From positions 998-64,997 of the forward strand of contig JBMFLZ010000002.1 in assembly GCA_049970935.1 (NCBI GenBank): a stretch of DNA of 64,000 nucleotides, written 5' to 3'. Origin of the DNA: Sulfolobales archaeon. GTDB lineage: Archaea > Thermoproteota > Thermoprotei_A > Sulfolobales > AG1. The notes below the pieces were generated by a model, which had not been told where the DNA came from, made no database searches, and saw nothing but the letters and a program-made list of their open reading frames with translations. Each line of letters begins with the position of its first letter. Positions within the stretch are counted from its first letter, which is position 1. This document shows positions 1 to 64,000 of this stretch, in pieces. A program made the position numbers and the translations under genes.

Positions 1-846
1 CTTGGAGGCAAATTTATAGGTCGTTTAATAGGTATTGTGATGACTGCTAACTCTATGGCCATGATAATTGGTCCGCTTCTGGGCTACTACATAAAGGAGA
101 TCTATGGATATCACGTTTATTTCTCTGCAATAACTCTAATGTTTTTATTAAGTTCCTTGTTAATATTCACACTAAGAGTATACTATATTGAGAATAGAGA
201 CAGTACTACTCATAGAAGCAGAGAGAAAGTATTTATTGATTCTCTCAAAAAAATATTCTCAATTAATAAAGATGAAAAAATCTTGTACCCATTTATTATA
301 TTTGTCATATTAGATCGTTTCGTATACAATATGTGGGCTCAATTATTATTTGCTTTAACAGCTTACGAGAATATTTCTTCGGAGATAGCCGCTTATTTCT
401 CAACGATTCAATATATAAGCTGGTTTTTATCACAGTATTTATTCGGAATATTAACGGATAAAAAAGATCCTTTTCACATACTGAGTCTCTCAGAGATCTT
501 TTCAGGTTTAGCTGCTATCTCTATTGGAATAGGCATCGAGATAAGATCTTCACAATTAATATTTTTATCAGCTATTCTAGTAGGCTTATCTATCGCATCA
601 TGGATACCATCATATAACAAGATAATTCAAGTTTTTGTATCCACAGATGAAAGACCTCTATTTCTCTCGAAATTAAATATTTATGCTATAATATTTGGTT
701 CTCCAGGACCTTATGTAGGAGGTTTAATAAGGGACGCTATGATCCATGGATTATCTCATTTATTTATAGCATCATTTATTCATTTTATTAATGCCGTACT
801 CCTCATATCGTTAATGAGACGTAGAGTGCAGAACACAATTAAATAA
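1..846 (+). CDS. Polytopic membrane transporter, probably MFS-type (5' end cut by window edge)
   Basis: The frame is open from nt 1 (LGGKFIGRLIGIV precedes the listed Met). Several hydrophobic helices, no catalytic motifs. The family call rests on general resemblance only. Confidence 0.5.
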   Translation, partial: LGGKFIGRLIGIVMTANSMAMIIGPLLGYYIKEIYGYHVYFSAITLMFLLSSLLIFTLRVYYIENRDSTTHRSREKVFIDSLKKIFSINKDEKILYPFIIFVILDRFVYNMWAQLLFALTAYENISSEIAAYFSTIQYISWFLSQYLFGILTDKKDPFHILSLSEIFSGLAAISIGIGIEIRSSQLIFLSAILVGLSIASWIPSYNKIIQVFVSTDERPLFLSKLNIYAIIFGSPGPYVGGLIRDAMIHGLSHLFIASFIHFINAVLLISLMRRRVQNTIK

Positions 847-885
847 TGAGGAGTAAGTATTATAATTTTGGAGAAGTAGTACTTA

Positions 886-938
886 AAATGATGAGGCTCG
901 AAAGGTCGGATATATGAAGAGCCCGCGCAGGTCTGAAT
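886..938 (+). ncRNA. C/D box sRNA (2'-O-methylation guide)
   Basis: Box C ATGATGA (888-894), 12-nt guide GGCTCGAAAGGT, D' CGGA (907-910), 3-nt spacer, C' ATGAAGA (914-920), 12-nt guide GCCCGCGCAGGT, box D CTGA (933-936). Guides are GC-rich in an AT-rich intergenic region. TATA-like ATTATAATTTT lies about 25 nt upstream. Confidence 0.8.
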
Positions 939-940
939 TC

Positions 941-1246
941 TTATTTTGCCTCTGCTTCTCTCGAGTAAGCCATTGATACTATCTTCTCGAATAAATTAAC
1001 TATTTGCAGACCTCGAGTAGAGATCTTGAAAACAAGATCATTTGAAACAGTTTTCTCTATAAATCTATTTTCTACTAAATACATTATAGCAGGTAATAGA
1101 TCCTCAATCTCCCCACTTATATACGTATCTCTTCTCACTGCCTCAACTATTTCTTGGAAACTCAGCTCATTCTTCCCAGATCTCTTAAATACATAAAGGA
1201 TTTGTAGAGGAAGCGGTATATATAAATCATTTACTTTTCTGTACAT
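941..1246 (-). CDS. Small winged-helix-like DNA-binding protein (hypothetical)
   Basis: 101-aa ORF. The pattern LSFQEIVEAV...LVENRFIEK resembles a wHTH recognition-helix/wing layout. No stronger evidence. Confidence 0.35.
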   Translation of the reverse strand: MYRKVNDLYIPLPLQILYVFKRSGKNELSFQEIVEAVRRDTYISGEIEDLLPAIMYLVENRFIEKTVSNDLVFKISTRGLQIVNLFEKIVSMAYSREAEAK

Positions 1247-1462
1247 AAGTATCCTCGTATACAGAGCTTAGATAAGAAACATTAAAAACTATACCGATCG
1301 CTTTATACGAAAAATTATATAGAAATCTTTTTCTTGTAAACAAAGGATCTCTTAGAGTAAATCTGTTTTTGACCACGAAAAAGTTTTTAGTCCAAGACAG
1401 AATATCTCTAAGATAATAGTGGGATAGTGTGCTTAGACGCTTTAAAAAGAGGTTAAGACTAA

Positions 1463-4168
1463 ATGATCATATATGCAAATGATCCTGGTAGCGATGATGA
1501 GGCCTTAACTCTTCTAAGAGATTATATTCGAGATTGGTTTAGAAACAAATACGGTTCTCTAACACCTCCTCAGAGAATAGCTATTCCATGGATCAAGAGA
1601 GGATATAATGTTCTGATCTCCAGTCCTACAGGATCTGGAAAAACACTTGCAGCATTTATAGCTATTCTCGACGAGCTCTATGGTTTATGGGAGAAGAATG
1701 AGTTAAGAGATGAGGTATATGTTCTATATGTTTCTCCGCTGAGAGCTTTGAATAATGATATGAGAAGAAATCTTATTGAGCCTCTGAATGAGATAAATGA
1801 GCTACTTAGACAAAGAGGTATAGAGCCTCCCGAGATAAGAGTTAGTGTTAGAACAAGTGATACGACCTCGAATGAGAAGCGAAAAATGCTTAATAGACCT
1901 CCACATATTCTTATTACTACACCGGAGACACTCGCAATAACTCTTGTAGCACCTAAATTTAGGGAGAGGCTTAAGAGTATTCGATGGGTTATAGTAGACG
2001 AAATCCATGAGTTAGCATCTAGTAAGAGAGGTACTCATTTATCGCTCAGTCTCGAGAGACTACGAGAATTAACAGAGAAGGAATTCCAGAGAATAGGTTT
2101 GTCGGCAACAATTAATCCTCTAGATACTGTTGCTCGATTCTTAGTTGGGTACGATGATACTGGTAACCCGAGAAATTGTGTTATTGTTGATGCTAGATTC
2201 TCCAAGCCTATTGATATAAAAGTTGTTTGTCCAAATGTGGATCTTATCAGAGCATCGGCTGAGGAAATTAATCAAGCAATATATAGCACAGTCGCTGAAA
2301 CAATTAAGCAGTACAGAACAACTCTTATATTCACAAACACTAGACACTCCACGGAGAAAGTGGTTTTTAAATTAAGGAAGATCTTTGAGAAATCAAGTAA
2401 CGGAATATCCCCTGATAAGATAGAGGCTCACCACGGTAGTTTATCAAGAGATCTTAGATTAGACGTTGAGGAGAGATTGAAGAGAGGAGATCTCAGAGTG
2501 GTTGTTTCATCAACTAGCTTAGAGCTGGGTATTGACATAGGATATATAGATGCTGTCATACTTCTATCAAGTCCAAAAAGTGTCACGAGACTTCTTCAGA
2601 GAGTTGGTAGAGCCGGACATCATATTAGACAGGTAAGTATAGGTAGATTAATAGTTGTTGATAGAGATGATCTTATCGAGTGCACGGTATTAGCCAAGGC
2701 TGCCAAGGAGAGAAAACTTGATCGTGTTAAGATACCGATGAAACCTCTGGATATACTAGCTCAGCATTTAATAGGTATGAGTATTGAGAAGAAATGGAGA
2801 GTTGATGAGGCTCTCAGAGTTATCAGAAGATCTTATCCTTACCACGATCTTGATAAAGAGACATTAATTAATCTACTTAAGTATCTCTCATCTAATTTAA
2901 GTGAATTAGAGCATCTAAAGATTTATTCTAAACTCTGGTTCGATGAGGCAGAGGGGGTCTTTGGGAGAAAACGAGGAGCTAGAATGATTTATGCATTAAA
3001 CTCTGGTGCAATACCTGATGAAGCTAAGATACCAGTAATAAATATATCTGCGAGAAGATGGATCGGTGATCTAGATGAGGGTTTTGCTGAGATACTTGAG
3101 AGAGGAGATATTTTTGTTCTTGGTGGAAAAGTATATAAAGTAATTGATATTGAACCAACAAAGATATATGTTGTTCCAGCTGATGGTGAGAGACCTACTG
3201 TTCCTTCATGGTTCTCGGAGATGCTTCCTTTAGCCTTTGATTCAGCTCTTAAGGTAGGTGCTTTTCGAAGAAAAATTGCTACTGAGCTTCTAAAAGTTAT
3301 TGAGAGAGGAGATTTAGAGGATTCTCTAAAAAAAATAATTGATAGAATAGCTCGAGAGTATGATCTAGATAAGCATGCTGCTGAGATGATCGTAGAGTAT
3401 ATACTAGAGCAAATATACTACACTGGGGGGATAGTTCCATCCGATAAGCTAATACTAGTAGAACACTTCACAGATCCTGAGAAAGGAGCGGATCATTTAA
3501 TCTTCCATACGTTGTATGGGAGAAGAGTTAATGACGCATTGTCAAGAGCTTACGCGTATGTATTAGGTAGATTAATTAATGCTGATATAAGGATCACAGT
3601 TACAGATAATGGCTTCATTCTCTCTACGCCTATGAAATTGGTTAATGGTGAGGATGTGGTTAAGAAACTTATAAGTAGTGTAAATAGCAGAAATCTCAGA
3701 GATCTGCTCAGAAGAGCATTAAGAAATACAGAGATCTTTAGAAAAAGATTTAGACACGTCGCTGAGAGAAGTATCATGATACTTAAGAATTATCGTGGTA
3801 AGGAGATAAGTATTGATAGAAGACAAATTAATTCTGATGCTCTTCTAAGAGTAGTTGAGAAAATAAATGGTTTCCCAGTATATGAGGAAACTATGAGAGA
3901 GATTATGGAGGATTACATGGACATAGAGAATGCTTCACTGATCCTAGGCATGATCGAGAGAGGAGATATCGAAATAAAATACTTCAAGGATCCTGAAGAT
4001 GTGAAAGCTCCATCACCGATGGCTCATGGAATATATGCTACAGGTATAAGTGATGTTGTTTTAATGGAGGATCGTAGAGCTGTTCTGATAAAACTGTATA
4101 ATGAAATGCTAGAGTATTTAAAGAGAAGAAAATCACAACTATTATTATCAGTAAGCTCTAATATGTGA
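1463..4168 (+). CDS. lhr: Lhr-type ATP-dependent DEAD/DEAH-box helicase
   Basis: 901 aa. Walker A SPTGSGKT, DEIH box, SAT motif, and helicase C motifs (VSSTSLELGIDIG, QRVGRAGH). The long C-terminal domain is typical of Lhr-core proteins. Confidence 0.85.
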   Translation: MIIYANDPGSDDEALTLLRDYIRDWFRNKYGSLTPPQRIAIPWIKRGYNVLISSPTGSGKTLAAFIAILDELYGLWEKNELRDEVYVLYVSPLRALNNDMRRNLIEPLNEINELLRQRGIEPPEIRVSVRTSDTTSNEKRKMLNRPPHILITTPETLAITLVAPKFRERLKSIRWVIVDEIHELASSKRGTHLSLSLERLRELTEKEFQRIGLSATINPLDTVARFLVGYDDTGNPRNCVIVDARFSKPIDIKVVCPNVDLIRASAEEINQAIYSTVAETIKQYRTTLIFTNTRHSTEKVVFKLRKIFEKSSNGISPDKIEAHHGSLSRDLRLDVEERLKRGDLRVVVSSTSLELGIDIGYIDAVILLSSPKSVTRLLQRVGRAGHHIRQVSIGRLIVVDRDDLIECTVLAKAAKERKLDRVKIPMKPLDILAQHLIGMSIEKKWRVDEALRVIRRSYPYHDLDKETLINLLKYLSSNLSELEHLKIYSKLWFDEAEGVFGRKRGARMIYALNSGAIPDEAKIPVINISARRWIGDLDEGFAEILERGDIFVLGGKVYKVIDIEPTKIYVVPADGERPTVPSWFSEMLPLAFDSALKVGAFRRKIATELLKVIERGDLEDSLKKIIDRIAREYDLDKHAAEMIVEYILEQIYYTGGIVPSDKLILVEHFTDPEKGADHLIFHTLYGRRVNDALSRAYAYVLGRLINADIRITVTDNGFILSTPMKLVNGEDVVKKLISSVNSRNLRDLLRRALRNTEIFRKRFRHVAERSIMILKNYRGKEISIDRRQINSDALLRVVEKINGFPVYEETMREIMEDYMDIENASLILGMIERGDIEIKYFKDPEDVKAPSPMAHGIYATGISDVVLMEDRRAVLIKLYNEMLEYLKRRKSQLLLSVSSNM

Positions 4169-4743
4169 GATTATTTATTACCTTTATAATCTCTGAAAAA
4201 CTACAAAACACTAGGGGAAAAATAGAGTATTCTGATGATTGGGTGTTTGAATTGGCTTCATATTATAGCGGTGTGAAAGTTCCTTGGGTGCCAACAAGAG
4301 AAGAATTTATTGAAGTTGCCTTAGATGCCGCACAGGTAGGGCCAGGTGATGTTTTATATGACCTGGGTTGTGGAGATGGTAGAATAGTTATCGCCGCTGC
4401 TAAGAGAGGGGCTAAAGCTGTGTGTGTTGAAATTAATCCTGATCTATTGAATAGAGCTATTGAGAATGCTAAGAAGGCTGGTGTGGATCACATGATAACA
4501 TTTATTCAAGATGATTTTATGAAAGTGGATTTATCAAATGCTACTGTTGTCTATTTGTATCTTTTAACTAGTGTTAATGAGATGCTTAAACCTAAATTAG
4601 CAAAAGAACTGAAAAAAGGCGCTAGAGTAATAAGTCTTGACTTCATGATCACGGGCTGGAAAGAGGTTAAGAGTATAAGGGTTTCGTCACCGGCTAGAAC
4701 AGGAACATATTACTTATATATTATTGGCTACAGCGATCGCTAG
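4165..4743 (+). CDS. Class I SAM-dependent methyltransferase
   Basis: Motif I VLYDLGCGDGRIV and an acidic post-I residue (CVEIN). The GTG start overlaps the lhr stop (GTGA). Start uncertain. Confidence 0.7.
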   Translation: MRLFITFIISEKLQNTRGKIEYSDDWVFELASYYSGVKVPWVPTREEFIEVALDAAQVGPGDVLYDLGCGDGRIVIAAAKRGAKAVCVEINPDLLNRAIENAKKAGVDHMITFIQDDFMKVDLSNATVVYLYLLTSVNEMLKPKLAKELKKGARVISLDFMITGWKEVKSIRVSSPARTGTYYLYIIGYSDR

Positions 4744-4763
4744 TCTCATAACTAGTCTCTAAG

Positions 4764-5648
4764 CTACGAGGAAGGGAGTCTTCTTCTCAGAAATTGATTA
4801 ATTAATTCGCTTAAGATTTTTGTGTCTATGTAGCCCCTTAAAATATTTGATAGATCTCTTAGTGCTCTATTAACAGGATCCCTGTCTCTTACATATCTAC
4901 CTATTACCCATATCAATGAGTCAAGTTTGATCAGGGGTATACCTGATGTCTCAGAAACAATATCCCAAGCTCTTAGAGCTGTCTTCTTCTCCCTCATTAT
5001 ATACTCAACCACATCTCTATTATCTACAACATCTACCATTTCCGAAGTGAAACTCACCGCAGCTACTCTTCTATCAACCGGGATCTTTACTTCTTCAAAT
5101 CCTCCTATTTTCATATTGCATATTCTCGCCACATAGTACAGCATTTTTACTGAGAAAACAATTGTTTTATCATATATACTTTGTCTGAGGATCTCTGAGA
5201 GTCTTCTTGCGAAACTACCGAGATCCTTTGCATAGTCACTGAATTTCGCATATATCTCTATATGAAATTCTTCCTCTCTTAACCTGGATATTCTTCTTAA
5301 TTTGATTTCTCTTGCGCTAGTATTTCCTCTACTAGATAACAAGAATCTTCTGAAGGCGTCCCAAAGCATCTCAGGATTTCTACTATATTTCTTAAATTCC
5401 TGGTAGCGAGAGAACTCCCACCAATAGTCCTCACCTGTTGTTGATAATTGATAAGAGACTATTGAGTTTAGTACTGTTAAGAGTGCTAGAGAGGAGCAGT
5501 CATTTAGTTCTCTATATAGATTTTCTAAGGCTTTATACTGTGGATCAGTGATCTCAAATAATTCAATTTTATCCGAGCCAAATTCTCTTAGGAATATTCC
5601 TAACTCAATGGCTCTATCTCTATTTAGATAAATCACCATTTTCTCCAA
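4764..5648 (-). CDS. Archaeal 8-oxoguanine DNA glycosylase/lyase (AGOG family)
   Basis: DPQYKAL, NSIVSYQLSTTGEDYWWEF, KTIVFSVKMLYY, IPVDRRVA and SGIPLIKLDSLIWVIGR align with the Pyrobaculum AGOG sequence as I recall it. Confidence 0.75.
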   Translation of the reverse strand: MEKMVIYLNRDRAIELGIFLREFGSDKIELFEITDPQYKALENLYRELNDCSSLALLTVLNSIVSYQLSTTGEDYWWEFSRYQEFKKYSRNPEMLWDAFRRFLLSSRGNTSAREIKLRRISRLREEEFHIEIYAKFSDYAKDLGSFARRLSEILRQSIYDKTIVFSVKMLYYVARICNMKIGGFEEVKIPVDRRVAAVSFTSEMVDVVDNRDVVEYIMREKKTALRAWDIVSETSGIPLIKLDSLIWVIGRYVRDRDPVNRALRDLSNILRGYIDTKILSELINQFLRRRLPSS

Positions 5649-6184
5649 ATCTCCTCAGTGTAGTTATCTAATGAATTATTATATCTAGCTAGCACATATA
5701 GTAGATCTGATAATCTATTTAGTATAACGAGATATATTCTATCGATTCTATTCTCGTGATATAATTTTGAAGCTATCCTCTCACCTCTTCTACAGACGCT
5801 TCTTGCCACGTGTATTACTGATGTCACGGGGGTTCCAGTTGGGTACACAAAAGCATATTTAGGCTCAGGGATCTTTTCCCAAAGATCGTTTGTTAATCTC
5901 TCTATATTCTCCACGTCTCTCTCTGATACCCATGGATCAGTTAATTTACTCTTTGGATATGCTAAGTCTCTGCTCATTCTAAACAATAGGTCTTGAATAT
6001 CTCTAAGAATATTATTGACGTATTCGTTTTTAGAGAAACTTCTTGCTAGACCTATGAAAGAGTTTAATTCATCTAATACTCCAATAAGCTCTATTAAAAG
6101 ATCTTCTTTAGCTATTTTTTCGCCAAACATTATATACGTATACCCGTCATCACCGAGATGAGCTCTCTTCAATTTCATCAACAC
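5633..6184 (-). CDS. PduO-type ATP:cob(I)alamin adenosyltransferase
   Basis: GDDGYT near the N-terminus, IGVLDELNSFIGLAR, and RRGERI in the C-terminal helix bundle. Size is typical (183 aa). Confidence 0.8.
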   Translation of the reverse strand: MLMKLKRAHLGDDGYTYIMFGEKIAKEDLLIELIGVLDELNSFIGLARSFSKNEYVNNILRDIQDLLFRMSRDLAYPKSKLTDPWVSERDVENIERLTNDLWEKIPEPKYAFVYPTGTPVTSVIHVARSVCRRGERIASKLYHENRIDRIYLVILNRLSDLLYVLARYNNSLDNYTEEIWRKW

Positions 6185-7215
6185 TCCTTAGCGAGATAAT
6201 ATTCCGATGAATGCTCTCTATACAATCTTATGATCGGGGTCTCCGAGGCTTCAATGTTTAATTTCTCTGCTAACATTACTGATACTAAACCTGCGATAAA
6301 TGAACCTATCATTATCTTAGTGAGATAACCCTCTTTTTCCGGTAAATCGATTTCATTAACTACTATATTCTCGTATCTCTGGGATAGTTTCTTGAGGAAC
6401 CCCAGTAGCATCTGATTCTCAGCATCATCAGGATCAGAGATATAATAAACATATTTATAACCTCTTGGTAATGTCTCAACGTAGTTATGACCTGCCTCGG
6501 GTAGAATAGGTGTCTCTACATATAGCTTAGTATTCTCAGCAAATTCTGTTTTGAAGCGATCTATCAAAGGCGAATATCTATTATTGCTTGAAAACACAAT
6601 ATTGATTCTTTCATTACTTCTTATCTTCTCATATAGCTCATTTGCTATCTCATTGGAAAGATCTTTGTATTCATTCATGTACGATATTGTTCTCTCAAGA
6701 TCTCTGTAGAGCCTGTTTAGATCTATTTTTAGAAGCTCAATGAGCTTCATAACTCCCACAAGAAGCATTGGTAGTGAGGCTCTTGGAAGATATCCTTGAA
6801 AAACCTTGTAGTATGGAACAGATCTTTTTTTAGCTTCCTCGAGAAGTCTACCATTACTTGAGACAATTCCCACGTCGCAATTTCTCGAAAGAATTTTTTT
6901 GAGGAAACATAGAGTTTCTCCAGTATTTCCTGAGTAGCTTACAGCTATTGAGAGTGCTCTATCGCATTTAGATAGTAGATTAATAGGTGTCTCAGAAGAT
7001 CTGTTTGATAAAACTATTGGTTCCTTAAAGTTATATGTTTTGTCTCCAAAGATCCTTGCTACATACTCACCTACTATTCCTGAGCCTCCCATACCTGATA
7101 CATAAACAAGATCTTTATTACTGAAAAATTTTTTATTTACAACCTCTATATTAATTGATTCTCGAATCATTTTATCCCACGATAAATATGCTTGCTTAAG
7201 ACTCAAAAGCTTCAC
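6178..7215 (-). CDS. Bifunctional phosphoglucose/phosphomannose isomerase (SIS domain)
   Basis: SGMGGSGIVGEY and SYSGNTGET SIS motifs, with the two-SIS architecture of crenarchaeal PGI/PMI. Confidence 0.7.
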   Translation of the reverse strand: MKLLSLKQAYLSWDKMIRESINIEVVNKKFFSNKDLVYVSGMGGSGIVGEYVARIFGDKTYNFKEPIVLSNRSSETPINLLSKCDRALSIAVSYSGNTGETLCFLKKILSRNCDVGIVSSNGRLLEEAKKRSVPYYKVFQGYLPRASLPMLLVGVMKLIELLKIDLNRLYRDLERTISYMNEYKDLSNEIANELYEKIRSNERINIVFSSNNRYSPLIDRFKTEFAENTKLYVETPILPEAGHNYVETLPRGYKYVYYISDPDDAENQMLLGFLKKLSQRYENIVVNEIDLPEKEGYLTKIMIGSFIAGLVSVMLAEKLNIEASETPIIRLYREHSSEYYLAKEC

Positions 7216-7337
7216 CTACGGAATTCTTCATCTAGTAATTATTTGTATTTTGAAATATAATAATGATTAAAGTATAATAGGGATTATTCTAGATACATGA
7301 ATTTGGTGGCTGAGAAATAGATGTAGAAACTAAATTA

Positions 7338-8414
7338 ATGAAAATTAAAGAAGGAACCGAGGAAATTATTACTGAGGAAGAGCTTAGATTACTTCTTGAG
7401 ACAGGTGGTGGGAAAGGCTACTTAGGATTTGAGCCATCTGGTGTCTTCCATATTGGGTGGATTGTTTGGGCTCTTAAATTCAAGGATCTTATTGAAGCAG
7501 GTTTTAAAATGAAGCTTCTTTCAGCTACATGGCATGCCTGGATAAATGATAAGTTTGGTGGGGACATGGATCTAATTAGAAAAGCATCTGATCACATAGT
7601 AGAAGTATTGGATCTATTAGGCGTGAGAAAAGGAAGTTATGAACTTGTATATGCGGAGGATCTTGTTTCAGATAAAGATTACTGGGCTCTTCTACTCAGA
7701 GCCGCAAAATATACAACTCTGGCTAGAGCTAAGAGAGCTCTAACTATTATGGGTAGAAAAGCTGAGGAGGCTGAAACTGATTTCTCGAAATTAATTTATC
7801 CATTTATGCAGGTCACAGACATATTTTACATGGATCTTGATTTAGCTCTAGGAGGAATTGATCAGAGGAAAGCTCATATGCTAGCTAGAGAACTAGCAGA
7901 TAAGTTGAAAAGGAAGAAGATAGTTGCTATACATACACCACTAATTCCCTCTCTAAAGGGTCCTGAGGCAGGTAGAATGGAAACTTCTGCTATTCTTGAG
8001 ATAGATGAGAAATACTCATCCTCTAAAATGAGTAAATCTAAGCCAGAGACAGCGATTTTTGTCATCGATTCTCCAGAGGAGATCAGAAACAAGATCCGTA
8101 AGGCTTATTGTCCACCGAAAATAGTTGAAGAGAACCCAATTATCTCCATAGCCGAGAACATAATATTAAGAATTAAAAGATCTATGAAAATTGAGAGATC
8201 ATTAAAATATGGTGGGGATATAATTATTAAAAGTAGAGAAGAGCTAAGAAAAATATATTCAGAGGGGTCTCTGCACCCACTAGATCTTAAGGAAAACGTT
8301 GCGAGAGAATTAATAGAGATATTGAGCCCCATAAGAGAAGAGATGATTAGAAGAGGCAGTATAGATATAGCTAAATACTTAATGACTAGAGTATCTAGAT
8401 CCTTAGAGAAATAA
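7338..8414 (+). CDS. tyrS: Tyrosyl-tRNA synthetase
   Basis: Class I HIGH-type motif (GFEPSGVFHIGW) and KMSKS (SSKMSKSKP). Archaeal TyrRS size. Confidence 0.9.
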   Translation: MKIKEGTEEIITEEELRLLLETGGGKGYLGFEPSGVFHIGWIVWALKFKDLIEAGFKMKLLSATWHAWINDKFGGDMDLIRKASDHIVEVLDLLGVRKGSYELVYAEDLVSDKDYWALLLRAAKYTTLARAKRALTIMGRKAEEAETDFSKLIYPFMQVTDIFYMDLDLALGGIDQRKAHMLARELADKLKRKKIVAIHTPLIPSLKGPEAGRMETSAILEIDEKYSSSKMSKSKPETAIFVIDSPEEIRNKIRKAYCPPKIVEENPIISIAENIILRIKRSMKIERSLKYGGDIIIKSREELRKIYSEGSLHPLDLKENVARELIEILSPIREEMIRRGSIDIAKYLMTRVSRSLEK

Positions 8415-8449
8415 CTTTATATAAATAAGATCTTTCGTGGTGAGTATAT

Positions 8450-9400
8450 ATCTACGAACCTATAAAGGATGTTAAAATAGATCCAGATATAAAAGTATTA
8501 GATCTAGTAAGATACTACGGAGACATACATGGCTTCACAGCACACTCGATCTACAGAGCCACAGAGATACTGAGAGAAATGATACTTAATAGCGACATAA
8601 GATTCTTATCTTTCACAGGTAATCTTGTGGCAACAGGTTTAAGAGGTATTCTTGCTCAACTTATTGATGAAGAAATATTTAATGTGATTATCACTACTTG
8701 TGGTGCCGTAGATCATGATATAGCAAGATCTCTTAATCCAGAGGGTTATCTAAAGGGATTCTTTGAAGCAGATGATAAGGAGTTATATGAGAAAAATATC
8801 CATAGATTAGGTAATGTCTTTATTAAATTAGAGAGTTACGGGCCTTCTATCGAAAGATTCACACACGAGTTAATCGATGAGTTACTTAAAATAAAATCTG
8901 TATGGGGAGTCAGAGAATTACTATACGAGGTAGGCAAAAAGTTATCAAAGGATCCTAACTCAATTCTTGGTGCAGCGTATAGAAGGAATATACCTGTGTA
9001 TGTGCCGGGTATCGTTGATGGAAGTTTTGGCACTGCTCTATTTACTAAATCCAGGATAAGTTCTTTTAAAATAGATCTTTTTAAAGACATGAGTGAATTA
9101 GCTGATATTGTTTTTAGAGCAAAATCAACAGGTGCATTAATAATTGGCGGTGGAATAAGTAAGCATCACACGATATGGTGGAATCAATTCAGAGAAGGAC
9201 TTGATTACGCAATTTATTTAACAACAGCTCAAGAATTTGACGGATCTTTGAGTGGTGCTCGAACTAGAGAAGCCATTAGCTGGGGAAAAATAAAGAGGGA
9301 GGCTAAACACGAGGTCATTATAGGAGAAGCATCAGTGATATTACCTATACTAGCTGTATACATGATCCATGTAAAGAGATCATATATTAAAACCAGCTGA
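8450..9400 (+). CDS. dys: Deoxyhypusine synthase
   Basis: LSFTGNLVATGLRG, TTCGAVDHD, VPGIVDGSFG, GGGISKHHTIWWNQF and DGSLSGA. The first ATG is at 8579, but DHS-like sequence (EPIKDV...LVRYYGDIHGFTAHSIYRATEILREM) continues in frame back to the stop at 8441-8443. 8450 is the first ATC. Start uncertain. Confidence 0.85.
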   Translation: MYEPIKDVKIDPDIKVLDLVRYYGDIHGFTAHSIYRATEILREMILNSDIRFLSFTGNLVATGLRGILAQLIDEEIFNVIITTCGAVDHDIARSLNPEGYLKGFFEADDKELYEKNIHRLGNVFIKLESYGPSIERFTHELIDELLKIKSVWGVRELLYEVGKKLSKDPNSILGAAYRRNIPVYVPGIVDGSFGTALFTKSRISSFKIDLFKDMSELADIVFRAKSTGALIIGGGISKHHTIWWNQFREGLDYAIYLTTAQEFDGSLSGARTREAISWGKIKREAKHEVIIGEASVILPILAVYMIHVKRSYIKTS

Positions 9401-9982
9401 TCTAAGTCTAGACAATATTAATTTTTCTTCATCAGGGAAATAGGATAGAGCCTCTCTAATTCTGCTCACGCTGATCCTTAGCTTTCCTTCTTTAACAAGA
9501 TCGCTATATACTCTAAGCATCTCGATATCTTGTTCTCCGCCAGCTCTAGCCTTAAGGAGTATTTGATACTCAGGATACAGTATTTTTAAATCAAGATCTC
9601 TTATTTTAATATCTTTTGATCTCTCAATGATCTCAGGTGGAATATAGAAATCATATATGTTTTCATAGATCTCTATCTCAATCTCTAAATCATTTTTTCT
9701 CAAAGAGATCTTAGGTAACCCATATTCTGTAGCCCCTATCTCCCATGATTTTTCTCTGGCATATCCGCGTAGCATAGACTCTTTGTCTAGTATAGATCCC
9801 TCGTAAATAAATAGATCCAGATCCTCCGAAAATTCTTTTTCACCTAAGAAATAATTAATTACTACTCCTCCAATAATAGCAATTTTCACATTGAGTTCCT
9901 TAATTAAATAAAGAAAGACTTCATAGAGATCCTCTAATCTATAACTCATGTATACACCGAGTATATTTATGATTAAATCCAT
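9380..9982 (-). CDS. Nucleotidyltransferase-fold protein (minimal NTase, function unknown)
   Basis: IIGGVVINYFLG...SEDLDLFI fits the G[SG]-x(n)-DxD NTase signature. The start is probably Met12 (9949). The 3' end overlaps the dys stop region. Confidence 0.45.
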   Translation of the reverse strand: MDLIINILGVYMSYRLEDLYEVFLYLIKELNVKIAIIGGVVINYFLGEKEFSEDLDLFIYEGSILDKESMLRGYAREKSWEIGATEYGLPKISLRKNDLEIEIEIYENIYDFYIPPEIIERSKDIKIRDLDLKILYPEYQILLKARAGGEQDIEMLRVYSDLVKEGKLRISVSRIREALSYFPDEEKLILSRLRSAGFNI

Positions 9983-10050
9983 TTTATTAAGAATTGATCA
10001 TGGGCTACTGTACACTATAAATAAATTAGTTCAAATATAATTGTTACTTG

Positions 10051-10103
10051 AAATGATGAGACGACGGTCTAATGATTAAATGATTAGTTCTCTTGAGCTG
10101 ATC
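10051..10103 (+). ncRNA. C/D box sRNA candidate
   Basis: C ATGATGA (10053-10059), 12-nt guide GACGACGGTCTA, D' ATGA, 3-nt spacer, C' AATGATT, 12-nt guide AGTTCTCTTGAG, D CTGA (10098-10101). The first guide is complementary to UAGACCGUCGU, a universally conserved LSU rRNA segment (from memory). Confidence 0.6.
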
Positions 10104-10112
10104 ATTAGAGAA

Positions 10113-11165
10113 CTAAATTCTTCGCGAAATAACTAATTCAGTGTATATATCCATTAGGTATTCTGCTATATCAGTTAGATAATCAAATACTCTCGTAATA
10201 TGATACTCGAATAAGGGATTTCCACCTAGACCTTCTCTAAGTTTTTCCCTAAATAATTTCTTAGTCTCTACAATATCTGCTAAGTTCTTAATTATTTTAC
10301 TTACTTCTTCCTCTGAAAACTCTTTTCTGATTTCATTACTAAAGATCTCTTTGAGTAGCTTATCCAAATAACTCGTAATCACAAAAGATGCTCTATCTAA
10401 TTCATCTAGTGTCTCAGATATTTTCTCCGACTTAAATACAAAAGATTCCTTACTCATAACTATTCTCAGAGCTTCAACAACGTGATCAGCTATTCTCTCA
10501 AGGATATTACTTATCATAACTATATTGGATAGTATTCTAGGATCTATACCTGGGTCAATACTTAGATCAGTTAAAATTTTACTGTATATCCTCTTGATCT
10601 CTAGTCTCGCAATATCTATCTCTGAATCTAATTCCTCCAAATCCAGATCTGTAAATTGTTTAATATCTTCAATCTCATTATCTTTCTTAGAGATCTTTTT
10701 CTCGATTTCATCACGTAAAAGTTTTAGTAAGAAAAACAAACTATTATATTCTTTTCTCACTAACTGCTCGAGATCAGTTCTACTAATACTTTCTCTAATT
10801 AATATATAGTTTCTGCCTTCCTCATAGATCTCGTATCCTCTTAAGAACTTTAGTATACTTCTAATCTCTCTTCGTGTTCTTAGATCAATATTTCTCTTAG
10901 ACTCTAGCCTAATGTTCTTATAACCCAAGACATATAGAGAGATCAGAGAGTATCTCAATGATCTCTCATCGTAATTATCTATTCTTAGATTAATTGTTTC
11001 TTCTCCCTTGTCGGCAGCTTCTATCATTAGTCTTCTTCTTGAACCTTTTATAATAACTTTTGATCCTTTAGAGATCTTATTAATACTACACCAGTCCTTA
11101 GGTAAATATAATATGTATGAACCCTTTATCTCTTGAACACTTCTGATCTCAGATATATTGCTCAT
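10113..11165 (-). CDS. AbrB/SpoVT-domain + PhoU-like domain regulator
   Basis: The N-terminus (GSYILYLPKDWCSINKISKGSKVIIKG...LMIE) is an AbrB-type swapped hairpin. The C-terminus is helical with RIADHVVE-type PhoU repeats. A paralog lies at 28020-29000. Confidence 0.65.
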   Translation of the reverse strand: MSNISEIRSVQEIKGSYILYLPKDWCSINKISKGSKVIIKGSRRRLMIEAADKGEETINLRIDNYDERSLRYSLISLYVLGYKNIRLESKRNIDLRTRREIRSILKFLRGYEIYEEGRNYILIRESISRTDLEQLVRKEYNSLFFLLKLLRDEIEKKISKKDNEIEDIKQFTDLDLEELDSEIDIARLEIKRIYSKILTDLSIDPGIDPRILSNIVMISNILERIADHVVEALRIVMSKESFVFKSEKISETLDELDRASFVITSYLDKLLKEIFSNEIRKEFSEEEVSKIIKNLADIVETKKLFREKLREGLGGNPLFEYHITRVFDYLTDIAEYLMDIYTELVISRRI

Positions 11166-11277
11166 GTATCTTATGCCTCTACCACTATTATTCTTCGAGA
11201 ATATTATTAATGAGTTATCCGCTTAATATATTCTTAAAAAGCTTATTTTATACTAATGATAGTTTAGGAAAAGGGTT

Positions 11278-11547
11278 GTGAAAATGGGAGTTAAGCACGG
11301 TAAATATGCTTATCTCAAGATATCCGAGGATCTGTATGCTAAGATAAGAGTTTTTAAGAAGAGAGATCCTTCTTCACCTAGTGCTTATCTCTTCACAGGC
11401 GTCTTCGTAAAGAAACCTCCTAGAAAAGCTAAAGTTTTTAGTGAGTCAGATCTTCCGGAGGAGAGTATTAAAGAGATAAAAAATTATTGTCTCAGCCTAC
11501 AACCTGATTATTTAAGAGGACGTTATTTTAATATGTCAGCCTCTTAG
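11278..11547 (+). CDS. Small basic hypothetical protein
   Basis: 89-aa ORF with a GTG start in an otherwise empty interval. No recognisable motif. Confidence 0.3.
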   Translation: MKMGVKHGKYAYLKISEDLYAKIRVFKKRDPSSPSAYLFTGVFVKKPPRKAKVFSESDLPEESIKEIKNYCLSLQPDYLRGRYFNMSAS

Positions 11548-11640
11548 ATCTTGATAGCTGAGATAAGGATCTTTTCATTAGAAATTGCTAAAATACCTTA
11601 TGACAGTAAGTAACTAGGTTGATTAACCTGGGTAGATATC

Positions 11641-12444
11641 ATGAATCTAGTAAAAATATACAAGGATCTTTACATAGTGTCTGGTTATCCCTATCTGTAT
11701 TTTGAGAAATTTAAGTCTCTCATACTAGCTGATATACATCTCGGGTATGAAGAGGCTGTTGCTCAAGAAGGTGTTTTTCTTCCACGTGCTCAATTATCTC
11801 ATCTAAGACTAGAGTTAGACTCTGTGTTGAGAGAGTTAGATACTGAATCAATGATTATAGTAGGTGATCTGAAGCATAGATTCGATAAGTTAAGTAGGCA
11901 AGAAAAAGAAGAAATTGAAGCTTTAGTAAATTTTCTTAAGGAGAGAAATATTAAGGATATAAAGTTAGTTAGAGGTAATCACGATAACTATATCTCGTTG
12001 GTGGCTAAAAAGCTAGGTATGGAGTTATTTGATAGTTTGAGAATAGATAATATTCTCTTAGTACATGGTCACATAGATCCTTTTGAGACAGGGCTAGAGG
12101 ATCATCGAAATAATATTGATCTAGTGATTTACGGGCATGAGCACCCATCCATTGTATTAAGAGACAGCTTGGGGAGAGTTGGGAAATTACCTATTTTCTT
12201 AGAGATGCCTCTAAGATTAAGAGAAGATAGGAGTATTAAAGCAATTATCTTACCTGCAACAGGTTATTATCAAATGGGCTCAGCAATAACACTTGACCCA
12301 AGTAAATATCTCTCACCGATAACACAGCGATATGGATTAATCGAGGAAGCCAAACCATATGCGATATTAAGAGAAGAGAGTATTTTTGAGATGCCTCCAC
12401 TAAAGCTAATAGTGGAATACATTGATCTAGGCTCAACTCTATGA
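11641..12444 (+). CDS. Calcineurin-like metallophosphoesterase
   Basis: ADIHLGYE, GDLKH, GNHD, VHGH and GHEH motifs in the canonical order. Confidence 0.8.
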   Translation: MNLVKIYKDLYIVSGYPYLYFEKFKSLILADIHLGYEEAVAQEGVFLPRAQLSHLRLELDSVLRELDTESMIIVGDLKHRFDKLSRQEKEEIEALVNFLKERNIKDIKLVRGNHDNYISLVAKKLGMELFDSLRIDNILLVHGHIDPFETGLEDHRNNIDLVIYGHEHPSIVLRDSLGRVGKLPIFLEMPLRLREDRSIKAIILPATGYYQMGSAITLDPSKYLSPITQRYGLIEEAKPYAILREESIFEMPPLKLIVEYIDLGSTL

Positions 12445-13299
12445 GGAATTTAAGGATCCGTAGAGATCTCTTAGTCTCTTAACCTCTCTCTCAACGTCAT
12501 GAGGCCACGAGCTCTTTCCATTTCTTGAATAAAAAACCTCGAAAACTATGTATCTTATGTTTCTATGTTTTTGTGTTAATAGAAATATACGATCCTCTCC
12601 TAAAGCTATCTGTGAAAAATCTCTATGAGATCTTGTTTTACCACCTTCTATGTAGACCCCATGTAAATGAAGTACTGAAGTGTTTCTCAAGATTTTCTCG
12701 GGGATTATGTCTATTACATTACTTAATTTATTAAGCTCCTTAAATCTCGAAGTATTCTCAGCGTATATATGCGCTAGATCAACGCATATTTTTATGTCAG
12801 GTCTCTTATCTAATAAGAGTTCTAGCTGATTTATTTGGCCGCAACATCTTCCCTGGATAGTCTCTATCACTATTCTTTGATCTTTCTCTATTAATCTGCT
12901 AATAGAATCAGCTAAAGCATTTATGCAATATATTACATTATCTTGGCAAATAGGATTATCCGATGAGGGATGAAGGACTATATACTCATAGTTTAAATTG
13001 TTTAATTTATCAATAACTTTCTCTATTACTTTAATCGCTGCCTCTCTAATCTCAACTTGAGGAGAAGCTATATATAGTTCTTTCCATGGTCCATGAATAC
13101 CTATTGAAATATTATATTTTTCAAGTAAGGATCTGAATTTAGAGATCCATGTTAAGTCTTCTAGATCGAAAAGTGAATCAATGTCTATCTCAACGTGATC
13201 TAATGAGTAAGAAATTAGTTCATTGATTAGATCCTCTGCTCTCTCAATATCTTTTCTCCATATCGTGTAACCTATTCTAGGTGGCAATATATTCACCAT
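12439..13299 (-). CDS. Xylose-isomerase-like TIM-barrel protein (sugar-phosphate isomerase / AP endonuclease 2 family)
   Basis: Metal-ligand-like pattern IHGPW, VLHPS, VIETIQG, CVDLAHIY and LHLHG, similar to the endonuclease IV/TIM-barrel family. Confidence 0.6.
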   Translation of the reverse strand: MVNILPPRIGYTIWRKDIERAEDLINELISYSLDHVEIDIDSLFDLEDLTWISKFRSLLEKYNISIGIHGPWKELYIASPQVEIREAAIKVIEKVIDKLNNLNYEYIVLHPSSDNPICQDNVIYCINALADSISRLIEKDQRIVIETIQGRCCGQINQLELLLDKRPDIKICVDLAHIYAENTSRFKELNKLSNVIDIIPEKILRNTSVLHLHGVYIEGGKTRSHRDFSQIALGEDRIFLLTQKHRNIRYIVFEVFYSRNGKSSWPHDVEREVKRLRDLYGSLNSS

Positions 13300-13353
13300 G
13301 GTGTCTGTAGTCTCATAGGTATAAGTTATGTGTAGAATATATGTATTTTGTAG

Positions 13354-14103
13354 CTAATTACTATAGGAATAAAGTACTTCAAGTATCACTTCAGCTACTT
13401 CCTTGAATCTCTCAGATAACTTCTGTAATTGATCTAGTACTGTAGAACCCTTAATTAAATTATCGCTAACCACGAGAACACAGGCTGTTTTAATATTCCT
13501 TAATCTACCTACAGTATTTAATGTCGCACACTCCATTTCTAGAGATAATATATTCAACTCACGAACTCTATTAATGAATTCTTTATTTTCAGCGTAGAAA
13601 GAGTCTGAGCTAAAAACTATGCCTCTGAAAACTCTACCGAATTTCTTCTTAAGCTCATTATATAGCACATAGGTAAGCTCCAGATCTGGTGAAGCTGCGT
13701 ATGCTATGCTAGCCCCAGTATACATCCCTATTGTTCCACCAATGAAGTAAGAGGATCCTTCTACAACAATTATATCCCCTATATCAATATCTTCTCTCAC
13801 AGAACCCGTGCTACCTAGTCTAACAATAGTTCTTACTCCAAGCATTGCTAACTCCTCAAAGAGAATTGCGGCTGATGCTCCTCCAATGCCGTGGGTTGCT
13901 ATACTTATTTTTTTATCTCGAAAGTATCCTGTGTATATTAGATAACCTCTGTACTCATTTACTAGTTTAGGTTCTCTCAGAAGTTCTGATAAGATCTTGA
14001 CTCTCCCCGGATCTCCTGCGACAATAACCTCTTTACCAAGATCCTCAGGAGAAACTTTTATATGTAGAGGTTTTTTGAATTTATCTATTTTAAGACACCA
14101 CAT
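13354..14103 (-). CDS. Purine nucleoside / 5'-methylthioadenosine phosphorylase (PNP/UDP-1 family, SsMTAP-like)
   Basis: VAGDPGR, SIATHGIGGASAAILFEELAMLG, FSSDSFYAE, LEMECATL and LVVSDNL closely follow the hexameric Sulfolobus MTAP sequence as recalled. Confidence 0.85.
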   Translation of the reverse strand: MWCLKIDKFKKPLHIKVSPEDLGKEVIVAGDPGRVKILSELLREPKLVNEYRGYLIYTGYFRDKKISIATHGIGGASAAILFEELAMLGVRTIVRLGSTGSVREDIDIGDIIVVEGSSYFIGGTIGMYTGASIAYAASPDLELTYVLYNELKKKFGRVFRGIVFSSDSFYAENKEFINRVRELNILSLEMECATLNTVGRLRNIKTACVLVVSDNLIKGSTVLDQLQKLSERFKEVAEVILEVLYSYSN

Positions 14104-14123
14104 TTAATATGTTTATTTACACT

Positions 14124-15143
14124 TTAATCAAACTCGTCATATATCTCTCCAAAGATCTCCTCTATTAGGTCTTCTAATGTTACTGCACCTAGTAGATTAT
14201 TATTGTAGTCTACTACAATAAGCATGTGTGTTTTTGTTTTTCTCATAATTTTGAGAGCCTCATACAATCTCGTGTCTCCATAGATCTTATATATGGGCCT
14301 AACTAATTCCTTAAGATCTTCTCCTTCACTTCTTCTCTTTGTCAAGAGATCTTTTACATGAATAAAACCTACTACATTATTTATCTCACCTTCATAAACT
14401 GGGTATCGTGAGTGTCCATATTTGCTCACTAATTCTATTACATTATCTAATTTCTCTGAGATATTTACTAAAACAAGATCCTTCCTAGGTATCATAACGT
14501 CTTCAACTCTCTTATCCATAAAACTCATTAATCTCTCTATTAATACTCTCTCATCTCTACTCAGACTACCACTTTTCTCAGCTAATTTCAGAAATATCTT
14601 AACCTCCTCCTCAGAAACATAATCTCTTCTAGAAATTTCCTTCTCCCTAGGGCTCAAGGTTTTGGAGAGCAGTTTAACAAAACCTCCTGAGATACTGAAG
14701 AGTAAATTTGAGATAGGCTCCACAAATTTTGTTACTACATACATTACTGGTGATAATCTAACTGATACTGCTTCTCTATATTCTAACCCGAAAGTCTTGG
14801 GTATTGCTTCTCCGAAAATAAGTATAAGTACTGTTCCTACGGCAACAGCTAGTAATCCACCTAATTCATCACCGAAGCTTCTTACGAAGACTTCTGCTAG
14901 TATTACTGAGGTCGCTGTGTTAGCAACGACATTTATGAATATGATAGTATTTATTGTGGAGGTCTGTTTCCTGAGTAGCTTGTTAGCGTATCTAGCTCCT
15001 ATAAAACCTCTTCTCTCTAGATAGATTAGTCTTACTTTACTCGATGAAAACAAAGCTAACTCATAAGCTGTTACAATAAATGATATGAACAGCAGTATTA
15101 GTATAGTAATTATTTCACCTATAGTGAAAACTGCTTGAGACAA
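14124..15143 (-). CDS. CNNM-type membrane protein (DUF21 + tandem CBS domains)
   Basis: The N-terminus has 3-4 TM helices with GEAIPK. It is followed by two CBS-like repeats (VEDVMIPR..., GFIHVKDLL, GAVTLEDLIEEI). Confidence 0.8.
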   Translation of the reverse strand: MSQAVFTIGEIITILILLFISFIVTAYELALFSSSKVRLIYLERRGFIGARYANKLLRKQTSTINTIIFINVVANTATSVILAEVFVRSFGDELGGLLAVAVGTVLILIFGEAIPKTFGLEYREAVSVRLSPVMYVVTKFVEPISNLLFSISGGFVKLLSKTLSPREKEISRRDYVSEEEVKIFLKLAEKSGSLSRDERVLIERLMSFMDKRVEDVMIPRKDLVLVNISEKLDNVIELVSKYGHSRYPVYEGEINNVVGFIHVKDLLTKRRSEGEDLKELVRPIYKIYGDTRLYEALKIMRKTKTHMLIVVDYNNNLLGAVTLEDLIEEIFGEIYDEFD

Positions 15144-15243
15144 TTCCTGTTATATACCCTCCGCATCATATAACTAATTACTCAACGAAATTTATATTAT
15201 TTCACACACGTTTCTCCCGCAAAACGAATCAATTAATACCTCA

Positions 15244-15690
15244 CTATGTATGCATTGAGGTTTTTTGAATAGGTTTTCTAATAAGCTCTTTCGGGATCTT
15301 TACTACTTGAATTGCTGCTTGTATCTGTATCATGTACTGTGGGGTTCCAAAAGGATCTGATCCTATTCTAGATATATAGACTATATTTGGTTTTACTCTA
15401 AGAATACTACCATCCTCAATCTTAACCTCTATCCATGGACACTCCTTATCCGTTTTAAATTTAATGAATTCTGGGAAAGATACTTGTTTCTTGGAGATAG
15501 TTTGATATCTGAGTTGATAACTTGTGCCAACAGCGTAAACAGGCGCTCCTGTACCAGGATCATTACCTATTCTAGCGATCTGAGCTATGTAAGGCTTGAC
15601 CACAAGAATACTACCGTCTTCTAACTCAATCTGGATCCAATCACATTCTCCAGAGGTTTCAAAACTAAGTATCTCGGTCTCAAAACTCAA
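15244..15690 (-). CDS. Hypothetical protein made of two tandem ~65-aa repeats
   Basis: The internal duplication is visible by eye: FETSGECDWIQIELEDGSILVVKPYIAQIARIGNDPG versus FKTDKECPWIEVKIEDGSILRVKPNIVYISRIGSDPFG. TTG start. Confidence 0.5.
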   Translation of the reverse strand: MSFETEILSFETSGECDWIQIELEDGSILVVKPYIAQIARIGNDPGTGAPVYAVGTSYQLRYQTISKKQVSFPEFIKFKTDKECPWIEVKIEDGSILRVKPNIVYISRIGSDPFGTPQYMIQIQAAIQVVKIPKELIRKPIQKTSMHT

Positions 15691-15754
15691 TCATAGTCGC
15701 CAAGTAGATTTAGTTTTTAGTAATATAATAATAGTTAGTCTCTACATAATATAA

Positions 15755-16672
15755 CTAAATCTTCTCTAGTAATCTAATGATACGATCTGTTAAAGACGAT
15801 ATTTTCTCTCTATGCTCAGTCTCTTCTATTGAGTGAGGTATTTCTGAGGTATATACGTAAGAATCTCGTAGAAGTCTAATTATCTCTCTAGTAGACACCC
15901 AATTCTCAAGTGGATTAATTAATTTCCTAGAGATATCACTGATGACCTCAAAAGCCATTTTGTATCTAGAGCCTTCATACACATATACTCTACCAGGCAA
16001 GACCACTAGAACAAGATCTGAGTCCAAGGATCTTATTGTGGGAGTCGCGGAATCATTGAAACTCTCTATGATAGTTAATGTATGATTTTTAATGATATGA
16101 TCCAAGCAATTATCCACGTAAGTATATGACTCCTGGAGAGTTCGGAGAAAGTCTCTTCTTAATACTTCGAGAGGTTTAGGAGAAAGTTTCTCAGCGAGTT
16201 TATACACGTATTCTTTATTTGATTCATTTAATTTCATAATGTAATCTTTAATGATGTAGTGTTTAGTCTCTATCTTATTTCTTTCTTTACATAGAGATAA
16301 TCTTCCTATGGCAGTTATATCAATACTTCTAGCACTTAGATACTCAGCGTATAAAAACTCTAAGTCTCGTGAGTCTTTGTAGATAATGTCTGGTGGAATA
16401 GTTGCGAGATCTATCGGATTAATCATCTCCAGAAGATCTTTAGAACCTGATTTTTTCTTAAGAATCATTGCATCGAAACCGATTAGAATGCCTTCTCTGA
16501 TACTATCAATATATGTAGACCATTGATACCACAGACTATGTCCAGCAATTGGTTTAGAGACACCTACATCAATACCTCTTAAACGCAACTCCTCAGCTAA
16601 GCTACCTGCCAGGAAGGTTTTCCCAGATTCATGAGGTAATAAACCTACAATCAAAATAGATCTATTTTGCAT
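15755..16672 (-). CDS. P-loop NTPase, dethiobiotin-synthetase-like fold (function unknown)
   Basis: N-terminal ILIVGLLPHESGKTFLAGSLA...GVSKPIAG resembles the BioD/CobQ-type deviant Walker A plus the KP-x-x-G motif. Confidence 0.5.
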   Translation of the reverse strand: MQNRSILIVGLLPHESGKTFLAGSLAEELRLRGIDVGVSKPIAGHSLWYQWSTYIDSIREGILIGFDAMILKKKSGSKDLLEMINPIDLATIPPDIIYKDSRDLEFLYAEYLSARSIDITAIGRLSLCKERNKIETKHYIIKDYIMKLNESNKEYVYKLAEKLSPKPLEVLRRDFLRTLQESYTYVDNCLDHIIKNHTLTIIESFNDSATPTIRSLDSDLVLVVLPGRVYVYEGSRYKMAFEVISDISRKLINPLENWVSTREIIRLLRDSYVYTSEIPHSIEETEHREKISSLTDRIIRLLEKI

Positions 16673-16737
16673 GCTCCCTATATTAAGTATTGGAAAAACA
16701 TATCCTTATTCTTATCAATTTTAATTAATGAGAGAAA

Positions 16738-16813
16738 GGCCGGGGGAGACCCAGCCCTCACCCACTCACCCGCGATTTCCCGCGGGGATTGTCGTGGGGC
16801 TGAGACCCCATCC
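16738..16813 (-). ncRNA. GC-rich structured small RNA with K-turn consensus (class unknown)
   Basis: A 76-nt GC-rich island in an AT-rich spacer. On the minus strand it reads GGGG-UCU-CAGCCC-[CAC]-GA-CAAUC-CCCGCG-GGAAAU-CGCGGG-UGAGUGGGU-GA-GGGCUG-GGUCU-CCCC. The helices are nested, with a 3-nt bulge plus tandem GA/GA next to the 6-bp stem. For this strand, TTTATAA lies about 20-26 nt upstream and a T-rich tract follows. Confidence 0.55.
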
Positions 16814-16932
16814 ATATAAATTAGTCACCGAATTATAAATTTTGATGTACTCCTTGCTCGTTGCATGTATTGGTTAAGTGCTAGGAAAACTTTAAATTTG
16901 TTTAGAGGAAAATTATGTGGTGAATATATCTA

Positions 16933-18159
16933 TTGTCAAATAATTCGCCTGTGTCTTTTCATCTTCGAAATTTATTAGACGAGATAAAAGGAGAACTAGC
17001 CTTTAAATACATCGCTATCGCGAGATCATTAATGGATAAGGGTTATGATGTAATTAGTTTTGGTGCAGGTCAGCCAGATATACCTACACCAGACCATATT
17101 ATTGAGGCAGCTAAAGCCTCTTTGGATAGAAGATTCACTGGTTATACAGAGACCGCTGGGATACTTAAGCTTAGAGAAGCTATTGCTGATTATCTAAATG
17201 AGAGATATGGCGCATCTGTTTCTCCAGATGAGATAATTGTCACAACAGGAGCTAAGACAGCCATATTTGTTGCTATCGCCAGCTATATCAATCCTGGTGA
17301 CGAGGTTATTGTCATAGATCCTTCTTACCCAGCATATTCAGAGGCAACAAAAATATTAGGTGGTGTTCCTAAGTATCTTACCTTAAAATTTGATAAATTA
17401 AAAGGCTTTGAGATTGATCTTGAGAGACTAGAGAGCATGATCACTAAGAGAACTAAGATTATAGCTTTTAATAATCCTCATAATCCCACAGGAGCGGTGT
17501 TTCCACCTAGAGTAGTTGATGAGCTTATGAGAATTGCTGAGAAACATAACTTAATAATTCTATCTGATGAAATATACGATAATTTCATATATGATAATGC
17601 TCCATTCAAGAGTGTTTCACAGATCAGTGGGTGGAAGGATAGAGCTATATTAATAAATGGTTTTAGTAAAACATTCTCTATGACCGGTTGGAGACTAGGA
17701 TATATAGTTGCGAGAAGAGATGTTATAGAGAAAATGATTAGAGTAGCTGTAAACGTGTATAGTTGCGCAACAAGTTTTGCTCAAGAGGCGGCGATAGCGG
17801 CTTTAAAAGGTGATTGGACACCTTCTAGAAAAATGATTGAGCTCTTTAGAAGAAGAAGAGACGTTATTTATGAGGAGCTTAGTAAGGTTGAGGGTTTTGA
17901 GGTGTGGAAACCTCTTGGAGCATTCTATATCTATCCTAATGTATCAATGATACTTAGGAAAATCAATATGACTGTTGAGGAATTCGTTGATTACTTAATT
18001 GATAAACAAAGAGTAATTGTTCTACCGGGCACCGCCTTCTCAGAGATCTCAGGAGGAGACTATATAAGACTGAGCTACTCTATATCCGAAGAAAAAATAA
18101 GAGAGGGGGTTAGGAGAATTAGAGAGGCTATAAATGAGCTACTAAATAGAGCGGGTTAA
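16933..18159 (+). CDS. Class I/II PLP-dependent aminotransferase (aspartate aminotransferase-like)
   Basis: FGAGQPD, NPHNPTG and SKTFSMTGWRLGY (PLP-lysine motif). TTG start. Confidence 0.85.
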   Translation: MSNNSPVSFHLRNLLDEIKGELAFKYIAIARSLMDKGYDVISFGAGQPDIPTPDHIIEAAKASLDRRFTGYTETAGILKLREAIADYLNERYGASVSPDEIIVTTGAKTAIFVAIASYINPGDEVIVIDPSYPAYSEATKILGGVPKYLTLKFDKLKGFEIDLERLESMITKRTKIIAFNNPHNPTGAVFPPRVVDELMRIAEKHNLIILSDEIYDNFIYDNAPFKSVSQISGWKDRAILINGFSKTFSMTGWRLGYIVARRDVIEKMIRVAVNVYSCATSFAQEAAIAALKGDWTPSRKMIELFRRRRDVIYEELSKVEGFEVWKPLGAFYIYPNVSMILRKINMTVEEFVDYLIDKQRVIVLPGTAFSEISGGDYIRLSYSISEEKIREGVRRIREAINELLNRAG

Positions 18160-18213
18160 TTAAATTAAGCTCATATATCTTATTTTTCAACCTCTAATCC
18201 TTACTAAATTAAG

Positions 18214-18990
18214 ATGACTAAAATAAGAGATATTACCTGGAAAGAATTTGAGGATTACTGTGTTAAGAATTCATGTATCGCTATCTTACCTATAGGCTCA
18301 ATTGAGCAGCACGGAGAGCATTTACCTCTCGGAACAGATCTTATTATCGCAGAGAAATTAGCTGAATTAATAGCGAAGAAAGCCTGGGAGGAGGGGATCA
18401 GAGTATTAGTTCTTGAACCTATACCAGTCACAATCTCCAGGGAGTGGAGCAAAAATCCAGGAACACTATGGGTACCTGGAGAAGTTTTTCAAGCATACTT
18501 AAAGAATTACATTCACTCAGTATTCAGAAATGGTATTAAGAGATTAGTGGTTCTCAATGCCCATGGAGGAAACACTGAGAATATTGCCGCGGCACTAAAG
18601 AATGCTGTGTATGATTTCGAGGAAAGTGGTTACAGGGTTTATCTTATTAATTGGTGGGAGTTAGTAGGAGATATTCTAGATAATATTTTTTCAACACCTT
18701 ATTTTCACGCGGATGAAATAGAGACTTCACTAGCATTAGCTCTAGGATTTGGTCAAAAAACCTCTGAACCAGGTGAGGAGATCTTTAGACTTTATCATAA
18801 TGAGTGGTTCCCTAACGATCTTAGGAAAAGACCGCGTATCTACATCTTTCAAAGAGAAGATAAGAGGAGAGAGAAAGGATCCTTTGGTAGACCAGATCTA
18901 GCATCTATGGAGAAAGGAGTGCTACTAGTAGATCTTTTAATTAAGAGATTTATCGAATTCCTAAAGGAAGTGAATAGTGGTAAAATATGA
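18214..18990 (+). CDS. Creatininase-family amidohydrolase
   Basis: AILPIGSIEQHGEHLPLGTD, LNAHGGN and HADEIETS motifs. Confidence 0.8.
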   Translation: MTKIRDITWKEFEDYCVKNSCIAILPIGSIEQHGEHLPLGTDLIIAEKLAELIAKKAWEEGIRVLVLEPIPVTISREWSKNPGTLWVPGEVFQAYLKNYIHSVFRNGIKRLVVLNAHGGNTENIAAALKNAVYDFEESGYRVYLINWWELVGDILDNIFSTPYFHADEIETSLALALGFGQKTSEPGEEIFRLYHNEWFPNDLRKRPRIYIFQREDKRREKGSFGRPDLASMEKGVLLVDLLIKRFIEFLKEVNSGKI

Positions 18991-18993
18991 ACC

Positions 18994-19818
18994 TTATAGA
19001 GATCTGTTGCATTTACACTCCCCCTCTATTATAAGATCATTGATATTCTTCTTTAAAATATCTATCAATTCATTACATATCTTAAAGCATTCTTCCGACG
19101 GATCAGTTTCTCGACTTGTAGAGACCATGATATAAAGATCATTTATAGGACCCCTCGTCTCATGCCCTTTAGGATGAGTTTTTACATAAACATTGTTTTT
19201 ACCTCGGACAAACCTATTTATGTAGGCTGCTAAAGTTGATTCTGGTGCACCTACCAACCTAATATATGTCTCTGCTATTCTTCTATCGCTAAATCTCTTT
19301 AGATAAGGTTCGACACTACTCTCCCATATTCCCTCCATCTCGGCGGGGACACCTGGTAGAGCAATTATAATAAAATTATCTTTAGAAATCATAAAGCCAG
19401 GAGCTATTCCGACAGGGTTTCTCAATGATTTTGCTGATTTAGGCATATAAGCCATCTTAATTCTCTCAGGTGTTAGAGGCATATTTCTAGACTCATACTT
19501 CTCTTTTACCTCTCTAAGAGCCTCTTCATTAATTACATATTCTTCACCTAAGTACCTAGCTATAGCCTCTGAGGTTATGTCATCATATGTTGGTCCTAAT
19601 CCACCTGTAGTTATTATAATATTTGATCCAAAGATCCTAAGAGCAGTATCTAGAGCCTTAGACACATCATCAAAATTATCTCCAATAACTATGTGCGCTA
19701 CCACATCTATACCTAGAAGAGTTAATCTCCTTGAGAGATATGAAGCATTTGTATTAACTACTCTTCCTTGAATAAGCTCATTTCCAATGGATATTATAGT
19801 TGCTTTCAACCTAAACAC
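18994..19818 (-). CDS. CinA-like molybdopterin-binding (MoCF) domain protein
   Basis: IISIGNELIQGRVVNTNASYLSRRL and TTGGLGPTYDDIT. Confidence 0.75.
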   Translation of the reverse strand: MFRLKATIISIGNELIQGRVVNTNASYLSRRLTLLGIDVVAHIVIGDNFDDVSKALDTALRIFGSNIIITTGGLGPTYDDITSEAIARYLGEEYVINEEALREVKEKYESRNMPLTPERIKMAYMPKSAKSLRNPVGIAPGFMISKDNFIIIALPGVPAEMEGIWESSVEPYLKRFSDRRIAETYIRLVGAPESTLAAYINRFVRGKNNVYVKTHPKGHETRGPINDLYIMVSTSRETDPSEECFKICNELIDILKKNINDLIIEGECKCNRSL

Positions 19819-19820
19819 AC

Positions 19821-21131
19821 TTACTCTGATAAGATTATGTACGGTATTCTATACAGAGCTGGGAGTTTATCGATATCTACATCAAATGTATAGTGTATCT
19901 TTGTGAAATGACTTCTAAATTCTGATACCTTCTTTGCTACACTACTAGGATCTTTCTTATCAATAATTACTTCTCTAAAGAATCTGGCAATTTCTTTGAA
20001 ATCATCTTCTTTCATACCAAATCTAGTCATTTCTTGAACTCCTGTTCTTATCCCACTAGGATCCTTGACGGCCTCAGGAGGATCTTCTGGGAGAAGATTC
20101 TTGTTAACTATTATATTTGCGTCTTCAAGTAATTTAGCTATTTTAGCTCCTCCACCATATTTCCTAACATTGATAACTACTTGATGAGATTTTGTGAAAC
20201 CAAGATGTTCACCTACTACATCTAGGCCCTCGGAATATAGAGCCTCGGCAAATGCCTTAGCATTTCTAATTATTTGATCGGCGTATTGTTCACCGAAATG
20301 AATCATCTCAAGAGCGGTCACCGCTACTGCAGGTAATCTATGTAAATGATGATTACTTACGAACCACGGGAAGATATTTTTAGAGATCTCTTTAAACACC
20401 TCATCATTATTAGATAATATAACTCCTCCCTGAGGGCCCGGGAATGTTTTGTGTGTTGAGGAGGTAACCACATCAGCTCCGGCCTCAAAGGGATCTCTCC
20501 ATCTTCTCCCAGCTATTAAACCCAGCACGTGCGCAGCATCATATACAACCTTAGCGCCTACTGAATGCGCTACTTCACTTAATTCTTTGAGTGGATGAGG
20601 AAATAAATAGAGAGAGCCGCCCATAACAATGAAATCGGGTTTTATATTCTCAATAAGCTTCGCGGCTTTATCCACATCAATATTCATATTTTCTTTATCA
20701 AAAGGCATCTCAATATGTTGTATACCTAATGCTCCTAATGTACCAAATTTCGTGTGGCTTACATGCGCACCTGCTTGAACCGGTGCTACAACAGCTTTTC
20801 CCCCTGGGGGAGCAAGGGTCCTAAAAGTAGCAGCATTAGCCACGGTACCACTTATGGGTCTCAGATCAACGTGTTTTACCCTAAATAACTTACTCATAAG
20901 CTCCGCCGCAAATTCCTCTATATCATCAACATATGGAAGACCCTGATAATATCTTTTTCTAGGTTTTCCCTCAGCATATCTGTGCATCATATCTGTGAAG
21001 TATACAGCTTCAGCCAGTGGGCTCATAACATTCTCGCTTGGGATAAGATTCAGGGTCTCCGTGCTTCTCCACTTATTATGTCTACCTGTGATCTCAATGA
21101 TTCTCTGAAGCTCAGGAGGTAATTTCTGCAT
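19821..21131 (-). CDS. glyA: Serine hydroxymethyltransferase
   Basis: [14 protein letters not shown], and [13 protein letters not shown] (PLP-Lys). Confidence 0.95.
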
Positions 21132-21234
21132 AAACCACTACCTCAACTAAATATTACTAACCTCGGAATATATAGGTAATGCTTTTTATAGCAAAATTAA
21201 TTTTTTGGACAAATATTTTTGAAAAGGTCTAGAA

Positions 21235-21846
21235 ATGTTGAGAAGATATAGAGCGGATTTGTTTCAAGAATTATCTGAGCCATTAGCTTGGTTAATTGGA
21301 ATATTTCTCTTAATAAATGTCTTCGGAGGTATCTACTATATAAAAACAGATCTTATGTCAGGTATCGCTATCTCAATAGCTATTTTAGTAGGTTTCGTGT
21401 TTCATGAATTGGCTCATAGAACAGTCGCTAACAAACTAGGTTGTAACTCAAGATTTTCTATAGATGCTTTCTCGGTATTAATAACATCTATTATAGCACT
21501 ATTACAAAATGTGCTTCTAGTAACCACATCTCGAGGATTACCATTCATAATAGCTCTCCCGGGTTTTGTTATGAGCTACTGTTTTAACTTGAGAAAAGAT
21601 CTTGAAGGCGTCATAGCATTTGCCGGACCAGCAACGAATATATTGATATCTATAATATCACTACTCATAGCCTCGTTCGTACCTTCAGTGCGCTACTTAG
21701 GAGAATTTATATCTCGTATTAACTCTATGTTGGCTCTATTTAATCTATTACCAATACATCCTCTCGATGGATATAAAGTTATTAGATGGAATATATTTAT
21801 TTGGACAATTTCTCTGATGATCACACTAGTTCTACTGATAGCGTGA
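21235..21846 (+). CDS. M50-type (site-2 protease-like) membrane metalloprotease
   Basis: HELAHR sits in a TM helix and a second motif NLLPIHPLDGYK follows. Polytopic. Confidence 0.65.
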   Translation: MLRRYRADLFQELSEPLAWLIGIFLLINVFGGIYYIKTDLMSGIAISIAILVGFVFHELAHRTVANKLGCNSRFSIDAFSVLITSIIALLQNVLLVTTSRGLPFIIALPGFVMSYCFNLRKDLEGVIAFAGPATNILISIISLLIASFVPSVRYLGEFISRINSMLALFNLLPIHPLDGYKVIRWNIFIWTISLMITLVLLIA

Positions 21847-21916
21847 GTCTCCAATAATTCAACAACTAATTTTTGCGGTAATAATTCTTTTTAAAGTCTT
21901 ACATATTATAGATATT

Positions 21917-21971
21917 GGAGGCGGTGGCGGAGAGAGCCCCCGTGACCGGGGTTCGAATCCCCGCCCGGCTA
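21917..21971 (+). tRNA. Orphan tRNA 3' half with GC-rich leader (split-tRNA gene candidate)
   Basis: Leader GGAGGCGGTGGCGG (21917-21930), AGAGAG, anticodon-stem 3' strand CCCCC, variable GTGAC, T arm CGGGG-TTCGAAT-CCCCG, acceptor 3' strand CCCGGCT, discriminator A (21971). No D arm, anticodon or acceptor 5' strand lies upstream. TTTTTAAAG sits about 25 nt upstream of the leader. Confidence 0.7.
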
Positions 21972-21972
21972 T

Positions 21973-22194
21973 TTAATCCCTCTTAACAACAAGTAATCTT
22001 ATGATCTCATTATTATTGTCTCCATATACAACGCTTAGACCATAATGTCTGAGGTACTTAATGATATCATTGATCATATAATGCTCGTCAATACTTATCT
22101 CTAGAATTATTTTTTCATTACTTTGAATTGAGGATATAATTTGTGGGAGAATTGTTCTGTAATTTGTTTTTGATAACATGTATCTCTTAATCAA
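21973..22194 (-). CDS. TusA/SirA-like small protein lacking the catalytic Cys (tentative)
   Basis: The 73-aa sequence can be aligned to the E. coli TusA pattern, with LPQ in place of CPEP. ...EKIILEISIDEHYMINDIIKYLRHYGLSVV... matches the TusA beta-alpha-beta core. Low certainty. Confidence 0.3.
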   Translation of the reverse strand: MIKRYMLSKTNYRTILPQIISSIQSNEKIILEISIDEHYMINDIIKYLRHYGLSVVYGDNNNEIIRLLVVKRD

Positions 22195-22277
22195 TTAATG
22201 TCCTCAAATTTAATCACTATAAATCCTTAATATAAGCAGATCCCTACGGATTAGCTAATAAAGTGAGGTCAGGATTT

Positions 22278-23321
22278 CTACAACAAATCTTTTATTAAGC
22301 TTAGAAGTCTCGACACCTCATCTTCTCTTAAACCCTTAGCTAAACCTATTCTAGAATTCTTGTACAGCTCCACCATAATATTCTCTCGAGACAGTATATA
22401 TCTAAAAGTATCCTCGTTAATTGTCGCATTAATTATTGAAGAGATCTTCTCTAGATCTTCTTTTAAGAGTTTTTTTGGAAGTCTTATTTGATAAATATTC
22501 TCCTTAGCGCATTTCCTAACAATCTGTCTAGGCATTACTTTACCTATAAATTCTGTCTCTCTCAATGAGCATACAGGACATCTAGGATTTCTGTAAACAA
22601 CTAGTGATCCAAGTTCTAGTTTTCTTAGATCTATATAATGAATCTTTGAATCTACTTTTCTGCCAAGTATGATATCTAAGGCTATTCTCGAGGCTATGGA
22701 AGCCGTGGCTACAACCGTGAGAACTGAGACACCTATTACGTTACATGGATCACTTTCTGGCCCGGCAAGAACACTTCGAGAGTCATATATGCATCTTAGA
22801 CATGCTGTTTCACCGGGTATGACAGGCATAACTACTCCATAAAATCCCTCTACCGCAGAATATACGTAGGGTTTATTAGATAGAATAGCTGCCTCATTAG
22901 CTATAAACCTCGATCTCATGTTATCTAAACCATCCATGACTAGATCTACATCTCTCAATAGATCTAGTGCATTATCAACATCAAAAGAATCTATTATGTA
23001 TTCAATATCTACATCAGGAAAAATCTCCTTTAAGGCTCTAGCTACTGCGTATGCTTTAGGTGTCCGCTCCCGAGTATCACTATATTTATATGCCAGCGTT
23101 CTTGGTAAGTTAGATAACTCAACTTCATCGGGATCTAGTATCTTTATTTTCCTGACACCAGTTCTAGCCATGAAGATAGATATTGCTGAGCCTAAAGCTC
23201 CCGCACCTACCACGAGAATACTACTCCTCATAATTTTCCTCTGATTCTCGATCCCAAAATCTCTCATGATTATCTGTCTAGAAAACATCTCCATGTACTC
23301 TAACAGATCTTTTTCACTCAA
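22278..23321 (-). CDS. ThiF/MoeB/HesA-family E1-like adenylyltransferase with ~90-aa C-terminal extension
   Basis: VVGAGALGSAISIFMARTG Rossmann motif, LDPDEVELSNLPRT, and zinc Cys pairs CLRC and CPVC. Confidence 0.8.
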   Translation of the reverse strand: MSEKDLLEYMEMFSRQIIMRDFGIENQRKIMRSSILVVGAGALGSAISIFMARTGVRKIKILDPDEVELSNLPRTLAYKYSDTRERTPKAYAVARALKEIFPDVDIEYIIDSFDVDNALDLLRDVDLVMDGLDNMRSRFIANEAAILSNKPYVYSAVEGFYGVVMPVIPGETACLRCIYDSRSVLAGPESDPCNVIGVSVLTVVATASIASRIALDIILGRKVDSKIHYIDLRKLELGSLVVYRNPRCPVCSLRETEFIGKVMPRQIVRKCAKENIYQIRLPKKLLKEDLEKISSIINATINEDTFRYILSRENIMVELYKNSRIGLAKGLREDEVSRLLSLIKDLL

Positions 23322-23357
23322 CTTTTCTTAACCCTCTAGGCAATTACTTGATAAACT

Positions 23358-23412
23358 GGGTCAGGGTCGCTCCACCTCAATCATCAATCAGCGAAGTCTC
23401 TCTCTTCATCCC
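23358..23412 (-). ncRNA. C/D box sRNA candidate
   Basis: The minus strand reads GGG-AUGAAGA-(11 nt)-CUGA-UUG-AUGAUUG-(13 nt)-CUGA-CCC. A GGG/CCC terminal stem flanks the boxes. Guides are GC-rich. It lies just upstream of the E1-like gene. Confidence 0.5.
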
Positions 23413-23462
23413 ATAAATTTATTCCGGAATGAAATTATTTAAAGGTAGCATAATAGTATATT

Positions 23463-23816
23463 GTGGCATATTATCATATATGCGCTACGAGATTAGTAGA
23501 GAGAATGGCTAACATATGCGAGATCTGCTGGGAAAAACCTCCAGTAGCGAGATGCAGACTATGTAAAAGATATGTTTGCAAAGATCATTTTCTGGAAGAG
23601 AAGTCCCTATGTGTATTATGTAGCGAGACTCTATGTAGAGTATGTGGAAAAAATCTTGCTATCACTACCTGCCCATCCTGTGGAAGACTCGTTTGCCATT
23701 CATGCATAATAGATCGGGAAGGATTCAGGATCTGTTATATGTGTAAAGTCGGAGGTAAAGACGTGATCTTTAGAACAGCTCTAAGAACATATACACGTAC
23801 GAGAATGAGTAAATAA
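23463..23816 (+). CDS. Cys-rich multi-zinc-ribbon protein
   Basis: Seven CxxC pairs (CEIC, CRLC, CVLC, CRVC, CPSC, CHSC, CYMC). The likely start is Met15 at 23505. Confidence 0.5.
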   Translation: MAYYHICATRLVERMANICEICWEKPPVARCRLCKRYVCKDHFLEEKSLCVLCSETLCRVCGKNLAITTCPSCGRLVCHSCIIDREGFRICYMCKVGGKDVIFRTALRTYTRTRMSK

Positions 23817-23817
23817 T

Positions 23818-25653
23818 CTATTCCACAGTAACTGTCTTAGCAAGATTTCTTGGTTTATCAGGATCGTATCCTCGCTCAATAGCTAAATGATAAGCCAAGA
23901 GTTGATAAGGCACTACATAGAGTATTGAGGCATTTATTTCGTGAAGCTTAGGTAGCTTAAATACATAGTGAGATAATCTATGAACTCTCTCAAAATCTCT
24001 AGGAGCTACAGAGATTATGTAAGCTCCTCTAGCTCTCATCTCCTCAATATTTCCTAGAATAAGTTCCATACCTTCTTCTTTATCAAAAACCGTGAAGAAA
24101 ACAGGAAAATCCTTCTCGACTAAAGCTATCGGACCATGCTTACTCTCTCCCGCTGGATAAGCCTCTGCGTGAATATATGAAATCTCTTTAATCTTTAACG
24201 CGCCCTCAAGAGACACAGGGTAAGAAATGTCTCTTCCCAAGATATACATACTATTCTTATTCTTCAATCTCCCCACCAGTTCTCTAGCATCTGAATCTAT
24301 GTTCCTTAACACACTACTCATTATATGAGGTATAGTGATTAACTCCTTCAGATATCTACTCGCCTTAGCACTATCATATTTCTCAAGTAGTTTATAAACT
24401 AAATAGAGACCTACTGCTACTTGTGTCGTGAAGGTCTTTGTCGCTGCAACACCTATCTCAGGACCTGCTCTCATGTATATTCTGTAATCAGATTCTCTGG
24501 GAATAGTGCTATCTATAACATTAGATATAGCTAGTACAGTAGCTCCTCTACTTTTCGCAATTCTAATTGCCTTGAGAGTATCTATTGTCTCACCGCTTTG
24601 ACTAATAGCTATTAATAGATCTTTCTCATTAAATACTTTCTTATATAATTCCGCTTCACTTGATATAAAAGCTACTGAGAGAAGTCCTAAATATCTCTTC
24701 AGAGCATAATCAAGCACTAAACCCGCGTGATAAGAAGAACCCGCGCCTGTGATAAATATTCTATTACTTCTATTAAATAGATCTAGTATATCTCTGATCT
24801 GATCGGAGATCCCTGCGAGAGATTGCTCTATAGAGTAAGGTTGCTCATATATCTCTTTCAGCATATAGTGACTATAACCTCCTCTCTCAACATCCTTAAG
24901 ATCCCACTCAACGAAACGAATTCTCTTTCTTATATCAATTATTTCACCATTGATATTCTCTATATACACTTCACCTGGTGTTAAGTAACCATATTCTCCG
25001 TCTTCAAGAACAATAATTCTTTTCGTGTAATCAATGATCGCTGGTATATCACTCGAGATCACATTAAAACCGTCGCCTAAACCAATTATCAGCGGTGAAA
25101 CATGCCTAGCGAAGTATATTCTCCCGGGCTCTCTGCAGTATAGTATCGCTAGAGCATATGTCCCTGTGATAGTCTTAAGGAGTTCTCTGAGGGCTCTAAG
25201 CATATTTCCATTAAAAGTATCCAAGTACTTCTCTAAGAGATGAGCCACTAATTCTGTATCAGTTTCACTAATTATTCTGTGTCCCTCGTTTTCAAGAGAT
25301 CTTCTTAAGATATCGTAGTTCTGTATAACTCCATTATGGACAACTGCTATACATCCACTGCAATCAGTATGTGGATGAGCATTTACATCATTAACTGAGC
25401 CGTGAGTAGCCCATCTCGTATGACCGATTCCACATAATCCATCATATTTTTCAAAACCTAGTCTCTCGTAGAGATCATCGATTTTTCCTTTAGCCTTAGA
25501 AATAAGTATTTTATTATCTCTATCAAGTACTGCAAAACCAACTGAGTCGTAGCCTCTATACTCTAATCTCTTTAGTGATCTCCCTATTAAAAAACCTATA
25601 TTTCTACCTAGAAGACCATAGCTCCTCTGAGTAATCCCTATGATTCCGCACAA
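23818..25653 (-). CDS. glmS: Glutamine--fructose-6-phosphate aminotransferase
   Basis: N-terminal MCGI nucleophile, two SIS domains, and a C-terminal ...AKTVTVE. Confidence 0.95.
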   Translation of the reverse strand: MCGIIGITQRSYGLLGRNIGFLIGRSLKRLEYRGYDSVGFAVLDRDNKILISKAKGKIDDLYERLGFEKYDGLCGIGHTRWATHGSVNDVNAHPHTDCSGCIAVVHNGVIQNYDILRRSLENEGHRIISETDTELVAHLLEKYLDTFNGNMLRALRELLKTITGTYALAILYCREPGRIYFARHVSPLIIGLGDGFNVISSDIPAIIDYTKRIIVLEDGEYGYLTPGEVYIENINGEIIDIRKRIRFVEWDLKDVERGGYSHYMLKEIYEQPYSIEQSLAGISDQIRDILDLFNRSNRIFITGAGSSYHAGLVLDYALKRYLGLLSVAFISSEAELYKKVFNEKDLLIAISQSGETIDTLKAIRIAKSRGATVLAISNVIDSTIPRESDYRIYMRAGPEIGVAATKTFTTQVAVGLYLVYKLLEKYDSAKASRYLKELITIPHIMSSVLRNIDSDARELVGRLKNKNSMYILGRDISYPVSLEGALKIKEISYIHAEAYPAGESKHGPIALVEKDFPVFFTVFDKEEGMELILGNIEEMRARGAYIISVAPRDFERVHRLSHYVFKLPKLHEINASILYVVPYQLLAYHLAIERGYDPDKPRNLAKTVTVE

Positions 25654-25721
25654 TTTTTCACGCAGTAATAATATGAGTTTTCTAAATTATTAAAAATTTA
25701 TTTACTATTAAAAATTGATGT

Positions 25722-26801
25722 TTGGACCTAAGAGAAGCTCTAGTAAGAAAATTATTTTATGCGATAAATAATTTAACTAGGATACTTGATATGGGAAAGA
25801 TCAGGGTTTTCGGGATAGGACATGGAACAGTTCTCTCTTCGCTAATTAAAGCTGTTGAGCTTTTTAAAAATAAGAAGTTAGAAGGATTATGGCATGACAA
25901 GATCGGGGGGTACGGTGTTGAGGATATAGAAGTAATAGGTTTATCTGATATAAATTGTGAAAAGATTCGTGATAACAGATTTTATGCCATTCCGGGCTTA
26001 TTACTCGATGATATAGCTATATTGAGAGACTATTTAGGCTCACTGTGCACATCTGACCCTGAGAGTTTTAAAAGAGAGTTGAGGAAGACAGAACCAGATA
26101 TAGTGCTTTTAGCGATTAATAGCGGTGAAGAGAGAACATCTAGAAAATATGCTGAAATATCCATGGAACTAAATATATCCTTTATTAATACAACGCCCGA
26201 GATCATAGCTAGGGATCAAAAATTATTTAATGGTTTCATAGAGAGAGATATAATTCTAGTAGGTGATGACTTATTGAGCAGTATAGGTGGAACTATGATT
26301 CATAAGAGTGTAGCAGAATTTTTCTCAAGGAGAAACCTAAGGATCTTGAGAAGCTATCAATTAGATATTTCAGGTACTTTAGAGACTCTTGTTACAAGTG
26401 ATGAAAATATAAGAATGAAGAAGAGAGAGGTCAAAAGTCGATCAATAGGAATTGAAGGTGTAGAAAAAATAACTGCAGGAACAACTGATTATGTCCCCTT
26501 CTTAGAGGATCAAAGGATCAGTCATATTTATATGGAGATCCTAGGACCACTAAACAAGATCTATAGGATCGAGATTAAATATTGGAGTTATGATGGATCG
26601 AGTTCGGTGAATACTGTTCTAGACACTATTAGAGCCATAGCGTATAGCGTGAGGGAGTATGGGGGAGACAAAGAGCTCCTTAGAAAATATGCTGAGATAA
26701 TATCAGCTTATGGTTTTAAAGCACCACCAAGACTTATTAAATACAGTGAGGCTCTCGAGTTATTTGAGAAGATCTTTGCTAGAAGAGATATAGTGGCGTA
26801 G
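25722..26801 (+). CDS. Divergent myo-inositol-1-phosphate synthase-family paralog
   Basis: Same length and N-terminal Rossmann segment (IRVFGIGHGTV) as the next gene. The catalytic-region motif is degenerate (DISGTLETL instead of NIGGNTDFL). The likely start is Met24 at 25791. Confidence 0.5.
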   Translation: MDLREALVRKLFYAINNLTRILDMGKIRVFGIGHGTVLSSLIKAVELFKNKKLEGLWHDKIGGYGVEDIEVIGLSDINCEKIRDNRFYAIPGLLLDDIAILRDYLGSLCTSDPESFKRELRKTEPDIVLLAINSGEERTSRKYAEISMELNISFINTTPEIIARDQKLFNGFIERDIILVGDDLLSSIGGTMIHKSVAEFFSRRNLRILRSYQLDISGTLETLVTSDENIRMKKREVKSRSIGIEGVEKITAGTTDYVPFLEDQRISHIYMEILGPLNKIYRIEIKYWSYDGSSSVNTVLDTIRAIAYSVREYGGDKELLRKYAEIISAYGFKAPPRLIKYSEALELFEKIFARRDIVA

Positions 26802-26811
26802 GTGAATTGAG

Positions 26812-27912
26812 GTGAGTATAAGAACAGCGATATTTGGGTTGGGTAATATAGCATCAGCACTAATACAGATAGTTCACAAAGCTAAGAGAGGGGAGAGAAT
26901 CGAGGGTTTAATGAGTGAGTATATAGGTAAATACTCCGTGGCAGACATTGAGTTTGTTGCTGCATTTGATGTCTCAGAGAACAAGATCGGGAAAGATATC
27001 TCAGAAGCCATATTTGAGTACCCTAATATATTTCCGAAGATCATTGATCTTGAGCCTTTAGGCGTGAAGGTTTCCCCGGGTCCTGTTCTAGATGGTGTGG
27101 CACCTCACATGAGAGAGATCTTTAGACCTCATAACATGAAGATAGATCTTGACTTTGTTGTCAGGACTCTTAGAGAGAATAATGTTGAAATAGCTATTAA
27201 TCTACTACCTGTTGGAGCAGAAGAGGCGACAAGATTATATGCGGAAGCATGCTATAGGGCTGGTGTAGCTTTTATTAATGCGATCCCTGTCTTCATAGCT
27301 AGTGATAGAGAAAGAAAATGGCATAGAAAATTTAAAGAGGCTATGCTTCCTCTGCTAGGAGACGATATCAAAGGGCAAGTAGGTGCTACTATACTTCACA
27401 GAACCCTAGTGAGACTTCTTCATATGAGAGGTGTTAAGGTCGAGGAAACATATCAGGTTAATATCGGTGGAAACACCGATTTCCTCAATATGATGATCGA
27501 GGAGAGATTATATTCTAAGAGAATTAGCAAAACTGAGGCTGTCACCTCAATATTGCCATATGGAAAGAAACTTGAGGAAAGTAAAAAAGTTAGGATAGGT
27601 CCTAGCGACTACATTGATTTTCTAGGCAACACTAAGATAGCCTATATATATGTGAAGGGATCATCTTTAGGAGGCTTTCCAGTCACTATTGAGGTTAAGC
27701 TGTCTGTTGATGATAAGTCAATGGCTACAGCAATATTAATAGACGCTATTAGAGTAGCGAAATTAGCCCTTGATAGAGGACACGGCGGGGTTATTGCTGG
27801 ACCCAGCGCATTTTTATTTAAACATCCACCTCATCAAGCACCAGATGATGAGACAGCCTACTACTGGTTTACTCGGTATATAATGACTGGAGAAGATATA
27901 TATTTTGATTAA
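26812..27912 (+). CDS. myo-Inositol-1-phosphate synthase family protein
   Basis: [41 protein letters not shown] and [12 protein letters not shown]...[13 protein letters not shown] start preceded by GGTGA. Confidence 0.8.
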
Positions 27913-28019
27913 TCTTGTTCTTTAAGACAATAAGATATGAGTATCTTTCCTCAATTACAAATAGGTATTATCTTTATAATTTTTATACTTGTTTAGGAAG
28001 ATACTTAGAAGGATGTGTT

Positions 28020-29000
28020 ATGAGTGAGAGTTCAGGTGTTATGAGAAGAGTTATTAGAATTGGTGAGAAAAGCATGGGTATCACTATACCTAGAGAGTGG
28101 CTTGATGCATTAGGAATAGATATAGGTTCTCTTGTGAAGCTAAGTATTGTAGGTAATAACATTATTATCTCACCGGTTTCAGAGACTGCGGCTGTGGTCA
28201 GGGAAATATCCTTAGATACCAGAGAGGATCTTGATACATCAGATAAGCTATCGAAAGTAATTATTGCTTCGTATCTCGAGGGTCTAGACAAAATAGTTTC
28301 TCTCGGCGACAGAATGATTATTAGGAAAGCTTTTAACGAGATCTTCAGTAAACTACCAGGTATAGTTCTATTTGAGAGTGGTAAAGAGCTAGAGTTTAGA
28401 ATATCAGTTGACGAAAACATCATGAATGTTGAATCTATAATAAAGACTATGGCTAGTAGCTCTCTTATGATGTTTGATTTAATAGATAAATACTTTGAGA
28501 CAAAAGATAGATCCTATCTAGATCAATTATTTGCTCTAGACGATGATCTAGATAGACTTCATTTCATGGGCATAAGACTAATCAAAAGATCATATCTTAT
28601 GAATCCCTCGGACGCCGGCGATCTATTAATAGCGATTAAATCACTTGAGCATGTAGGGGACTCTCTAGATAGAAGTGCCAGAATGCTACAGAGGATAGAG
28701 ATAAATGAGAAATGTATCTCAACAGCGGTGGAAATGCTGAAGAATACGAGAAGTTACTATGAGAGCTCATTGGATTCATACTATAAAAAAGATGTGTCGC
28801 GGGCAATTACTATTCTTAATGAAAGACCTGTTTACATGGATAAATTAATTGATCTAGTAACTAAAACATCTTGCGCGAGTGAGTTATCAGGAATACTTCA
28901 TGAGGCTCTTAATATAATAAGTATCTCGGCGGAGATATCTGAGCTTACTGTGAGTAAATTTATCAGAGATAAATTATCCAAAAAACAATCAAATAAATAA
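28020..29000 (+). CDS. AbrB/SpoVT-domain + PhoU-like regulator (paralog of 10113-11165)
   Basis: MRRVIRIGEKSMGITIPREWLDALGIDIGSLVKLSI is an AbrB fold, and the C-terminus is PhoU-like and helical (LEHVGDSLDR). The tracked ORF begins at 27915, but that stretch looks like a promoter (CTTTATAATTTTTA). Confidence 0.65.
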   Translation: MSESSGVMRRVIRIGEKSMGITIPREWLDALGIDIGSLVKLSIVGNNIIISPVSETAAVVREISLDTREDLDTSDKLSKVIIASYLEGLDKIVSLGDRMIIRKAFNEIFSKLPGIVLFESGKELEFRISVDENIMNVESIIKTMASSSLMMFDLIDKYFETKDRSYLDQLFALDDDLDRLHFMGIRLIKRSYLMNPSDAGDLLIAIKSLEHVGDSLDRSARMLQRIEINEKCISTAVEMLKNTRSYYESSLDSYYKKDVSRAITILNERPVYMDKLIDLVTKTSCASELSGILHEALNIISISAEISELTVSKFIRDKLSKKQSNK

Positions 29001-29007
29001 ATGCTTT

Positions 29008-29397
29008 CTAAGGTATATACGCTATAACCTCTATCTCAATTGGAGCATCTCTCGGCAGAGACTTTACCTCAACAACTGTTCTCGCAGGATAAGGTTCTTT
29101 GAAGTATCTCTCATATATCTCATTAAACTCTTGGAATCTGCTAAGATCTGTTAGATACACAGTAACCTTTACTACGTTATCATAAGAAGCACCTATGCTC
29201 TTGAGTATCTCCCCGATGTTAATCATAACAGTTTCTACGGCTTTTGAGAAAGGTTCCTTAATCAATTGATTTGTTGATGGATCAATTGGAATCTGGCCAG
29301 ACACGAAAACCAGATCCTTGTATCTAATAGCTTGACTATATGGACCTACGGGTTTCGGAGCTTTATCACTCTTAATCTCAATTTTTATTTTAAACAC
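29008..29397 (-). CDS. ridA: RidA/YjgF-family reactive-intermediate deaminase
   Basis: APKPVGPYSQAI, and ARTVVEVKSLPRDAPIEIEV at the C-terminus. Confidence 0.9.
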   Translation of the reverse strand: MFKIKIEIKSDKAPKPVGPYSQAIRYKDLVFVSGQIPIDPSTNQLIKEPFSKAVETVMINIGEILKSIGASYDNVVKVTVYLTDLSRFQEFNEIYERYFKEPYPARTVVEVKSLPRDAPIEIEVIAYIP

Positions 29398-29432
29398 CCG
29401 AGGTAATATTAAAGAGATGTCTTATTAACTCT

Positions 29433-29714
29433 ATGATAAAGAAAATAATTGGTGAAGATAAAATCTATCTAACCCTCGACCAGGCACAGATCAATAGAAA
29501 ATATAGGGTTGTTTCAGTCTCCGCCGGGAGAGGGTTGACAGAGAGAATATATGAGATGGGTCTACTACCAAATACAGATATAGTTATAATTAGTAGATCT
29601 GGTGGACATGTTATTGTTCTTGTGAAAGGTGTTTCCGTAGCATTGAGCAGAGGCATAGCTAAGAAAATTTTTGTTGAAGAATTAGGGAGTACAGAAGCAG
29701 TTAGATCACCATAA
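29433..29714 (+). CDS. feoA: FeoA-domain protein
   Basis: SH3-like FeoA pattern (YRVVSV...RIYEMGLLPNTDIVII...VLVKGVSVALSRGIAKKIFV). Immediately upstream of feoB. Confidence 0.8.
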   Translation: MIKKIIGEDKIYLTLDQAQINRKYRVVSVSAGRGLTERIYEMGLLPNTDIVIISRSGGHVIVLVKGVSVALSRGIAKKIFVEELGSTEAVRSP

Positions 29715-29756
29715 TCATGATCACTAATAGAATACCCTTATATAACATTCGATAAC

Positions 29757-29774
29757 TTTTAGGAATTCCTAAAA
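29757..29774. promoter_or_regulatory. Perfect 18-bp palindrome abutting the feoB TATA-like box (candidate operator)
   Basis: TTTTAGGAATTCCTAAAA is its own reverse complement. CTTATATTTT follows directly, and the feoB GTG is at 29807. Confidence 0.5.
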
Positions 29775-29806
29775 CTTATATTTTCATAGAGATAAGATAG
29801 TATAAG

Positions 29807-31975
29807 GTGGTAGAGATAGTCTCATCATTGCGGAAGCATGCTAGAGCAGAGATATTAGGAGTACGAGAAGAAGCCGATCTCATTGTAGCTTTGGCGGGAG
29901 CTATGAACACTGGTAAATCATCACTTTTCAATATCTTAACAGGAGCATCAACAAAAGTGTCTAACTGGCCCGGTACAACAGTTTCTGTAAAAAGAGGCTA
30001 CAGAAGATCTCATGGAAAAACTATTTTATTCGTAGATATGCCTGGTATTAGAGGATACTATGGGGCTACTTTAGAAGAGAGCGTAGCTAAAAGGTATCTT
30101 TTGCATGAGAAATATGATGTTATCGTAGCACTAGGAGACTATGTTGCACCAGAGAAATCTTTGTATATTAATTTATTAATCGCCGAACTCTTTCCAAGAA
30201 CAATATTTGTTTTTAATAAGGTTGATAAAATATCTATTAAAGAAGCAAAGGATTTCGAAAATTATCTATATAACCGCTTAGGTGTAAAAACAATCTCCGT
30301 ATCTGCTATAAGAGAAACTGGCGTCAAAGAATTGGAGAAGACAATACTAGAATTAGGTAGTGACAAGAGATCTTTGTACTGCACTAGCATAAAGATAGAT
30401 TATAGAGACCTGGAACAATATATAGAGGATATAATTAAGATTTTATCAAATTATCATATAGATCAATGTAAGACCTCTCTCAGAGGATTAGCAGTTAATT
30501 ATTTAGCAGGAGACTTTGATGTAGAAAATTACCTAAGTAGTTTATTAAGTGAGACAGACATGAATAAAATAGCGTCTATCAGAGAAAAAGCTCGCGAAAA
30601 TCTTAAGATGAATCTAGCAGATTACATAATTATTAGAAGATATGAATTCGTAGAGTCCTTGCTCAAATCCTCTCCTCTTAAAAAGATCTTTGAAACAACA
30701 TACTATAGAAGAAGTTGGGTAGATAAAATCATAGAAATACCCTTAGGAGGAGTACTGATTGCATTAGGCATATTATTCTTATTATTCTCGACTATATTCA
30801 TATTAAACACAGGTTTTCCACTCACCACAATATTCTCGATGCTAGGTCTCGAAGAAATATCCACGATTTTAGAGACCTATTCTTTATCTGGTCTTTTATC
30901 AGCTTTAATAGGATTCGTTTCTGACCTAATCAGATCAGGTTTAACCAGTGCTCCGGAACCACTAGTGAGTTTATTGACAGACGGTATTCTAGGAGGTGTT
31001 GGAGCAGTAATTACCTTCATACCACTAATATTTCTAGTAAGCCTAGGATTTGCTGTATTAGAGGACAGTGGTATAGCGACTAGAGTAGCTGTAGGTCTCC
31101 ATAGAGGTCTCTCAAGATTTGGTTTCTCTGGTAGATATGTCTATCCGATACTAGTAGCGTTAGGGTGTAACGTGCCAGCTGTTATGTTATCGAGAGGAGC
31201 TTTATCAAGTGGAGAGAGATTAGCACAGATTCTATCAGTACCTTTCATCCCGTGTCAAGCCAGATTAATTGTTATGTTAGCATTTGCTCAAGCAATATTT
31301 CCTGATAGACCTCTTGAGCAAGCCTTATTAGTTCTCTTAATTTATGTCATTGGTATAACAATTTCTATTATATCAGGAGCAGTTACAAGAAGATTATTTA
31401 TTCGCGAGAGATATGAGCCTGAACTTTTATTAGAGCTTCCAGAGGTTCATAGACCCTATGCTAAGGTTGTGGGATGGATTAGTTGGAGCTATACTAAAGA
31501 ATTCATTATTAAAGCTGGAATAATCATCTTCTTGCTAAGTATATTCGTGTGGTTCCTAAGCTATTATGGCCCAAGTGGCTACGTGGGCAATAAATTTGAA
31601 GAGAGCTACGGATATTTAATAGGATCATATATAGCACCTCTCCTATCTCCGCTGAACATAGATCCTCAAAAAGCACCCTATATAGGTTTTGCATTACTTC
31701 AGGGATTCGTAGCTAAAGAAGGACTATTATCAGGTATAACTATAATGACGGGTATAGAGAGTCCTGTAGAGGCTGTCGGGAGCTTAGGTCTCACAACTGC
31801 ACAAATGATCTCTTTATTAATCTTCATGATGTTATACGTTCCTTGCCTAGCCACTCTCTCAGTAATATATCAAGAGACGCGTAGTTTAAAATGGACACTA
31901 CTAGCAATACTCTATATGGTCTCTATCGCCCTACTAATTAGTTTAGCAGTATACTATACATTATCACTTATATAA
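29807..31975 (+). CDS. feoB: Ferrous iron transporter FeoB
   Basis: N-terminal G domain (GAMNTGKSSLFN, DMPG, NKVD), then a polytopic permease with Gate motifs. Confidence 0.9.
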   Translation: MVEIVSSLRKHARAEILGVREEADLIVALAGAMNTGKSSLFNILTGASTKVSNWPGTTVSVKRGYRRSHGKTILFVDMPGIRGYYGATLEESVAKRYLLHEKYDVIVALGDYVAPEKSLYINLLIAELFPRTIFVFNKVDKISIKEAKDFENYLYNRLGVKTISVSAIRETGVKELEKTILELGSDKRSLYCTSIKIDYRDLEQYIEDIIKILSNYHIDQCKTSLRGLAVNYLAGDFDVENYLSSLLSETDMNKIASIREKARENLKMNLADYIIIRRYEFVESLLKSSPLKKIFETTYYRRSWVDKIIEIPLGGVLIALGILFLLFSTIFILNTGFPLTTIFSMLGLEEISTILETYSLSGLLSALIGFVSDLIRSGLTSAPEPLVSLLTDGILGGVGAVITFIPLIFLVSLGFAVLEDSGIATRVAVGLHRGLSRFGFSGRYVYPILVALGCNVPAVMLSRGALSSGERLAQILSVPFIPCQARLIVMLAFAQAIFPDRPLEQALLVLLIYVIGITISIISGAVTRRLFIRERYEPELLLELPEVHRPYAKVVGWISWSYTKEFIIKAGIIIFLLSIFVWFLSYYGPSGYVGNKFEESYGYLIGSYIAPLLSPLNIDPQKAPYIGFALLQGFVAKEGLLSGITIMTGIESPVEAVGSLGLTTAQMISLLIFMMLYVPCLATLSVIYQETRSLKWTLLAILYMVSIALLISLAVYYTLSLI

Positions 31976-31998
31976 ATAAGTCTTCAAGGATTTCTCCT

Positions 31999-32352
31999 AT
32001 GAATAAAGAGGATCTTTATACTGAGGCTCTTCAATTGCTAAAATTAATCAAAGAAAAATTTGGGGAAGACACAAAATTTACAATAAATGATTTAAGAACT
32101 CAGATAAATAAGGATTCTTTGAGAATCAGGATTTTATTGGCTATGCTGATTGAGAAAGGATACATCGAGGAGATAGTAGAAAACGTAGATCTTGACGCTA
32201 CTAATAATATGTGTAGTCTATGCATGAAATGCCCCTTCAGAAAATTCTGTCCTATAAATAAGATATCGAGGGAAATTATAGTAAACTTAAGATCAAATAA
32301 AATAATTTTTTATAGATTGCGAAGAAAAGTTATTATTCCTGACCACTCTTAA
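31999..32352 (+). CDS. Winged-helix protein with C-terminal Cys cluster (FeoC-like candidate)
   Basis: wHTH-like INDLRTQINKDSLRIRILLAMLIEKGYIEE, followed by C-SL-C-MK-CP-FRKF-C. Located directly downstream of feoB. Confidence 0.45.
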   Translation: MNKEDLYTEALQLLKLIKEKFGEDTKFTINDLRTQINKDSLRIRILLAMLIEKGYIEEIVENVDLDATNNMCSLCMKCPFRKFCPINKISREIIVNLRSNKIIFYRLRRKVIIPDHS

Positions 32353-34384
32353 GTGACTTTCTTAGTAAAACAGCTAAGTCAATTACTTCAATATTGTAAT
32401 TTGGTGCCTCCGCTCTTAACATCGTATTACATATAGGGCACGCCGTAATTATGGCCTCAGCTCCTGTCTTCTTTGCTTCCTCTATTCGTAATTTACTTAT
32501 TCTAACCCCTCTCTTAATCTCAAATAATACATGTCCTCCTCCACCACCGCAACAGAAGCTTTTCTCTCTACTTCTAGGCATTTCCACGAGTCTGATCCCT
32601 TTGATACTCTTTATTACTTCTCTAGGCTCATCATAGATCCCATTCCATCTACCTAAGTAGCAAGGATCGTGATAAGTAACTTTTTTCTCTGATATTTCGC
32701 CCGGTGCAATTAACTTTTTATCAAGTAATTCTTTGAGTAGTTGTGAGTGATGTATAATTTCCTTATCAATAGAGAATCCTATACTGGGATAATCTCTCTT
32801 GAAGATCGTGTATCCATGTGGACATGATACTAGTAGTCTCTTAAACTTATATCTTAATAATTTCTCGTAGTTACCTTTAGCTATTTCGTAGAAGCTTACC
32901 TCGTCCCCTATTCTTCTCACGGGCTCTCCACAACATGTTTCCTCGAGTAAGACTGCCACGCTAAGACCTACTTGCTTAAGTATCTCGAGAAGACTCTCAG
33001 CTATAATTCTTAGATTAGGATCATAACTAGTGTTACAACCAATCCAATATAAAATATCGTACTCTTTATCCTCAGAAGCTATCTCCACCAAACCTCTGTT
33101 GACAAGAGCCTTGATCCATTCTTCTCTCTCAATAGGATTATACGCGTATGGATTACCTACTCTAAGTGTATTATATGATATACTCAGGACCTCGTCTGGG
33201 ATCTCTTTACCAACGAAGAATAATCCTCTTCTCAAATCAGCTATAGTATTAACGTGATCTATTAGAACAGGACAAGCATTTACACAAGCTCCACAAGTTA
33301 CACAGGACCACACAATCTCGGGCTCTATAATCGCGGGTATAATCTCTCTGTTCCACTGATTCGTTTCCATAGCATTTCTCATTTTGATCATTAGATTCAT
33401 TGGTGAGAGAAGTTTACCGCTTAGATTAGCTGGACACTGATTATGACATCTAGCACATCTTATGCATGCCAAGTAATTCAATCTTTGAAGCCAGCCAGTG
33501 TCTCTTAGCTCAATAACACCTATTCTTTTTCCGCTCTCGATAATCTTATCAATGTCTTTTATAGGACTAAAACTTTTCTCTATAGAAAGCTTATCCTCGG
33601 AGAATATCACATTCAGAGATGATACAACTATATGAGATAGTTTACTATACATAATCACAGCTAAGGAAATCATTACAATTGATAAATGAAATACCCACAA
33701 AGATCTGTATAATAGAACTAAATTATCATAACCCAAATCCGGTATTAAGTAAGAGAATATTAGTCCACCAATATTGTAAGGCCCGATCCAGGGAGCTCTG
33801 TAAATTAAATAATCAATTGCATCGAGTAAAAAACCTGTTAAAATTATAACTATTAAGAGAATAAGGATCACTGTATCCTCTTTGTAATTTGGTAGATCCC
33901 TTGTTAATTTAAAAAGTCTTCTAATGAGAGCCATAACTAATCCTGCTAAAGCTACGAGACCACCTAAGTCAGCTACTAATTTATAGACCATGTAAGATAA
34001 ATCAGTTAATAATGCTCTTCCAGTATACGTGTAGACGTAGTAGTCTATAGCTCGTATTATTGTAGCTATTAATAGTATTGTGAATCCATAGAAGATCATT
34101 GCATGCATTAAACCAGGGTATTTCTCCCGAAGAATTCTTCTCTGAAGAAGCACGTATTGCGCTACTCTATGTAGTTTTTTTACATAATTATTTGTTAAGA
34201 GCATCATCTTAATATCGTAGCCTTTAAAAAAGGATCTGTAATAACTATAGAGAGAAAATAATATGATTGCTATGACTAAGAACATCTCTATATACACTAG
34301 AGACTTTAAGTCTTCTACAAATAGATAGTGGCAAAAACTTCTAGATACACAATTAGACGTTAGAGAATTCAGAGAAAGCACCAT
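32333..34384 (-). CDS. Membrane-anchored Fe-S oxidoreductase (NarI-like TM domain + 2x[4Fe-4S] + HdrD-type CCG domains)
   Basis: About 6 N-terminal TM helices, CIRCARCHNQCP and CVTCGACVNACP ferredoxin motifs, and CCG motifs (ETCCGEP, FCCGGGGG). Confidence 0.75.
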   Translation of the reverse strand: MVLSLNSLTSNCVSRSFCHYLFVEDLKSLVYIEMFLVIAIILFSLYSYYRSFFKGYDIKMMLLTNNYVKKLHRVAQYVLLQRRILREKYPGLMHAMIFYGFTILLIATIIRAIDYYVYTYTGRALLTDLSYMVYKLVADLGGLVALAGLVMALIRRLFKLTRDLPNYKEDTVILILLIVIILTGFLLDAIDYLIYRAPWIGPYNIGGLIFSYLIPDLGYDNLVLLYRSLWVFHLSIVMISLAVIMYSKLSHIVVSSLNVIFSEDKLSIEKSFSPIKDIDKIIESGKRIGVIELRDTGWLQRLNYLACIRCARCHNQCPANLSGKLLSPMNLMIKMRNAMETNQWNREIIPAIIEPEIVWSCVTCGACVNACPVLIDHVNTIADLRRGLFFVGKEIPDEVLSISYNTLRVGNPYAYNPIEREEWIKALVNRGLVEIASEDKEYDILYWIGCNTSYDPNLRIIAESLLEILKQVGLSVAVLLEETCCGEPVRRIGDEVSFYEIAKGNYEKLLRYKFKRLLVSCPHGYTIFKRDYPSIGFSIDKEIIHHSQLLKELLDKKLIAPGEISEKKVTYHDPCYLGRWNGIYDEPREVIKSIKGIRLVEMPRSREKSFCCGGGGGHVLFEIKRGVRISKLRIEEAKKTGAEAIITACPICNTMLRAEAPNYNIEVIDLAVLLRKSLKSGQE

Positions 34385-34482
34385 AAATTATTTAACTAGT
34401 TTGCTTATAATCGTTAGTCAAATGATCTCCTGTATTTATTAACTTTGTAACCAATACTTTAATCACATGCAATATGTAGGAG

Positions 34483-34944
34483 ATGTATTTAATGGCGTAT
34501 GTATCGGGAATTGAAGGAAATTCTTATAAAATAAACAAGTTAAGAGAGGGATTAGAGAACATAGTTGTTGTGGGGAGAGTGCTAGAATCTACTCAACCAA
34601 GAACTATTCAGACTAAAAAAGGAGTTAGAACCATAAGCACAGCTGTTATTGGGGATGAAACAGGTAGAGTAAAACTGACTTTATGGGGGAGATTAGCAGG
34701 TGCTTTAAAGGTAGGTGATGTTATCAAAGTGAGCAATGCGTGGACAACATCGTATAAGGGAGAAGTTCAATTAAATGCTGGATCCAAATCCTCTATAGAG
34801 GTGATTAAAGAATCTGAGAACTTTCCGAAAGAAGACGAGATCCCTGAAAACAGACCTAAAGCCTTTGAGGAAGGTAGATACGGCGAGAGAAGAGGATTTA
34901 GAAGTAAGCGAGGGTTTAGAAGATCGCGAGGAGAGGAAGAATGA
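34483..34944 (+). CDS. ssb: Crenarchaeal single-stranded DNA-binding protein
   Basis: IQTKKGVRTISTAVIGDETGRVKLTLWG...NAWTTSYKGEVQLNAGSKS is near-identical in pattern to Sulfolobus SSB. The tail is basic, RG-rich and ends acidic. Confidence 0.9.
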   Translation: MYLMAYVSGIEGNSYKINKLREGLENIVVVGRVLESTQPRTIQTKKGVRTISTAVIGDETGRVKLTLWGRLAGALKVGDVIKVSNAWTTSYKGEVQLNAGSKSSIEVIKESENFPKEDEIPENRPKAFEEGRYGERRGFRSKRGFRRSRGEEE

Positions 34945-35210
34945 TAGAATCAACTTCTAAATATATACATCAGGGAGATTTCCTAGGTAGTGATGGAGAG
35001 AACTTCTTGGTTGCTTTATCAGAGCAGGAGATATATTCATTAGATGCAGCAACATACTATGTATGGTCTCTATGTGATGGAGAGAATAGTGTAGAAGATA
35101 TAATTAATAATATCTCGGTGAACTTTAATCTGGACAAGAACGAGATCGAAGAGCCAATAAAGAACATTATCAAAGCATTACTAGATGCTAAATTACTAAA
35201 AGAACTATAG
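34941..35210 (+). CDS. PqqD-family (RRE-like) small protein
   Basis: ...IYSLDAATYYVWSLCDGENSVEDIINNIS...EIEEPIKNIIKALLDAKLL matches the PqqD winged-helix pattern. The ATG overlaps the ssb TGA (ATGA). Confidence 0.6.
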   Translation: MIESTSKYIHQGDFLGSDGENFLVALSEQEIYSLDAATYYVWSLCDGENSVEDIINNISVNFNLDKNEIEEPIKNIIKALLDAKLLKEL

Positions 35211-35286
35211 GAGGAATTAGGAATAAATAATAAAGTGGCTGATAGCATCTACTATATTTTAAAATAATTTTTTTCTCAAAACTATA

Positions 35287-36252
35287 TTGAGTAATATAAT
35301 GAAGGTTTTAGTCACAGGTGGAGCTGGTTTCATAGGTAGTCATATAGTAGATAAGCTACTAGATCTAGGCTACCGTGTTTACGTAATAGATAACTTATCC
35401 TCTGGCCGTATTGAATATATTGAGAAATGCTTAAATGATCCCAACTGTCGATTTAGAAAATGTGATATCAAAGAACCTATGTGTTTAAATGAGTTAGACA
35501 ACGTAGACATAATATACCATTTAGCCGCAAACCCCGACGTTAGGTCGTCTTATTATGAGCCTGACGTTAATTATTATGAAAATGTTTACGCTACCTTCAG
35601 AGTTCTTGAATTTGCTAGAAAAAGAAATGTTATGAGATTAATATTTGCAAGTAGTAGCACTGTTTATGGAGACGCTGAGAAAATACCGACCCCAGAGGAG
35701 CATCCTATAAGACCAATAAGTATATATGGTGGATGTAAGGCTGCTAGCGAAGCACTAATTATTAGCTACGCAAATTCACACAAGATAAGATCCATAATAG
35801 TTAGATTAGCCAACATAATCGGTCCCCGAAGCACACATGGTGTAATATATGATTTTATCAAGAAGCTGAGGAGAGATCCTAGCACCTTAGAGATTTTAGG
35901 AGATGGAAATCAGAAAAAAAGTTATCTATATATAGATGATACAGTAGATGCTTTTTTGAAATTAGCTAGTTATATGGATGATATGGAGGGAATGTACGAT
36001 ATATTTAATGTAGGAAATGAGGACTGGCTCACAGTAAATGAGATTGCTGATTTGGTCATCGAGAAAATGGGTTTGAGGGATGTTAAGAAGATCTATCGAC
36101 CTGCTACAATTGATGGTAGAGGATGGATTGGGGACGTGAAATTTATGTTATTAGATATCTCAAAGATTAAGAGAAGAATTGGTTGGAAACCTTCAATTAA
36201 TAGTAGAAAAGCTGTTGAATTAACAACAGAGTATCTCTTGAAACAATTATAA
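35287..36252 (+). CDS. NAD-dependent epimerase/dehydratase (extended SDR)
   Basis: VTGGAGFIGSH and the YGGCK catalytic YxxxK. The likely start is the ATG at 35299. Confidence 0.85.
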   Translation: MSNIMKVLVTGGAGFIGSHIVDKLLDLGYRVYVIDNLSSGRIEYIEKCLNDPNCRFRKCDIKEPMCLNELDNVDIIYHLAANPDVRSSYYEPDVNYYENVYATFRVLEFARKRNVMRLIFASSSTVYGDAEKIPTPEEHPIRPISIYGGCKAASEALIISYANSHKIRSIIVRLANIIGPRSTHGVIYDFIKKLRRDPSTLEILGDGNQKKSYLYIDDTVDAFLKLASYMDDMEGMYDIFNVGNEDWLTVNEIADLVIEKMGLRDVKKIYRPATIDGRGWIGDVKFMLLDISKIKRRIGWKPSINSRKAVELTTEYLLKQL

Positions 36253-36291
36253 ATAAACACAATACTGTATATTGAAGAAAAATTTAATTAT

Positions 36292-37257
36292 TTATTTCTT
36301 CAAGAGCTCTTTCACTTTCTTTGTGAAGATTGGTAGAAACTCGTAAAGATCTCCAACAATACCGTAGTCGGCATTCTTAAATATTGGTGCATTAGGATCC
36401 TTGTTAACAGCCACAACCACTCTTGAATCAATTATACCAGCTATGTGCTGGGGCTGACCTGATATACCTAATGCTAGATATAGCTTAGGCTTAACTTTTT
36501 TACCAGATAACCCCACCCAATGCTCCTCAGGTAGCCACTTGAGATCTGCTGCTATGGGTCTTGAGCAACCTACTTGACCACCTAATACCTCTGCCAACTC
36601 AAAAACAGCCTTTAGATCTGTTTCTGATTTAAATCCTCTTCCAACGGACACTATTATATCAGCTTCTTCTAATCTAACTGCTGCCGCCTTCTTAGGTTTT
36701 CTATCAATAATTTTCACCTTAGGCTGAATAATTATTTCAATTGGCTCTATAATAGTTTTTGTATCGGAGATCTTAGTGGGCGAAGATCTTCCTAATCCTA
36801 TTAATATGAAAGCTTTTTTAATTAATTTCTCTAGAGACCTTACTCTACCAGCCATTATACTTCTTATAAAAATCACAGATCCCTCTGAGAAATCTATTGA
36901 GGTAACATCTGGTATGACAGGGATCTTTAATTTCTGAGAGACGTATCCTGCAACTTCTTTATAGAGTTTCGTTGAGAAAGTAACAATAAGATCATAATTT
37001 TCTCTGTCGTATAGTTTGACTATTGCCTCTGAAATCTCCTCGTAAGTATCTAAACGTTCTTTATTTGAGACGTAAAATACTCTTCTGTACCCTATATTCT
37101 CCAGCTTAGATAATGTACTTTCAGCATATCCTCTCAGTAGAGCATCAGAATATCCTCCAGGGGATCTACTGATTATTTGATGTATTATACCACTTAAGTC
37201 ATTTACTTCTTTTTCATCTCCCACAACAAGAATCTTGATCTCTTTCATTTTTCTCAC
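36292..37257 (-). CDS. etfA: Electron transfer flavoprotein alpha subunit
   Basis: C-terminal FAD-binding pattern VGCSRPIA...VGLSGKKVKPKLYLALGISGQPQHIAGI. Overlaps etfB by 4 nt. Confidence 0.85.
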   Translation of the reverse strand: MRKMKEIKILVVGDEKEVNDLSGIIHQIISRSPGGYSDALLRGYAESTLSKLENIGYRRVFYVSNKERLDTYEEISEAIVKLYDRENYDLIVTFSTKLYKEVAGYVSQKLKIPVIPDVTSIDFSEGSVIFIRSIMAGRVRSLEKLIKKAFILIGLGRSSPTKISDTKTIIEPIEIIIQPKVKIIDRKPKKAAAVRLEEADIIVSVGRGFKSETDLKAVFELAEVLGGQVGCSRPIAADLKWLPEEHWVGLSGKKVKPKLYLALGISGQPQHIAGIIDSRVVVAVNKDPNAPIFKNADYGIVGDLYEFLPIFTKKVKELLKK

Positions 37258-38057
37258 CTAGGTGTTAGGATCCCTTCCGAGATTAAGTACTCGATTAATT
37301 TTGATACTTTCTCATTCATGTCCTTGCCCTCAATAATTAATCCTTTTCTAGAGACTTTTACCCCCTCATAATTCTTCTCCACTAATTGTTCAACGGATGT
37401 TATCCCAAGATCCTGTAGTTTATAGATTTTTAATGGTTTCTTCATGGCAGCCCTAATCTGCATTAATGTTGGTAGCTTGGGTGTGTTAATTTCCCTAGTG
37501 ACAGAAATCACTGCAGGTAAAGAGACTTCAGCAATCTCTAAATAATTCTCTAGATCTCTCTCAACAACTAATTTATTATCTTTATAGTCAATTTTTCTAG
37601 CAAAACCTATGTAGGGAAGATCTAGTTCAGAAGCTACTCTAGCTGGCACTTGAGAAGTGAAGTTATCAACTGTGGCCTCACCAGCTAATACAAGTTTTAC
37701 GTCTCCTATTCTTCTGATGACTTCAGCAATTATCTTAGCTGTGTAGTAACTATCTAGATCTACTATTTTCTCATCAGCTACTAGAATCGCTTCATCTGCT
37801 CCCAGAGCTAATATTTCTCTTAATAGATTCTGTGCCTCCTGTAATCTCTTGCTATAAGGTCCCCACGTAAGTACTGATATTGAAATTACCTTATCAAAGC
37901 CGTATTGTCTTATTCTATTAGCCTCCTCTAGAGCGTTTCGATCTATGTCACTAATCTTGAGAGGGATATCACTGAGTAAAGGCTTATTTGTTGAGGGATC
38001 AAATCTCATTTGACCAGTATCAATTGCTAATTTAACTAATACCGCAATAGAACTCAA
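37254..38057 (-). CDS. etfB: Electron transfer flavoprotein beta subunit
   Basis: Typical ETF-beta layout (VKLAIDTG..., NRNALEEA, LVLAGEATVD). Translationally coupled to etfA. Confidence 0.85.
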   Translation of the reverse strand: MSSIAVLVKLAIDTGQMRFDPSTNKPLLSDIPLKISDIDRNALEEANRIRQYGFDKVISISVLTWGPYSKRLQEAQNLLREILALGADEAILVADEKIVDLDSYYTAKIIAEVIRRIGDVKLVLAGEATVDNFTSQVPARVASELDLPYIGFARKIDYKDNKLVVERDLENYLEIAEVSLPAVISVTREINTPKLPTLMQIRAAMKKPLKIYKLQDLGITSVEQLVEKNYEGVKVSRKGLIIEGKDMNEKVSKLIEYLISEGILTPR

Positions 38058-38133
38058 AGAATATACCCCTCTAGTATTTTGGCTTAAATTTATTTAAAGA
38101 ATATAACTTATGTTATTTAATGAGGTATACTAG

Positions 38134-39159
38134 ATGGTTCTCAGAGAATTAGGCGTTGAGCTCCCGATTCTGCCAACAACTGTTATAGGTAGCTACCCTA
38201 GACCTAAGTGGCTTAGACATATTATTAGACTATATAGAGCAGGGAGAGTAGACGAGAAAGTACTCCAAGAATCTTTTGATGATGCTGTTTATGCCGTGGT
38301 TAGGGAGCAGGAGGAGGCTGGAGTAGATATACCTAGTGATGGTGAGATGAGAAGAGATGAGATGGTTGAGTATTTCGCTGAGAGGATTAAGGGTTTCAAA
38401 TTCTATGGTCCCGTGAGAGTTTGGGGAAATAATTTCTTTAATAAACCTGCCGTCGTTTCTAAACTAGAGTACGAGAAACCTATTGTAGTTAATGAGTATT
38501 TGTTCCTAAGAAAAGTAAGTACTAGAAAAGTTGTTAAAGTAACTATAACAGGACCTTACACAATAGCTGACTGGAGTTATAACGAGTATTACTCATCTAA
38601 GGAGGAGTTAGCTTTTGAATTAGCAAAAATAATTAATAGAGAGATAATCGAGTTAGAGAAAGCTGGAGCATTATTTATCCAGGTAGACGAACCAGCATTA
38701 ACAACTCATCCAGACGAGATGGAGTGGGCTGTTGAGGCTATAAATGAAGTTACTAGAGGTGTGAATATTAAGCTTGGTCTGCACGTTTGCTATAGTAACT
38801 ATGAGCTATTATCTAAGTATTTTGATAAACTAAACTTTAGTCAATTTGCTCTCGAGTTTGCTAATAGAGGTTTCAGAGATCTCGAAGTTCTGAAGAGATT
38901 AGGTGATAAAGAAATAGGTTTTGGTGTTATAGATGTTCACTCGAGAAGAATTGAGAGTGTAGATGAGGTTGTGAATGCTTTAAATAAAGTTTTTAGATAC
39001 GTAGATCCGGAGAGAGTCTACGTGAATCCTGACTGTGGTCTAAAGCTTTTACCTAGAGAAATTGCTAGGGCGAAACTAGAGGTTATGGTTAAAGGAGTTA
39101 ATATTGTTAGGGAGCAATTAAAAAGAAGAGGATTAGAGAAAATTGTTATGAGAGGATGA
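38134..39159 (+). CDS. metE: Cobalamin-independent methionine synthase, catalytic (C-terminal-type) domain
   Basis: TTVIGSYPRP, and Zn-ligand motifs LHVCYSN and NPDCGLK. Confidence 0.85.
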   Translation: MVLRELGVELPILPTTVIGSYPRPKWLRHIIRLYRAGRVDEKVLQESFDDAVYAVVREQEEAGVDIPSDGEMRRDEMVEYFAERIKGFKFYGPVRVWGNNFFNKPAVVSKLEYEKPIVVNEYLFLRKVSTRKVVKVTITGPYTIADWSYNEYYSSKEELAFELAKIINREIIELEKAGALFIQVDEPALTTHPDEMEWAVEAINEVTRGVNIKLGLHVCYSNYELLSKYFDKLNFSQFALEFANRGFRDLEVLKRLGDKEIGFGVIDVHSRRIESVDEVVNALNKVFRYVDPERVYVNPDCGLKLLPREIARAKLEVMVKGVNIVREQLKRRGLEKIVMRG

Positions 39160-39162
39160 ACC

Positions 39163-40137
39163 ATGATCCTTAGATCAATTATATTTGGTTCTATGCCTAG
39201 AAGTAGGAGGCTAGCCAGAGCAATATCTAGATATCAATCCAATAAAATAGATCTAGGAGCCCTAGAGGATATTTATAGAAAAGATCTTAGAAAATTCCTA
39301 GAGTACGTATACACAAGTAATATATATAGATCCAGTGATGGAATGTATCGATGGGACGACCTATTTAATCCACTAGCTAGCTACATGAATTTAGAGGTTG
39401 ATGGTCTCAGAAGATTCTATGATAACAACTTCTTTTTTAGACAACCCATATTTAATAAACCCATATCCTATGAGGAACCTAAGATAAGTAAAATAATGAT
39501 AAATGATATGAGAGCCATAGGATTCGGTGATAGATTAGAGAGAGTAAGTCTTACTTTCCCAGGTCCTCTTACATTAATCATGAACTCATTAATAGATGAA
39601 AGTTTATACACATCAAAGATAAGAGTTGGGGAAGAATACGTTGATAAAGTACTTATTAAAGAGTTAACTTATGCTTATAGAGAAGGTGTGAGACACGTAG
39701 ATCTTCATGAGCCAGAGATCGTTTTCTCGAAGCTTACCCCGGAGATTTTAGATCTATACAAGAGAATCGCTGAAAATTTCGGAGGAAACATATGGATTAT
39801 TGTTTACTTCGGCTATAATAGCGAAAATATTCAATTGCTAAAAAAATTATCTGAGGAAAAGAGAATAATACCTGTCGTAGATCTTGTCTCGACAAAACCT
39901 TCTATAGAGAAGGTTATTGAGGATCTAAGAGGGTTAAGAGAGTATGGAATAGGACTTCTTGATAGCAGAAATACCAAGATGGAGAGTTTGAAAGAATTAA
40001 GATCTGTTATAGAAAGATTTGAGAAAGAGTCTCGAGATACTGAATATATATACATAACGCATAATACAAATCTGGAGTTCTTACCAGAGAAAATAGCTTT
40101 TAGAAAAATTAAATTACTTAGTAGACTACTCTCTTAG
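39163..40137 (+). CDS. MetE N-terminal-type domain protein (non-catalytic half of split MetE)
   Basis: Same (beta/alpha)8-like length and start (IIFGSMPRS), but it lacks the His/Cys zinc ligands. Lies 3 nt after metE. Confidence 0.6.
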   Translation: MILRSIIFGSMPRSRRLARAISRYQSNKIDLGALEDIYRKDLRKFLEYVYTSNIYRSSDGMYRWDDLFNPLASYMNLEVDGLRRFYDNNFFFRQPIFNKPISYEEPKISKIMINDMRAIGFGDRLERVSLTFPGPLTLIMNSLIDESLYTSKIRVGEEYVDKVLIKELTYAYREGVRHVDLHEPEIVFSKLTPEILDLYKRIAENFGGNIWIIVYFGYNSENIQLLKKLSEEKRIIPVVDLVSTKPSIEKVIEDLRGLREYGIGLLDSRNTKMESLKELRSVIERFEKESRDTEYIYITHNTNLEFLPEKIAFRKIKLLSRLLS

Positions 40138-40995
40138 TTGCTTTGTTGGGTGCTTATTATAGAAAGAACAAAGAAGAGATCTCTATTAAATAAAATATTT
40201 TCTCGTGTAGCAAAACAGATTTTCTTACTATTTCTTAGACCTGTGTATAAAGTGTATGAGTGGAAACTCTATAGAGAAATAAGAAATGGTCCTATGCCTA
40301 GACATGTAGCGATAATCCCCGATGGTAATAGACGTTGGGCAAGTATAATGGGTTTTGAAAAGAGTTATGGCCACTTATTTGGCTATAATAAGATGAAGGA
40401 GGTTCTTCAATGGCTTAATGATCTAGGGATCAAAGCAGTAACAATATACGCTATGTCTTATGAAAACTGTTTGTATCGATCTCCTGAAGAAAAAGAGAAT
40501 CTTTTTAACTTAATAAATAAAGGTCTAATTGAACTCGGTGAATACGTGGACAAATACAGAGTGAAGGTTAAGGTTTTAGGTAGACTAGATCTTGTTCCAG
40601 AAGAAATTGTTAGAAACGCGAAGTATATTGAGAACAAAAGCTCTGTTTATAACGATAGAATTCTTAACATACTACTCTGCTACGGAGGAAGACAAGAAAT
40701 TATTGATGCAATAAAAAACCTCTACGAGGATATCATTAAAGGAGTTATAGATATCGAGAAATTAAATGAAGAAACATTATCAAAGTATCTCTACACAGGC
40801 TTTATGGGAGATCTACAAGAACCTGACTTAGTAATTAGAACATCTGGTGAAATTAGAATAAGCAATTTTCTTCTTTGGCAATCAGCTTATTCAGAATTGT
40901 TTTTCTGCGAGGCGCTCTGGCCTGAGTTCAGAAAAATAGATCTTTACAGAGCTATAAGATCTTTTCAGAGAAGAGAGAGAAGATTTGGTAGGTAG
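40138..40995 (+). CDS. uppS: Undecaprenyl/cis-prenyl diphosphate synthase
   Basis: HVAIIPDGNRRWA, and RTSGEIRISNFLLWQSAYSE. Start uncertain (TTG at 40138). Confidence 0.85.
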   Translation: MLCWVLIIERTKKRSLLNKIFSRVAKQIFLLFLRPVYKVYEWKLYREIRNGPMPRHVAIIPDGNRRWASIMGFEKSYGHLFGYNKMKEVLQWLNDLGIKAVTIYAMSYENCLYRSPEEKENLFNLINKGLIELGEYVDKYRVKVKVLGRLDLVPEEIVRNAKYIENKSSVYNDRILNILLCYGGRQEIIDAIKNLYEDIIKGVIDIEKLNEETLSKYLYTGFMGDLQEPDLVIRTSGEIRISNFLLWQSAYSELFFCEALWPEFRKIDLYRAIRSFQRRERRFGR

Positions 40996-41027
40996 TATCT
41001 AAACAGCCTACAGTAGCTATTTGTGTT

Positions 41028-42080
41028 CTATTTTTTCTTAAACCATTTATCTAAGCCACTGGTCTTAGTCGATGTTTTGATGGCTTTCTCCAGTCTCTCA
41101 ATATGTTTTTCGACTCTATCTCTTGAAAATTCGTATTCTTCAACTAATATCTCTATTATCTTCGCTGCGTCAGGTTCTCTCCACTCTAGTTTATAGTTAG
41201 ACGTGGTGGGGGGGTTAAGAAAGAATTTTTTGATCTCCATTGGATCTACTGGAAATGTGGCTTTAGGTAGAAATTTAAGTGCTTTCTCAAGTGAGCCATA
41301 AGTCTTTATTATCTGAAGAGCTGTTTTAGGACCTACGCCCTCAACGCCGTCTGGATTATAATCTGTCCCTATTAATATCCCTATATCAATGAGTTGTTCT
41401 CGGGATAAACCTAGATTCTTCAAAAGATCATCTAATACTATGAGCTCAGGTAAGAGCTCCACATAAACATCCTTACCAGGTAATTTTCTTTTTCCTGTTA
41501 TGGTAAGGTTCCTAACTAGTCTAGGTGAACCAAATAATAATGAATCATAATCTTGACTGGCACTAGCCCAAACATCTCCTTTAGCCGCCATATATGCTGC
41601 TTGAGCTTCGCCCTCTGATGGTGCCTGCACCCATGGTATACCCATAGCATCTAATAATTTCTTAGATGCTTCAACCATTTCATTGGTTAATTTAGATGTT
41701 GCTTGAGCATACTTTCTCATTGCTTCAATATCACCTCTTTCTCTCGCCTCTCTATACTTCTCCTCGGCTTTTTGTTTTTGAATGCTTCTTGATAAGATCT
41801 CACTATACTTGATCTCAGGAGGTTTTCCATCGAATACATAAACAGGCTTGATTCCTTCCTCAATTATATTAATTGTTCTATAAAAAAGACCCGATAAGTG
41901 ACTTGTTACTCTACCCTTACTATCCATCAGAGGAGTTCCATCAGGCTGTCTAATAGCTGATAAAAATTGATATAGTGTGTTGTAAGCGTCTATAGCGATT
42001 ATCTTACCACTTAACTCCCTTAGATCAGATATTTCCTTAATTACCTTCTCAGGAATAATATCTCTTAGATTAACACCCAT
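41028..42080 (-). CDS. fen: Flap endonuclease 1
   Basis: [10 protein letters not shown], the XPG-N/I motifs ([28 protein letters not shown]), and a C-terminal PIP-like GLDKWF. Confidence 0.95.
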
Positions 42081-42203
42081 AACGTGTATCCAATTAAAAT
42101 AATCACTATCTGAGATAAATAAAAAATTATTTTTAGAGGATTATACCGTATCGTATAATTAATAACTCGATATTTAAAAAATGTATGGTGACAAATTTTT
42201 ACT

Positions 42204-43295
42204 ATCAAAGTTCCATTACATGATCTATTAGTAGAACTTGGTGGAGACATGGGTGAGTTCGCAGGTTTTAGAACAGCTATGAGCTACGGTGATCCCTTAG
42301 GAGAGCATATGGCAGTCAGAGAGACCCTCGCAGTTTTTGACATAAGTCATATGGGTAGAATTCTTGTTGAAGGAGAATCATCTTTTGAACTTTTGAACAA
42401 ATTGCTACCAAAGGATCTCTCTAAATCAAAGAATCAAAGAATGTTTGGACCTACAGCTTTTCTTAACGAGAATGGAGGTTTTAAAGATGATGTTATGTTG
42501 TATAGATTTGACGAGGATAAGTGGTTAATTGTGTGTAACGCTATTAATCGTGATAAAGTTCTTAGGTGGTTGAATGAGTGGATTCAAAGACTTTCGTATT
42601 CAAAGATCTCTGTGAGAGACCTCACACTAGAAAAAGCTATGTTAGCTGTGCAAGGTCCTCAAGCTAAGGATTATATTGCTAAGATAAGAGGTTTAGAAAG
42701 TGGTTTATCTTTACAACCACTAGAATTTATCTCTAATGTTTCTACGGAATATGGTTTAGTTGATGTTGTTAGTCGCAGTGGTTGGACTGGTGAAGATGGT
42801 TTTGAGATTATTGGGGACCCATCTGTTATTGGGAGAATACTTAAGAGATTCAAGGAATTAGGTGTGAGATTAGCTGGTTTAATTGCTAGAGATACTCTTA
42901 GACTAGAGATGGGTTATGTTCTTTATGGAAATGATATTAATGAAGAGATAAATCCGTACGAGGCAAGATACTGGGTATTCGATAAAGAAAAAAGAGACTG
43001 CGTAGGGTGCGAAGCATTAAAAGATTTCGCGAGAAAAGGTGTTTCAAGAGTCAGATATGGTATTAGAATGAAAAAAGGTTCTAAAATGATTCCTAGAACA
43101 GGTTATGAGATAGTTTATGAGGGAGAGACTATTGGATACGTCACGAGCGGAGGCTATTCACCATATCTTGAGAGAGGTATAGGAATGGGTTATATAAGAT
43201 CCTCACACGCTTTACCAGGTCTTGACGTAGAAATAAGGTTTAAGAATAGATCTGATGAAGCAAGAATTCTAGATTTCCCACTAATTAAAAAATAA
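42204..43295 (+). CDS. gcvT: Glycine cleavage system T protein (aminomethyltransferase)
   Basis: FDISHMGRI, RSGWTGEDGFEI and ARDTLRLE. The first ATG is at 42249, but the conserved PLHDLLVELGGDM lies upstream in frame, after the TGA at 42189. 42204 is an ATC. Start uncertain. Confidence 0.9.
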   Translation: MKVPLHDLLVELGGDMGEFAGFRTAMSYGDPLGEHMAVRETLAVFDISHMGRILVEGESSFELLNKLLPKDLSKSKNQRMFGPTAFLNENGGFKDDVMLYRFDEDKWLIVCNAINRDKVLRWLNEWIQRLSYSKISVRDLTLEKAMLAVQGPQAKDYIAKIRGLESGLSLQPLEFISNVSTEYGLVDVVSRSGWTGEDGFEIIGDPSVIGRILKRFKELGVRLAGLIARDTLRLEMGYVLYGNDINEEINPYEARYWVFDKEKRDCVGCEALKDFARKGVSRVRYGIRMKKGSKMIPRTGYEIVYEGETIGYVTSGGYSPYLERGIGMGYIRSSHALPGLDVEIRFKNRSDEARILDFPLIKK

Positions 43296-43337
43296 TTTAA
43301 AAAAGAAGTGAAATGTTATAAGCCTACGTGAATACTA

Positions 43338-43772
43338 TTGGCGGTGATTGTATTGAGTGGTGAAAGTGATTTAATAGTTAAGAATTATAGGATCCCGAGA
43401 AACCTTCTCTATACAAAGGATGATGAGTGGATCAGAATAGAAAATGATATAGCTGTTATAGGGATCACAGACTACGCTCAAAAGAAGCTTAAGAACATAA
43501 TCTCGATAGAACTACCAGATGTAAATAAGAAAGTTTCGAGAGGAGAAGTAATCGCTACAATAGAGAGTGTTAAAGCCGTTGCGGATGTCTATTCACCATT
43601 AACAGGTATCATCATAGATGTGAATGAGATATTGAGAGATGCACCAGAAAAAATAAATCACGACCCCTATGGAGAGGGTTGGATAGCTAAAATTAAAATA
43701 GAGACTCGAGATGAGATAAAGCATCTCTTAAGCCCCGAAGAATATGCTAAAAAAATAGCTGAGTCAGAGTAG
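43338..43772 (+). CDS. gcvH: Glycine cleavage system H protein
   Basis: LLYTKDDEWI, and the lipoyl-lysine motif IESVKAVADVYSPLTG. TTG/GTG start uncertain. Confidence 0.9.
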   Translation: MAVIVLSGESDLIVKNYRIPRNLLYTKDDEWIRIENDIAVIGITDYAQKKLKNIISIELPDVNKKVSRGEVIATIESVKAVADVYSPLTGIIIDVNEILRDAPEKINHDPYGEGWIAKIKIETRDEIKHLLSPEEYAKKIAESE

Positions 43773-43868
43773 CACCTTTTAGAAAAACTTCTCACTTTAT
43801 CTGGCTACACAGATAAAAATTCTCTCTTTAAAAATAAAAGAGTTATGGTAGTACAAATATTAAATGGA

Positions 43869-43972
<104 letters not shown>

Positions 43973-44023
43973 CTATGATACAGAGTAATTTATCACGATC
44001 CATAGGTATAAACCCCTGTTAGT

Positions 44024-44533
44024 TTATTTATTTATGATTACGTTGATCTGTTTGTATTCTCTGATTCTTTCTTCAATTAACCTAACCCAATTAGGAATTC
44101 GTATATTACTTATTATTCTGCTTGGCGTGTAAGGTTTGATATCTAGAACAGGTGTCCCGTCGAATAAGTCGAGATTCTTCACGTAGAGGATATTTTTATC
44201 TATCTTTATTAGTTCTACTATAGTTAACGCTATTGGATTAGGTCTGTGAGGACTATCAGATGCAAATACCCCTATCTCAGGCAACTCCTCTAGACTAAAT
44301 CCTAGTCTAATAGCTCTTCTCGGTTTAACTACTAAAGTTTTTCTCTGATGATCGGTTACTTTATGGAGGTAAGCAATCACTATTATATGTGAAAATTCTT
44401 CTATGCCTCTTAAACCATCTCTATACTCCTCAAGGATCTCAATGTATCCTTCCACGCCCTCCCAACTATTTCTTATTTGATCGTCGGAGTATCTAGTTCT
44501 AACAAATCCTATTGGTCTTAATTCAATTATCAA
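44024..44533 (-). CDS. TrmO/TsaA-family tRNA methyltransferase-like protein
   Basis: RPIGFVRT at the N-terminus, SPHRPNPIALT, and DGTPVLDIKPY. Confidence 0.8.
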   Translation of the reverse strand: MIIELRPIGFVRTRYSDDQIRNSWEGVEGYIEILEEYRDGLRGIEEFSHIIVIAYLHKVTDHQRKTLVVKPRRAIRLGFSLEELPEIGVFASDSPHRPNPIALTIVELIKIDKNILYVKNLDLFDGTPVLDIKPYTPSRIISNIRIPNWVRLIEERIREYKQINVIINK

Positions 44534-44548
44534 TGATCCGCACCCTCT

Positions 44549-45439
44549 CTAAGGCGGCTCTACACCATAAATCTTTACTATATTATCTATATTAATTATA
44601 TGCAAAACATCTCTATCAACTACACCTTCATTCAAGGCTTTCATGCTATTACTGATTATCTCCCAAGGATACATTGGTCTACCAGGTCTCTCAGGATCAT
44701 CTAAAAAATCACTTTCATAGACGTAATTAATGATCTTTATATCTTTTATACTCTCAATGATTTGATAGAGAGCAGGAACCGTAGCCACCAAACCCAGCTC
44801 CATAGAGGGCCTCAGATTCTTAGGTTTAGCATGATGCATAACTATTCTCCAAGGGTTAAGAGAGTATCTACGTATCTTTTTATATATATCGTATGCTGTG
44901 ATCCATCCGCCTTCCTCAAGATGTAAATGTATCAATAAGTCATAGTCTTTAGCTATCTCAAGTACTGACTCAAAAATATTTTCTGCTAAAACCATGTACT
45001 CTGGAGGAACTTTGTAGTGAGGCCTACCGATCTCTGCTAATCCATCTAATAAACCTCTTTTAATTAGATTCGCTACATGTCTCACCCAATTAATAGATAT
45101 ATTATAGACCTTCTGAGGATCTATTTTTAAAAAGTCTATCATCTTATCGATCATCCCTGGGTGATAACCACCTAAACAAACTATTTTTATACCTTCTACT
45201 CTCTTTGCTTTCTCGCACTCTCTTAAAAGAACCTCTAGTGATTTCTCAAACCCTTCCTCACTAGGTTGAAGACCTAAGCTAGTGGGTGGCAGACCTACTA
45301 AAGCCATGAACCATCCACCACTTTCCTTGAATTTTCTCGCTATATACTCAGCACCGTAGCCCTTGAGGGGATTGCTGTGAAAATGGGCATCAGCGAATAA
45401 GAGATCTTTGTGAATCCCACTGACACCTTTTATATTCAA
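44549..45439 (-). CDS. TatD-like / amidohydrolase-superfamily metal-dependent hydrolase
   Basis: ADAHFH (HxH) at the N-terminus, with later His/Glu/Asp positions (HLHLEE, MHHAK, ESD) in TIM-barrel spacing. Confidence 0.55.
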   Translation of the reverse strand: MNIKGVSGIHKDLLFADAHFHSNPLKGYGAEYIARKFKESGGWFMALVGLPPTSLGLQPSEEGFEKSLEVLLRECEKAKRVEGIKIVCLGGYHPGMIDKMIDFLKIDPQKVYNISINWVRHVANLIKRGLLDGLAEIGRPHYKVPPEYMVLAENIFESVLEIAKDYDLLIHLHLEEGGWITAYDIYKKIRRYSLNPWRIVMHHAKPKNLRPSMELGLVATVPALYQIIESIKDIKIINYVYESDFLDDPERPGRPMYPWEIISNSMKALNEGVVDRDVLHIINIDNIVKIYGVEPP

Positions 45440-45509
45440 TGCATATTCACTCTCTATATCAGATTTGTTTATGAGTTAGTTAAAGAAATATTTATGAGGT
45501 CTCCGCCAC

Positions 45510-46304
45510 ATGGTTCTCGTAAGTATTGATCTACTAGAGAAGAAGTTAAAACAATACCCACTAATATCTGAGGCATATAAGATACTAGAGAGAGATGAAG
45601 AGGTCCAGGAACTTTTGAGAATGAGTAATATTTTCGCTGTGACTAGGCTCAAGTACAATGATCACGGACCGGTTCACGCACGCATAGTCTCTGGTTCCGC
45701 TCTGGAGATCTTTGATCTGCTAGTATCAGCCGGCGTTCAACCAACTACCGTCAGAGATAGAACATCTGAGAATATAGATGAGGCCAGATTAATTGTTTTT
45801 CTAGGAGCATATTTACATGACATCGGAAATTCTATTCATCGAAGCAATCATGAATTAATTGGGGCTCTGCTATCCAAGGATATAGTTAATAGAGTGCTAG
45901 ACTCACTAGGCATAAGAGGTAGAAGAGCAATATCACTAAGACAAGAAGTTCTTCACGCAATTTACTCAACCGAGTACTCTGTTAAGTGTTTAACAGTTGA
46001 GGCGGGCATCGTGAAAATAGCTGATGGAACAGATATGTCTATGGGCAGAGCGAGAATACCATATAAATTAGGTAAAGTGGATATGCATGCGATGTCTGCT
46101 TTATCAATTAGATCCGTTGATATAGATAGAGGTAGGGAGAGACCTGTGAAAATAAATGTCTATATGAATGATTACGCTGGATTGTTTCAAATAGAGGAGG
46201 TATTAATGCCTAAGATACTTACTAGCTCAATAGAGAATTACTTTGAAATATGGATCTCCTTAGGCGAGAAACTCACTCAGTACTATCCATCAACTACTAA
46301 GTAG
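45510..46304 (+). CDS. HD-domain phosphohydrolase
   Basis: HGPVHA ... AYLHDIGNSIHR (H...HD...). Confidence 0.75.
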   Translation: MVLVSIDLLEKKLKQYPLISEAYKILERDEEVQELLRMSNIFAVTRLKYNDHGPVHARIVSGSALEIFDLLVSAGVQPTTVRDRTSENIDEARLIVFLGAYLHDIGNSIHRSNHELIGALLSKDIVNRVLDSLGIRGRRAISLRQEVLHAIYSTEYSVKCLTVEAGIVKIADGTDMSMGRARIPYKLGKVDMHAMSALSIRSVDIDRGRERPVKINVYMNDYAGLFQIEEVLMPKILTSSIENYFEIWISLGEKLTQYYPSTTK

Positions 46305-46983
46305 CTTTAAAAATTATCTTAGTACCGATATTCTCTCCATTGAGCACCCTAATAACGTTATAAGGGTCTTTACCACTGATAATCACAGTATTGATCTTGC
46401 TTCTCTCAATAATATTGAGAGCAACCGGATCAATTAATTCATAACCCCCTGCCTTAAAACTCTGAGAACCTTTCATAAGCTCTCTCAAGGTATCCACAGA
46501 AACCTCTCTCAAAAGTTTCGCATCTGGTTTAGAAGGATCTTTATCATACACTCCTTCAACAACTGTAGCGTATATTAGAAGATCTGTGTGCAAAACCTCT
46601 GCTATAGACGCAGCAACAGCGATTGTTGATTGCCCAGGCTGAAGACCTCCTGTAATAACTATTTTTCCCGTTGCCCAAGCCTCAAGAATCTCATCGAAAC
46701 TCCTAGGAATCTTTCTATAAGCAATATCACCTAGAGAAGTAGCTAATAACATAGCATTTACTCTTGTCATCTCTATTCCGATAAGATCACACAATCCCTC
46801 ATTCTTTGTTATTTCTCTACACGTATTAATGTAACTTCTCGCTTTTTCTCCACCACCTACGACAACAAGGATCCTCAGACCTCTACTATGTAGTTCTCTA
46901 AGGATCTCGATGTATTTCTCTAAAAGTTCTTTTTTATCAGGATCAATTAATTTTCCACTGATCTTAATTATAACACTCTTCAT
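46297..46983 (-). CDS. pyrH: Uridylate kinase (archaeal type)
   Basis: IKISGKLI, VVVGGG, and the amino-acid-kinase fold pattern TVVEGVYDKDP. Confidence 0.9.
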   Translation of the reverse strand: MKSVIIKISGKLIDPDKKELLEKYIEILRELHSRGLRILVVVGGGEKARSYINTCREITKNEGLCDLIGIEMTRVNAMLLATSLGDIAYRKIPRSFDEILEAWATGKIVITGGLQPGQSTIAVAASIAEVLHTDLLIYATVVEGVYDKDPSKPDAKLLREVSVDTLRELMKGSQSFKAGGYELIDPVALNIIERSKINTVIISGKDPYNVIRVLNGENIGTKIIFKAT

Positions 46984-46996
46984 AAATCTCTATACC

Positions 46997-47728
46997 CTAT
47001 CTAGATAAAACTTCTTCTTCATATAAAGATTTCTTTCTATCATACTCCTCTCTAGACATAATAATTCTCGCAGGAACCCCTGCCACAACAGAGTTCTCGG
47101 GAACATCTCGTATCACGACAGCACCGGCTGCTACAACAGAGTTTCTTCCAATCTTGATACCAGCGACTATTGTACTATTTGCTCCAATAACTACATTATC
47201 CTCGACTAATGTCTCAATCAGTCTCCTACTGGGAGGATATCTATCATTCGTGAATACAGCTCTGGGTCCTATAAACACATTATTCCCAATAATAACTTTT
47301 GGGGGGATGTATACTCCTGATTGAATACTCACATTCTCTCCTATTACAACATCTCCATCAATTATTGTTCCTGTACCCACAATACTATTTCTCCCGATCT
47401 TTGTATTTTCTCTGATCAATACATTATGACCTATTCTCGTATTATCTCCTATGTGAACCTTTTCATAAATCACTGAATGAGATCTTATAATTACACCTGA
47501 GCCTATGTATGCTCCATCGCCGTACTCCACAAGATCTTTTTTTGAAATCAATTTCTCTTTCATATAGATCTCAATAGTTCCTCTGGTGGGGAAGCCTACT
47601 TCCACATAATCAAATATTAATACATTATCCTCAATAATACTTCTACCATAGATCTTTGAGGTAGGGGATACATAAGCACTCTTGATCATGGCACGAGATG
47701 ATATCACTTTGTTATCCCCAATCAACAT
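46997..47728 (-). CDS. Left-handed beta-helix (hexapeptide-repeat) acyl/acetyltransferase
   Basis: Repeated [LIV]-G-x-x-x-x hexapeptides throughout (IGDNTRIGHNVLI, IGRNSIVGTGTII, IGENVSIQSGVYI). Confidence 0.8.
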   Translation of the reverse strand: MLIGDNKVISSRAMIKSAYVSPTSKIYGRSIIEDNVLIFDYVEVGFPTRGTIEIYMKEKLISKKDLVEYGDGAYIGSGVIIRSHSVIYEKVHIGDNTRIGHNVLIRENTKIGRNSIVGTGTIIDGDVVIGENVSIQSGVYIPPKVIIGNNVFIGPRAVFTNDRYPPSRRLIETLVEDNVVIGANSTIVAGIKIGRNSVVAAGAVVIRDVPENSVVAGVPARIIMSREEYDRKKSLYEEEVLSR

Positions 47729-47749
47729 TTTATAAGCGTTTATTATATC

Positions 47750-48049
47750 TTGGGGATATACATGGAGTTGATAGAATTCGTTAGATACATAGCCCTTCAG
47801 ATAATGATGATTGGATGGATCATATTCTTAGTGACATGGATGATTGGATGGGTCCTCAGAGGAGCACCAATACCAATGACACGACTCAAGAAGACGGGGC
47901 ACTCTCTCATAGAAGATGCTGTGTGGGCAGCTTTCTGGCTGGCTATGGGTGGCACAGTATTTTCTCTTATTGTATACATAGTTAATACAATTGGTATGCC
48001 TATGCCACCACCACCCAGCAATGTAATTACACAATCAGCTTCTCCATAA
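47750..48049 (+). CDS. Small 2-TM membrane protein (paralogous to the N-terminus of the next gene)
   Basis: Two hydrophobic helices joined by RGAPIPMTRLKKTGHSLIEDA, with a Pro-rich tail PMPPPPS. The likely start is the ATG at 47762. Confidence 0.5.
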   Translation: MGIYMELIEFVRYIALQIMMIGWIIFLVTWMIGWVLRGAPIPMTRLKKTGHSLIEDAVWAAFWLAMGGTVFSLIVYIVNTIGMPMPPPPSNVITQSASP

Positions 48050-48099
48050 GGATCTAGCGAGATAACTTGTCAGTGACTAGATGATAAAGTGGCTAGATA

Positions 48100-49491
48100 A
48101 TGGAGATCAGTAATCTCTTAGAATTATCGTATTATCTAGCTTTTCTAAATTATGTCTTGGGAGCAGTTTTACTTGGCTCACCTCTACCATTTGCTTCTAT
48201 AAAGAGACTCGGCTATAATATGATGAAAGATTCTGTAGCAGGATTCGTTTTAGTCACCAGTTTTTACATAATTTTACAATTAATCAATTTTCTCAGAAGT
48301 TTAGTAGGTTCAAGCGCTAGCGATGTTGATTCTTGGTTCACAACTCAATTTATTACAATATCAGAGAAACTTGTATCATTAAAGCTTATATTAATAGCCT
48401 CTAATCCTGTGTTGAGAGCATTAATAGAGCCAATAATATCTGTTGCTGTATCGCTTCTGAGCACAGCTTTCACCAGTCTTTTTCTACTAAGAATAATTTA
48501 TAGTCTAGTTACGCAGAAAGGAGGTGTTCTGTTAGCCCTAGGAATACTTCTATATACGATACCACTAGGAATATTTAAGAGAGCAGGATCCCTACTAATA
48601 TCATTTGTAATAATATCAATGATCGCACTACCCGCAATACCAAATTTCGTGAATTTTCTCGCCTCAAATGTGGTTAACGCAAATACCTCATCAACCCAGA
48701 TACCGGGGCTGATTGCATATCCTTTGATAATAGTAAGAGATTTATCTGGAAATAATTTATCATATTCATACGCGAAATTTTATTTAGCAAGTGATCCTAG
48801 CAATATTATTGCTGCATATCCAGCCGATATAAGAGGTGTTATAGACTGTAAAACTCTGAATCATGGTTTGCCGGTAGAGAAAAATATTTTTGCGCATATT
48901 GAATTGTATGGTTGGTTATTTGAATCTAGCAACTCAATATATATAACACGAGATTGCTTGGAGAAACAATGCGTATTTTCGCTTAAGATATCTAGTATAA
49001 TGGTTTCTGATGCTCCTTACATAATTGTTCATACTCCTTACAGTATTGTTGCATATAATTACTCAAAACAAAATGTTGGGGATAACACTAGGCAAATAAT
49101 GATCTATGTGGTCACGTCTTCAAGTGATGATTTCTATGTGACATTCCCAGCGACAACAAAGATTCAGATGCTAGAAATAAATAGTGAAAATACCATTCAT
49201 AAAGTAATTGAGTGGTCATGGAATGGGGTATCAGGATACACATATGTATCTAAGTTGAATCCTGGGTTAAACAGGATCATTATACTCTATAACTTTACGG
49301 AGCCTCCTCAACCTATAAGTGAAATCATTCCATACACATCTAATAATACTGTTTCAGAAAATACTATGGAAAGTATCTTATCTGATGTTATATCTATTCT
49401 AATAATATCTACGTTTTTACCCTCTATATATGTCACACTTATACTCATGGCTACTAATGCGTTATCTAAGATCTTAAGCGCGAGAGGCTGA
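48100..49491 (+). CDS. Polytopic membrane protein with large extracytoplasmic beta-rich domain
   Basis: About 6 N-terminal TM helices, a ~220-aa domain rich in N-x-S/T sequons, and a C-terminal TM anchor. The first two helices plus loop (GSPLPFASIKRLGYNMMKDSV) mirror the upstream small protein. Confidence 0.6.
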   Translation: MEISNLLELSYYLAFLNYVLGAVLLGSPLPFASIKRLGYNMMKDSVAGFVLVTSFYIILQLINFLRSLVGSSASDVDSWFTTQFITISEKLVSLKLILIASNPVLRALIEPIISVAVSLLSTAFTSLFLLRIIYSLVTQKGGVLLALGILLYTIPLGIFKRAGSLLISFVIISMIALPAIPNFVNFLASNVVNANTSSTQIPGLIAYPLIIVRDLSGNNLSYSYAKFYLASDPSNIIAAYPADIRGVIDCKTLNHGLPVEKNIFAHIELYGWLFESSNSIYITRDCLEKQCVFSLKISSIMVSDAPYIIVHTPYSIVAYNYSKQNVGDNTRQIMIYVVTSSSDDFYVTFPATTKIQMLEINSENTIHKVIEWSWNGVSGYTYVSKLNPGLNRIIILYNFTEPPQPISEIIPYTSNNTVSENTMESILSDVISILIISTFLPSIYVTLILMATNALSKILSARG

Positions 49492-49499
49492 GATCTTAT

Positions 49500-49757
49500 T
49501 TACTTCTTTTGACCTTGCTCAACAACTATCATTGTTAATGTGGCTTTGACATTAGGAATCTTTCTTATTTTACCAGCAACAATATCTTTTAGTTTATCAA
49601 TAGAATCTGTTTTAATTTTAGCAAGAATATCATATATGCCGTAAACAATGTATATTTCCTTAACCTCCTCAAAAGATTTTAGTTTCTCGACAACCTCTGA
49701 TTCATTACCTACCTCGGTATTTATAAGCACAAGAGCCTCAACCATCTTTTTAACCAA
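49500..49757 (-). CDS. Stand-alone Lrp/AsnC-type ligand-binding (RAM) domain protein
   Basis: An 85-aa beta-alpha-beta-beta-alpha-beta pattern (ALVLINTEVG...IYIVYGIYDILAKIK...TLTMIVVE) with no HTH. Confidence 0.7.
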   Translation of the reverse strand: MVKKMVEALVLINTEVGNESEVVEKLKSFEEVKEIYIVYGIYDILAKIKTDSIDKLKDIVAGKIRKIPNVKATLTMIVVEQGQKK

Positions 49758-49938
49758 AGTATTGAAATACTTAATATAAATATAAGCATTTATACTTGAT
49801 TGATAGAGATTTATTGATATTAAAGATCTTAATGATTATAAAAGATTTGTATAAATTGTATAAATTTAAATTAAGTGTTTTCGGCATATTTTTATTTGAA
49901 ATAGAAACACTATATGTTTTTAAATTTATGGTAGTAAT

Positions 49939-51369
49939 TCATCTTATATAGAAATTACTTAGATCAATTAATATATTCCTTTTTCTACAAATTTTCTCTC
50001 TCCCATACCTCTGCAGAGGTTTTGATAAATGCTTCATATTTCTTATTGGTGGTTTCAATATTATGTTCTCCTCAATACCTGATCTAGGTATCTCCTCAAC
50101 TAATTTTTTTCCTAAAGGATCTATATAGCCACATTTTGGACACTTAAATCCTTTCCCAGATCCTCTACTAACCATTCTAGCACCACAGCGAGGACACAAA
50201 GGATTTTTCTCAATAAATCTCTTAGTTAGCCGCAGAATCTTTATCATTTCCACATTTATAATCACTTTATCTGAGCCTTCTAACCCTGATATCGGCTTTA
50301 CTGAACCTCCTATTAACACTAAATCCCCTCTCACTAATTTTCTCACAATCTCTCTAGCTTTACCAAATTCTCTATAGATCGCGACCTTAGCCTTTACGTC
50401 TCTATCATAAGGATCCGAGACACTAATAAATATATCACCACCTCGCATCACGACAGGTTCTTCATCTATTAGAACCTCGAAAAGCCCTGTTCGATAAGGT
50501 TTAGCTTCACTGAGTTTCCTGGGTATAAGATGCTGATCTGTTGCTTGATTAGTTTTAAAAATAAGATATTCATCGACACCTGATGGATCAAGTATCTTGA
50601 CGGCCTTTAGCAATACCTCAGGGCTCTCTCCCCTTATTCCTAGAACCACAGGTCTTCCTAACCGAGATCTTATCAAGATCTTCTTGGTCTCAGGATCTAT
50701 GTTATTGAAAGTAAGAGGATAAGTAGCTTCATTCATCAAGTATACTTTCTCAGGATCTATGTACACATCATTGTTTCTCAAAGAGTATCCTAAGATCTCA
50801 TACGTGCAATCATTTTCTATAAAATGATGCGCTACAGAAGCTAAGGCTCCAATTAATCCTCTACCACGTAAAATTATTCTTCCTCCTAACTTTCTTATCA
50901 GCCTCTCAGAAATTTCAAGTTGTATGATATCTGTTAGAGCCCTTATATAATATTCCCTTAATAATGATAGTGTATCACCTCTTACACCACTCAGAAACAC
51001 GATGCCTGGTTCTACGCCTTCCCCTGAATCTATTTTATCACTCAAAGACTTGATTATTTCTATTATTTCATCAATAGTATGTTCATAGGTGTAGAGGTGT
51101 ATAGAAACAGCTCCATTACCTCTCGTCTTAAAGGGTATTGATGGATTTAATCTCGTTAGATACGGATAATCTCCGAAGAATATATTTTTACTCAGCCCAG
51201 ATCTAATTAGCTCACTAATAAACTCTCTCAGAAAATTTGTAGAACAACCAAATAAGAATCTATCTGTATCATCGATACCTACATACACTTCTATAAGTTC
51301 TTCTCTTTTAATTCTTTTTTGATCCATTGATCTATGGTCAGTATCATTTTTTAAATCCTGAGTAAGCAA
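49939..51369 (-). CDS. tiaS: tRNA(Ile2) 2-agmatinylcytidine synthetase TiaS
   Basis: VGIDDTD motif near the N-terminus, an OB-like middle region, and a C-terminal zinc ribbon CPRCG...CPKCG. The start is probably an internal Met. Confidence 0.8.
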   Translation of the reverse strand: MLTQDLKNDTDHRSMDQKRIKREELIEVYVGIDDTDRFLFGCSTNFLREFISELIRSGLSKNIFFGDYPYLTRLNPSIPFKTRGNGAVSIHLYTYEHTIDEIIEIIKSLSDKIDSGEGVEPGIVFLSGVRGDTLSLLREYYIRALTDIIQLEISERLIRKLGGRIILRGRGLIGALASVAHHFIENDCTYEILGYSLRNNDVYIDPEKVYLMNEATYPLTFNNIDPETKKILIRSRLGRPVVLGIRGESPEVLLKAVKILDPSGVDEYLIFKTNQATDQHLIPRKLSEAKPYRTGLFEVLIDEEPVVMRGGDIFISVSDPYDRDVKAKVAIYREFGKAREIVRKLVRGDLVLIGGSVKPISGLEGSDKVIINVEMIKILRLTKRFIEKNPLCPRCGARMVSRGSGKGFKCPKCGYIDPLGKKLVEEIPRSGIEENIILKPPIRNMKHLSKPLQRYGREKICRKRNILIDLSNFYIR

Positions 51370-51443
51370 TTTACCTATTCTCTCCGGAATAATATATTTA
51401 CGTAATCTACTTAATTTTCATAGAAGTATTTCTATACTGGGAA

Positions 51444-52535
51444 ATGATAGAGACAAAAATTATTAGAATAGATCCATTTAATATAAATAGAGATCTTTTG
51501 AAAGAAGCTAGTCTTATTATTCAGAAAGGGGGATTAGTAGCTTTCCCGACAGAAACTGTCTATGGATTAGGAGCAGATGTATTTAACACAGAGGCTTTGA
51601 AAAGGATCTTTGCAGTTAAAAGAAGACCTATGGATAATCCACTAATAATACATATATGCAGAAAAGAGGACGTGTATGAAGTCGCTGAAGAGGTTCCTAA
51701 AGAAGCCACTAAATTAATAGAGGAAATGTGGCCTGGTCCACTAACACTTATTCTCAGAAAATCAAAAGAGATTCCTTACGAAGCTACTGGAGGGCTGGAA
51801 ACAGTTGCTGTTAGAATGCCTGCTCATCCCGTAGCTCTAGAATTTATCTGTCTCTCAGACACATTTATCGCTGCACCAAGTGCAAATATCTCTGGCAGAC
51901 CTAGTCCTACAAAAGCTGAGCATGTGATCAGAGATTTCTATGGAATAATAGAAGCGATAATAGATTCTGGAGAGACACTCTTTGGGATAGAGTCTACGAT
52001 ACTTAATGTCTTAACAGATCCTCCCACACTACTTCGCCCAGGTGCGTATCCCGTGGAACTAATTATGGAGATATTAAGAAGAGAGATCTCTATACCACCA
52101 TTCGCTAAAGGATTTGGAGAGGCTGATATAGCTCTAGCGCCAGGGACAAAATATAGACACTACGCACCTAATACACCTCTCATACTTATTGAATCCTCTA
52201 ATTACTCAATGTTTAACTTAGATAAAATAGTTAATGAGATCTTCAGTAGAGTAATTAATGATCTCAAGAGCAATAAGAGAGTAGCTGTTATAGCATCACG
52301 AGAAACTATCAATAAATATCGCAACTTATTAGAGAACTACGAAAATGTGATTATTATTGATATTGGGTCTAGAAGTAATCTATACGAGATAGCTAAAAGA
52401 ATCTTTGATACCTTTAGAAGACTCGATGACCTAGGTGTAGATATAGCTTATATAGAAGGTTTTGAAGAGAGAGGTATAGGCTTATCTATTATGAATCGAA
52501 TACGTAAGGCTGCTACTCAGAAAATCAGGATCTAG
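51444..52535 (+). CDS. sua5: L-threonylcarbamoyladenylate synthase (Sua5/YrdC + Sua5 domain)
   Basis: GGLVAFPTETVYGLGAD, KRRPMDNPLIIH, SANISGRPSPT, and a C-terminal Sua5 domain. Confidence 0.9.
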   Translation: MIETKIIRIDPFNINRDLLKEASLIIQKGGLVAFPTETVYGLGADVFNTEALKRIFAVKRRPMDNPLIIHICRKEDVYEVAEEVPKEATKLIEEMWPGPLTLILRKSKEIPYEATGGLETVAVRMPAHPVALEFICLSDTFIAAPSANISGRPSPTKAEHVIRDFYGIIEAIIDSGETLFGIESTILNVLTDPPTLLRPGAYPVELIMEILRREISIPPFAKGFGEADIALAPGTKYRHYAPNTPLILIESSNYSMFNLDKIVNEIFSRVINDLKSNKRVAVIASRETINKYRNLLENYENVIIIDIGSRSNLYEIAKRIFDTFRRLDDLGVDIAYIEGFEERGIGLSIMNRIRKAATQKIRI

Positions 52536-54058
52536 CTAGATTCTTGAAAACCAGATCTTTTTATGTCTCTTGTTTTTAACCACTCGTCTACAGGATCAAT
52601 ATCTACACCAGATATTTTCTCGGATACATGATCTATCTTAACAACTGCTGGGATCCGGATCCAGTGCCCTAGCAAAATAGCCTCGCCTATGTTGAGACTC
52701 GGTAGCTGATCTATGATCTCCTCAGTCATATACTCGGATACATGTGAGATAAATGCTTGATCCTCTGGTTGAATAATTCTCATAATAGCCCAAGAGCCTA
52801 TCTGGCTCATAATATCAGGATCTAATCCTCTGGGTCTCTGAGAAACAATACCTACTCCTACACCAAATTTTCTTCCTTCTCTAACTATTGTTTCAACGCG
52901 ATATTTACTTAATGTATCTTTCTCTGAAGGAATATATATGTGCGCTTCCTCGAGAAAAATCATTATAGGATGTATAAGACCTCTATCTATTCTCGAGCTA
53001 CTTTTCTTCAGCCATGTTACACGTTTTCTCTCTTCTAATATTCTATAGAGCCAGTGTGATACTAAAGCATCTATCTGTGATAATGTTAATCCCGTAAGAT
53101 CTACTACATTAAGTCTTGATAACTCAATTTGATCTATTACATCCCTGGCATTATCATATAAAAGATTCTTTAGAAAAATCTTGTTACTCTCAACAAGATC
53201 TATTACTGCTTGGGCAGCATCTCTCATCTCGCTTCTACTAGTTTTAATACTTTCACTCTTAACACAGTTAATAAAATGCTCTAAGAAAGATTTTTCTTTC
53301 TCTAAGTCAACTTTATTCTTACAAACCCTCACTATCAACTCTTGATTCTTTGCACCCGCTCTCACACCTATTATTCGTGCGAATTCTTGCCAAGTTAAGG
53401 ATCTCGGGTTAAGTTTAGCGTCGATCACCGTGGGATATTCTCCATCTATTCTCAGATCCTTATACTCACCGTGGTAATCAAATATTACGACTGTTCCTCC
53501 TCTCTTAACAATCTCTTTACTCAATAAGGCAACCATATTGCTTTTTCCCATACCGGTCATTGCGATGATCGCTAGATGTCTCTGAACTATTCTATTAAGA
53601 TCTATTTTAACCTCTACATCAGGATTTCTAAGCAGTACTCCAATTCTGCACCATCTATAATCGGCTGGAGAAAAGATCTTAGATAATGTTGCTGAGGAGG
53701 CTCTATAAACCTCTGTGCCAGGTGGTGGTGCTACTGGGGGCATCCTCAGGCTCTCTACTTCACCTAGTATCCTGAAGAATCCTTTGTAATATATGGATCT
53801 ACTATCCACTTTCAGTATATTAGCTACTTTGCCGAGATCTGTTGCCGAAATATTTTCATCGATGATTAATGATCCTGCAACACTACTCTGGACCAAACCA
53901 ATTACGTGATATCGATCATATTTCAACTCTATGTACTCTCCCAACATTGGTGGTTTAAGCGCTAGGAACACTCCTCCGTGAGGTTTGCTCTCCCCAATTA
54001 CGTAGCCTAATAATTCTTCTTCATTTCTAATTTTCCTAGGGGCTCCTAAAGAACTCAT
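52532..54058 (-). CDS. herA: HerA-like hexameric ATPase/helicase
   Basis: N-terminal HAS-barrel-like GYVIGES..., RHLAIIAMTGMGKSN (Walker A), IVIFDYHGEY, IMIFLEEAHIYIP (Walker B) and VSQRP. Directly downstream of nurA. Confidence 0.8.
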   Translation of the reverse strand: MSSLGAPRKIRNEEELLGYVIGESKPHGGVFLALKPPMLGEYIELKYDRYHVIGLVQSSVAGSLIIDENISATDLGKVANILKVDSRSIYYKGFFRILGEVESLRMPPVAPPPGTEVYRASSATLSKIFSPADYRWCRIGVLLRNPDVEVKIDLNRIVQRHLAIIAMTGMGKSNMVALLSKEIVKRGGTVVIFDYHGEYKDLRIDGEYPTVIDAKLNPRSLTWQEFARIIGVRAGAKNQELIVRVCKNKVDLEKEKSFLEHFINCVKSESIKTSRSEMRDAAQAVIDLVESNKIFLKNLLYDNARDVIDQIELSRLNVVDLTGLTLSQIDALVSHWLYRILEERKRVTWLKKSSSRIDRGLIHPIMIFLEEAHIYIPSEKDTLSKYRVETIVREGRKFGVGVGIVSQRPRGLDPDIMSQIGSWAIMRIIQPEDQAFISHVSEYMTEEIIDQLPSLNIGEAILLGHWIRIPAVVKIDHVSEKISGVDIDPVDEWLKTRDIKRSGFQESS

Positions 54059-54062
54059 ATAG

Positions 54063-54974
54063 TCACCTAAGCTTTATTTTGTTTCTTAGATCAGCTATAT
54101 CTAGTAGATTAAATATCTTCATAATGTCTTCGTCAGAGATCCTAACCAATTTATCTATTAATGATAAAATTATTGGGTACCCGTTATGACTCATACTGTA
54201 TAGAATATCTAAAATTTTTCTCAGATAATCCATATCGCCACTCTCCTTTAAATACTCTATTCTTAAAATAGGTTTCTTAGCCTCTAATCTAATATAGGCT
54301 ATACTGATCTTAAACTCTACCCCTAGAAACTCTATATTAAATGTGGAATGCTTCGCAAAACCTATTTCTGATGTATACTCCTCTAAGAGATATATATCTG
54401 GTTTATTATAAAAGCCACCTACAACATTTCTCATGAGATCCTGTGATCCGCTATTCTTAGCTATGAAAATTATCTTTGATAGATCCTTGTTAGATAAAGT
54501 ATCTACTATATCTTTTAATTGCCTTGATAATTTTATGTCTGGTTTCTCTCTCAGATATTTATTGATTGAATAGATCTTTTTAATAAATGATCCATCGACG
54601 AGAATCAGTTTATTATTAAGATCTATTGTTTCCTTAAGAACTTCAAACTCGGATCTTATAGATCTTATGTCTAGGAAATCCTTAGGATCATCTGTTAGAT
54701 CTCTGATATCGATCTCAGCATACTCATATTTATTTGAGCATGTATCTATGTAGCCAGCATTTAAAACATATAGGTAATACCCTCTTAATTCAACCCAATT
54801 ATAACCACTATCTATAGATCCAATACATCCTGGATCAGAAATTATTTGTGGTTTATACCTAATCCAGATTTCCTGGAGTTTCTCTAATACCTCTAGTGGA
54901 GGAGCCTCGTAGAGAGTATTTAGAATCTTATTTTTAGCACTGTATATAATATCAAAGGTTTTTATAAGCATCAC
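54063..54974 (-). CDS. nurA: NurA-domain nuclease
   Basis: CIGSIDSGY and KLILVDGSF resemble the two Asp-containing NurA motifs. RNase-H-like size. Coupled to herA with a 4-nt gap. Confidence 0.65.
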   Translation of the reverse strand: MMLIKTFDIIYSAKNKILNTLYEAPPLEVLEKLQEIWIRYKPQIISDPGCIGSIDSGYNWVELRGYYLYVLNAGYIDTCSNKYEYAEIDIRDLTDDPKDFLDIRSIRSEFEVLKETIDLNNKLILVDGSFIKKIYSINKYLREKPDIKLSRQLKDIVDTLSNKDLSKIIFIAKNSGSQDLMRNVVGGFYNKPDIYLLEEYTSEIGFAKHSTFNIEFLGVEFKISIAYIRLEAKKPILRIEYLKESGDMDYLRKILDILYSMSHNGYPIILSLIDKLVRISDEDIMKIFNLLDIADLRNKIKLR

Positions 54975-55095
54975 TTCATCAATAATATAATTTTGTGAGA
55001 CATATAGATATTTGTTTACTCTCTTAACAATGATAGTTGATAGCGAGGAGAAACTTATATATTTTCTTCTGAAATTTAAATATAGTGTGACGACT

Positions 55096-55533
55096 ATGTC
55101 AGAGAAGATCCCTCAGTGGATGCCTCCTGAGTGGCTTAAGATCAAATATAGAGGAAAGACTATTTTAGAGCTCTTGGAGATGCCTATGGATGAAGTAGTT
55201 AAACTACTGCCTTCGAGAGCTAGAAGAAGTCTTAGAAGAGGATTATCAGAGGAGAAAAAGAAGCTACTAGAGAAAGTAATCGCTGCCAGAAGAGCCTTGG
55301 AGCAGGGTAAGAAAGTAGTTATTAAGACACATGTGAGAGACATGATTATACTACCTATAATGGTTGGTTTAACAATAGCTGTTTACAACGGTAAAGAGTA
55401 TGTGCCAGTAACAATTACCCCTGAAATGATTGGGCATTATCTAGGTGAGTATTCAATAACTACTAAGAAGGTTGAACACGGCGAACCTGGTCTAAAGGCT
55501 ACTAGAAGTAGTTTATTTGTTGCAATGAAGTGA
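55096..55533 (+). CDS. rps19p: Ribosomal protein uS19 (S19p/S15e)
   Basis: [66 protein letters not shown]. The tracked TTG start at 55012 is unlikely. Confidence 0.9.
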
Positions 55534-55560
55534 ACACACCTTCTCGATAACTCATTGATA

Positions 55561-56145
55561 TCATTGTCTTTTTGTTTCTTTTTGAATAATAATCACACTT
55601 TTACTAAATATCTCTTTGATCTTATCTAGATCACCTGATAATACGTAGATCTCTCCATCCTCAGCCTTAAATACTTCGTACTCGCCCAACTCATACGCTA
55701 GAGACGTAAGTGCGCATATGATCGCGTCTTTATCATCTTTATTAAAGATCTGTCTTATATAGAGATCTATTATGGACCCTACTCTAGATAGACGTTCACT
55801 ACTTCTAGGATGAGTCTCTAGTATGATCCCTTCATAATTCCTCTGTTTTAATTTTTCTAGCAATTCAAGATTTCTTATGACAAGATCTCTTATGAAACTA
55901 GGTGGAAATACCCGAAGACCTCTTCTAATCATTATTTTCTCTACTTCTCTATAGCCTCTAGATAAGGTGAATGGTGCATCTATAGATAATATGTTGCATT
56001 CGCCAATTGCATCAATAATTTCATCAAGAGTGTTTCGTTTATCAATCTTAATCTTTATAGAGTTTTCTTCTACAATGATCTTAGCAATACTACTACTTCT
56101 TTTAATAGAAAGATCTATTCCGCAAAATATCTTGCTTCTTAGCAT
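55561..56145 (-). CDS. RNase-H-fold predicted nuclease (DUF429-like)
   Basis: GIDLS near the N-terminus, SIDAPF, ETHPRSS, and KDDKDAIICALTS in the order seen in DUF429/COG2410-type proteins (from memory). Confidence 0.5.
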   Translation of the reverse strand: MLRSKIFCGIDLSIKRSSSIAKIIVEENSIKIKIDKRNTLDEIIDAIGECNILSIDAPFTLSRGYREVEKIMIRRGLRVFPPSFIRDLVIRNLELLEKLKQRNYEGIILETHPRSSERLSRVGSIIDLYIRQIFNKDDKDAIICALTSLAYELGEYEVFKAEDGEIYVLSGDLDKIKEIFSKSVIIIQKETKRQ

Positions 56146-56690
56146 TAACGTCTCCTAACGGATCTTAAGAGATCTTCAGCTAGTTCTCTTGCTAATTTCT
56201 CAGGATCTCTTCTATAGTACTTTATAGTAGCGTTTCGCCTTGGATCAATATATGGATTAAATACTTGTTCAAGTAGATCACTTGGATAATTATATCCTGT
56301 TAAAACATAAGAGTTTTTATTATTAGAATATGCTATAAAGATCTCTATTATTGTACCAGCATATCCGCCGACGGCCACTAAAACATCTCCTGACAAAACT
56401 AAGGTTTCTGATCTCTGTCTCATACTAAGACCGGTATACACTGGTATATAACACTCTTCTCTAGGAACCTCTGGTATCTCTGTTATATTATATGGAAGAA
56501 TAAATACATTTTTAACACCATATTTACAAGCCTCATCAGCTATAACCTTCATAGTTCCGTAGTATCCTCCTAAGTAGAAGATCATGTTATGATCCAAGAG
56601 ATCAACTAGAGATTTAATTAATTTCTTAATGTCCTCATATAGGTCTTTAGTCGGAGGATCACTATGTGCAGCAAAAGAAATTCTATACAT
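56145..56690 (-). CDS. SLOG/LOG-like Rossmann protein (TIGR00725-like)
   Basis: LGGYYGTMKVIADEA and AVGGYAGTIIE resemble the GGxxG...PGGxGTxxE pair of the LOG/SLOG superfamily. Confidence 0.6.
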   Translation of the reverse strand: MYRISFAAHSDPPTKDLYEDIKKLIKSLVDLLDHNMIFYLGGYYGTMKVIADEACKYGVKNVFILPYNITEIPEVPREECYIPVYTGLSMRQRSETLVLSGDVLVAVGGYAGTIIEIFIAYSNNKNSYVLTGYNYPSDLLEQVFNPYIDPRRNATIKYYRRDPEKLARELAEDLLRSVRRR

Positions 56691-56718
56691 ATTTGTATCC
56701 CCCGAGAAATGATCTAAA

Positions 56719-57159
56719 TTATCTCAACAGCATTAATGGTATAATACCTATGTATGGTATTTTAATCACTACCCCATTTCCTAAACTTATGACTTTCCCA
56801 ACCACTGATCTAAAGTCTATGCCAGGCTCTCCTGGGTTGTTAGGAGGATCTGGAATAGGATTATTATCACCCTTAGTTATATAATAGTAAATGCCTTTAT
56901 AGATCTTTATCTCTATTACTCTGTGAATAATTAATTCGCCATTAGGTCTCTTAAAGACTATTACATCTCCCACACTAATTTCCCTGGGATCACTTACTGG
57001 GATCATAAAAACAATATCTCCTGTATTTAGAGTAGGCTCCATACTACGTCCTTCAATAACAGCTAAAAAGTGAGTATTTGATAATCTCCCGTATAGAGAT
57101 AATCCAAGTAGAAATACTACTATAACTATCAAGAGAAGATCTGTTTTTTTAATCCTCAT
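56719..57159 (-). CDS. Signal peptidase I (archaeal Sec11/S26B type)
   Basis: N-terminal TM helix, GRSMEPT (Ser nucleophile), IHRVI (His), and KGDNN. Confidence 0.8.
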   Translation of the reverse strand: MRIKKTDLLLIVIVVFLLGLSLYGRLSNTHFLAVIEGRSMEPTLNTGDIVFMIPVSDPREISVGDVIVFKRPNGELIIHRVIEIKIYKGIYYYITKGDNNPIPDPPNNPGEPGIDFRSVVGKVISLGNGVVIKIPYIGIIPLMLLR

Positions 57160-57445
57160 CTAGATCACTGAGATCTATCTCTATAATCTTTCCTTCTCTA
57201 GGTTTCAGCGTCTCAACAGATCTTTCTTCTTCTCCAAACTCCACATCTTCACCAGCCTTGATCTTTGATATAACAGTTCTCCACCTATAACCACAATTAG
57301 GACATTTAAAAGAACCCATTACAGTTATTGTGACCCTGCCCCTCGCATCAGGTATTGGAGAAATTAAGTGCCAAGTTTTCTCAGGTTCTTTAACCTCGTA
57401 CCCACATCTAGGGCATATGTTAGGTTTTTCACGTGTTTTTCTCAA
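57149..57445 (-). CDS. Zinc-ribbon protein
   Basis: CPRCG...CPNCG four-Cys ribbon with an acidic tail. Overlaps the signal peptidase gene by 11 nt. Confidence 0.5.
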   Translation of the reverse strand: MRKTREKPNICPRCGYEVKEPEKTWHLISPIPDARGRVTITVMGSFKCPNCGYRWRTVISKIKAGEDVEFGEEERSVETLKPREGKIIEIDLSDLDED

Positions 57446-57663
57446 TTTCTAACCTCTTATTATCTTAGTGAAGGAGTAATAAATAGTATATTGAGTCAAC
57501 ATTAGTATTAGAACTATGTAAGAAGGCAACGCCTATATTTACGAGATCGTGTAGATTAATTACTGTAATAATTAATTTAAAAGGTGTTCAGACAAATTAA
57601 GTAATTAGTGGGTTAAAGATAACTAATAGCATTAATTTCTGAAAAACGAGGTTAGATGAGTCC

Positions 57664-58275
57664 ATGACAGATCATGATCTTGGAAGAAAAGTAAAGTATC
57701 TAGGAGGACATTTAATGATGAGAAAAGAATATGGAGATATGGTTCTTGAGGGTAAGAAGACTAGTACCATAAGACTGGGATATATAATACCTAAGAAAAA
57801 AGAGATCATTATTCACAGTGGTGGAAGACCTATAGCTAAAGCAATTATTGATGAAGTTATTCATAAGAAATTATCGGAATTAGATGATGAAGATGTGATT
57901 CGTGAGGGGTACAGCTCAAAGAGAGAATTATTTAAAGAGCTTAGAAAAATCTATGGAAGAGGTATATCTAAGGATAGCATAGTCACTATAATAAGATTCC
58001 ATGTTACGGAGAGACTTGATAATCTAGATCTCTCTAAGCCTTATATGGGTCTTAAACCTAAAGATATCGCTGCACTAGGCCTGAGATACTTAAATAATGA
58101 ATTACTAGAGGAGGAAAAGAAGATTCTACAAGTGCTTAGAGAAACTGGCAGCATTAGAAAAACTGCTTACAGGATCTATGGGACAGTAGAGAAAAGATTT
58201 AATGTTAGATTAGTGCTTAAGAAAGTTATTGAGAAATTAATTATGAAAGGTATCTTACAGATAAGTACTCCCTAG
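57664..58275 (+). CDS. ASCH (PUA-like) domain protein with C-terminal HTH-like region
   Basis: MVLEGKKTSTIRLG...IIIHSGGRPIAKAII is ASCH-like. The C-terminal ILQVLRETGSIRKTAYRIYG is HTH-like. Confidence 0.6.
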   Translation: MTDHDLGRKVKYLGGHLMMRKEYGDMVLEGKKTSTIRLGYIIPKKKEIIIHSGGRPIAKAIIDEVIHKKLSELDDEDVIREGYSSKRELFKELRKIYGRGISKDSIVTIIRFHVTERLDNLDLSKPYMGLKPKDIAALGLRYLNNELLEEEKKILQVLRETGSIRKTAYRIYGTVEKRFNVRLVLKKVIEKLIMKGILQISTP

Positions 58276-58288
58276 AATCTCGAAGAAC

Positions 58289-58717
58289 TCACGATCCTTC
58301 CGTATTTTTAGCCACAAACTCTTCTAATTCATTCAGATCCATAAATCCCTCGTGCCGCGCAACTAGATCTCCGTTTTTAAATATTATAATTGTTGGGACA
58401 GCAAAGACCTGATATATTATACTCAGAATCAAGTTACTTTTCACTGTAGTATTTACTTTTGCGAACTTAATATTGGAACCATTTATTTTTCTCGCTAAAG
58501 AGAATTCCTCAAAGATAGGAAGAAATCTCTTACAAACAGGGCATCCTGGATTGTAGAAGACAATTACTGAGTATCCCTCATTAATAAATTTCTTAAAATT
58601 GTCTAAACCCTCTATCTCTACAATGTACTTATCTTTCTGAGATAGTAGTTGCTTATATAACTCTTCTGCTATTTCACGTAATTTACTCTCGATCTCATTC
58701 ATTGAGTTTGTCTCCAA
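58289..58717 (-). CDS. Thioredoxin-fold protein
   Basis: FYNPGCPVCKRF (CxxC), and the cis-Pro region FAVPTIIIFKNG. Confidence 0.8.
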   Translation of the reverse strand: METNSMNEIESKLREIAEELYKQLLSQKDKYIVEIEGLDNFKKFINEGYSVIVFYNPGCPVCKRFLPIFEEFSLARKINGSNIKFAKVNTTVKSNLILSIIYQVFAVPTIIIFKNGDLVARHEGFMDLNELEEFVAKNTEGS

Positions 58718-58788
58718 ATATACTATTTTATGTCCTTCATAAATTAAGTGTTAATAGAAAAAGGCACTTTTCAGAAAAAGACTCGGGT

Positions 58789-59433
58789 CTATGGCAATAC
58801 TCCATAGGCGTCTTTACCTTTATTAATTGCCGCATTTAATCTCTTCTCGACATCGTCCCAATTGACCACATTCCACCAATTATCTACATAAGTAGATCTA
58901 TCATTCTTATACTGTAGATAGTAAGCATGTTCAAATACATCTATTATAAGCACAGGTATTATACCCGCTACTTGTAGAACATTATGTTTCTCTATTTGAT
59001 ATATTCTTAATTCTCCTAGCAGAATATCATAGCCTAAAGCAGTCCATCCAACGCCCTCAACATTTTTGGCTGCTGCTGAGAATAATTCTTTGAATTTTTG
59101 GAAAGAGCCGAAGGATTTATCTATTAGATCTCCTAGATAACCACCAGGTGTTCCGCCTCCTTTGCCTGCTGGTGCCATATTTCGCCAGAAGAGACTGTGA
59201 AGTATATGTCCTCCGTAGTTAAATGAGAAGTCTCTTAGAACAGCTCTTACATCGATCTGCAACTCTCCTTTTAAGTATTTCTCTAATTTCTCGAGTGCCG
59301 CGTTTGCACCATTAACATATCCTTGATGATGTTTCTGGTGGTGGACTTTCATTATTTCTTCTGATATATATGGTTCTAATGCGTTGTAGGGGTAGGGGAG
59401 TGGAGGTAACTCATATCTCTTCATATAATGCAC
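58789..59433 (-). CDS. sod: Fe/Mn superoxide dismutase
   Basis: HHQKHH, and DVFEHAYYLQYKN. Confidence 0.95.
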   Translation of the reverse strand: MHYMKRYELPPLPYPYNALEPYISEEIMKVHHQKHHQGYVNGANAALEKLEKYLKGELQIDVRAVLRDFSFNYGGHILHSLFWRNMAPAGKGGGTPGGYLGDLIDKSFGSFQKFKELFSAAAKNVEGVGWTALGYDILLGELRIYQIEKHNVLQVAGIIPVLIIDVFEHAYYLQYKNDRSTYVDNWWNVVNWDDVEKRLNAAINKGKDAYGVLP

Positions 59434-59477
59434 CTTATAGTATGAATTTAGATGCTTATAAAAATAGGAGATGTGAG

Positions 59478-60650
59478 TTATATTTCAACGTGTTTTAGTT
59501 GTTCAATAACGTATTTTCTTATCTCGGTTGGTTTAGGTAATTCTCTTATGATTCTTCCCTTCTCCATATATTTAAGAAGTAGATCCTCTGGTTCTCTACC
59601 ATCTGGGCATTTAGGAACCGGATCATTCCAAGAGTTAACGTAATACATGAATTTATTCTCGAATAAACACCTGTAGATCTTTTTAGCACCAGGTAGTTTC
59701 CCTCTCTTAGAGAATGGCACCCACCTGTTATCTCTATAGACCTCTACTATATCAAGACTAAGATCTATGCTCTGTGGAAAAGCTATTGATGTTCCAACAC
59801 CAAAGCCATCTGCGACATCTCGTAGATTAACTATATCTTTCTCATCTAATCCTCCACTCACAAAGATTTTTACATCGTCTCTGCCAATCATATGTAATGT
59901 CCACTTAACTTCTTCAACAATTCTTTTCATATTACCTCTTCGAGAGCTGGGAGTATCTAGTCTAACACCCATTAACTTATCTCCTAATGTCTCAACAGCT
60001 AATAATGTCTCTGCTCTCTCATCATACAAGGTGTCCACTAATGCAATTCTTGGAACCTCTTTATCCATTGTCTCATCGAAAGCTTTCCACGCTTTTCTTG
60101 GATCGCCGAAGACTAGTATCAATAGATGAGGCATTGTGCCTAAAGGTTTGATCCCTAGCAATTCCTCGCTATAGGCTCCTGATACAGCGTCACAGCCACC
60201 TATATACGCAGCTCTGTCAAGTACATAAGCTAGTACTGGGTGAGCTGCTCTTAGACCGAAGAAAATAACTGTTTTATCACCAGCTAATTTCTTTATCCTG
60301 GCAGCCTTTGTAGCCACTGAAGTTGAGTGTCTAAGTATTCCTAGTAGTGCTGTTTCTAACTCAACAAACTCTCCTACAGGTCCTTCAATCAGCATAACAG
60401 GATCCAATTCTCTAAACACTGTCCCCTCCGGAATCGCATATACATCTAATTCCCTCCCTTCCAGTAATCTCAAGGCTTCTTCTAAGCCTGCGAAAACAGC
60501 CCATTTGTAATCCTTGGGTAAACCGTATACGTGGATCTCTGCCCTAACAGGTGTTCTGTCTAACCCGTATTTCTTAAGGATCGATAAAGTCCTTTTAAAA
60601 TAAATATCTGTGACCTTGCCCTTCCTAATATCATCCCAGCTAGGGTACAT
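59478..60650 (-). CDS. Nicotinate phosphoribosyltransferase (archaeal type)
   Basis: Type II PRTase layout ([28 protein letters not shown]). Confidence 0.8.
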
Positions 60651-60855
60651 TATCGTTAAATCCCTACAAAAAAATAATTGTGAAGGCTAAAATATAGTAT
60701 TGAAAATTCTCTTCAAAATTTTCGTAAGTTAATAAGGTTATATCCTTAATGATTTTTCTTCTGTTTTAACACGAAGATCATGATTCATAGAGATTTTACA
60801 CAGACTTAAGTGATAAATAAAAAATAAATTTATCGAGAATATAAATGGATGATAA

Positions 60856-62106
60856 ATGTACGGATACGAGCACCCCTCAAAGGATATTATTGGGAAATAT
60901 GCTAGGACACTACTAGATCACTCTATAGCTCTGGGTGTGACAGCAAGTGTTTCTTTATATAGATCTCTTGATTTAGCCAGAGAACTTATGAGAAGAGGAG
61001 CTGAAGTATATCCTATTATCTCTAAAAGCGCAGCAAAACTGATATCCCCGATTATGTGGGAGTGGGCAACTGGGAATAGGGCTTATGTAGAGTTTGGCGG
61101 TGAGATAGGTCACGTGGAGATAGCACGAAAAGTCTCCGGAATGGTTATTGCTCCAGCTACTGCAAATACCATAGCTAAGATAGCTCATGGAATTGCTGAT
61201 ACCTCGGTTACCTTAACCGCGCAAATCATCTTAGGAGTTGGTAAGAGACTTCTCTTAGTACCTGCTATGCATGAACCTATGTATAGATCTCCCGCTCTTG
61301 TGAGAGCTCTAGAGATTTGTAGAGAGATAGGCGTATCAATTCTTCCACCTGTTATAGAAGAGGGAAGAGCTAAGTATCCTGATCCTGTCTGGGTAGCTGA
61401 TAAGATAGAGGCTTTGGTTTTACGAGGAGAGGACCTTAAGAAATATAAGATCCTAGTTACAGCTGGTCCAACGAGAGAGCACTTAGACCCCGTTAGATTC
61501 ATATCGAATCCTAGTACTGGTAAGATGGGTGTCGCAATAGCTTCAGAGGCATTTTATAGAGGAGGAGAAACAAAACTTATCCACGGACCATTAAGTATTT
61601 CAGTTAATCCATGGATCAGTAGAGAAGAAGTTATTTCAACTGAGGACATGCTCAAAGCTGTAATAAAGAATATAAGGGAATTTAAGCCTGATGCAGTGAT
61701 CCTAGCTGCTGCACCAGCTGATTTCAGATTCTCAAAGAGAGAGGATAGAAAAATACCCTCAGATATAAGTAAGTTATCTGTGGAGCTAGAAGCTACATCT
61801 AAGATTGCTGCTTTAGTACGTAGAGAGGCTAAAGAAAGCATAGTTGTGGGGTTCGCGGCAGAGACTGTTTCCTCAGAAGAGGAATTAATTGATAAAGCAC
61901 ATAAGAAATTAGAGAAATATGGTTTTGACATGATTATGGCTAATTATGTTGGTTTCCCAGGAACAGGTTTTGGGTATGATACTGATGCTGGTGTTCTATT
62001 AGATAGTAATGGTAGAGTACTGGCCAAAGGATTCATGCTCAAGAGAGAGTGGGCTAGAATTATTCTTGATCATGTTAAGGAGAAAGTTTCTAAAGGATCC
62101 CTATAA
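60856..62106 (+). CDS. coaBC: Bifunctional phosphopantothenoylcysteine decarboxylase / phosphopantothenate-cysteine ligase
   Basis: Flavoprotein domain (APATANTIAKIAHGIADT) and CoaB domain (ITAGPTREHLDPVRFISNPSTGKMG, AAAPADF). Confidence 0.9.
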   Translation: MYGYEHPSKDIIGKYARTLLDHSIALGVTASVSLYRSLDLARELMRRGAEVYPIISKSAAKLISPIMWEWATGNRAYVEFGGEIGHVEIARKVSGMVIAPATANTIAKIAHGIADTSVTLTAQIILGVGKRLLLVPAMHEPMYRSPALVRALEICREIGVSILPPVIEEGRAKYPDPVWVADKIEALVLRGEDLKKYKILVTAGPTREHLDPVRFISNPSTGKMGVAIASEAFYRGGETKLIHGPLSISVNPWISREEVISTEDMLKAVIKNIREFKPDAVILAAAPADFRFSKREDRKIPSDISKLSVELEATSKIAALVRREAKESIVVGFAAETVSSEEELIDKAHKKLEKYGFDMIMANYVGFPGTGFGYDTDAGVLLDSNGRVLAKGFMLKREWARIILDHVKEKVSKGSL

Positions 62107-62217
62107 TTTATTAACGATATACCCTCTATAGAATCACTGTGTTAGAATAATTCACGTTCTCACTCGTGAGCGAGAACCAGGGGTAATATATAAAGTTGAT
62201 TTAAATAATAGATTAAG

Positions 62218-62475
62218 GTGCTGAGAATAACAGAAAGAAAATACATATGTGTAGTATGTGGTAAGAAATTCCCAGAGGGGCAGGGTATAGTTATTAAGGT
62301 GAGAGATATTACACTAGCTTTTCACAAAAAAACGTGTTTTGTCAGATTCTTTAAAAGCTACATTGATGTTGTTGACCCAGGATGCTTCGATAAATACGCT
62401 AAGAGGATACTAGCAGAATATGAAGAGCTTCTTAAGAAAAAAACAGTTTCTAAGAGATTTCTCGAGGAGTCATGA
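62218..62475 (+). CDS. TRASH / ribosomal-L24e-like zinc-binding protein
   Basis: CVVCGKKFPEGQGIVIKV...FHKKTC follows the C-x2-C-G-x3-P-x-G-x-G...F-x3-x-C pattern of L24e/TRASH domains. It carries an extra helical C-terminal tail. Confidence 0.45.
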   Translation: MLRITERKYICVVCGKKFPEGQGIVIKVRDITLAFHKKTCFVRFFKSYIDVVDPGCFDKYAKRILAEYEELLKKKTVSKRFLEES

Positions 62476-62540
62476 GGAAATAACTCTTAACTATTATTAA
62501 TAGCTCTGATACACATAATTATATCGAGAAGGATTAATTC

Positions 62541-63596
62541 ATGGCAAATAAAGTGCTTAGATACATTGTGTCTAGAGGATTATCTATGTTTCTAGTTTAC
62601 TTTGTTTCTCTAACATTATTCTTTTTCTTCTTTAGAATAGCTCCAGTTGTGATTGGTGGCGGGAATCCTTTGGCTCCAGTTAAGGCATCATTTGATCCTC
62701 TTATAGCCGCTGCAGGGAGTGCTGTTCAAGGGAATCCTTCTGGTGCTACGTGGATTGGTTACATATCTAGTCTATACGGATTTGATAAACCATTGATCCC
62801 AGATCAATTAATTTATTTCTATAAGAATATTTTCACATTCAATTTTGGTAACTCTCTATACACCTTCAGACCTGTTTCTCACGAGATGCTTATTAGACTA
62901 CCATATACACTAGTGATCTACGTCGTCGGCGTTCTAGCCCCAATTTTACTTGGTTATAGTCTCGCTATATATAGTGTCAAGAGTAGAGGAAAACTAGTTG
63001 ATTTGCTCATAACAACTTCTTCTCTGGTCTCTTACGTAGTTCCATCATACGTGATGCTTTTACTCATCTACTATTTCTTAGGCTACTTGCCTAAAGTTAC
63101 TTTGGGTGTGAAGATATTTCCGCTACCGGTCAGATCTCCTTTTATAAGTGAGAGATTAAATATCGAGGAAATATTTTATTTAGCTTGGTATGTTCTACCC
63201 ATATATATAGCGCTGATCCTTACATCTTTTGGTCAATGGGCTTATTATTTGAGACAATTACTAGTATCAGAGTCAGAAAAAGATTATGTGTTCTCAGCGA
63301 GAGCCGTTGGTTATAGAGAGGATATTATTCTCAAAAGAGAAATTACCCCCAACATAAGACCTCCTCTAATAACGTCACTAGCCTATACAATACCAACGAT
63401 CTTTGGTGGATCAATTGTTTTAGAGATGATAGCTTCGTGGCCGGGTATCGCTACTTATGCTTATAACGCGATGTCTTTGGGTGATTTCCCGTCTATAATA
63501 GGATTCTACGTAATTTCATCGATGCTGTTAGTGATCTCTATATTCATAGCTGATATACTAATAATTCTCTTAGATCCTAGAACTAGACCTAGGTAA
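62541..63596 (+). CDS. ABC transporter permease (DppB/OppB family)
   Basis: Six TM helices, an EAA-like loop (YVFSARAVGYRED), and a C-terminal LLDPRTRPR typical of Opp/Dpp permeases. Confidence 0.85.
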   Translation: MANKVLRYIVSRGLSMFLVYFVSLTLFFFFFRIAPVVIGGGNPLAPVKASFDPLIAAAGSAVQGNPSGATWIGYISSLYGFDKPLIPDQLIYFYKNIFTFNFGNSLYTFRPVSHEMLIRLPYTLVIYVVGVLAPILLGYSLAIYSVKSRGKLVDLLITTSSLVSYVVPSYVMLLLIYYFLGYLPKVTLGVKIFPLPVRSPFISERLNIEEIFYLAWYVLPIYIALILTSFGQWAYYLRQLLVSESEKDYVFSARAVGYREDIILKREITPNIRPPLITSLAYTIPTIFGGSIVLEMIASWPGIATYAYNAMSLGDFPSIIGFYVISSMLLVISIFIADILIILLDPRTRPR

Positions 63597-63644
63597 TTAT
63601 TTTATCACTTTGAAAGAATATAGATTAGGATATTTGGTGAAAGT

Positions 63645-64000
63645 TTGAAGAAGGATATTAGAGTAGTTGTTTTAGGGACTGTCAACATTGATCATTTCAC
63701 TTATGTGGAGAGAATACCAGATGTAGGAGAATCTATAGGAGATGCTTCTTACCACAGAGACTATGGAGGTAAAGGTCTAAATATTTCAACTGCTCTGAGA
63801 AGATTAGGTCTTCAAGTCTCTCTTATCGGTTGTGTAGGGAGAGATATTTATGGGAAAGAGATCTTAGATTTCTTAAAGCGAGAAGATATAGATATCTCCA
63901 ACATAAAGATCGTTGATGCAGATACTGGGGCAGCATTTATCATTGTTCAAAGAGATGGTAGAAAAACTATCATCTCTGTTCCTGGAGCTAACTATCTCAT
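63645..64000 (+). CDS. PfkB-family sugar kinase (ribokinase-like), 3' end beyond window
   Basis: VVVLGTVNIDH, and DYGGKGLNISTALRRLG (GG motif). TTG start at 63645. The frame is open to the window end. Confidence 0.75.
   Translation, partial: MKKDIRVVVLGTVNIDHFTYVERIPDVGESIGDASYHRDYGGKGLNISTALRRLGLQVSLIGCVGRDIYGKEILDFLKREDIDISNIKIVDADTGAAFIIVQRDGRKTIISVPGANYL

Follow-up and report, generated by a model that had tools for sequence, protein, structure and literature searches.

Split tRNA genes have been reported in seven archaeal species (sources of 2011–2015), including N. equitans, C. maquilingensis, and four Desulfurococcales isolates, and they are central to the debate over whether half-sized genes gave rise to tRNAs or mobile elements split tRNA genes afterwards. 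The locus examined here, very probably the 3'-half gene of a split, trans-spliced tRNA-Gln(CUG), has likenesses to three described systems. The split tRNA-Asp of A. pernix and T. aggregans, which belong to the same broad lineage (Desulfurococcales/Sulfolobales), has the same 37/38 junction and a 35-nt mature 3' exon (PMC3218864, PMC4390854); its 3' pre-half of ~53–58 nt likewise carries a GC-rich leader and forms a bulge-helix-bulge (BHB) at the junction, and its separate promoter would have a counterpart here in a putative one. In N. equitans (Randau et al. 2005), the halves are dispersed, as here, and their GC-rich leaders and trailers are complementary over 12–14 nt; several of its split tRNAs have a 37/38 junction, and a split tRNA-Gln is among them (PMC3218864, PMC4390854). 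[quoted passage not shown] A tRNA-Gln(CUG) split at 37/38 was not found in the literature searched.

We analyzed a 64-kb stretch of DNA, referred to as the window, from an 82,583-bp contig of a Sulfolobales metagenome-assembled genome (MAG) with the locus tag prefix ACP5I7. A sequence-only reading had described an orphan tRNA 3' half behind a 14-nt GC-rich leader, and such an element is indeed found on the forward strand at 21917–21971, where 55 bases read directly as GGAGGCGGTGGCGG-AGAGAG-CCCCCGTGAC-CGGGG-TTCGAAT-CCCCG-CCCGGCT-A. The T arm, the acceptor 3' strand, the discriminator A, and the AT-rich upstream spacer are all present as that reading had it, and the TATA-like sequence that it placed about 25 nt upstream is found as TTTTTAAAG at 21888–21896. 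The anticodon-stem 3' strand had been read as CCCCC, one base out of register; it is CCCCG, preceded by C38, and the variable loop is the 4-nt TGAC. The 3' exon carries no encoded CCA. The features are as follows, with a slash marking the predicted cut.

21888–21896 (+): TATA-box-like element TTTTTAAAG, read directly, 21–29 nt upstream of leader base G21917; putative promoter
21917–21930 (+): leader GGAGGCGGTGGCGG, 14 nt, outer helix h', pairing with the 5'-half trailer CCGCCACCGCCUCU
21931–21934 (+): AGAG, 3' strand of the central 4-bp helix in a hand-built hBHBh' model
21935–21937 (+): 3-nt bulge A-G/C with the predicted 3' splice site; C21937 is nucleotide 38
21937–21971 (+): tRNA-Gln 3' exon, 35 nt, from C38 (21937) to the discriminator A (21971)
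21938–21942 (+): anticodon-stem 3' strand CCCCG, in the 3' exon
21943–21946 (+): variable loop TGAC, 4 nt, in the 3' exon
21947–21951 (+): T stem CGGGG
21952–21958 (+): T loop TTCGAAT
21959–21963 (+): T stem CCCCG
21964–21970 (+): acceptor 3' strand CCCGGCT, followed by the discriminator A at 21971

An M50-like protease gene (21235–21846, forward strand) and a 73-aa open reading frame (ORF; 21973–22194, reverse strand) border the AT-rich spacer that contains the element. In a window of 36% GC, there are only two further GC-rich islands. Its 26-nt T-arm/acceptor string occurs once in the window against zero expected occurrences in shuffled sequence. Neither ARAGORN nor Rfam at the gathering threshold calls a tRNA at 21917–21971, which is consistent with a half gene; in E-value mode, Rfam gives only a sub-threshold match, to the tRNA-like mascRNA model. 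The other two islands are an intron-containing tRNA-Thr(CGU) at 43869–43973 on the forward strand, whose 31-nt intron sits at the canonical 37/38 position and which ARAGORN missed in default mode and Rfam and the ARAGORN intron mode found, and an ~80-nt island at 16732–16812 on the same strand, in an AT-rich spacer between divergent genes. For the latter, the predicted fold is a long imperfect hairpin (–38.7 kcal/mol, z = –2.2); it lacks a credible match in Rfam and is a candidate small structured RNA.

A 5' half with a complementary trailer had been reported missing from the window, and neither a complementary trailer nor an AGCCGGG 5' strand occurs elsewhere in the 64 kb. Searches for AGCCGGG or RGCCGGG, and for a trailer with up to three mismatches, returned only the 3' half itself and coding-sequence noise. 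A GGCCGGG at 16738 was rejected as a 5' half because it belongs to the unrelated island at 16732–16812.

We then derived a scan pattern from the 3' half and the BHB geometry (AGCCGGG at the start, U8, A14, a GGGG anticodon-stem strand followed by N-U33, and CGCCACCGCC at the end) and applied it to 185,579 genomes, one genome per species. Seven stretches matched. One is a chance match inside a Sphingomonadales contig of 69% GC, and the other six are orphan tRNA 5' halves, found in four Sulfolobales/Desulfurococcales MAGs. All six read AGCCGGGTCGTCTAGCGGCCAAGGATGCGGGGCT, then C or T, then TGG, with A or G as the next base and a trailer containing CCGCCACCGCC, the complement of the 3'-half leader. 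The D arm and the anticodon, which the pattern left unspecified, turned out to be a perfect tRNA-Gln D arm and CUG or UUG. The separate 5' half predicted earlier, with a trailer able to pair with the leader in a BHB, thus exists in related genomes, as halves that start with AGCCGGG and end with CCGCCACCGCC(TCT). The complementary trailer is carried by six 5' halves (L004, L007, L010, L017, L018, and L029); the partner 5' half is laid out as AGCCGGGUCGUCUAGCGGCCAAGGAUGCGGGGCUCUGG-A-CCGCCACCGCCUCU. The same scan of a metagenome contig collection returned only two contigs and missed exact matches in three JGI contigs (L017, L018, and L029), so this collection is incomplete and its negatives are weak.

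The 5' halves also settle the isotype. A1:U72 had been taken, speculatively, as a sign of initiator tRNA-Met, which would require a CAU anticodon; this identity is ruled out, as all partner 5' halves carry CUG or UUG together with a tRNA-Gln-type D arm. A1:U72 is a feature of archaeal tRNA-Gln recognized by GatDE (PMC2943598), and in combination with A73 it is also a signature of archaeal tRNA-Gln (PMC2943598). Judged by its D arm and anticodon, the partner of the window 3' half is a tRNA-Gln with anticodon CUG, and relatives also have UUG.

The joined exons give 73 nt; with CCA appended, they are recognized by ARAGORN as a tRNA-Gln(ctg) of 76 bases. For comparison, a crenarchaeal tRNA-Gln(CUG) gene that is intact was found on an IMG/VR contig, a predicted viral sequence (L034:8291–8363, reverse strand; UViG 3300025341_000002), with which the joined sequence shares 64 of 73 positions without gaps. 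Both the ARAGORN call and this alignment therefore describe a canonical cloverleaf of the needed isoacceptor. Compensatory changes relative to the intact tRNA occur at pairs 50:64 and 28:42, the latter having one side on each half. This contig is unrelated to the other loci, and among the 34 loci examined, in 8-kb blocks, it alone has an intact tRNA-Gln.

Leader and trailer pair extensively. The leader GGAGGCGGUGGCGG (21917–21930) and the trailer CCGCCACCGCCUCU form 13 Watson–Crick pairs and one G·U, all 14 leader positions are paired with the trailer in RNAcofold, and this GC-rich complementarity has the length (about 12–14 nt) typical of split tRNAs. Exactly 7 nt (4 + 3) on each strand separate this helix from the anticodon stem of the joined tRNA (CGGGG/CCCCG): C32-U33-C34-U35 followed by G36-G37-A on the 5' half, and A-G-A-G followed by A-G-C on the 3' half. 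In a hand-built hBHBh' model, these nucleotides form the canonical motif, in which CUCU:AGAG is the 4-bp helix and GG/A and AG/C are the 3-nt bulges on either side; the U34 of a UUG half would make a G·U pair in the central helix. A BHB of the kind found in split tRNAs can thus be drawn at –44.2 kcal/mol. The RNAcofold dimer shows the 14-bp duplex and the 5' bulge, and its energy minimum of –49.6 kcal/mol, compared with –44.2 kcal/mol for the canonical form, has its pairing shifted by two bases within the AGAGAG/CCCCC repeats, leaving a 2-nt bulge. The predicted splice junction in the canonical model is G37/C38, with C38 at 21937. This junction is favored because the 5' halves are invariant through G37 and have A or G next, because the intact tRNA-Gln(CUG) has the loop CUCUGGC with C38, and because the joined product aligns with that tRNA without gaps.

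One variant of the leader, AGAGACGGTGGCGG, was found in a related lineage (L015/L016). It is changed at two distal positions and predicts a trailer CCGCCACCGTCTC. A 5' half matching it was not found via synteny, which led only to the L009/L030 lineage with the trailer CCGCCACCGCCACU, unfit for that leader. With AGAGACGGTGGCGG as the one leader variant found, no covariation between leader and trailer is demonstrated.

Both halves occur together in related genomes and samples. The MAG JBMFIR01 (prefix ACP5GI), whose serine hydroxymethyltransferase (SHMT) is 96% identical to that of the window, encodes the 5' half on contig 44 (L004) and, on contig 1 (L011), a 3' half identical to that of the window, leader included, at the syntenic site. 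Both halves are also present in the JGI metagenome 3300019821 (L012 for the 3' half, L017 and L018 for the 5' half), and the MAG JAGDWN01 carries an identical 3' half. In a further JGI metagenome, 3300039096, one contig (L001) shows 99.05% identity to the window across 12 kb, the 55-nt element being unchanged, and another (L029) carries the 5' half. The gene next to this 5' half (P0126) matches ACP5I7_06325, a protein of the window's MAG, at every position over 167 aa. ACP5I7_06325 is annotated as partial; its contig stops 17 codons before the stop codon and ~60–75 nt short of the 5' half. Since that contig ends just short of the site, we infer the 5' half in the window's own MAG from synteny and from the 99%-identical population; it would read AGCCGGG...CUCUGGACCGCCACCGCCUCU and begin some 20 nt past the stop codon. 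Several other assemblies also break at or near the 5' half, namely L007 (541 nt), L018 (1213 nt), and L017, which begins 36 nt upstream of it. Such breaks would be expected if the sequence were repeated, for example in a second, UUG 5' half.

[quoted passage not shown] The tRNA-Asp halves of A. pernix, which are close together and intermediate between cis and trans (PMC3218864), offer a precedent of sorts. Here, no 5' half occurs within the 21.9 kb upstream or the 42 kb downstream in the window. The two halves in JBMFIR01 are on separate contigs, the 3' half more than 55 kb from both ends of its own, so that separate loci are indicated both there and by the window, which contains the 3' portion only. 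The genes that would lie between them run on both strands, and a conserved TATA-like box precedes each of the two halves, at about –25 to –30. We regard a giant intron as the faintest of prospects, and a trans-spliced pair of genes remains the preferred reading.

The 55-nt element is identical in L001, L011–L013, and L031. Between the window and JBMFIR01, the locus DNA is 84% identical and the 71-nt upstream spacer matches at 42 of 71 positions, while the element matches at 55 of 55. A 20-nt block, TAATAATTCTTTTTAAAGTC, around the TATA-like box is identical in the window, L011, L012, and L013, and conserved TATA-like boxes lie ~21–31 nt upstream of 5' and 3' halves alike. In the L015/L016 lineage, where SHMT is 88% identical and the other neighboring proteins 37–64%, the tRNA body, the AGAGAG, and the nine adjacent leader bases are all unchanged. 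The flanking genes (CinA, SHMT, M50-like, ThiF, and GlmS) are housekeeping neighbors in conserved order, syntenic in at least four lineages.

In another related lineage with 88%-identical SHMT (L032/L033; Logan SRR29446201/2), no tRNA half is present around 2244–2248, where a 76-aa ORF and the M50-like gene are separated by 3 nt. The 3' half would therefore have been gained, lost, or moved at this locus within the clade. SHMT synteny in more distant MAGs led to a clade of 74% identity with another gene order and no half nearby.

These patterns can be set against the idea that both halves are relics of a tRNA-Gln(CUG) broken by rearrangement and never rejoined, with CAG read by an intact CUG or UUG gene elsewhere. 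A tRNA-Gln(UUG) could in principle decode CAG, and the related lineage without a half at the locus would be compatible with decay. Relics should decay, however, and the conservation argues against it: the exons, the leader/trailer complementarity, the 4 + 3 nt spacing, and the TATA-like blocks are all kept at locus identities of 84% or less, and pair 28:42 shows a compensatory change across the two halves relative to the intact orthologue. Such an origin appears very unlikely.

A non-functional att-site remnant, in which the 3' part of a tRNA was duplicated by the integration of a virus or plasmid and left behind, is less plausible still, and we consider it highly improbable. Crenarchaeal elements do integrate into the 3' portions of tRNA genes, and A. 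pernix is known to carry partial tRNA fragments (PMC3218864); in addition, the intact tRNA-Gln(CUG) on the IMG/VR contig adjoins virus-like genes. In the window, the 3' portion occurs only once and an intact tRNA-Gln is absent, and there is thus no intact tRNA gene with an identical 3' portion beside an integrated element, the arrangement that the sequence-only reading had named as the sign of such a remnant. No integrase or att partner was found in the window and no mobile-element genes near the 3' half, the housekeeping surroundings being the syntenic ones described above, and the 3' half has no match in IMG/VR. A remnant would not have a non-tRNA leader whose 14 nt can pair with the end of an orphan 5' half, nor would it remain invariant beside diverging spacers. 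As for the viral contig itself, its tRNA-Gln(CUG) has the same acceptor stem and T loop, with virus-like ORFs directly adjacent, and no att duplicate is seen in its 8.4 kb. A tRNA-Gln gene beside such ORFs fits with tRNA-Gln as a possible integration target in related archaea.

For the split tRNA-Gln, a possible pathway can be outlined by analogy with known systems. Its putative TATA-like promoter would drive transcription of the 3' half into a pre-RNA of ~55 nt, and the 14-nt leader would anneal, through the complementarity found here, to the trailer of a 5' half transcribed separately from another contig. Together with the acceptor and anticodon stems, the leader:trailer duplex could form the helix-bulge-helix-bulge-helix, which can be drawn and is not the energy minimum. 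The archaeal tRNA-splicing endonuclease, as in the known pathway, would cut both bulges, and an RNA ligase would connect G37 to C38, giving the junction ...GGGGCUCUGG/CCCCCGUGACC... The normal tRNA-splicing enzymes thus probably process the two half RNAs, cutting and then joining them. The expected product is a 73-nt tRNA-Gln with A1:U72 and A73, to which CCA would be added after joining; from established knowledge, it would be charged by a non-discriminating GluRS and then amidated by GatDE.

Two of the MAGs from Desulfurococcales, WANO01 (L005/L006) and JALXCO01 (L002/L003), each carry two orphan tRNA-Gln 5' halves, one CUG and one UUG. Within each MAG the two are identical through G37 apart from the anticodon difference, and their trailers have CCGCCACCGCC in common with differing 2–3 nt spacers (CAG vs CG). 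Following G37, one MAG has A in both of its 5' halves, and the other has G in both. This sequence pattern suggests either one common 3' half or concerted evolution. No 3' halves of these MAGs occur within the 8-kb blocks read. A broader proposal, which we advance tentatively as possible but rather doubtful, is that the split is old and vertically inherited in an uncultured Sulfolobales/Desulfurococcales clade, with one 3' half and CUG and UUG 5' halves together providing both tRNA-Gln isoacceptors. If true, a multi-lineage series in free-living crenarchaea would for the first time make it possible to follow how a dispersed split tRNA is born, maintained, and lost; the related lineage without a half and the tRNA-Gln beside virus-like DNA bear on splitting as a protection from integration.

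The split tRNA-Gln occurs in uncultured hot-spring-type MAGs with its halves far apart, and since several lineages carry it, comparative analysis is possible. Standard annotation overlooks it, so that such MAGs seem to lack tRNA-Gln(CUG). The nearest comparison within the window is the cis intron of tRNA-Thr(CGU), which has the same 37/38 splice position and for which the same enzymes are expected; its intron end, ...CAAGAG/A, resembles the ...AGAGAG/C before the split tRNA-Gln 3' exon. That intron is a contiguous 31 nt in one transcript, whereas the "intron" of the tRNA-Gln consists of a trailer and a leader on two genes.

Among the known split tRNAs, the tRNA-Asp of A. pernix and T. aggregans differs in isotype (Asp there, Gln here) and in the distance between its halves, which are ~160 nt apart, whereas the tRNA-Gln halves lie on separate contigs and at least tens of kb from one another. 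Unlike that tRNA-Asp, the split tRNA-Gln is common to several genus-level lineages. In the Staphylothermus tRNA-Lys(CUU), the junction is at 30/31, the anticodon is on the 3' half, and the halves are ~4.8 kb apart (PMC3218864). N. equitans is a reduced nanoarchaeal symbiont, whereas the host here is a free-living-type crenarchaeon. The N. equitans tRNA-Gln is split at 32/33 and has the anticodon UUG, compared with 37/38 and CUG here. In the tRNA-Glu(CUC/UUC) of N. equitans, one 3' half serves two 5' halves that differ only at position 34; the CUG and UUG 5' halves of WANO01 and JALXCO01 parallel this pair, and the analogy hints at a combinatorial use of one 3' half in these MAGs. Overall, split tRNA genes are a known class, within which tRNA-Gln(CUG) at 37/38 is a new combination of isotype and position.

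Follow-up and report, generated by a model that had tools for sequence, protein, structure and literature searches.

What do a small two-helix protein and the large polytopic membrane protein encoded directly behind it do in an uncultured archaeon? This question is raised by a locus within a 64-kb stretch of archaeal DNA, in the following called the window. The initial annotation proposed that the two genes might be a pilin/platform pair of the Ced (cedA1–cedA) or VirB2/VirB6 type, and it kept an uncharacterised envelope module as the alternative. The alternative was rejected, as both proteins match Ced families, and we assign a probability of about 0.88 to the reading that the pair represents cedA1–cedA of the known Ced DNA-import system, here carried by an uncultured hot-spring archaeon of the Desulfurococcales/Sulfolobales radiation. 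The Ced system, its ancestry in type IV secretion systems (T4SS), and the paralogy of CedA1 and CedA have all been published already, and the locus mainly shows that Ced can be recognised from sequence alone.

Open reading frames and upstream region

Both open reading frames were found exactly where they had initially been called, at 47750-48049 (+ strand) and at 48100-49491 (+ strand, 463 aa). The length of 99 aa that had been given for the small protein, which follows from the mechanical call of a TTG start at 47750, is probably too long, because this TTG lies within a conserved non-coding promoter box and a TAG stop is present there in three relatives. The ATG at 47762 is preferred for the same reasons, and cedA1 thus probably spans 47762..48049 (+) and encodes 95 aa. 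Aligning the sequence 5' of cedA1 from nine related genomes revealed a conserved TATA-box-like element, ACATTTTATAAG, at 47725..47736 (+), about 30 nt 5' of the cedA1 ATG, and, 3' of it, a conserved GGGG box at 47752-47755. Spacing and conservation suggest a promoter role for the ACATTTTATAAG element, and this single conserved promoter would lie upstream of the whole pair, in which 50 nt separate cedA1 from cedA. Both open reading frames are real genes and are under strong purifying selection, with dN/dS values of 0.02 for cedA1 (vs relative L003) and 0.077 for cedA, at a dS of ~1.

The small protein and the CedA1 pilin family

The small protein scored 112.1 bits (E 9.9e-33) with the curated CedA1 equivalog model (NCBIfam NF041797, Ced_CedA1), which has a cut-off of 100 bits, and the match spans model positions 1-75 of 75. 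In a phmmer comparison with the Ced pilus subunit of Aeropyrum pernix (PDB 8DFU), residues 6-80 aligned with residues 3-77 of the 84-aa chain (E 9.9e-23). Pfam PF27251 'CedA1', a family that takes in both CedA1 and CedA, is recorded in precomputed annotations on orthologs of both window proteins, and a Pfam-A release older than PF27251 gave no match for either protein. Hydropathy analysis placed hydrophobic segments at residues 3-35 and 53-78, with the basic loop RGAPIPMTRLKKTGH between them, and a Pro-rich tail forms the C-terminus. A cleavable signal peptide is absent, as the alignment begins at residue 2 of the 95-aa form, facing residue 3 of the A. pernix pilin, which is unprocessed. Judged by the family and structure matches, the PF27251 annotation of its orthologs, and its dN/dS, the small gene is a bona fide CedA1 gene, encoding a VirB2-like Ced pilin.

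The large protein and its relation to CedA1

For the 463-aa protein (48100..49491, +), the top family was CedA (NCBIfam NF041796), with 95.8 bits and a match of protein residues 2-205 to model positions 3-209 of 259, a score below the equivalog cut-off of 330 bits. The CedA of an Aeropyrum sp. likewise remained under this cut-off, with only 107.9 bits, which suggests that the cut-off fits Sulfolobaceae-type CedA and, therefore, that the long-form branch—called CedA in the literature—lies wholly outside of it. When aligned with the short CedAs of Sulfolobaceae by hhalign, the first ~190 residues gave a probability of 99.85% and an E of 1e-30 over 185 columns, at 33% identity, and a profile of the CedA branch of the window matched P0095, whose NCBI cluster name is 'DNA import protein CedA [Saccharolobus sp.]', at E 5.6e-19. 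In BLASTP comparisons with APE_0220 of A. pernix K1 (452 aa), the N-domain aligned at 34% identity (E 4e-21), and a second, collinear alignment covered the C-terminal part including TM7 (E 1e-6). A search for relatives gave 183 proteins, most of which are 445-515 aa long and align from end to end. By these alignments and its dN/dS, the gene is a collinear ortholog of the A. pernix CedA APE_0220, i.e., a long-form cedA that encodes a VirB6-like polytopic membrane protein. The Ced homology, which had been a guess at first, is now shown by the CedA1 model score, the match to 8DFU, the collinearity with APE_0220, and the similarity to Saccharolobus CedA.

The architecture originally described for the large protein, with about six N-terminal transmembrane (TM) helices, an all-beta domain of ~215 aa, and a C-terminal TM helix, was reproduced by AF2 models and hydropathy. 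Seven hydrophobic helices with a positive-inside charge pattern were found, and the predicted topology has seven TM helices, with the N-terminus outside and the C-terminus inside. The CedA1-like hairpin TM1-TM2, delimited by BLASTP and profile comparisons, covers residues 1-70 (48100..48309, +). It is followed by TM3-TM6 at residues 71-190 (48310..48669, +; AF2 helices, hydropathy and charge), with the invariant residues P155 and G163 in the loop PLGIFKRAG. TM7, at residues 422-463 (49363..49488, +; AF2 helix 422-460), carries a P-x-x-Y motif and continues into a basic cytoplasmic tail, and Y444 is near-invariant; these columns, like those of P155 and G163, were taken from a 48-sequence CedA alignment. 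TM7 resembles the final TM helix of short CedA weakly but collinearly (hhalign E 0.0028, hmmsearch 0.005-0.07). An internal duplication within CedA, with the loop 153-167 as counterpart of the CedA1-like loop, was considered and discarded, as the hhalign E of 0.02-0.05 is not significant.

That the small protein recurs as the N-terminus of the large one was confirmed at several levels. Pairwise BLASTP gave 27% identity over 63 aa (E 5e-8), the NCBIfam CedA1 model matched CedA residues 5-52 (E 1.6e-7), and the CedA model in turn matched the small protein (E 1.1e-7). The similarity persisted in alignments with orthologs: a profile of 58 CedA1 orthologs and one of 56 CedA orthologs aligned in hhalign with a probability of 97.1% and an E of 6e-11, pairing CedA1 residues 13-81 with CedA residues 5-73. 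Furthermore, a 48-sequence CedA profile searched against the whole PDB had one match only, the CedA1 pilin 8DFU (E 1.6e-11). The CedA1-like N-terminus of CedA has already been described (Beltran et al., 2023; PMC9905601). Spurious low-complexity matches are common for hydrophobic helices, and this, together with the missing match to the older Pfam-A release, could be taken to mean that an unrelated small hydrophobic ORF and a membrane protein resemble each other, and Ced, by TM composition and chance. The E values of 1e-22 to 1e-33 to the curated or structurally solved CedA1 and the profile–profile E of 6e-11 between the two families refute this idea, whose probability we consider negligible; moreover, the conserved polar loop G-x-P-x-P...K-[KR]-x-G...D is not compositional, and the PF27251 'CedA1' annotation is found on the orthologs of both proteins.

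The beta-rich insert of long CedA

Between TM6 and TM7, the domain model and hhalign delimit a conserved all-beta insert, predicted to be extracellular, at CedA residues 203-415 (213 aa; 48706..49344, +), and in the hhalign comparison with short CedA the domain behaves as an insertion. It is modelled with a pLDDT of 94.9 and a pTM of 0.88, probably as two stacked beta-sandwiches, contains the invariant residues C286, C291, W372, and W374, and has a dN/dS of 0.092. The initial impression that it is full of N-x-S/T sequons could not be upheld: the whole protein has five, and the 3 sequons of the beta domain compare with 2.5 +/- 1.4 after shuffling of the 213-aa sequence (p = 0.47). Foldseek searches with the domain against PDB and BFVD gave weak matches, the best being the BcpA pilin (E 5.5e-4, TM 0.34-0.36), followed by SlaB and phage tail proteins; a family assignment on this basis was rejected, as these are generic tandem beta-sandwich resemblances only and no close structural neighbour was among them. 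Long CedA with the beta insert occurs in nearly all sampled non-Sulfolobaceae lineages, A. pernix included, and the insert is absent from Sulfolobaceae CedA; the long form appears to be the normal CedA outside the Sulfolobaceae. No discussion of the insert was found in the Ced literature examined (PMC9905601, PMC11823120, PMC11868833).

Gene order and genomic context

A survey of 65 related loci covered Desulfurococcaceae, Acidilobaceae, Pyrodictiaceae, and Aeropyrum and relatives. A cedA of 450-528 aa directly follows cedA1 in 63 of the 65 loci with a complete cedA (offset -79 to +45 nt), and a CedB-like ATPase is encoded next after cedA in 45 of the 65. In the clade of the window, cedB is not adjacent, and profile searches found neither CedB nor CedD within the 64-kb window. 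Two wider searches for cedB say nothing on its absence: a profile search of the protein database listed at least 50 CedB-like proteins, and none of those listed could be assigned to the sister MAGs; the matches listed in a Walker-A pattern scan of the genome collection were mostly bacterial P-loop ATPases. The initial statement that no VirB4/CedB-type ATPase is adjacent holds for CedB; a HerA-like ATPase (52532-54058) is encoded 3 kb downstream, together with a NurA-like partner. This HerA-like ATPase was rejected as a CedB substitute in view of its HAS barrel, its full-length HerA match, its NurA-like partner, and its 36 bits on the CedB-like profile; in the relative L001, it is encoded away from the ced pair. 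As an argument against Ced, the absence of an adjacent ATPase carries no weight, since cedB (saci_0748) is also unlinked from cedA (saci_0568) in S. acidocaldarius (PMC11823120), and the locus survey showed the same for Ignisphaera loci.

The position of cedB also bears on a reading in which the pair, of the CedA family, has undergone functional drift, either to a pilus for adhesion or structure only or to participation in DNA export as by Saccharolobus CedE, in a clade without a dedicated CedB. Besides the non-adjacent cedB, which follows cedA in so many related loci, and the lack of CedB within the window, the contribution of CedE and CedA1 to export in Sa. islandicus (PMC11868833) and the 62.3 bits that the 463-aa protein scored with the CedE model speak for such a drift. 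However, the CedA model scored higher (95.8 bits), CedE is described as Saccharolobus-specific (PMC11868833), the pair is orthologous and collinear with that of A. pernix, and an unlinked cedB is normal in S. acidocaldarius and in Ignisphaera loci. The pair is also the sole Ced-family locus of the window, in which no further Ced-family genes, including CedA2 and a CedE paralog, were found. We therefore regard a drifted role as improbable, and a Ced DNA-import pair remains our preferred reading.

The genes that flank the pair encode a hexapeptide transferase, an amino-acid kinase, an AsnC-type protein, and TiaS, and their order is retained in relatives whose CedA is only 51% identical. With these housekeeping neighbours conserved at such a distance, and with neither tRNA genes nor flanking direct repeats found around the pair, the context is, by its gene content, chromosomal and vertically inherited. 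An integrated conjugative plasmid or other mobile element, carrying a classical export-type archaeal conjugation apparatus and not a chromosomal Ced system, could account for the homology of Ced components to T4SS parts (PMC9905601) and for the dip in GC content, which is 0.322 over 48-50 kb vs ~0.36 around. The conserved flanks and the missing tRNA gene and repeats contradict it, however, and no other transfer gene was present among the ORFs tested, dS of ~1 and dN/dS of 0.02-0.08 are as for vertically inherited core genes, and the low GC fits an Ile/Asn/Ser-rich membrane protein, so that we consider a mobile element very improbable.

Discussion

How would a Ced pair of this kind work? Our model draws on the published Ced mechanism (PMC9905601, PMC11823120, PMC11868833), and pilus formation, expression, and the direction of DNA transfer in the lineage of the window would follow published Ced by analogy. 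CedA1 would insert into the membrane unprocessed, with its basic loop in the cytoplasm, and would then be extracted and polymerised together with membrane lipids into a thin pilus of the conjugative type, the lumen of which would have room for single-stranded DNA only. CedA would form a platform and channel of the VirB6 type at the base of the pilus, with its pilin-like first hairpin probably serving as dock or template for the first layer of pilins. Both assembly and the uptake of DNA would be driven by CedB, a VirB4-like ATPase that would be encoded elsewhere in the genome, and the cell would use the DNA taken up for recombinational repair.

With respect to the beta domain, we can only speculate on a role. 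Located between TM6 and TM7, it would project outside the membrane around the pilus exit, where it may form a collar, span the S-layer, or mediate contact. We tentatively propose, with more doubt than confidence, that it represents an undescribed functional part of a conjugation-like machine, either a pilus-exit collar or stalk through the pseudo-periplasm and S-layer, or a cell-contact module. If so, the insert would take the place of components absent from archaea (VirB5 or the outer-membrane core complex, for example), and its loss in Sulfolobaceae would accompany their reliance on Ups pili, CedA2, and CedE to contact partner cells. How archaea without Ups pili build a DNA-transfer junction could be asked with this confidently modelled extracellular domain as a target.

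Three observations were counted against the Ced identity: CedB and CedD were not found in the window, CedA scored under its equivalog cut-off, and the link to VirB6 was not reproduced by HMMER and Foldseek.

The survey of the 65 loci indicates that operons in the sampled non-Sulfolobaceae lineages commonly read cedA1–cedA(long)–cedB, and that the arrangement of the model organisms is the exception. Both genes of the pair are annotated as 'hypothetical protein' in all related MAGs examined and in A. pernix K1. The entire long-form branch escapes the curated CedA model, and Ced is therefore annotated less often than it should be by pipelines applied outside the Sulfolobaceae.

Comparison with known systems

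Ced is a domesticated type-IV-secretion-like apparatus and can be compared with bacterial conjugative T4SS (VirB2/TraA pilin, VirB6/TrwI platform, VirB4 ATPase). In both, a small helix-loop-helix pilin gene lies beside the gene of a polytopic platform with a pilin-like N-terminus; in bacteria, the relationship of VirB2 and VirB6 was found with an HHsearch probability of 66.6% (Beltran et al., PMC9905601), and lipid-containing pili have been described (PMC9905601). Ced is reported to import and not to export DNA, and it has no outer-membrane core complex, VirB5 adhesin, or relaxase, its genes being chromosomal and domesticated. The link of CedA to VirB6 comes from literature HHsearch, via TedA (PMC9905601). 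When PDB sequences were searched by HMMER with the CedA profile, the CedA1 pilin was the sole match, with none to VirB6/TrwI, and the best 50 matches listed by Foldseek for the full-length CedA model against the PDB contained weak beta-sandwich matches and no VirB6 fold. CedA may thus be said to work like VirB6 and is not a demonstrated member of the VirB6 family.

The Ted system of Thermoproteales (TedC pilin, TedA channel, TedB ATPase) has the same layout, a pilin followed by a channel with seven TM helices, and is related to Ced at the profile–profile level only (PMC9905601). TedC is described as a pilin that has a cleavable Sec signal peptide and whose sequence is not recognisably similar to that of CedA1. 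Unlike TedC, the window pilin has no N-terminal extension before helix 1 and is of the CedA1 type.

With the Sulfolobaceae Ced system (S. acidocaldarius CedA, CedA1, CedA2, and CedB; Sa. islandicus CedD and CedE), the window shares the CedA1 family, the equivalog cut-off of which is passed, a homologous CedA TM core of ~185 residues, and, in the case of S. acidocaldarius, the lack of a cedB beside cedA. Sulfolobaceae CedA has ~260 aa, with a loop of ~40 residues where the window CedA has its ~215-aa beta domain, and the CedA2/CedE paralogs of Sulfolobaceae have no counterpart near the window pair. Only for Ced of Sulfolobaceae, to our knowledge, have induction by UV and a requirement for Ups pili been reported.

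The Ced locus of A. pernix, with CedA1 (APE_0220a), for which 8DFU is the cryo-EM pilus structure, and CedA (APE_0220), has the gene order of the window. In an Aeropyrum sp. MAG, cedB is located directly 3' of cedA, which is not so in the window, and the window CedA1 ends in an additional Pro-rich tail, MPMPPPPSNVITQSASP, that has no counterpart in the A. pernix pilin. The middle of the beta domain has diverged too far between the two CedAs for BLASTP. The two pilins are 45% identical over residues 6-80 (MAFFT), and both are without a signal peptide; the two CedAs share the same long architecture (452 vs 463 aa), a TM core at 34% identity, and, in collinear positions, the W-x-W-x-G motif and TM7.

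CedA1 and its paralogy to CedA

The small ORF at 47750–48049 on the forward strand is, judged by its sequence, cedA1. On the curated CedA1 equivalog of NCBIfam its product reaches 112.1 bits (cut-off 100), and residues 6–80 align with the PDB 8DFU chain (E 1e-22). Beltran et al. (2023, PMC9905601) identified this chain as APE_0220a, the CedA1 pilin of Aeropyrum pernix, a VirB2-like protein that enters its lipid-containing pilus unprocessed. Both proteins lack a signal peptide. The initial annotation had given the gene product 99 aa; the ORF coordinates hold for a reading from TTG 47750, but the start is likely ATG 47762, resulting in a protein of 95 aa, since the TTG falls inside a conserved non-coding box in which three relatives carry a TAG stop. 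Across nine genomes, the region before cedA1 (47725–47761) contains a conserved GGGG box and, about 30 nt upstream of the ATG, the strongly conserved element ACATTTTATAAG. At ATG 47728 of the divergent hexapeptide-transferase gene, relatives carry ...GAGATCAT; the transferase start probably lies further in, so that the two genes may share a very compact promoter region. Within cedA1, a 16-nt direct repeat (47806–47821 and 47839–47854, 94% identical) encodes MIGWI and MIGWV, a small internal sequence repeat in helix 1. The Pro-rich CedA1 tail (coded at 47983–48046) is lineage-specific: among 58 orthologs, tails are absent or short in Acidilobaceae and Aeropyrum, PxPPPP in the window's clade, PQPPxPQLP in Ignisphaera, and carry N-x-T sites in Pyrodictiaceae and the AG1 clade (orthologs in loci L009–L068 from related genomes). 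They may represent a variable surface decoration of the pilus.

The proposed resemblance of the small protein to the N-terminus of its large neighbor is beyond chance (BLASTP, 27% identity over 63 aa, E 5e-8) and persists when orthologs are included (hhalign of a 58-ortholog against a 56-ortholog profile, 97.1%, E 6e-11). Each of the two proteins is also hit by the NCBIfam model of the other (CedA1, CedA) at about 1e-7, and a 48-sequence profile of the large protein's family has the A. pernix Ced pilin as its sole PDB match (E 1.6e-11). This paralogy was already published in 2023 (Beltran et al., PMC9905601), and Pfam PF27251 incorporates it, orthologs of both proteins being annotated with this family. 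A cytoplasmic CedA loop, P155-LGIFKRAG-163 (residues 154–163, window 48559–48588), in which P155 and G163 do not vary among 48 sequences, resembles the pilin-like loop P28-LPFASIKRLG-38, but the internal hairpin repeat at which this likeness hints was rejected, as hhalign gave no significant match (E 0.02–0.05).

A long form of CedA with a predicted extracellular beta domain

The second gene (48100–49491, same strand, 463 aa) is assigned to CedA of a "long" type. CedA is its best curated family (95.8 bits over residues 2–205), with CedE, a Saccharolobus paralog, second at 62.3 bits; neither score reaches its cut-off. Because the CedA of an Aeropyrum sp. MAG also receives only 107.9 bits, the low CedA score reflects the model itself. 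When 1.84 billion representatives were searched exhaustively with a profile, 183 relatives were retrieved, most of them 445–515 aa long and matching along the whole length. A minority of 246–299 aa, including a Candidatus Aramenus protein and a cluster named "DNA import protein CedA [Saccharolobus sp.]" by NCBI, matches only the N-terminal ~190–220 residues. The two families align over residues 2–188 (hhalign, 99.85%, E 1e-30), and their last transmembrane helices give a weak but collinear match (429–462 vs 229–263, E 0.0028), which argues that the beta domain is an insertion in the loop that joins TM6 and TM7, the last one on the extracellular side.

Structure models and hydropathy agree with the architecture described initially, namely about six N-terminal transmembrane helices, an all-beta domain and a C-terminal helix. 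Modeled alone (residues 203–415, nine sequences), the domain is all-beta with pLDDT 94.9 and pTM 0.88, and the close family invariably has C286, C291, W372 and W374. The loop charges fit a seven-helix topology with the N-terminus outside and the C-terminus inside, and the domain is thus predicted to be extracellular. The description "full of N-x-S/T sequons" is not supported, as the whole of CedA has five, and the three in the domain compare with 2.5 ± 1.4 expected by shuffling (p = 0.47). Foldseek found no convincing structural neighbor; its best PDB match is the tandem Ig-like domains of the BcpA pilin (E 5.5e-4, TM 0.34–0.36), followed by S-layer SlaB and phage tail proteins.

Against an 85%-identical ortholog in MAG KM4324-28 (dS ~1), dN/dS is 0.02 for cedA1 and 0.077 for cedA, and within cedA the pilin-like hairpin has 0.027, TM7 0.023 and the beta domain 0.092, values that indicate that both genes, insert included, are functional. 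As the insert is the fastest-evolving part of cedA, the close-family profile recovers it from just 34 of the 63 long forms.

Genomic context and linkage to cedB

Sixty loci were gathered with CedA1 as anchor, from MAGs labelled Desulfurococcales/Desulfurococcaceae, Acidilobaceae, Pyrodictiaceae (including Pyrodictium and Hyperthermus), Ignisphaera, Caldisphaera, Thermodiscus and Aeropyrum; a second scan, anchored on CedB, contributed nine more among the matches listed (Staphylothermus, Thermogladius, Thermosphaera, Ignicoccus). In 63 of the 65 loci with a complete cedA, CedA has 450–528 aa and starts −79 to +45 nt after cedA1; the two others have a form of ~281 aa. These two, L061 (6284–7129, "Thermoproteota archaeon") and L066 (6280–7128, "uncultured Desulfurococcaceae archaeon"), are not labelled Sulfolobaceae, and their short CedA follows a Pro-tailed CedA1; that of L061, the one scanned, matches the CedE model along its full length (113.6 bits). 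Such exceptions may indicate where loss or gain of the insert took place.

A P-loop ATPase directly follows cedA in 45 of the 65 loci, with CedB as best curated match. When complete, these proteins (L017–L077) have 413–608 aa, usually with a GPTGxGKT Walker A motif, and all score far under the NCBIfam CedB cut-off (39–177 bits vs 700); public annotations of relatives read "DUF87", "HerA-like", "FtsK/SpoIIIE" or even "EcfA2". An adjacent cedB is missing in Ignisphaera and in the window's own clade (relatives of 37–99% CedA identity). The initial statement that no VirB4/CedB-type ATPase is adjacent holds for CedB, and the 64-kb window contains no CedB-like gene. A HerA-like ATPase does lie 3 kb from the ced genes. 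This protein (508 aa, HAS barrel + DUF87, 372 bits on HerA_Thermprot vs a cut-off of 800) is encoded on the reverse strand (52532–54974 with its partner), just after a NurA-like gene (303 aa, 80 bits vs 400). With its HAS barrel, full-length match to HerA and NurA-like partner, and a score of only 36 bits on the CedB-like profile, it was rejected as a CedB substitute, and the two look like a paralogous or diverged HerA–NurA pair without mre11/rad50. The HerA-like gene stays near the ced genes in the related loci L003 and L004, and nothing HerA-like lies within 10 kb of them in L001, the EvPrim.Bin15 relative. Ted loci, the Thermoproteales counterpart, reportedly include HerA-like genes.

A mobile origin of the ced pair was also considered. 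GC content is about 0.36 around the pair and falls to 0.32 over 48–50 kb. The divergent upstream genes (hexapeptide-repeat transferase, amino-acid kinase) and the convergent downstream genes (AsnC-type ligand-binding protein, TiaS) are housekeeping genes that remain syntenic in the window's clade down to 51% CedA identity. ARAGORN found no tRNA gene in 1–64000 (intron-containing archaeal tRNAs might escape it), no flanking repeats were found around the pair, no other transfer gene was found among the ORFs tested, and the window contains no second Ced-family gene. The pair is therefore chromosomal, and the mobile-element reading was rejected. In L001, a 639-aa ORF (6270–8189, forward strand) without Pfam or NCBIfam match lies between an HD-domain gene and the amino-acid kinase gene; it is missing from the syntenic position of the window.

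Discussion

The suspected pilin/platform pair of the cedA1–cedA type is borne out by homology to the A. pernix pilin/channel pair, the curated CedA1 score and the CedA transmembrane core, and the locus adds an unannotated member to the known Ced system. In this system, CedA1 assembles with lipids into a pilus of the conjugative type, with room in its lumen for ssDNA only, CedA acts as a VirB6-like channel or platform, assembly and import are powered by CedB and, in Sulfolobaceae, CedD, and recombinational repair uses the imported DNA (PMC9905601, PMC11823120, PMC11868833). VirB6 likeness of the large protein was not recovered by HMMER against the PDB or among the best 50 Foldseek matches listed. 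The pilin-like first hairpin of CedA probably docks or templates the first pilin layer, and the insert may serve as a collar or contact module where the pilus leaves the cell. We found no mention of the beta domain in the Ced literature covered (the supplement of Beltran et al., 2023, included, the original 2016 paper outside its scope); that it represents an undescribed functional part of the Ced machine is a tentative idea, which we regard as rather unlikely.

The closest comparison is A. pernix K1, where APE_0220 adjoins the gene of the solved pilin. With 452 aa it is collinear with the window CedA, in the N-domain (34% identity, E 4e-21) and over the W-x-W-x-G motif and TM7 (E 1e-6). The analysis shows orthology of the two pairs, the hairpin common to CedA1 and CedA, a conserved operon structure and purifying selection. 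The advance over the published Ced literature covered is modest, and it consists of three points: outside the Sulfolobaceae, CedA is usually long and carries the beta domain; the curated CedA model does not capture this long form; and the cedA–cedB operon linkage varies by clade.
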